DNA of 6,090 nucleotides from the IMG/VR virus record IMGVR_UViG_3300029415_000028, one strand, 5' to 3'. Under the pieces are notes generated by a model. That model was not told where the DNA came from. It ran no database searches and was given only the letters and a program-made list of their open reading frames with translations. Below are positions 1-6,090 of the stretch, one piece after another. Positions within the stretch are counted from its first letter, which is position 1, and every line of letters starts with the position of its first letter. A program made the position numbers and the translations under genes. Origin of the DNA: a virus.

Positions 1-99
1 AGAAGATTTATTTTGATTTTTATTCAAACTCTCAATGGGAGAAGCATTTGGCTTATTCTTACAATGTTGATTATTGGGACGGTAAGAGCTCTGTTGAAA
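1..99. repeat. Terminal redundancy, copy 1. It is identical to 5992..6090 and marks the closure point of a 5991-nt circular genome.
   Basis: I compared all 99 bases by eye with 5992..6090 and found no mismatch. The capsid reading frame continues across the junction without a stop, and 5991 is divisible by 3. Confidence 0.97.
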
Positions 100-1115
100 T
101 CTCTGCCGATATGATTAAGCTTCGGTATGCGAATTATCCTAAAGATTATTTCCTTGGCGTGCTTCCTTCTTCCCAGTATGGCTCGGTAGCTGTTTTGCCT
201 GGCACCAATTATCCTCAATACGGTGGTTCTTCTATTGTTGCCGCTGGTGGTTCTGCTCCTCGTTTGGTTAATCCTACGGAAACTTCTGTTGGTCTTGTTC
301 CTGCTGGTCCCGGTTCTAATGTTCCTGTTATTCTTAATTCTGACCTTTCCGCTCTCTCAATTCGTGCAACCGAATACCTCCAGCGCTGGAAAGAGGTAGT
401 ACAGTTCTCTAGTAAGGACTATTCAGACCAAATGGCCGCTCAGTTTGGTATTAAAGCCCCTGAGTATATGGGTAATCATGCCCATTATATTGGAGGTTGG
501 TCTAATGTGATTAATATTAATGAGGTTCTGAATACTAATTTGACTGCCGATAACTCTCAGGCTGTTATTGCTGGTAAAGGTGTTGGTTCTCAGTCTGGCC
601 ATACTATTACTTATGATTGTGGCGCTGAACATCAGGTAATTATGTGTGTTTACCATGCCGTTCCTTTGCTCGACTGGTCTCTTAAAGGTCATAACCCCCA
701 GTTGTTATGTACATCTATTTCTGATTTCCCCCAGCCTGCTTTTGATCAGTTAGGTATGCAGCCTGTTCCTGCTCTGACGCTTAATAACAGTCCGTCTGCT
801 CCTACTGGTAATATTGGATATAATCTGCGTTATTGGCAATGGAAATCTGCTGTTGATACTGTTCATGGCGCGTTCCGTCCTGCTGCTGCTTATCAGTCTT
901 GGGTTGCTCCGCTTCAAGGTTCTCAGATCCAAGTCTCTGGTCAGTCTTCATTGAATTATCAGTCATTTAAGATTCGTCCTCAGCAGTTGAACTCTATATT
1001 TGAGCCGCAGATTACTACTAGTAATTATAATGTGGCTTATGACCAGTTGTTATGTAATGTTAATTTCCAAGTGTATGCTGTGCAGAACTTGGACAGAAAT
1101 GGTTTACCTTATTAA
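3..1115 (+). CDS. VP1: Major capsid protein VP1 (F-like), C-terminal 370 aa. The 5' part of the gene lies at 5379..5991 across the circular junction. The TTG at 48 in the ORF track is not the real start.
   Basis: The frame is open from base 3 (KIYFDFYSNSQWEKH...) and continues the frame of 5379..6090. Stop is TAA at 1113..1115. The size, the T-ending codon bias and the YQKIYFDFY region are typical of Microviridae capsid proteins (Pfam Phage_F type). Confidence 0.93.
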   Translation, partial: KIYFDFYSNSQWEKHLAYSYNVDYWDGKSSVEISADMIKLRYANYPKDYFLGVLPSSQYGSVAVLPGTNYPQYGGSSIVAAGGSAPRLVNPTETSVGLVPAGPGSNVPVILNSDLSALSIRATEYLQRWKEVVQFSSKDYSDQMAAQFGIKAPEYMGNHAHYIGGWSNVININEVLNTNLTADNSQAVIAGKGVGSQSGHTITYDCGAEHQVIMCVYHAVPLLDWSLKGHNPQLLCTSISDFPQPAFDQLGMQPVPALTLNNSPSAPTGNIGYNLRYWQWKSAVDTVHGAFRPAAAYQSWVAPLQGSQIQVSGQSSLNYQSFKIRPQQLNSIFEPQITTSNYNVAYDQLLCNVNFQVYAVQNLDRNGLPY

Positions 1116-1127
1116 TTGTGTGTTATT

Positions 1128-1580
1128 ATGAGAAATTTTGCTTATATCAATCCTGATTTTGAACAGGATACCGTGGTTCCCGAATTGATCGAAGGAAATC
1201 CCTGTTACGCGCCTAGTGTATATGATTCGGTTATGTTGGAAGAATTGTCTGATGGCTCGTTTATGTATATGGATATGACTTCTATTCTCCTTAATCAGGA
1301 GAAATACCGCCGTCTCCTCGGTGACATGAATGTACAGAATATTCTTGCCCAGATGCATCCTACTCAGTCTACTACCATGGATAGTATGACTGACGAAGAG
1401 CGATTTAACTGCGTTATTTCCCGTCATTGCCAGACTATGTCAGAGAGACAAGCTGTATTACAACAGTTGGCTAATGAGAAGTCTGAATTAACTAAGTATG
1501 CGCAGGCAATGTTGGAAGAACAATTGGCAGAGAAAGAAGCAGTGCCGTCTACGGATCACGCATCTGCTCCTGAGTCATAA
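1128..1580 (+). CDS. Acidic 150-aa protein between VP1 and VP2. It is a possible internal scaffolding (VP3-like) protein, but the function is not established.
   Basis: ATG at 1128 lies 12 nt after the VP1 stop; the track's 1116 start is a TTG. The stop TAA overlaps the VP2 ATG (TAATG at 1578..1582). The protein is D/E-rich with a helical, Q/E/L/K-rich C-terminus. Its size and charge resemble microvirus scaffolding proteins. I cannot verify homology. Confidence 0.7.
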   Translation: MRNFAYINPDFEQDTVVPELIEGNPCYAPSVYDSVMLEELSDGSFMYMDMTSILLNQEKYRRLLGDMNVQNILAQMHPTQSTTMDSMTDEERFNCVISRHCQTMSERQAVLQQLANEKSELTKYAQAMLEEQLAEKEAVPSTDHASAPES

Positions 1581-2704
1581 TGGGTCTTTTTGATGCTATT
1601 GCTTCTTCTGTAGGAAACCTTACCGACAATGTTGTCGGTATGATTAACCAGAATCATCAGAATAAGGTTAATCTCCGTATGATGCGAGAGCAGAACGCGT
1701 TTAACGCTGATCAGGCTGCTATACAACGTCAGTGGCAGACTGATATGTGGGATCGTAATAATCGGTATAATTCGCCTGATGAGATGATATCTCGTGGTTT
1801 AAATCCATTTGTTCAAGGTTCTGCTGCTATGGCTGGTTCTAGGTCTCCTGCTTCAGGCGGAGTTGCTGCTACTGCTGCTCCTGTTCCTAGTATGCAGGCT
1901 TATAAGCCTAATTTTTCTAATGTGTTTCAGTCTCTTGCTTCCCTTGCTCAAGCTAAGGCTTCAGAAGCTTCTGCTCGTGAATCTGGCGCTCGCGCTAATC
2001 AAACTGATACGGTAACTCCTCTTTTGTCTGATTATTATAGAGGTCTTACTAATTGGAAGAATCTAGCTATTGGTTCTTCCGGTTATTGGAATAAGGAAAC
2101 AGGCCGTATATCTGCTGCTCTAGACCAGTCTACTGAGGCTCAGAATCTAAAGAACGCCCAGTTTGCTGAGCGTATATCTGCCGCTCAAGAGACTCAAATC
2201 CTACTTAATTCTGAAGCTCAGCGTGTTATGAATAAATATATGGATGAGAATCAACAGGCTGATTTGTTTATCAAAGCACAAACTTTGGCTAATCTTCAGA
2301 ATCAAGGTGCTCTTACGGAAAAACAGATTCAGACTGAAATTCAGCGTGCTATTCTTACTGCTGCTGAGGCTTCTGGTAAGAAAATTGATAATCGTTTGGC
2401 TTCTGAAACGGCTGATTCTTTGATTAAGGCAGCTAACGCCTCTAATGAATTGCAATATCGTGATAGTACGTATGATTATAAGAATGTTAAGCTTCGTAAA
2501 CATACGGAGTATAAAACTTCTATGGCGAATCAGAAAGCTGCTGAATATGGCGCAGACTTGGTCCGCAAACAAGGTCGTACTCATTATTGGGAGTCTGTTT
2601 CGCATGGTCTTGGTGCTATTGCTTCCGGTAGTGGCAATGTTATTGGTACCTATAATAGAGCATTCCCTCTTAAACCTATATCTGTGAAGGGTTTTGGTCG
2701 ATAA
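1580..2704 (+). CDS. VP2: VP2 minor capsid / DNA pilot protein (H-like), 374 aa.
   Basis: N-terminus is GLFDAI...NQNHQNKVNLRMMREQNAFNADQAAIQRQW...NRYNSPDEMISRGLNPF. This is the Q/N-rich block followed by 'YNSP....GLNP' that I recognise from non-phiX Microviridae VP2 proteins. An Ala/Ser/Gly low-complexity linker follows (about 1830..1990), then a long helical Q/A/E/K-rich region. The start is coupled to the upstream gene. Confidence 0.85.
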   Translation: MGLFDAIASSVGNLTDNVVGMINQNHQNKVNLRMMREQNAFNADQAAIQRQWQTDMWDRNNRYNSPDEMISRGLNPFVQGSAAMAGSRSPASGGVAATAAPVPSMQAYKPNFSNVFQSLASLAQAKASEASARESGARANQTDTVTPLLSDYYRGLTNWKNLAIGSSGYWNKETGRISAALDQSTEAQNLKNAQFAERISAAQETQILLNSEAQRVMNKYMDENQQADLFIKAQTLANLQNQGALTEKQIQTEIQRAILTAAEASGKKIDNRLASETADSLIKAANASNELQYRDSTYDYKNVKLRKHTEYKTSMANQKAAEYGADLVRKQGRTHYWESVSHGLGAIASGSGNVIGTYNRAFPLKPISVKGFGR

Positions 2705-2781
2705 CATCCTTCAGGACTAGAAGCCCATCGCGGCGTTTGAGCGATATACACCCGCTGCCCGCGTAGGGCCTGATCGAAAAA

Positions 2782-2827
2782 CGGAGCGGAGCGACTTCCT
2801 TAAAGAAGCGTTCCGCTTCGGTATTTT
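2782..2827 (+). terminator. Candidate intrinsic terminator for the genome-length transcript.
   Basis: A 16-pair GC-rich hairpin (CGGAGCGGAGCG-A-CTTC / GAAGCGTTCCGCTTCG, loop CTTAAA) is followed directly by G-TATTTT (2821..2827). It lies 78 nt downstream of the VP2 stop and upstream of the only promoter-like element. Confidence 0.4.
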
Positions 2828-2870
2828 AGCACAGCGTGCGCAAAGGCAAGACAGTTCCTGCCTTGCCGTG

Positions 2871-2894
2871 TCTATACATCTCTGTATACATCCA
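2871..2894 (+). repeat. Tandem iteron-like repeat with a 12-nt period: TCTATACATCTC / TGTATACATCCA. The exact 8-mer TATACATC occurs at 2873..2880 and 2885..2892.
   Basis: Read directly from the sequence; 9 of 12 positions are identical between the two units. The repeat sits immediately 5' of the origin-like CCACTTG/TTAATTAA motif. Confidence 0.6.
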
Positions 2895-2932
2895 CTTGTT
2901 AATTAAGCGAAGCCCCTAGTTGTGTGCGAAGC
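2892..2932 (+). promoter_or_regulatory. Candidate (+)-strand replication origin / Rep nick region. It comprises CCACTTG|TTAATTAA followed by two GCGAAGC mini-hairpin motifs.
   Basis: CCACTTG (2892..2898) plus the AT-only 8-mer TTAATTAA (2899..2906) resembles the phiX174 gene-A cleavage region CAACTTG|ATATTAATAAC, with 6 of 7 matches in the left arm followed by an AT-rich run. GCGAAGC occurs at 2907..2913 and 2926..2932. The function is inferred by analogy only. Confidence 0.35.
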
Positions 2933-3006
2933 AAATCCGAGTTATCCTCTCGGATTCTCCCGCCCCTCGTCCATAAACGCACAACTCACACTCTACGGTA
3001 GAATCT

Positions 3007-3017
3007 AAAAAAAAAAA
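3007..3017 (+). repeat. A11 homopolymer. It forms the loop of an imperfect hairpin (AGAATCT 3000..3006 / AGATTTCT 3017..3024) and sits where an UP-element would be, upstream of the -33 box.
   Basis: Counted directly: four A at 3007..3010 and seven A at 3011..3017. Confidence 0.9.
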
Positions 3018-3024
3018 GATTTCT

Positions 3025-3055
3025 TTTGGAATTATAAAAATAGTTTGTATATTTG
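3025..3055 (+). promoter_or_regulatory. Bacteroidetes-type promoter: -33 TTTG (3025..3028), 19-nt spacer, -7 TATATTTG (3048..3055, matching TAnnTTTG).
   Basis: Both consensus elements described for Bacteroides primary-sigma promoters match exactly, at the reported spacing. The context is AT-rich and about 50 nt upstream of the first ATG (3107). I found no comparable motif pair elsewhere in the window. Confidence 0.55.
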
Positions 3056-3106
3056 CCCCCAGTTAGAAGTTACAACTGTTATTAACATTTTAAACATTTT
3101 ACAATT

Positions 3107-3301
3107 ATGCAGAAATTTATTATCTCAGTTAAAGACAAAAACACTGGTCGTGATGTTATTTCGCCTTATATTGTCAATTCTCTCGATGGCCTTGGAAATT
3201 ATTCTGAGCGAATGTCTCCGTTGGGCTTTATTGTTATTGTGGATTCGATTAAAGAAGAAAATAATTTTGTTGAAATTAAAACTCAAGGTTATGAAAACTA
3301 A
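3107..3301 (+). CDS. Hypothetical 64-aa protein, the first gene after the promoter.
   Basis: It starts at the first ATG after a 400-nt ATG-free stretch. Its composition is ordinary, not the hydrophobic kind produced by frame artefacts. Its stop (TAA 3299..3301) overlaps the next ATG (3291). I recognise no motif. Confidence 0.6.
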   Translation: MQKFIISVKDKNTGRDVISPYIVNSLDGLGNYSERMSPLGFIVIVDSIKEENNFVEIKTQGYEN

Positions 3302-3374
3302 TAATATTTGGAAAATTGTGATTGGAGCTGTATCCGCTGCTCTTGGTTATATCCTTAATGCTATTGGATTATGA
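3291..3374 (+). CDS. 27-aa micro-ORF encoding one predicted transmembrane helix (MKTNNIWKIVIGAVSAALGYILNAIGL). It is a candidate holin-like or membrane partner of the downstream peptidase.
   Basis: ATG 3291 overlaps the upstream gene by 11 nt. The stop TGA (3372..3374) overlaps the peptidase ATG (3371) in an ATGA arrangement. The N-terminus carries K2 and K8, followed by 19 uncharged, mostly hydrophobic residues. It does not overlap a larger gene, so codon-bias artefact is a less likely explanation, but the ORF is very short. Confidence 0.4.
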   Translation: MKTNNIWKIVIGAVSAALGYILNAIGL

Positions 3375-3679
3375 ATGAGACTTTGATGGATTTTCTTGAG
3401 CTGTTGTTATGCTTTAATTTGCATATTACAGTGACAAGTGCCAAACGTTCTATTGCTGAAAATAAGGCTGTCGGTGGTGTACCTTCCTCTCAGCATTTGT
3501 TTGGAGAAGCCATTGATATTAAACCTTATGGTTCTACTACTTATAGTCGCTTGCTTGAGTTTATCCACAATTATTCGGATCATACTCATGTATTTGACCA
3601 ATTGATATTATATCCTACATTTATTCATATTTCATTTGGTCCTCGTAATCGTCGCCAAGTGATTGATAAACGTAAATAG
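3371..3679 (+). CDS. Minimal zinc D,D- or L,D-peptidase of the LAS / M15 type (Peptidase_M15_3-like), 102 aa. It is a probable peptidoglycan hydrolase (endolysin).
   Basis: Motifs occur in the family order. TSAKRS...N..VGG corresponds to SGYR...N..VGG. S-Q-H42-LFGEAI-D49-I is the H-x6-D zinc motif (3494..3517). F-I-H86-I-S corresponds to the terminal F-V-H-V-D histidine (3626..3628). The roughly 40-aa N-terminal segment usual in this family is missing, and there is no signal peptide. Confidence 0.8.
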   Translation: MNETLMDFLELLLCFNLHITVTSAKRSIAENKAVGGVPSSQHLFGEAIDIKPYGSTTYSRLLEFIHNYSDHTHVFDQLILYPTFIHISFGPRNRRQVIDKRK

Positions 3680-3681
3680 TT

Positions 3682-5361
3682 ATGAATTTTTCTCCTGATT
3701 TGTTTAAGGCTGTTGACCATTGTCAGCATCGTTCGTTTATCACGAATAGGTACACTGGTGCACGTATTGCCGTTGATTGCGGTCAATGCGATTATTGTAT
3801 CCATAAGCGTGCTAAAAAGGCGTCCATGCGCGTGAAAACCGCTGGAAGTGCTTTCAGGTATTCTTATTTTGTGACGCTTACGTATGATAATGAGCATATT
3901 CCTCTATTTAATTGTAAAGTTCTTCACAGTGATTATGAGGACGCCTTAGGCATTTCAGGAAATATACATTTTGGCCATGAACACCATCAATACGTTCCTG
4001 TTTCCGAGTATCAATGTAGTGATAACTCCTCGCTCCGTCATATATTTTTCGAACAAGTTCAGGGTACAGTGCCGTTTGACCGTGAAATTAAGGAATATGT
4101 TCCTGTTACGGATAATTGGTTTCTTAGTATGGATGCTATTCGCAGTTTTATCGGTAAAACGCAAGCCGTTGACAAAACGAATTATCCCGCTTCTGAACAA
4201 TACGGTTGCGATAACCTTATTCCCTTCTTAAATTACGTTGATGTTCAGAATTATATTAAACGCTTACGTAAACATTTATCCCAACAATTAGGTTCTTATG
4301 AAACGTTACATTTCTACGCTGTGGGTGAGTACGGACCCGTGCATTTCCGCCCGCATTATCATCTCTTATTATTCACAAACTCGCAAAAAGTCTCTGAGGT
4401 TCTACGATACTGCCACGATAAGAGTTGGAAATTCGGTCGTTCAGATTTCCAGATTGCCCGAGGTGGAGCTTCTTCATACGTTGCAAGTTACGTTAACAGC
4501 CTTAGTGCTGCTCCCTTATTATATCGCTCATGCCGCGCGTTTAGACCCAAATCGCGAGCATCTGTCGGATTCTTTGAGAAAGGTTGCGATTTCGTTGAGG
4601 ACGAAGACCCTTATGCGCAGATTGAGCAAAAAATCGATTCTGTCGTTAACGGAAGAATCTATAACTTCAATGGCATCAGTGTTCGGTCAACTCCACCCAT
4701 GTCGTATATCCGTACCTTATTGCCCCGATTCTCGTCTGCTCGCAATGACGATAGTGTTGCGATTGCTCGAATTCTTCGTGCTGTACACTCAACGCCAAAA
4801 AGAATTGCAAAATTCGGATTTATCGACTACAAACAGGATTCGGTTCTGAGTCTTGTTCGTACTTATTATCAATATCTTAAAGTTCAAAATATTCTTACAG
4901 ACGATGATAAAATTGTATTACATACTTCTCGGTGCCTTACTAGGTTCTGTAACAGTTCTAGTGATGTCGATATTGAATCTTATATTAATAAGTTATATCG
5001 GCTGTTCTTATATGTCTATAAATTCTTCCGTAATTGGCATCTCCCTCTCTTCGGTTCTGATATTAGCGCTTACTCCGGTCGTATTAGTTTTATCATTAAA
5101 ACAGGTATAGAATATGAAGCGAAAAAAAATTATGAAAGTCTACGAGATACATATAACATCCGTTCCCAATTCCCCGAAATCTCGGATTGTATGTTTGCGT
5201 TGCCTCAGAACGGGCAAGAGATTGATATCTTGTCGAATGTTTCACGTGAGACAATTCAGTTCCTTGAGCAACTCCGGTACCGTAGTTCTACATTCTGTCG
5301 CGATATGATTAAGCATAAGAAGCTTAATGATGCTAATGATATATTCAACCGTATGGTTTAA
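3682..5361 (+). CDS. VP4: VP4 rolling-circle replication initiator (HUH endonuclease, phiX gene-A family), 559 aa.
   Basis: Motif 1 is FVTLTY (3868..3885). Motif 2 is RPHYHLLLF, with H-Y-H at 4354..4362. Motif 3 is the double tyrosine Y266-VAS-Y270-VNS (4477..4491), compared with phiX174 A protein YVAKYVNK. The N-terminus has a Cys/His cluster (C14, H16, C33, C36, C39). The ATG is 2 nt after the peptidase stop. Confidence 0.95.
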   Translation: MNFSPDLFKAVDHCQHRSFITNRYTGARIAVDCGQCDYCIHKRAKKASMRVKTAGSAFRYSYFVTLTYDNEHIPLFNCKVLHSDYEDALGISGNIHFGHEHHQYVPVSEYQCSDNSSLRHIFFEQVQGTVPFDREIKEYVPVTDNWFLSMDAIRSFIGKTQAVDKTNYPASEQYGCDNLIPFLNYVDVQNYIKRLRKHLSQQLGSYETLHFYAVGEYGPVHFRPHYHLLLFTNSQKVSEVLRYCHDKSWKFGRSDFQIARGGASSYVASYVNSLSAAPLLYRSCRAFRPKSRASVGFFEKGCDFVEDEDPYAQIEQKIDSVVNGRIYNFNGISVRSTPPMSYIRTLLPRFSSARNDDSVAIARILRAVHSTPKRIAKFGFIDYKQDSVLSLVRTYYQYLKVQNILTDDDKIVLHTSRCLTRFCNSSSDVDIESYINKLYRLFLYVYKFFRNWHLPLFGSDISAYSGRISFIIKTGIEYEAKKNYESLRDTYNIRSQFPEISDCMFALPQNGQEIDILSNVSRETIQFLEQLRYRSSTFCRDMIKHKKLNDANDIFNRMV

Positions 5362-5378
5362 CTTTAATTTTATTAATT

Positions 5379-6090
5379 ATGAGTGATTTTAATCCGCTAG
5401 ACCGAGCGAAAGTTGCTGTGCATCGCTCCTCCTTTGATTTGTCTAGTAAAAAATTGTTTACAGCGAAAATTGGAGAAATTTTACCTTGCTATTGGCAGAT
5501 TGCCATCCCTGGTACTAAGTATCGTATTTCATCTGATTGGTTTACCCGTACCGTTCCGGTTAATACGGCTGCTTATACTCGTATCAAGGAGTATTACGAC
5601 TTCTATGCTGTGCCGTTACGACTGATTTCCCGTGCGCTTCCACAGGCGTTTACTCAGATGACGGATTATATGACTTCTGCCGCTTCTAATTCTGCTAATA
5701 CACAACAGTTGTCTAGTGTTCCTTATGCTCCTGTTGGTAACATCTCTGCCGAGATTCAGGCTCGTGTGACTGCTAAGACTGTCGATGATGCTGGTTTTGG
5801 TTTTGCTTATGGCTCTTGTAAGCTATTAGATATGCTTGGTTATGGTTCATTCATTGGTACCGGTAATACTAAGAAGAGTGATATTACTATGCAGTATCTT
5901 GGCCTTGATACTGCTTCACTGTCTGATAGTCAAAATCCTCTTATTTATGGTACTAGTATCAATTTGAATCTTCTTCCTATTTTCACTTATCAGAAGATTT
6001 ATTTTGATTTTTATTCAAACTCTCAATGGGAGAAGCATTTGGCTTATTCTTACAATGTTGATTATTGGGACGGTAAGAGCTCTGTTGAAA
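5379..6090 (+). CDS. VP1: Major capsid protein VP1, N-terminal part. It is open at the window end, and the unique portion ends at 5991 before continuing at base 1.
   Basis: I translated it by hand and found no stop from 5379 to 6090. The sequence is MSDFNPLDRAKVAVHRSSFDLSSKKLFTAKIGEILPCYWQIAIPGTKYRISSDWFTRTVPVNTAAYTRIKEYYDFYAVPLRLIS. This follows the canonical Microviridae VP1/F N-terminal pattern (RSxFDLS..K.T...G.L.P......PG......R..P........D.F.VP.RL). The ORF track omits it only because it has no stop in the window. Confidence 0.93.
   Translation, partial: MSDFNPLDRAKVAVHRSSFDLSSKKLFTAKIGEILPCYWQIAIPGTKYRISSDWFTRTVPVNTAAYTRIKEYYDFYAVPLRLISRALPQAFTQMTDYMTSAASNSANTQQLSSVPYAPVGNISAEIQARVTAKTVDDAGFGFAYGSCKLLDMLGYGSFIGTGNTKKSDITMQYLGLDTASLSDSQNPLIYGTSINLNLLPIFTYQKIYFDFYSNSQWEKHLAYSYNVDYWDGKSSVE
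5992..6090. repeat. Terminal redundancy, copy 2, identical to 1..99. It is an assembly or linearisation overlap of a circular genome.
   Basis: Exact 99/99 match to the start of the window. Confidence 0.97.

Follow-up and report, generated by a model that had tools for sequence, protein, structure and literature searches.

The window analysed here is a stretch of 6,090 nt with a 99-nt terminal direct repeat, giving a microvirus genome of 5,991 nt. The pilot (VP2) gene ends in a stop codon at 2702-2704, and the next credible gene starts from an ATG at 3107. Between them lies an island (2705-2995) that a preliminary description had singled out as GC-rich, ATG-free, and dense in hairpins. Its composition is as described, with 52.2% GC for 2705-2995 against 40.4% genome-wide and a C-rich, G-poor tail (19 C and 3 G in the 39 bases of 2957-2995). 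The lack of a plausible ORF was likewise confirmed: there is no + strand ORF of at least 30 aa in 2705-3044, and the only - strand ORF at the island is a 33-aa GTG ORF touching its 5' edge. The statement that the other gene junctions measure at most 17 nt is almost correct: it holds for the junction from 5361 to 5379 (17 nt) and fails for a 69-nt gap at 3302-3370.

The + strand has no ATG in 2705-3106, where 7.2-7.8 would be expected, and this gap forms part of the longest ATG-free run of the genome (470 nt). ATG avoidance as a translation signal was rejected. Family-wide, ATG is just about 2-fold depleted in the island region, and CAT and TGA are depleted to the same degree, so the total absence of ATG here reflects composition and chance rather than a start-codon signal. 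Coding potential was also rejected, given the absence of an ORF and conservation that follows the paired columns; the "hypothetical protein" ORFs deposited across this region are probably spurious. A tRNA/tmRNA scan of the window found none. The island and the sequence that follows it can be outlined as:

2705-2995, + strand: whole conserved non-coding island, marked by the absence of ORF and ATG, 52% GC, fold z-score, and conservation
3007-3055, + strand: context outside the fold, an A11 run and, as read from the sequence, a Bacteroidetes-type promoter for the downstream genes

The promoter consists of TTTG at 3025-3028, a 19 nt spacer, and TATATTTG at 3048-3055, where a search for TANNTTTG also matches, and the arrangement is conserved in relatives. 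A scan for sigma-70 promoters gave no more matches than chance.

No other segment of the genome is as conserved as the island: aligned with relatives, it has 81-86% nucleotide identity, and the genes reach 63-79% (capsid 73-75%, Rep 74-79%, pilot 63-67%). Compared with 34 GenBank microviruses it is 74-93% identical, and the element also occurs in 102 IMG/VR contigs, whose sources include dog, human, and lemur samples; it occupies the same position in every relative. This bears on two origins raised in the preliminary description, a horizontally acquired module and a chimeric assembly insert, in favour of which stands only the GC content of the island, above that of the rest of the genome. A chimeric insert is contradicted by the same element at the same position in the 34 independent GenBank genomes and 102 contigs. 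A horizontal module is unsupported: its 3' portion (the core, below) is also found in prophages and in clades merely 32-40% identical in capsid protein, and nothing similar occurs in plasmids (blastn of the island against PLSDB gave chance fragments only) or in 185,579 bacterial genomes (0 matches to an exact 25-nt island motif). We regard an insert or artefact as practically negligible. The absence of the 25-nt motif from these genomes also means that they give no sign of prophages of this particular clade.

Conservation and covariation of the stems among related genomes, proposed as a check in the preliminary description, were both found. In 108 sequences, 22 pairs have changes on both sides, against 9.5 in shuffles (0/500 shuffles reach 22), with the reservation that sequences inside clades are related and such pooled counts overstate the number of independent events. 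The curated structure consists of 11 helices and 63 pairs and is 96.8% paired across the 108 relatives, compared with 29-48% in controls in which it was slid along the alignment. Three of the four hairpins first described (2782-2820, 2845-2867, and 2934-2956) are upheld by covariation, and the fourth, 2723-2769, is better drawn as 2727-2745 plus 2757-2769. The 5' part of the island contains:

2707-2716, + strand: Ha (TCC/GGA), a small, weakly supported helix; 74% of cells paired, one pair CG 99 / UA 6
2727-2745, + strand: Hb (ATCGC / GCGAT); 100% of cells paired, pair 2730-2742 GC 95 / AU 7 / CG 4
2757-2769, + strand: Hc (GCCC-GCGTA-GGGC); pair 2760-2766 CG 104 / UA 4
2782-2820, + strand: Hd, long and terminator-like; 16 pairs, 96% paired, pair 2789-2813 GC 96 / AU 7
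2786-2792, + strand: GCGGAGC mini-hairpin motif, free only in the short Hd conformer
2822-2827, + strand: T-rich tract TATTTT, inside a conserved GGTA-N-TTTAGC block
2829-2839, + strand: He (GCAC / GTGC); pair 2831-2837 AU 80 / GC 28, 100% of cells paired
2845-2867, + strand: Hf; 99% of cells paired, one pair GC 47 / GU 39 / AU 19
2873-2888, + strand: Hg, an optional palindromic hairpin (TATACA-N4-TGTATA); 94.6% paired where present

Several pairings were tried and set aside. The outer helix of the minimum-energy fold (2723-2726/2766-2769) gave way to the local hairpin 2757-2769, as the 4 sequences with T-A instead of C-G at 2760-2766 are the ones in which its pair 2726-2766 is broken. A conserved CTG (2770-2772) directly follows this local hairpin. 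RNAalifold paired 2786-2792 with 2907-2913, both self-complementary mini-hairpin motifs, and this was rejected since covariation favours the local and long-hairpin pairings. A XerCD/dif-like site at the palindrome 2873-2888 is unsupported, its second arm, and with it Hg, being deleted in about 15 members; an insertion hotspot follows the palindrome at about 2895.

Hd has two mutually exclusive conformers with covariation support for each. In the short alternative, 2805-2810 pairs with 2814-2819 (pair 2806-2818 GC 68 / AT 35). The long form pairs the middle base of the GCGGAGC motif (GC 96 / AU 7), so that this copy is no free mini-hairpin in the main conformer; in divergent members the motif at 2786-2792 reads GCGAAGC. 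A terminator scan matched 2805-2819 with the tail GGTATTTTAG, that is, a GC-rich hairpin with a T/U tract behind it where an operon ends, 78 nt past the pilot stop codon. On this sequence pattern, the capsid, scaffold, and pilot operon probably has its intrinsic terminator in Hd and the T tract.

In light of a probable terminator, might the island as a whole act as RNA, either as a structured 3'-UTR of the structural-gene mRNA or as a processed non-coding RNA? Termination, protection from 3' exonucleases, and the binding of a host or phage factor are possible roles. The island starts directly past the pilot stop codon, and transcription too reads the + strand; hairpin 2782-2820 with GGUAUUUUAG fits an intrinsic terminator and has the two covariation-backed conformers; and in the 5' half G-C often exchanges with G.U, the helices there being rich in wobbles (14% of cells in hairpin 2782-2820 are G.U/G.T). 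The stability of the island with RNA parameters (z = -4.4) also fits. Against this reading, an Rfam scan of the window and 7 relatives gave no family match at E up to 1, in agreement with the preliminary description, which had recognised no named RNA family, and the depletion of ATG is not specific to start codons. The remaining evidence against it concerns the mini-hairpins and the 3' core, with these elements:

2896-2906, + strand: unpaired linker that opens the core; AT-rich in all clades
2907-2913, + strand: MH1 mini-hairpin (GCGAAGC); closing pairs covary, GC 48 / AU 14 and CG 52 / UA 10
2918-2925, + strand: 5' arm of a long-range stem (AGTTGTGT); 99.9% paired within the clade
2926-2932, + strand: MH2 mini-hairpin (GCGAAGC); closing pair GC 60 / CG 34 / AU 8
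2934-2956, + strand: Hi; 8/8 pairs with compensatory changes across clades, 98.1% of cells paired
2957-2971, + strand: unpaired pyrimidine tract ending in CTYGTC (CTCGTC, 2966-2971), a candidate initiation site
2979-2986, + strand: 3' arm of the long-range stem (GCACAACT), followed by a conserved CACAC at 2987-2991

By comparison of sequences, the 5' part is specific to this clade, and the 3' core (2896-2992) is common to a large group of Bacteroidales microviruses, including clades whose capsid proteins are merely 32-40% identical. A covariance model of the core, R1, matches once, on the gene strand, in 67/67 related genomes that cover the region. Among its carriers are phiHBP1, a phage of Bacteroides fragilis in which the core spans 2322-2429, and prophages in Prevotella, Xylanibacter, Paraprevotella, and Bacteroides. 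Across clades the covariation score of the core is 0.62, against 0.16 in shuffles. The long-range stem has nine different complementary arm pairs across lineages, the GAA loop of MH1 is nearly invariant across clades, and clades A and B share TTAYCYC in the loop of Hi (TTATCCT, 2942-2948). Of 67 sequences, 66 have CTYGTC or something close to it, and the tract before it measures 10-13 nt, is 87% pyrimidine, and takes 61 distinct sequences.

The non-coding regions are also rich in very small hairpins. MH2 occurs as GCGAAGC, CCGAAGG, ACGAAGT, CCGGAGG, CCGTAGG, and GCGAAAGC, with a few members breaking the GNA rule (GCGAACGC, CCGACGG, and CCAAAGG). In the non-coding regions of two clades less than 40% identical in capsid protein, C-GNA-G and C-GNNA-G motifs reach 6.1-6.6 per kb on the + strand, the corresponding values being 0.9 for the - strand and about 1 elsewhere. 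The density is 5.7 vs 1.5 per kb even in loci without detectable sequence homology, and family-wide the enrichment is 6-20 fold and strand specific. In the window, the three + strand GCGNAGC motifs all lie within the island. The loops of clade A comprise 262 GNA triloops vs 14 GNNA, and the middle base of the loop varies (A, G, T) with the flanking G and A fixed. The closing pair is C-G rather than G-C in 284 vs 5 cases in clade A and in 214 vs 26 in clade B. A C-G closing pair with a GNA loop is the stability rule of DNA mini-hairpins (PMC13037366; PMC3201870). The island motif exactly matches the DNA mini-hairpins d(GCGNAGC) / d(GCGNNAGC) of Hirao and colleagues, which are a structural motif and not a functional family; in the island they form conserved arrays inside a larger fold.

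These loops follow the DNA rule, with C-GNA-G triloops far exceeding GNRA, non-GNRA loops such as GTTA occurring, and a strict C-G closing pair, and thereby argue against the RNA reading. The core helices, moreover, have many double changes yet almost no G.T pairs (about 0.3-1.3% of cells), there is no promoter upstream of the core, and the core lies downstream of the terminator-like hairpin. Placed between that hairpin and the next promoter, the core may be little transcribed. We give the island acting as RNA a modest chance. A narrower version, in which the core is a structured ncRNA, the first such class in Microviridae, with a role beyond termination such as binding a host protein, has in our estimate a smaller one; it stays in consideration because RNA and + strand ssDNA have identical helices. 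GAAA and GTAA loops, which also make good RNA GNRA tetraloops, occur as well and count against a DNA reading.

Folding energies, a check set out in the preliminary description, place the island far outside its shuffled controls. With RNA parameters it folds at -95.4 kcal/mol and with DNA parameters at -52.8 kcal/mol (z = -5.0), and 0/200 shuffles are as stable in either case. The - strand also folds well (z = -4.0), so energy alone cannot show strand specificity, and as a strand discriminator it was set aside as uninformative. The wobble pairs are informative. The two G.T pairs on which the preliminary description had based a + strand fold (2784.2818 and 2791.2811) are present and alternate with G-C among relatives (GC 68 / GU 35 and GU 62 / GC 38), which supports folding of the + strand.

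Together with the mini-hairpins, these pairs also bear on whether the island is a duplex-DNA regulatory region (protein sites, promoter upstream elements) or a packaging signal in which the hairpins are incidental palindromes. Such a role would suit its location just upstream of the conserved Bacteroidetes-type promoter and A-run. Duplex sites would, however, be symmetric, and the strand asymmetry is strong (G.T not A.C pairs; GNA loops at 6 vs 0.9 per kb); furthermore, compensatory changes preserve pairing in non-palindromic, long-range, and hairpin helices. We judge a duplex role highly improbable.

Here, we propose that the 3' core (2896-2992) is a candidate minus-strand origin that acts as folded ssDNA. 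Of the roles offered in the preliminary description, a priming site like those of G4 or M13 is thus the favoured one, on the strength of the + strand fold, conservation above that of the genes, one copy per genome throughout a deep clade, and motifs of the G4/St-1/alpha3/ssiA type; the 3'-UTR or ncRNA role is partly supported, through the terminator-like, G.U-rich hairpin 2782-2820 and the GGTATTTTAG that follows it, and the remainder could still act as RNA. For the island as a whole, we consider it somewhat better than an even bet that it is an ssDNA complementary-strand origin preceded by the structural-operon terminator. We take the island to be the principal cis-acting non-coding module on the viral (+) strand. 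The data show its conservation, strand specificity, covariation, mini-hairpin rule, and occurrence among genomes; that the active molecule is DNA, and that its function is priming, is what we infer from them. A complementary-strand origin is required by every ssDNA phage, and we know of none for this microvirus group.

How might such an origin work? On entry of the ssDNA, host SSB would coat all but the GC-rich hairpins and the very stable C-GNA-G mini-hairpins. The stem 2918-2925/2979-2986 would close a junction holding MH2 and Hi, so that 2957-2971, with the pyrimidine tract and the invariant CTYGTC, would stay unpaired. At CTYGTC the primase of the host, or perhaps RNA polymerase, would then begin an RNA primer; CTYGTC as a primase start site is a guess on our part. 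Copying the 10-13 nt tract leftwards would yield a short purine-rich primer that stops at Hi, and a host polymerase would extend it to give the double-stranded replicative form. Features that count against an origin include the wobble-rich helices of the 5' half, a pattern typical of RNA, the exceptions to the GNA rule in MH2, the pairing of the GCGGAGC middle base in the long Hd, and the lack of detectable homology to the G4/alpha3 origins or plasmid single-strand origins.

The same CTYGTC admits another option, that the core is the viral-strand (+) origin, at which Rep nicks and re-ligates the unpaired motif presented by the hairpins; the complementary-strand origin may then adjoin it, as in the filamentous phage intergenic region. 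Of the unpaired sequences, CTYGTC with the AT-rich stretch after it is conserved most widely; there is one copy per genome, always on the + strand. HUH endonucleases often cut in loops adjoining hairpins, and CTYGTC loosely recalls the phiX174 cleavage site (CAACTTG, with the cut before ATATTAATAAC). The resemblance is confined to CTTG plus AT-rich sequence at 2966-2978, and the conserved 18-mer of the phiX174 origin that Rep cuts (CAACTTGATATTAATAAC) has no match in the window within 3 mismatches. The pyrimidine tract, variable in sequence and fixed in length and composition, would be unexpected beside a nick site. In addition, an array of 2-bp mini-hairpins, which duplex DNA cannot extrude, indicates a stage at which the DNA is single-stranded. 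We find a Rep nick site improbable.

To our knowledge, the conversion of ssDNA to dsDNA is known only for the E. coli microviruses (phiX174, G4), and for the abundant Bacteroidales gut microviruses we are aware of no defined origin of either strand. No relevant account of a Microviridae RNA motif or of a single-strand origin in Bacteroides came up in literature searches, and the paper on phiHBP1 does not discuss this region. The element is a precise and testable candidate, with a single 100-nt core per genome, an invariant CTYGTC, a pyrimidine tract of fixed length, and mini-hairpins in keeping with the stability rule for DNA. Since phiHBP1 on B. fragilis, the first cultured system, bears it, the priming model can be tested directly. 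The covariance model can be used to recognise viruses of this group and their prophages, and the element could provide an origin for ssDNA vectors in Bacteroides.

Among known origins, the plasmid ssi/sso signals (RSF1010 ssiA/ssiB; ssoA, ssoU) are strand-specific, folded, non-coding ssDNA signals of 100-300 nt that contain conserved unpaired motifs and serve host or plasmid priming enzymes only (PMC5714925). The island resembles them in size class, strand specificity, fold, and unpaired motifs, and shares the CCGAAGG mini-hairpin type with ssiA. Unlike them, it has no similarity in PLSDB and occurs in microviruses only. The consensus of ssoA comprises the CS-6 loop motif TAGCGT and an RSB site; for CS-6, reading the sequence of 2705-2995 found no TAGCG.

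The f1/M13 intergenic region is a single non-coding region in which an upstream operon terminator is followed by complementary-strand priming hairpins. The order in the island is similar, with a terminator-like hairpin, a hairpin array, and the next promoter. The families are, however, unrelated and share no sequence similarity. The island yielded no promoter-like hairpins for RNA polymerase, and microviruses are not expected to need a packaging role here.

The closest parallel in kind is the G4-type origin of coliphages G4, St-1, alpha3, and phiK (Bullavirinae), which is likewise non-coding, intergenic, and on the + strand of a microvirus: genes F and G flank it in G4, as the pilot gene and the following ORF flank the region 2705-3106. 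It too has several stable hairpins (z = -4.7 for the fold of G4 bases 3884-4019), and host- and orientation-dependence are further likenesses. R1 nevertheless gave no match to G4 or alpha3 below E = 3, even with filters off. The island has about double the length, a long-range stem closes its core into a junction, and its family has 3 to 7 mini-hairpins where the G4-type has one; the hosts are Bacteroidales rather than E. coli, and a priming role for the island is putative. Mini-hairpins are found at the primase start of G4 (GCGAAAGC), in St-1 and alpha3 (GCGTTAGC), and in RSF1010 ssiA (CCGAAGG) (PMC13037366). In the G4-type origin, as in the island, a GCGNNAGC or GCGNAGC mini-hairpin caps a hairpin beside an unpaired initiation site, a candidate one in the island, and the G4 start site lies just 3' of that hairpin. 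The conserved unpaired motif is CTG, where primase starts, in the G4-type and CTYGTC after the pyrimidine tract in the island, where the candidate equivalents of CTG are the CTG after hairpin 2757-2769 and the universal CTYGTC after Hi.

We lean, with modest confidence, towards reading the island, the non-coding stretch 2705-2995 (+), as a composite: the 3' end of the structural operon with its terminator, then an ssDNA complementary-strand origin whose 3' core (2896-2992) would present a pyrimidine tract and the motif CTYGTC for primer synthesis. We favour this reading because the island's position, size, strand specificity, single copy and depth of conservation fit it, as do loops that follow a DNA rule and core helices almost free of wobble pairs, and because the island lies between a terminator-like hairpin and a conserved Bacteroidetes-type promoter. 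Rolling-circle ssDNA replicons all need a lagging-strand origin that is folded, strand-specific and read by the host (PMC5714925); the literature describes none for these viruses, and the region is not taken up in the phiHBP1 paper.

Window nucleotides 1-99 recur unchanged at 5992-6090; this assembly overlap marks the contig as a circular microvirus genome, 5,991 nt in true length. Its + strand carries all of its genes:

5379 across the circular junction to 1115, +, major capsid protein
1128-1580, +, 150-aa protein
1580-2704, +, pilot protein
3007-3055, upstream of the 64-aa ORF, A11 run, then Bacteroidetes-type promoter (TTTG 3025-3028, 19-nt spacer, TATATTTG 3048-3055)
3107-3301, +, 64-aa ORF
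3371-3679, +, M15-type peptidase
3682-5361, +, Rep

Roux et al. (PMC3394797) reported the peptidase gene between those for VP2 and Rep in Alpavirinae, a group they linked to Bacteroidetes hosts, and the window genome shares this order. Relatives keep the A11 and promoter arrangement, which is evidence for a Bacteroidales host. The preliminary description had the genome gap-free outside the island, which overlooks a 69-nt gap (3302-3370) that separates the 64-aa ORF from the gene for the peptidase; an overlapping 73-aa ORF at 3153-3374 is an alternative gene that, if real, closes this gap.

The island is indeed GC-rich (52.2% against 40.4% for the genome) and ATG-free (none where ~7.5 are expected), and 2705-3106 holds no credible ORF on either strand. 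The missing ATGs were ruled out as a translation signal, since across the family ATG is just ~2-fold depleted, to the same extent as CAT and TGA. None of the shuffles reaches the island's folding energy with either RNA (z = -4.4) or DNA (z = -5.0) parameters; the reverse strand is also stable (z = -4.0), so folding energy alone does not prove strandedness. Three of the four hairpins first proposed are present, along with both G.T pairs of the long hairpin and the C-rich tail, and the fourth (2723-2769) is better drawn as two local hairpins.

Among the 108 distinct islands of clade A, the window's own relatives (alignment A1), pairing reaches 96.8% over the 11 helices (63 pairs) of a curated structure; slid controls reach 29-48%. 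Covariation accompanies this conservation: 22 pairs are changed on both sides vs 9.5 in shuffles (0/500 reach the observed value), in counts of cells that are not independent events, the clade members being related. Compensation is clear at 2730-2742, 2760-2766, 2789-2813, 2831-2837, 2850-2863 and 2926-2932, and runs through 2922-2924 with 2980-2982 in the long-range stem and, read from A1-based columns, 2936-2938 with 2952-2954 in hairpin Hi (2934-2956). The helices contain many G.T but few A.C pairs, and thus the folded strand is +, as had been suggested. The hairpin at 2782-2820 takes two mutually exclusive forms, both ending in conserved GGTATTTTAG and both matching the terminator scan. 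The long form is backed by the compensatory pair 2789-2813; the short form pairs 2805-2810 with 2814-2819, covaries at 2806-2818 (GC 68, AT 35) and frees GCGGAGC as a mini-hairpin, recalling the switch from hairpin I to mini-hairpin proposed for G4. Position ~2895/2896, within the island, is an insertion hotspot, with an extra hairpin (CCTAGATCTATTAGTAATGGATCTAGG) in ~17 relatives (L003, L013, L042, L066 and others) and three tandem hairpin units of ~23 nt each in L066. Dulem viruses 254/255 (L006/L007) carry at 3305-3540 an extra ~160-nt insert between pilot gene and island, with a 50-aa ORF and a TTTG...TAnnTTTG promoter of its own.

A homologue search with blastn finds the island in 34 GenBank microviruses (74-93% identity; dog faeces, a human vaginal sample, lemur faeces and saliva), beginning exactly at the pilot gene end. 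Capsid identity of 60-80% is confined to 34 GenBank records, with the next relatives at <=38%; the two sets are equal in count and all those listed coincide. An invariant island 25-mer retrieves 102 IMG/VR contigs, all microvirus-sized. This distribution, over GenBank and IMG/VR microviruses and the genomes found by R1 (a covariance model of the core), with only chance fragments among PLSDB plasmids by blastn and no hit for an exact 25-nt island motif in 185,579 bacterial genomes, excludes horizontal acquisition, and the island's presence among independent genomes likewise excludes a chimeric assembly. Over aligned bases of three genome pairs, identity is 81-86% for the island, 73-75% for the capsid gene, 74-79% for Rep and 63-67% for the pilot gene; judged by these values, the island is the most constrained DNA of the genome.

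The + strand of the genome has three copies of GCGNAGC, all inside the island. We counted the density motif N-CG-N(1-2)-AG-N' in each genome's largest non-coding gap, as set by a simple ORF rule, pooling over related genomes; the signal recurs in clades with unalignable sequence. Clade B is the Dulem virus 257-like clade.

Motif density per kb
Clade A: + strand 6.1; - strand of the same DNA 0.9; rest of genome 1.2-1.5
Clade B: + strand 6.6; - strand of the same DNA 0.9; rest of genome 0.7-1.5
24 loci without detectable homology: + strand 5.7; - strand of the same DNA 1.5

GNA triloops outnumber GNNA loops by 262 to 14 in clade A and 154 to 86 in clade B (GTTA and GTAA included), and C-G closing pairs outnumber G-C by 284 to 5 and 214 to 26. 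This pattern matches the reported DNA mini-hairpin rule, with stability described as dependent on the closing pair (PMC3201870). Known mini-hairpins (PMC13037366) include GCGAAAGC, where primase starts on G4, GCGTTAGC of St-1 and alpha3, CCGAAGG of RSF1010 ssiA and the GCGGAGC of N4 hairpin promoters. The G4 record places the primer at 3970-3997, starting at CTG just 3' of the GCGAAAGC-capped hairpin, within a 136-nt, three-hairpin intergenic region.

The island profile detects the 3' third in clade B (capsid <40% identical) and phiHBP1, on the gene strand in every case. In alignment A3 the core reads, 5' to 3', AT-rich linker, mini-hairpin MH1 (2907-2913), long-stem 5' arm (2918-2925), mini-hairpin MH2 (2926-2932), Hi (loop TTAYCYC), a pyrimidine tract ending in CTYGTC, long-stem 3' arm (2979-2986) and ACAC. 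The long stem occurs in nine complementary versions (e.g. AGTTGTGT/GCACAACT, GAGTTTGC/GCAAACTC, ACTTTCGT/GCGAAAGT). The Hi loop (window 2942-2948) is kept between clades with no stem sequence in common. R1 finds one core in each of 67/67 genomes with the region covered, among them phiHBP1, a cultured phage of B. fragilis, and prophages in Xylanibacter, Prevotella, Paraprevotella and Bacteroides, where it lies ~1.7-2.3 kb (most near 2-2.2 kb) after the capsid gene; an R1 search of G4 and alpha3 gave no match. Alignment A4 shows covariation in all 8 Hi pairs and in the closing pairs of the mini-hairpins (score 0.62 vs 0.16 in shuffles), counts biased towards structure because A4 was fitted to R1. 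The lower score of the long stem in A4 comes only from a one-column shift of clade B; the arms of this stem are fully complementary.

It is possible that the island acts as a + sense RNA, in which identical helices would form, and its wobble-rich 5' half is RNA-like; in the core helices wobble pairs make up about 0.3-1.3% of cells, which fits the complementary-strand origin. Across 66 genomes the tract before CTYGTC takes 61 different sequences, always 10-13 nt long, with 87% pyrimidine. Alternatively, CTYGTC could be where Rep nicks. The ssoA consensus, the details of phiX174 cleavage and the trinucleotide preferences of primases are general background here.

Three deposited "hypothetical protein" CDSs overlap the element (PP511392.1 3352..3678, PP511330.1 3581..3784, PV598014.1 2326..2736) and are probably spurious ORF calls. 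Two contigs of 1.4-1.9 kb in assemblies of the marine Gammaproteobacteria Saccharospirillum alexandrii and Marinomonas arctica (L199/L200), whose capsid proteins share 76-80% identity with the Dulem virus 257 group, resemble contamination more than prophages.

Follow-up and report, generated by a model that had tools for sequence, protein, structure and literature searches.

To our knowledge, the replication origins of the Microviridae have been mapped only for phiX174-like coliphages; in the literature searched, we found none for the gut, oral and environmental microviruses, which form much larger groups. The plus origin of phiX174 (30 nt, CAACTTG|ATATTAATAACACTATAGACCAC) is nicked at 4305/4306, inside gene A, and the GAA-loop hairpin CCCCGAAGGGG stands 3 nt after it. 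The complementary-strand origins of G4, St-1 and alpha3 (Bullavirinae) lie on the viral strand in a non-coding gap, and comprise several stable hairpins that would resist single-strand-binding protein (SSB), a mini-hairpin of the GCGAAAGC/GCGTTAGC type and, just 3' of it, a pyrimidine-rich start motif. According to the G4 record, GCGAAAGC is part of the primer template (3970-3997), and the start CTACTG is located 3' of a hairpin tipped with GCGAAAGC. All three of these phage origins, which are primase-dependent, carry mini-hairpins, as does ssiA of RSF1010; isolated oligonucleotides of the GCGNAGC type are extraordinarily stable as DNA, both to heat and to nucleases, with far weaker RNA versions, and DNA mini-hairpins bind SSB poorly (PMC13037366). 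Intergenic hairpins have also been proposed as minus-strand starts in unrelated tiny microviruses (PMC9865509).

The window analyzed here, the whole 6,090-nt stretch of viral DNA, has ends that overlap by 99 nt, so the genome is a circle of 5,991 nt. All of its genes are coded on the + strand. The 559-aa Rep, assigned by Pfam to REP_ORF2-G2P, a family that also includes filamentous-phage gpII, carries the two catalytic tyrosines (YVASYVNS) that an earlier note had read in it. CRISPR spacers back a Bacteroidales host, the order being deduced from the HydG protein that flanks the CRISPR array; an exact search of 185,579 genomes with the CRISPR repeat gave no match.

The same note had proposed 62 nt of this genome (2871-2932) as a rolling-circle origin, and had pointed out that the candidate is intergenic, whereas the phiX174 origin is inside gene A. 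We confirmed this position: the segment falls inside the sole non-coding region of large size, with a terminator-like hairpin before it and a promoter after it, and the pilot-protein gene bounds this gap on the 5' side. The promoter is of the Bacteroidetes type (3025-3055), with a −33 TTTG (3025-3028), a 19-nt gap and a −7 block TATATTTG (3048-3055), as called from what we take to be the Bacteroides promoter consensus. In 13 diverged relatives, neither of the two TTTG blocks varies, nor does the T that opens the −7 block, and the predicted transcript covers a small ORF, the M15 peptidase, Rep and the capsid gene. The 62-nt segment straddles the border of two folded ssDNA modules, A (2705-2896) and B (2897-2991), in the only non-transcribed gap of the genome. 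The promoter, both modules and all the parts described below are on the + strand.

Module B is a folded ssDNA module of approximately 95 nt, in which an AT tract, mini-hairpin 1, CCCTAG, P1, mini-hairpin 2, H3, CTYGTC..ATAAAC and CACAC follow each other in this order. The AT-rich tract at its 5' edge (TGTTAATTAA, 2897-2906) is semi-conserved in clade 1, where TGTTAATTAA occurs in 41 of 107 sequences beside many variants, and it takes small duplications and insertions itself; clades 2 and 3 have other AT-rich sequences at this place. Mini-hairpin 1, a GNA-loop heptamer (GCGAAGC, 2907-2913), reads GCGAAGC in 96, GCGGAGC in 10 and ACGAAGT in 1 of 107 unique sequences, and both pairs are preserved in the clade 2 variants, ACGAAGT and GTGAAAC. 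Nowhere else in the whole genome does conservation stay at 95% or more for as long as in the run that it forms with its 3' flank (2905-2921, AAGCGAAGCCCCTAGTT). CCCTAG (2914-2919), directly 3' of it, is invariant in clade 1, with the counterparts CTACAT in clade 2 and CTATTT in two other genomes (L154 and L343). A CTA trinucleotide follows mini-hairpin 1 in most lineages and is a candidate primase start.

The 5' arm of P1 (AGTTGTGT, 2918-2925) pairs with 2979-2986. This helix has compensatory changes at 2922:2982, 2923:2981 and 2924:2980, with 99.6-99.8% of cells paired, and contains the invariant wobble pair T2925.G2979. Mini-hairpin 2, again a GNA-loop heptamer (GCGAAGC, 2926-2932), occurs in 14 sequence variants, with an outer pair that is G-C in 68, C-G in 36 and A-T in 8 sequences. 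Hairpin H3 (2934-2956) has an 8-bp stem (AATCCGAG / CTCGGATT), of which 7 of 8 pairs show compensatory changes, and a conserved loop, TTATCCT here and TTAYCYY in clades 1 and 2. A reading of this loop (TTATCC) as a DnaA box was dropped because the motif is unpaired and matches at just 7 of 9 positions. The unpaired, pyrimidine-rich multiloop segment (2957-2978) carries CTYGTC (2966-2971, here CTCGTC) and ATAAAC (2973-2978); its columns C-T-N-G-T-C-N-A-T-A-A-A are invariant or almost so in clade 1, with CTTGTCTTATATAC as the counterpart in clade 2 and CTCGTCCGAAATC in clade 3. The module ends with the 3' arm of P1 (GCACAACT) and a conserved CACAC tail (2979-2991). AACTCACAC was found in 109 of 110 elements, and clades 2 and 3 have ACAGAC or GACAC as their tail.

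In the alignment of module B, 96.7% of cells are paired and 12 of 20 pairs have compensatory changes, while slid controls reach 42% at most; for the whole-element fold, 94.2% of cells are paired, with 19-21 compensatory pairs. The fold is strand-specific. Its G.T wobble pairs, including T2925.G2979, form on the + strand only, and across 167 related genomes the 290-nt element shows an 18-fold higher density of GNA-loop heptamers than the remaining + strand, with almost none on the − strand of the element (0.08 per element). On the + strand, 2786-2932 alone contains GCGNAGC three times, where 1.9 copies would be expected from both strands of the whole window. At least one GCGAAGC is kept in 108 of 110 unique related elements and two in 60 of them, and where the second heptamer is not GCGAAGC, the changes are compensatory. 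The twin copies that the earlier note had located are thus true mini-hairpins.

We also examined the mini-hairpin rule d(GCGNAGC)/d(GCGNNAGC), that is, a C:G closing pair, a pair between the G and A at the loop ends and one further Watson-Crick pair. Of the 107 unique sequences, all conform to it at mini-hairpin 1 and 96 at mini-hairpin 2. The heptamer in this genome is exactly that of the mini-hairpins d(GCGAAGC)/d(GCGAAAGC) described by Hirao and colleagues, and the variation among relatives parallels their rule (PMC13037366): N is free, the C:G closing pair and G..A are kept, and the outer pair is free to covary. Long-range pairing of mini-hairpin 1 with 2784-2795, suggested by RNAalifold, or with 2815-2831 was rejected, as these pairs never covary; the one informative change, ACGAAGT in L018, favors the local mini-hairpin. 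Since a 2-bp mini-hairpin is unable to extrude from duplex DNA, its conservation argues for a role in ssDNA.

To follow module B in other genomes we used a covariance model, R1, whose matches are always on the + strand. R1 finds module B in 64 of 67 clade-2 genomes (E 3e-9 to 3e-5) and in clade 3 (E 4e-11 to 2e-8), and in L152, L154 and L155 module B is the best match of the genome. Outside clade 1, the genomes sharing it encode a Rep 25-30% and a VP1 31-37% identical to those of this genome. Across gut (Bacteroidales) microviruses of at least three clades, module B is kept better than any of their proteins, and the Bacteroidales-associated microvirus genomes that carry it number in the hundreds. 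In every lineage it is located 3' of terminator-like hairpins with T-runs and 5' of the promoter; in clade 3 and in genomes without module A, the non-coding region holds little else than the terminator hairpin, module B and the promoter. Neither strand of the window matched Rfam at E up to 1, a tRNA/tmRNA scan of the window found none, and blastn of module B against 72,556 plasmids gave no sequence match. Likewise, no earlier description of the module was found in Rfam or in the literature searched. A conserved, folded, + strand-specific non-coding element is what should be expected of the replication origin region of an ssDNA phage, and to this extent the earlier proposal of an origin was borne out. 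The three features on which it had been built, a phiX-like nick motif, iterons and a mini-hairpin precedent in phiX174, were not.

Module A is a replaceable folded module upstream of B. It consists of hairpins (2727-2745, 2757-2769, 2783-2819 with a local alternative at 2805-2819, 2829-2839 and 2845-2867) and the invariant unpaired blocks GATATACACCCGC, CGGTATTTTAGC and GCGCAAAGGC. It is conserved at 74-92% in 34 GenBank microviruses, with compensatory changes in its helices, is missing or replaced in five genomes whose Rep is 82-87% identical (L125, L130, L137, L142 and L148), and is absent from clade 3. Its long hairpin (GGAGCGGAGCGA..CGTTCCGCTTC), followed by GGTATTTT (2783-2827), is terminator-like, with a terminator scan match at 2805-2819. 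Both folds of 2783-2819 are backed by covariation (2789:2813 and 2806:2818), and this hairpin holds the third heptamer, GCGGAGC (2786-2792). In an L012-type subclade, the local 15-nt hairpin of module A has been swapped for a GCGAAGC heptamer. Module A is thus an optional upstream cassette with a terminator-like hairpin.

The repeats taken for Rep-origin iterons belong to this cassette. TATACATC is found at 2873-2880 and 2885-2892, as described before, with a 12-nt spacing at the 3' end of module A (2873-2892), and a further copy of the motif, TATACACC (2745-2752), stands directly 3' of hairpin 2727-2745. TATACAYC thus occurs three times (2745, 2873 and 2885) against 0.45 expected, a count reached by 1 of 200 shuffles. 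Its positions are conserved in clades 1 and 2: copy 1 is invariant in clade 1, and in clade 2, with its 28% identical Rep, it stands just as far from mini-hairpin 1 (about −160). Every module A has copy 2 (CTATAC) unchanged, approximately 15% of elements have lost copy 3, and among 110 unique related elements the exact double TATACATC is found in this window only. Nevertheless, copies 2 and 3 are absent from the genomes without module A, implying that a Rep 82-87% identical does without the repeats; enriched as they are, they do not behave as iterons. Variants of a possible TATAC/GTATA hairpin (2873-2888) are half wobble-compatible and half disruptive.

CCACTTG (2892-2898) and the palindrome TTAATTAA (2899-2906) were likewise found where the earlier note had placed them, the former proposed as a phiX174-like nick motif cut after G2898. 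The two phages do share a Microviridae Rep with two catalytic tyrosines and an ACTTG beside an AT-rich run, and each has a GAA-loop hairpin nearby. However, CCACTTG is here a variable linker across the A|B boundary, present in 44 of 110 elements; in others it is deleted, or it is split, preceded or parted from TTAATTAA by 23-140-nt insertions and a tandem 23-nt triplication, and other sequences take its place in the genomes without module A. So of the motif combination to be sought in relatives, GCGAAGC is conserved and CCACTTG is not. The likeness to the phiX origin is at chance level: its first 18 nt gave no site with up to 3 mismatches, its 10-mer core CAACTTGATA gave 7 sites with up to 2 mismatches against 7.5 expected, ACTTGNTA was found once against 0.9 expected, and the score of its local alignment to 2871-2932 was equalled or beaten by 26% of random genome windows of the same length. 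The multiloop pyrimidine tract with CTYG was rejected as a phiX-like site on the same ground. Nor does GCGAAGC mark the phiX174 origin region, as the earlier note had stated, since the one + strand copy in that genome (2358-2364) falls between genes F and G, in an intergenic region 1.9 kb away from the nick. What holds of the proposed nick is its place: G2898 is within 1-2 nt of a boundary of insertion and replacement, and the A|B junction (2896-2898) is a hot spot of recombination and insertion.

The mini-hairpin precedents in G4, St-1, alpha3 and RSF1010 ssiA point to complementary-strand priming and not to a nick origin for Rep. On the evidence of sequence and covariation, we infer that module B may be the complementary (minus) strand origin, a G4-like priming signal; this is the likeliest of the readings considered, and we give it an even chance. 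After ejection, host SSB would cover the viral circle, while the mini-hairpins, H3 and P1 would remain folded and present fixed unpaired sequences. A host enzyme, putatively primase or RNA polymerase, would read this shape and begin an RNA primer at an unpaired site, possibly CTA 3' of mini-hairpin 1 or the multiloop CTYGTC; the primer would then be extended by host DNA polymerase to give the double-stranded replicative form.

Like the G4-type origins, module B is on the packaged strand, is non-coding and folds on that strand only, with three hairpins, a covarying closing helix and the conserved unpaired CCCTAG, CTYGTC..ATAAAC and CACAC. Where G4 has GCGAAAGC..CCCTACTG, this genome has GCGAAGC-CCCTAGTTG. 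In the G4 type, however, the mini-hairpin caps a long stem, whereas here two free-standing 7-nt mini-hairpins and a third hairpin are enclosed by a long-range helix, and the host is a member of the Bacteroidales. R1 run on the origins of G4, alpha3 and phiX174 found no homology (best E 0.59), so the likeness is one of logic. Conservation of module B beyond the identity of Rep and capsid fits recognition by slowly evolving host machinery, and in the genomes with a minimal non-coding region no other complex ssDNA structure is at hand to start the minus strand, a step that is obligatory. Other points weigh against a minus origin. Phages like phiX174 and rolling-circle plasmids share the Rep origin among relatives and swap the minus origin; by this analogy, one would expect the plus origin in the universal module B and the minus origins in the upstream modules A, A2 and A3. 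In addition, nicking by Rep at the A|B boundary would directly explain the hot spot.

It is accordingly possible, though we hold it doubtful, that module B is or contains the viral-strand, rolling-circle origin nicked by Rep, with exchangeable complementary-strand origins upstream. Candidate nick sites are the AT tract at about 2897-2902 (near G2898/T2899), the H3 loop TTATCCT and the multiloop CTYGTC. The layout fits the sso-dso order of rolling-circle plasmids and the minus-then-plus order of the f1/M13 intergenic region: as there, a strand-specific folded non-coding module stands directly 5' of a second conserved module, and the upstream one can be exchanged among replicons that have the same Rep. 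A difference is that module B gave no sequence match among the 72,556 plasmids, and the plasmid motifs RSB and CS-6 were not identified here. Module B occurs universally, in constant linkage with the Rep-side genes, while the module 5' of it has at least three unrelated forms among genomes with Rep 82-87% identical. All of these forms join module B at one point, ..T|GTTAATTAA, where four kinds of insertion and the tandem triplication also fall, and nick sites of rolling-circle replicons are recombination hot spots. Module A, a 185-nt multi-hairpin element with invariant unpaired blocks that is kept into clade 2, exceeds the needs of a terminator. Further points in favor are the Pfam family that Rep shares with gpII and H3, with its covarying stem and conserved loop; CRESS viruses and pT181/pMV158 plasmids have stem-loop origins, and the H3 loop differs from the CRESS nonanucleotide. 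The hairpin CCCCGAAGGGG directly after the phiX174 plus origin shows, moreover, that GAA hairpins are not exclusive to minus origins. Nonetheless, similarity to the phiX origin is at chance at every candidate site, and a sequence-specific nick is hard to reconcile with a boundary whose 5' flank is not conserved and whose AT tract varies by clade. Many features are kept across Reps 25-30% identical, which a host factor fits better, and the mini-hairpins could not extrude from duplex DNA. An intergenic plus origin is not required either, given that phiX-like phages carry theirs inside gene A; a scan for suppressed synonymous variation, aimed at a plus origin concealed within a coding sequence, returned numerous peaks in Rep and singled out no candidate; an overlapping ORF, which all 59 aligned genomes keep open, confounds these peaks.

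Both roles could also be joined. Module B would then be one compact ssDNA shape for both replication starts, held by DNA-only GNA mini-hairpins, which we think unlikely. On the incoming strand, host priming enzymes would read it as a three-dimensional object, in a manner comparable to the reading of a GGA/GAA-loop hairpin promoter by phage N4 RNA polymerase, and on the displaced strand it would present the cleavage site of Rep in the multiloop or at its 5' edge. If true, this would be a structured, protein-recognised ssDNA element conserved deeper than any protein of these phages, and the first origin mapped outside the phiX group.

Two further readings were considered. The element might act as RNA with no part in DNA replication, as a structured 3' UTR that terminates or stabilises late transcripts or as a non-coding RNA, which we consider very unlikely. 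Viral strand and mRNA are of the same sense, so covariation cannot tell DNA from RNA folds; hairpin 2783-2819 with GGTATTTT resembles a terminator, and the + strand folds better than shuffles as RNA (z = −3.8). Yet module B lies past the T-run terminator-like hairpins in every lineage and ahead of the promoter, its most conserved feature is a GNA heptamer that is weak as RNA and stable as DNA (PMC13037366), one subclade has replaced a normal hairpin by this heptamer, and Rfam holds no match at E up to 1. The kept DNA rule, the hairpin replacement, the weak RNA stability, the position and the absence of an Rfam match together argue that the mini-hairpins act as DNA. The AT tract at the A|B boundary might instead be a dif-like site for integration by host XerC/XerD, with the insertions and module swaps as Xer products; this, too, appears very unlikely. 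In different members, (A/C)(T/A)TGTTAATT matches at 8-10 of 11 positions what we take to be the XerD-arm consensus, TTATGTHAANT, and the boundary is a break-and-join hot spot. Xer-type integration has also been proposed for the Bacteroidales microvirus (BMV) proviruses, with the attachment site upstream of Rep (PMC3091885). Taking a dif-like site as 28 bp with two 11-bp arms and a 6-8-bp spacer, however, we could make out by eye neither an acceptable left arm nor a spacer of 6-8 nt, and the tract in clade 2 differs in sequence. An exact search of 185,579 representative genomes for an invariant 23-mer of the element gave no match. Among the matches listed, the 119 metagenome contigs with module B are of unit length, shorter or concatemers, except for a CRISPR array, and those above unit length are chimeric concatemers and not proviruses.

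Mini-hairpins of the Hirao type have mostly been objects of physical chemistry, with few isolated natural examples, whereas here the mini-hairpin is a repeated building block under selection, in one element of hundreds of phage genomes. Module B offers a concrete cis element, some 95 nt long, whose hairpins and unpaired blocks are defined. If it is the complementary-strand origin, it would be a natural case of selection on a DNA-specific GCGNAGC mini-hairpin; the covariance model would serve as a marker to orient these genomes, set their start coordinate and classify them, and the element could provide a minimal origin for Bacteroides ssDNA vectors. It would also show how an ssDNA phage recruits the replication enzymes of the Bacteroidales.

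The window covers a whole microvirus genome in circularly permuted form: bases 1-99 recur exactly at 5992-6090, which gives a circle of 5,991 nt. The + strand carries all genes: the major capsid protein (5379..5991 joined to 1..1115, spanning the circle junction), a 154-aa protein (1116-1580), the pilot protein VP2 (1580-2704), a small conserved ORF (3107-3301), an M15 peptidase (3371-3679), and a 559-aa Rep (3682-5361; Pfam REP_ORF2-G2P), in which we found the claimed YVASYVNS site. The closest relatives in GenBank, uncultured microviruses, come from dog, lemur, and human samples. The segment 2871-2932, proposed in the earlier note as a rolling-circle origin, falls in the one long non-coding region (2705 to about 3100). 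Within the Rep gene, in another frame of the + strand, a 183-codon ORF (4298-4849) is open over at least 169 codons in 59/59 aligned relatives, and Rep third-codon positions are unusually conserved (0.80 vs 0.64-0.72 in other genes). This nested ORF is possibly an overlapping gene of the kind seen in phiX174, where genes B and K lie inside A.

Every string named in the earlier note occurs where it was placed. Observed and expected counts, together with alignment controls, set the twin heptamers and the TATAC repeat apart from chance, but not the phiX-like motif. GCGNAGC occurs three times on the + strand within 147 nt, against 1.9 expected on both strands of the whole window, which puts the twin heptamers beyond chance. 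TATACAYC was found three times (0.45 expected), a count reached in 1 of 200 shuffles. ACTTGNTA was found once (0.9 expected), and CAACTTGATA, with up to two mismatches, seven times (7.5 expected). The first 18 nt of the phiX origin had no site within 3 mismatches, and the score of the phiX origin locally aligned to 2871-2932 was equalled by 26% of random windows, so the proposed phiX-like nick motif CCACTTG is at chance level.

Positions 2705-3000 are 74-92% identical in 34 GenBank microviruses, in some of which megablast detects little else. In a 59-genome alignment, this element matches the best coding regions (0.87-0.92 conservation per 60-nt bin), and 2905-2921 (AAGCGAAGCCCCTAGTT), the first heptamer with its flanks, is the genome's longest run with at least 95% conservation. 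Pattern searches extended the set by over 110 elements from IMG/VR and 119 metagenome contigs, chiefly of human gut origin. The element has an 18-fold higher density of GNA-loop heptamers than the rest of the + strand, and they are nearly absent on its − strand. Virome or metagenome contigs above one genome unit (L023, L042, L058, L065, L125, L276, and L278) are concatemers, chimeric between diverged strains, rather than proviruses.

The element comprises module A (2705-2896), a replaceable folded part with the TATACAYC repeats, and module B (2897-2991, about 95 nt). Its variable part runs from CTATAC to the first heptamer. ACTTG, whose conservation in relatives the earlier note proposed as a check, is lost together with the second TATAC in about 15% of elements, or split from the AT tract by insertions. 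About 15 elements carry a 31-36-nt extra hairpin (CCTAGATCTATTAGTAATGGATCTAGG) exactly between CCACTT and GTTAATTAA, and one has 140 extra nt there, a block that is native upstream sequence of the relative L142. Another carries a 23-nt unit (TTACACTTTGTCAAGTCCAGGAC) in three tandem copies, and one a 23-nt insertion inside the AT tract; the unit occurs in one or three tandem copies. Independent insertions recur at one point 5' of GTTAATTAA (2896-2902; relatives L002, L013, L014, L026, L069, and L135), several of them ending in AGGAC(T)T.

A second pattern search revealed relatives (L125, L130, L137, L142, and L148) that retain only module B, from GTTAATTAA-GCGAAGC to AACTCACAC, preceded by unrelated sequence, typically a classic terminator hairpin and T-run. 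L014 has the order module A, L142-type sequence, module B. Both modules are present in genomes with Rep only 60% identical to that of the window. Since the genomes without module A have 82-87% identical Rep, the TATACAYC repeats, although non-random, cannot be iterons needed by this Rep, as had been suggested. From the loss and replacement of module A relative to Rep identity, CCACTTG is a linker across the A|B boundary, and module swaps among Rep-similar genomes make 2896-2898 a repeated insertion and replacement site. Mosaicism is strong genome-wide among the relatives L148, L135, and L142: for example, L148 is 87% identical in Rep, 83% in VP1, and only 48% in VP2, and L142 is 86% in Rep, 87% in VP2, and 67% in VP1. 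These uneven identities place recombination break points on the flanks of the pilot gene and the non-coding region.

Compensatory changes support the helices 2727-2731/2741-2745, 2757-2760/2766-2769, 2829-2832/2836-2839, and 2845-2854/2858-2867 and, in module B, the closing helix P1 (2918-2925/2979-2986), the hairpin H3 (2934-2941/2949-2956), and both GCGAAGC heptamers (mini-hairpin 1, 2907-2913; mini-hairpin 2, 2926-2932). For module B alone, 96.7% of cells are paired and 12 of 20 pairs changed on both sides (slid controls at most 42%); the whole element reaches 94.2%, with 19-21 compensatory pairs (controls at most 45%). Of 107 unique sequences, 96 have GCGAAGC as the first heptamer, 10 GCGGAGC, and 1 ACGAAGT; the second heptamer has 14 variants, and 96 sequences fit GCGNAGC or GCGNNAGC. 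The outer pair of the second is G-C in 68 sequences, C-G in 36, and A-T in 8. G.T pairs, including the invariant T2925.G2979, identify the + strand as the folding strand. At 2783-2819, covariation was seen for each of two mutually exclusive folds, a long hairpin in which the GCGGAGC heptamer is paired and a local one of 6 bp, which recalls the long hairpin/mini-hairpin interconversion proposed for G4 hairpin I.

A covariance model built from module B (R1) was applied to genomes at greater distance. It matched L153 (Rep 28% identical to the window) with E 3e-10, and L155, L152, and L154 (Rep 27-29%) more weakly, yet top-ranked within each genome. Of two further groups, clade 2 (Rep about 28%) was matched in 64/67 genomes (E 3e-9 to 3e-5), and clade 3 (L351-L355; Rep 25-30%, VP1 31-33%) with E 4e-11 to 2e-8. 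All matches lie on the + strand, upstream of Rep-side genes. All clades share an AT-rich tract on the 5' side of mini-hairpin 1, the two mini-hairpins themselves, P1 and H3, an unpaired pyrimidine tract that includes CTYGTC and leads into an A/T-rich block, and an ACAC or ACAG tail. In clade 2, TATACACC is again found at both of its distances from mini-hairpin 1. Two exact GCGAAGC heptamers with the window's 12-nt spacing persist in clade 3, along with CCTCTCGTCC and GACAC, and the clade's entire non-coding region consists of terminator hairpin, T-run, module B, and promoter. Module B is universal in this group and conserved above any protein. In L155 (bajarodmic virus 576), AAGTATAAATACCAC occurs as three direct repeats (4185-4250) that adjoin module B on its 3' side, an iteron-like array that the window's clade lacks.

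A folded element of DNA type, specific to the + strand, module B occupies a non-transcribed gap with terminator-like hairpins on one side and a promoter on the other. This Bacteroidetes-type promoter (3025-3055, + strand) consists of TTTG (3025-3028), a 19-nt gap, and TATATTTG (3048-3055), an arrangement that matches the Bacteroides promoter consensus; both its TTTG blocks are invariant in diverged relatives, and an 11-nt A-run (3007-3017) separates it from module B. A CRISPR array in a metagenome contig (L294:4380-4870), also present in the IMG/VR contigs L138 and L144, has several spacers that match this microvirus clade; two fall in module B, and the 154-aa ORF and Rep account for one each. 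Its repeat (GTCACACCCTACGTGGGTGTGTGGATTGAAAC) had no exact match in representative genomes. HydG, which flanks the array, shares 87-89% identity with Bacteroidales and Bacteroides proteins; together with the matching spacers, this indicates a gut Bacteroidales host.

The primase-dependent complementary-strand origins of G4, St-1, and alpha3 contain mini-hairpin sequences, CCGAAGG is present in RSF1010 ssiA, and the hairpin promoters of phage N4 have GCGGAGC (PMC13037366). Mini-hairpins bind SSB poorly and are much less stable as RNA (PMC13037366); that the element acts as an RNA 3' UTR element is a minor reading that we consider improbable. The earlier note placed GCGAAGC in the phiX174 origin region; its sole + strand copy in phiX174 actually lies at 2358-2364, 1.9 kb from the nick (4305/4306), in the F-G intergenic region, which holds the primosome site (PMC9865509). 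That region (2311-2364) has two CGAAG motifs, CCGAAGCGG at 2312 and GCGAAGC at 2358. A GAA-loop hairpin (CCCCGAAGGGG, 4329-4341) lies 3 nt past the 30-nt plus origin of phiX174. For G4, the record places the primer template at 3970-3997; this template includes GCGAAAGC and begins in CCCTACTG. By comparison, CCCTAGTTG follows mini-hairpin 1 in the window, and CTA in most lineages. R1 found no match in G4, alpha3, or phiX174, and the likeness of module B to G4-type origins is one of design, not descent.

Our best reading, to which we give about an even chance, is that module B is a complementary-strand origin. Its conservation across very different Rep proteins, the mini-hairpin precedent, and its standing as the only complex structure in minimal non-coding regions favour this. 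The mini-hairpins, H3, and P1 would outlast SSB coating and display fixed unpaired sequences, and host primase or RNA polymerase would start the first primer there. The main rival reading, which we rate as less likely, is that module B is, or contains, the Rep nick origin, with the upstream modules as exchangeable minus origins; this would mirror phiX vs G4 and plasmid sso cassettes and explain the hot spot at the A|B boundary. That the boundary is a dif-like Xer site, another minor reading, is very improbable, and no proviruses were found.

Taken together, the earlier observation is partly confirmed and its origin interpretation partly supported; were module B the Rep nick origin, the general idea would be right and the reasons given for it not. 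Searches of Rfam and the literature returned no earlier description of the element, which we infer to be an origin signal of an ssDNA phage. With it, the question of where replication starts in microviruses other than phiX can be tested directly.

Follow-up and report, generated by a model that had tools for sequence, protein, structure and literature searches.

How an enzyme that lacks any export signal might reach the cell wall is the question raised by a short locus in a microvirus sequence of 6,090 nucleotides (IMG/VR record IMGVR_UViG_3300029415_000028; 'the window' hereafter means this whole stretch), in which an open reading frame (ORF) of 27 codons, the micro-ORF, directly precedes the gene for a 102-aa M15-type peptidase. 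We know of no explanation offered so far for how a leaderless microviral M15 enzyme crosses the membrane. Lysis by microviruses outside the phiX174 group is largely obscure, and microviruses are among the most abundant phages of the animal gut. M15 peptidases have been known in Microviridae since 2012, when they were proposed as endolysins (Roux et al. 2012, PMC3394797); M15_3 domains and a proposed role in lysis are also reported by Kirchberger et al. 2022 (PMC9239249) and for Occultatumvirinae roseophages (PMC11499846), and horizontal acquisition has already been proposed for them. The first-pass annotation of the window mentioned sporadic M15-like ORFs in metagenomic Microviridae; neither the enzyme nor its proposed endolysin role is new. 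A membrane micro-ORF partner is mentioned in none of the three papers: neither 'holin' nor 'transmembrane' occurs in PMC9239249 or PMC11499846, and in PMC3394797 'holin' refers to prophage neighbours alone. Some database records name the peptide 'hypothetical protein', and we found no paper that discusses it.

The two genes belong to a chain that runs ORF64, micro-ORF, peptidase, Rep (Table 1). The 3' end of ORF64 overlaps the start of the micro-ORF by 11 nt, the micro-ORF and peptidase gene share the stop/start overlap described in the first-pass annotation, and Rep begins 2 nt past the peptidase stop codon. ATGA-type overlaps occur at most gene junctions of this genome and, because most genes here overlap alike, this one is by itself weak evidence of a functional link. 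ORF64 is kept across relatives (codon-position variability 0.137/0.053/0.203) and has no family match in Pfam, PHROGs or NCBIfam searches. Both deep clades have a soluble ORF with the same 11-nt overlap at the start of the micro-ORF, and more distant microviruses have soluble ORFs of about 64 aa directly 5' of Rep; from their position and size, we infer that these are homologues of ORF64. Several GenBank records set the peptidase start at an upstream ATG and so read through the micro-ORF in the wrong frame, an annotation that the present analysis corrects.

Table 1. Features of the micro-ORF locus, in window coordinates
Feature	Position	Strand	Basis or remark
ORF64, first gene of the chain	3107..3301	+	64-aa soluble product
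Micro-ORF, 27 codons plus stop	3291..3374	+	product MKTNNIWKIVIGAVSAALGYILNAIGL
Predicted single transmembrane helix, residues 9-27	3315..3371	+	hydropathy
TAA stop in the peptidase frame	3356..3358	+	4 codons 5' of the peptidase ATG
ATGA stop/start overlap, micro-ORF/peptidase gene	3371..3374	+	
M15 peptidase gene, 102 aa	3371..3679	+	Peptidase_M15_3 (LAS-type zinc peptidase), leaderless and truncated at the N-terminus
H42 codon, first predicted zinc ligand (H-x6-D motif)	3494..3496	+	invariant in both alignments
D49 codon, second predicted zinc ligand	3515..3517	+	invariant in both alignments
H86 codon, third predicted zinc ligand (F-I-H-I-S-F)	3626..3628	+	invariant in both alignments
Rep/VP4 replication initiator	3682..5361	+	Pfam/PHROGs-type family searches

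As the ORF listing of the locus holds 17 ORFs of at least 20 aa within 1 kb, a 27-codon ORF is meaningless on its own and its pattern of conservation decides. We therefore drew on about 120 related microvirus genomes, whose loci were picked via the peptidase and not via the peptide. The first-pass annotation had staked the micro-ORF on its conservation among relatives and on its dN/dS, and both bear it out. The micro-ORF is intact and directly 5' of the peptidase gene in 115 of the 116 related microviruses that keep the truncated enzyme. Its 23-codon core exists in 59 distinct nucleotide versions, with mean pairwise differences of 0.104, 0.004 and 0.310 at codon positions 1, 2 and 3, and 22 of the 23 third positions vary, which rules out that a DNA or RNA element is what is being conserved. 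dN/dS is 0.065 in the micro-ORF frame versus 6.4 and 1.3 in the other two; it is 0.079 for the peptide of a distant clade and 0.21 for the peptidase, so the peptide is under the stronger purifying selection. By amino-acid identity the peptide is also the most conserved of the genome's products, a comparison partly biased by the choice of genomes; the dN/dS figures are free of that bias. Its own ATG is conserved in all four sequence types, and its helix face is extremely conserved. Judged by these substitutions, the micro-ORF is a real gene. Both genes of the pair are real and syntenic, purifying selection acts on each, the two are translated separately, and the assignment of the enzyme to its family is correct.

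Two other origins for this frame were considered and rejected. The micro-ORF is not a remnant of the lost 5' part of the peptidase, as the upstream translation in the peptidase frame is unlike the missing segment and dN/dS there is 6.4. Nor is it the end of a longer, multi-helix protein of 74-109 aa (window positions 3045-3374), a reading that we rejected as a shadow ORF. In most genes of this genome T makes up 45-59% of third codon positions, so that +1 frames are hydrophobic and poor in stops; the +1 frames of other genes contain open runs of 69-185 codons. Within the stretch shared with ORF64, variation is greatest at what would be the second codon position of the extension.

The 102-aa protein matches Pfam Peptidase_M15_3 (PF08291) at 44.6 bits, above the curated cut-off of 23.2, and phrog_894 'endolysin' with an E value of 2.5e-16; PF08291 is present in all 120 homologues among the matches listed. 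The Pfam match spans profile positions 34-107 of 108, so that the N-terminal third of the domain is missing, in line with the absence of about 40 residues that had been noted at first pass. Aligned with full-length homologues of dsDNA phages and another microvirus, the protein begins about 41-43 columns later than its counterparts in Siara, KS9, B124-14 and bajarodmic virus 1107, and the F-T-L-x-E-L...D-N-T-P N-terminal segment of a complete M15_3 domain is not found in it. This truncated microviral form measures 101-103 aa, whereas other reported microviral M15 versions measure 131-234 aa, which makes the window enzyme a minimal one. The proposed H-x6-D...H triad of H42, D49 and H86 is invariant, as are S23, R26, N31 and G35/G36, and H42 and D49 align with the SRHMYGHAAD motif of 1LBU. 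The Pfam M15_3 consensus, which we take to read H-x-D, has an Asp where the window protein has S88. We rejected S88 as a sign of inactivity, H-x-S being common to annotated endolysin or peptidase homologues of B124-14 and Siara. An AlphaFold model of the enzyme (pLDDT 80.8) finds its best PDB match in 1LBU (probability 0.96, E 0.02, TM-score 0.37), and its BFVD matches are nearly all phage or microvirus M15/M15A-type peptidases, with E values down to 8e-5. By profile and motif, then, the protein is a Peptidase_M15_3 member and a predicted zinc peptidase. It has no hydrophobic leader, just as the first-pass annotation maintained: the maximum Kyte-Doolittle 17-residue mean is 1.59, the N-terminus is acidic and there is no signal or transmembrane segment.

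For the peptide, hydropathy calculation supports the single transmembrane helix assigned at first pass, with a maximum Kyte-Doolittle 17-residue mean of 2.05 (segment 9-27 hydrophobic) and only about 8 residues outside the predicted span; like a holin, it is a small protein with at least one predicted transmembrane helix. The helix is marginal by position-independent Hessa sum (+1.4 kcal/mol), and Gly, Ala and Ser make up 41% of the window peptide and 35-47% across the four sequence types. Six small or polar residues (G12, S15, A16, G19, N23 and G26) fall inside a 100-degree arc of the helical wheel, and a one-sided stripe of this kind is present in all four types. The N side of the peptide has a net charge of +2, whereas the C side is neutral overall in all four types, and by the positive-inside rule this distribution suggests an N-in/C-out topology. 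The C-terminus lies within or at the hydrophobic segment, and there is no charged hydrophilic tail beyond it. Validated holins typically have a charged hydrophilic C-terminal cytoplasmic domain, which the peptide does not possess, and at 26-32 aa with no such tail the peptide is, to our knowledge, smaller than any validated holin.

Family searches with the peptide gave no significant holin-family match and only sub-threshold ones: phrog_443 with three peptide types (E 0.011-0.16), PF16083 (E 0.033; 14.8 bits, cut-off 28.4) and PF16945 (E 0.014; 15.9 bits, cut-off 26.9). DUF6486 (PF20096), a 31-position profile of unknown function, reached at best 17.2 bits against a cut-off of 22.7, in 3 of 10 variants, and gave no match with the window's own peptide. 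No match to the known Sgl families (E, LysM, L and A2) was found in Pfam, PHROGs or NCBIfam.

The association of the two genes extends well beyond close relatives. An [A/G]TGA overlap joins them at 116 of 123 distinct loci, and diverged clades have a spacer of 2-3 nt instead. The pairing recurs in three sequence types (A, B and C), in clades whose Rep proteins are only about 31% identical, with the peptidase always directly 3'; the distant clade carries diverged peptide versions of 29-32 aa at the same position. A reciprocal search via the peptide found the peptidase just 3' in 73 of 80 genomes, 71 of them at exactly equal distance. The other seven have no peptidase anywhere and an intact peptide (for example, MKRSNFWKIVIGAISAALGYILSAIGV) that is under purifying selection (dN/dS 0.10, dS 0.65). 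Two further peptidase-less genomes lie in the distant clade, whose members of this kind have their own 32-aa peptide type and include integrated prophages, and the peptide is intact in all nine. Thus, the peptide adjoins an endolysin-type gene as holin genes do, although nine genomes have it without one. In the peptidase-less relatives Rep lies directly 3' of the micro-ORF; these genomes are scattered over a Rep neighbour-joining tree, yet have one distinctive junction in common, and no other lysis candidate or recognisable lysis enzyme was found in them. The ORF listing, Pfam and PHROGs likewise yielded no further lysis-gene candidate in the window genome. Conversely, the Microvirus mar63 lineage has a truncated peptidase and no membrane micro-ORF, and microviruses with a full-length M15 peptidase show no comparable membrane neighbour. 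As for a host of clade A, a long contig that encodes a peptide variant turned out to consist of two microvirus genomes assembled in tandem, and a contig search returned only distant peptidase homologues.

Our preferred reading, held tentatively and at slightly less than even confidence, is that positions 3291-3679 form a two-gene lysis module that consists of a holin-like peptide with an activity of its own and a leaderless endolysin. As a single helix with N-in/C-out topology, the 27-aa peptide would enter the cytoplasmic membrane, where its small-residue stripe would permit self-association; as it accumulates it would produce membrane lesions or depolarisation. The enzyme, made by termination-reinitiation at the ATGA, would collect in the cytoplasm, reach peptidoglycan only via the peptide lesion and there cleave peptide stems or cross-links, so that the cell bursts. 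The peptidase would be a later addition, gained by horizontal transfer, through which the wall is degraded more quickly or with less need for the host to be growing. Since relatives keep the peptide without the peptidase, the peptide may be the older or more essential of the two, with its own activity.

Several observations point towards such a module. The micro-ORF is under purifying selection in its own frame in both clades, the genes pair tightly whichever of them is used for the search, and no other lysis-like gene was found in the genome. An enzyme without signal or transmembrane segment needs help to reach the wall, and a marginally hydrophobic helix rich in Gly, Ala and Ser suits a self-associating membrane peptide; the holin-family matches, weak and sub-threshold as they are, recur. 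Homologues of the enzyme in dsDNA phages sit in annotated lysis cassettes. However, the peptide's size and missing tail count against it, as do its constraint relative to the peptidase, whereas holins are normally very diverse in sequence, and the absence of a membrane partner from mar63 and from the full-length M15 microviruses. The nine genomes with the peptide and no peptidase argue against a pure holin, because a holin alone would kill the cell and release no virions. Tight overlaps are general in this genome, and compaction by itself may account for the coupling. To let a folded enzyme of 11.7 kDa through, the lesion would require a large oligomer. In sum, what the first-pass annotation observed is confirmed and its interpretation is partly supported: the gene pairing behind its holin-endolysin proposal holds, but a strict holin that serves this endolysin is too narrow a description of a peptide kept without the enzyme.

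The lysis cassettes of Burkholderia phage KS9 (annotated as holin-endolysin-Rz/Rz1) and Stenotrophomonas phage Siara (annotated as peptidase-holin/antiholin-holin-spanins) are the closest comparison. Their M15_3-type endolysins are homologous to the window enzyme (35-46% identity) and have the same H-x6-D...H and S-x-x-R...N..GG motifs, and in all three a gene for a small membrane protein adjoins a leaderless muralytic gene. The window enzyme is about 40 N-terminal residues shorter, and there are no antiholin or spanin genes at the window locus. Unlike the annotated KS9 and Siara holins of about 105-125 aa, the window peptide has 27 aa, one helix and no cytoplasmic tail, has only sub-threshold similarity to holin families, and also occurs without the enzyme in relatives. 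The phage 21 pinholin/SAR system (S21-68 and R21) offers a second parallel. Such systems likewise use a marginally hydrophobic helix rich in Gly, Ala and Ser with a small-residue face, and a depolarising role is plausible here, but a pinhole of that type would not pass a cytoplasmic enzyme. In SAR systems the weak helix is covalently part of a Sec-exported endolysin, whereas the window has two separate ORFs, with the helix on its own polypeptide and a leaderless enzyme. Small pore-forming type I toxins such as TisB (29 aa), which are encoded in chromosomal toxin-antitoxin loci regulated by antisense RNA, resemble the peptide in size and in having a single helix and can collapse the membrane potential; we detected no homology to them.

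The main rival to the two-gene module dispenses with the enzyme. The peptide could bring about lysis autonomously, as the product of a single gene. Acting as a 'protein antibiotic', it would bind and block a conserved membrane enzyme that supplies peptidoglycan precursors, and the peptidase would come into play only after the envelope begins to fail; we regard this as possible, if unlikely. The nearest models are phiX174 E (91 aa), which blocks MraY, and LysM of phage M (37 aa), which blocks MurJ, and small single-helix lysis proteins are used by both microviruses and ssRNA phages (PMC10707117). The window locus is similar in that a small phage carries a very short single-helix membrane product. 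The seven clade-A genomes with an intact, selected peptide and no peptidase fit this model, as does the separate peptidase-less lineage with its own 32-aa type; in the peptidase-less relatives, as with Sgl proteins, the peptide is the sole lysis candidate. The extreme conservation of the helix face is what a specific protein target would lead one to expect. However, the peptide has no similarity to E, LysM or any other known Sgl family, its gene is free-standing and not embedded, and its helix, rich in Gly, Ala and Ser, is of no more than marginal hydrophobicity, unlike the strongly hydrophobic helices of E and LysM. Sgl phages by definition lack a muralytic enzyme; the window encodes one of muralytic type, nine relatives carry the peptide without it, and in most genomes the two are paired. 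The model leaves unexplained the retention of a cytoplasmic muralytic-type enzyme directly 3' in more than 90% of genomes. A bolder form, which we also consider rather improbable, is that the 26-32-aa peptide alone is the lysis protein of a large gut-microvirus lineage, which would make it smaller than any phage lysis protein known so far. The near-invariant face of small residues would then dock onto a conserved host membrane protein of envelope biogenesis or form a defined oligomeric pore, and the M15 peptidase would be a later, dispensable accessory inserted directly 3'.

Less probable still is a role outside lysis for this small membrane product, such as the optimisation of burst size (as by phiX174 K), superinfection exclusion or the membrane tethering of replication or assembly. 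It would then adjoin the peptidase for no other reason than that insertions into this compact genome are tolerated between ORF64 and Rep. Each gene is found without the other, distant relatives with ORF64-like genes followed directly by Rep suggest just such a slot, and overlapping junctions are general in the genome. Chance adjacency sits poorly with pairing in types A, B and C across such diverged clades, the peptidase-less genomes show no other lysis candidate, and the only family hints, though weak, point to holins.

We give little credence to the peptide as a non-covalent membrane anchor or activating subunit that makes up for the enzyme's lost N-terminal segment. The micro-ORF does co-occur with the truncated enzyme and not with full-length microviral M15 proteins, but so few peptide residues lie outside the predicted span, each partner persists without the other (the truncated enzyme in mar63), and the truncated domain is predicted by AlphaFold, with reasonable confidence, to fold alone. 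Finally, a programmed -1 shift where the micro-ORF ends, or a +1 shift out of ORF64 into the micro-ORF frame, that yields a fused SAR-like enzyme or a tail-anchored ORF64 is largely refuted by sequence data and strikes us as scarcely credible: the peptidase frame is indeed -1 relative to the micro-ORF, as the first-pass annotation stated, no stop interrupts the micro-ORF frame upstream, across ORF64, in 58 of 60 genomes and the helix has a SAR-like composition, but the proposed fusion into a signal-anchored enzyme is not supported, because the peptidase-frame stop (in 93 of 110 genomes) confines any -1 fusion to 12 nt, an X_XXY_YYZ slippery heptamer is absent from that short open stretch in 103 of 110, the freely varying third positions leave no conserved nucleotide motif, T-rich third positions account for the open frame upstream, which is most variable at its would-be second codon position in the ORF64 overlap, and the peptide has its own conserved ATG.

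The peptide is thus a strong candidate, on comparative sequence grounds, for the means by which these phages burst their hosts. It is under stronger purifying selection than the peptidase, sits where a holin would and is kept in relatives that lost or never had the enzyme. If this holds true, no smaller holin-like protein or, on the rival reading, no smaller single-gene lysis protein would be known, and the peptide could also be of use as a compact membrane-active or target-specific antibacterial peptide.

M15-type peptidases were already known in microviruses; their peptide partner described here is a robustly conserved gene. Peptidase_M15_3 genes were reported in 11 human-associated microviruses by Roux et al. 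2012 (PMC3394797), who argued that the genes were acquired horizontally and serve as endolysins, and who pointed out an adjoining unknown ORF in 5 of the 11. Later papers assign lysis in several groups of microviruses to peptidases of this kind (PMC9239249, PMC11499846, PMC9865509). The window, 6090 bases long, is a microvirus genome that is essentially complete and circularly permuted. Its nearest relatives in GenBank, sampled from dogs, lemurs and humans, are uncultured microviruses with 78–84% DNA identity over 59–85% of the genome. The two short ORFs described in the first-pass annotation, and the ATGA that joins them, are present at the positions given there.

Features of the microvirus genome in the window
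Feature	Position	Remarks
Major capsid gene	start near 5379, across window end to 1115	
Scaffold-like ORF	ends 1580	
Pilot protein	1580-2704	
ORF64	3107-3301	64 aa; followed by the micro-ORF and peptidase ORFs
Micro-ORF	3291-3374	encodes MKTNNIWKIVIGAVSAALGYILNAIGL
Peptidase ORF	3371-3679	102 aa
Shared ATGA	3371-3374	micro-ORF and peptidase ORF
Replication initiator (Rep)	3682-5361	

The ~400 nt that separate the pilot gene from ORF64 (2705–3106) contain no ORF of at least 60 aa; a terminator-like hairpin lies at 2805–2819 and a promoter-like site at 3026–3053, and the stretch may serve in regulation or as an origin. ORF64 encodes an acidic, soluble, conserved protein without a family match, and in each of the two deep clades the ORF in this position overlaps the start of the micro-ORF by 11 nt. 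More distant microviruses lacking both peptide and peptidase also have soluble ORFs of ~64 aa directly 5' of Rep; the position and size of these ORFs suggest homology to ORF64. Divergence at third positions is 0.20 in ORF64, below the 0.31 of the micro-ORF.

The 102-aa protein has an above-threshold match to Pfam Peptidase_M15_3 and also matches a PHROG endolysin family. It also has the truncated form attributed to it earlier: the Pfam match begins only at profile position 34, the protein starts ~41–43 alignment columns later than full-length homologues, and it has no hydrophobic leader. In the same alignments it retains the H42, D49, H86 triad together with S23, R26, N31 and G35/G36. An AlphaFold model (pLDDT 80.8) has as its best solved-structure match the M15A enzyme 1LBU, weakly, and its significant matches in a library of predicted viral structures are almost all M15/M15A-type peptidases of phages and microviruses. 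In dsDNA phages, homologous enzymes lie within annotated lysis cassettes; the homologue in phage B124-14 is annotated as an endolysin and surrounded by hypothetical proteins.

Because a 27-codon ORF is unremarkable on its own (17 ORFs of 20 aa or more overlap the kilobase around it), relatives were gathered through the peptidase rather than the peptide, as 63 plus 80 IMG/VR loci and GenBank records. An [A/G]TGA overlap marks the peptidase start in 116 of 123 distinct loci, and the ORF upstream of it is 27 aa long in 98 of these and 26–31 aa in nearly all others. Across 59 nucleotide versions of the 23-codon micro-ORF core, pairwise comparison gives mean differences of 0.104/0.004/0.310 at codon positions 1/2/3, with 22 of 23 third positions variable. 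Nei–Gojobori dN/dS is 0.065 in the micro-ORF frame; of the other two frames, the upstream extension of the peptidase frame gives 6.4 and the third 1.3, and the peptidase itself has 0.21. The dN/dS values and third-position variation thus indicate selection on the peptide rather than on a nucleic-acid element, and a tighter constraint on the peptide than on the peptidase next to it.

Two other readings of the region find no support. The −1 shift that the first-pass annotation considered as a means of fusing the two frames is disfavoured by a peptidase-frame stop four codons before the ATG in 93 of 110 genomes (TAA 3356–3358 in the window) and by the absence of a canonical slippery heptamer in 103 of 110. 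The second reading, of a longer and hydrophobic protein that runs across ORF64 in the frame of the micro-ORF, would draw on an upstream frame open in 58 of 60 genomes, which is a composition effect: third codon positions are 45–59% T in most window genes, leaving +1 frames hydrophobic and stop-poor. The coding pattern in the overlap belongs to ORF64 (0.137/0.053/0.203), so the second position of the alternative frame is the most variable. Owing to the same T-richness, many long hydrophobic 'shadow' ORFs that could be mistaken for membrane proteins occupy the +1 frame of real genes (3045–3374, 4298–4849, 4853–5110 and others).

The micro-ORF is annotated in none of the 10 GenBank microvirus records examined. 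In the records of Dulem viruses 226, 238 and 243 the peptidase start is placed 21 codons upstream, crossing the micro-ORF in an unconstrained frame. The GenBank records PP511396, PP511323 and PP511601 (our loci L003, L004 and L072) leave the micro-ORF unannotated and carry a 124-aa CDS, called a peptidase in the first two and a hypothetical protein in the third, whose ATG is 21 codons further 5'; the extra 5' frame overlaps the micro-ORF with a dN/dS of about 6, and this start is probably mis-set. Public protein collections contain exact copies of the peptide, labelled 'hypothetical protein' of Microviridae assemblies (for example, DAH84300.1, DAL25039.1 and DAE51345.1). The four microvirus papers cited above and a Bacteroidetes provirus paper (PMC3091885) make no mention of a membrane micro-ORF, nor did other full-text literature searches find one; within the extent of those searches we found no study of the peptide's function.

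Diverged versions of the peptide share one plan. A Rep alignment search led to a distant clade, with Rep only ~31% identical, in which 3 nt separate a 29-aa ORF (MKSETKSKIWSAIIAAAVSLLTSIAQIFS) from a homologous 102-aa peptidase downstream of it; this peptide is nearly invariant (dN/dS 0.079) and its peptidase variable (0.32). Two further genomes have a 31-aa type (MSTENNKKTNWITAVISAIVAALTSLLSNLA) ahead of the peptidase. All types have a Lys-rich polar N-terminus, a Trp and then 17–21 hydrophobic or small residues to the C-terminus, predicted to form an only marginally hydrophobic helix of 35–47% Gly/Ala/Ser with a small/polar stripe on one face (G12, S15, A16, G19, N23 and G26 in the window). 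Family searches with the peptide gave sub-threshold matches only, recurring for holin families (phrog_443 with three types, PF16083, PF16945) and for DUF6486, a 31-position family of unknown function.

A reciprocal scan of IMG/VR, for which the peptide core was written as a degenerate DNA pattern, returned 80 whole contigs. The peptidase starts just downstream in 73, at an identical distance in 71, and is absent throughout the other seven (L161, L196, L202, L213, L221, L224 and L238; 5.4–6.06 kb, from five different dataset accessions). There, a ~55-nt AT-rich spacer separates an intact micro-ORF from Rep, and the peptide remains constrained (dS 0.65, dN/dS 0.10). The full ORF list of L202 lacks the peptidase but is otherwise the usual gene set, with no other enzyme candidate. 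The junction is common to all seven, yet these genomes are scattered across the Rep tree. Their spacer ends ...CAGGCTCTTGGTTATATG, a near-copy of micro-ORF codons A17–Y20 (GCTCTTGGTTAT, window 3340–3351), so that the frame upstream of Rep reads ..QALGY-M, which hints at a recombination or duplication event. What looks like an interruption in one peptidase-bearing relative (L144, IMGVR_UViG_3300029238_000092) is a 30-nt partial duplication of the micro-ORF 3' end (MIILCNAIGL*), placed after an intact micro-ORF and ~30 nt before the peptidase start, a further sign of a rearrangement-prone micro-ORF/peptidase junction.

The distant clade also includes two peptidase-less genomes with a 32-aa type (MATTEKKNKIWSA[V/I]ISAIVSLLTSLG[S/T]ILVGQ) directly 5' of Rep. 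The exact 32-aa peptide recurs in peptidase-less integrated proviruses on three ENA metagenome contigs (L363–L365), flanked by bacterial genes for a family-92 glycoside hydrolase, cation efflux and a cas3-cas4-cas1-cas2 locus. Integration beside bacterial genes means that these microviruses are temperate, and the family-92 hydrolase suggests a possible Bacteroidota host. An 11851-nt JGI contig (L367) is a tandem assembly of two related, non-identical microvirus genomes, likely chimeric or concatemeric rather than a prophage, with ORF64 and peptidase genes in each copy and the micro-ORF called in only one. The reverse separation occurs in Microvirus mar63 (L069, MZ089809), the only lineage seen with the enzyme and without the peptide: a truncated 101-aa peptidase is ATGA-joined to a soluble 58-aa ORF, and there is no membrane micro-ORF. 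Microviruses with a full-length (131–143 aa) M15 peptidase have no comparable micro-ORF neighbour. As each gene occurs without the other, the two are usually paired but separable, and the retention of the peptide alone indicates a function independent of the peptidase. The first-pass observation is confirmed and its interpretation, with a miniature holin–endolysin pair as one reading, partly supported.

The likeliest of the readings of 3291–3679, drawn from sequence and synteny, is a minimal lysis module. The peptide would insert N-in/C-out in the membrane, self-associate through its small-residue face and damage or depolarise the membrane; the leaderless peptidase would be made by reinitiation at the ATGA and reach the wall through that damage. 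Its persistence alone means that the peptide must be active in its own right. The same persistence suits the main rival, in which the peptide acts on a specific host target as a true single-gene lysis protein and the peptidase is an accessory; this differs from a lysis module mainly in the effect of the peptide on the cell. A further, less probable alternative would give the peptide a membrane role other than lysis. The peptide would probably be of a holin/endolysin-like or Sgl-like kind.
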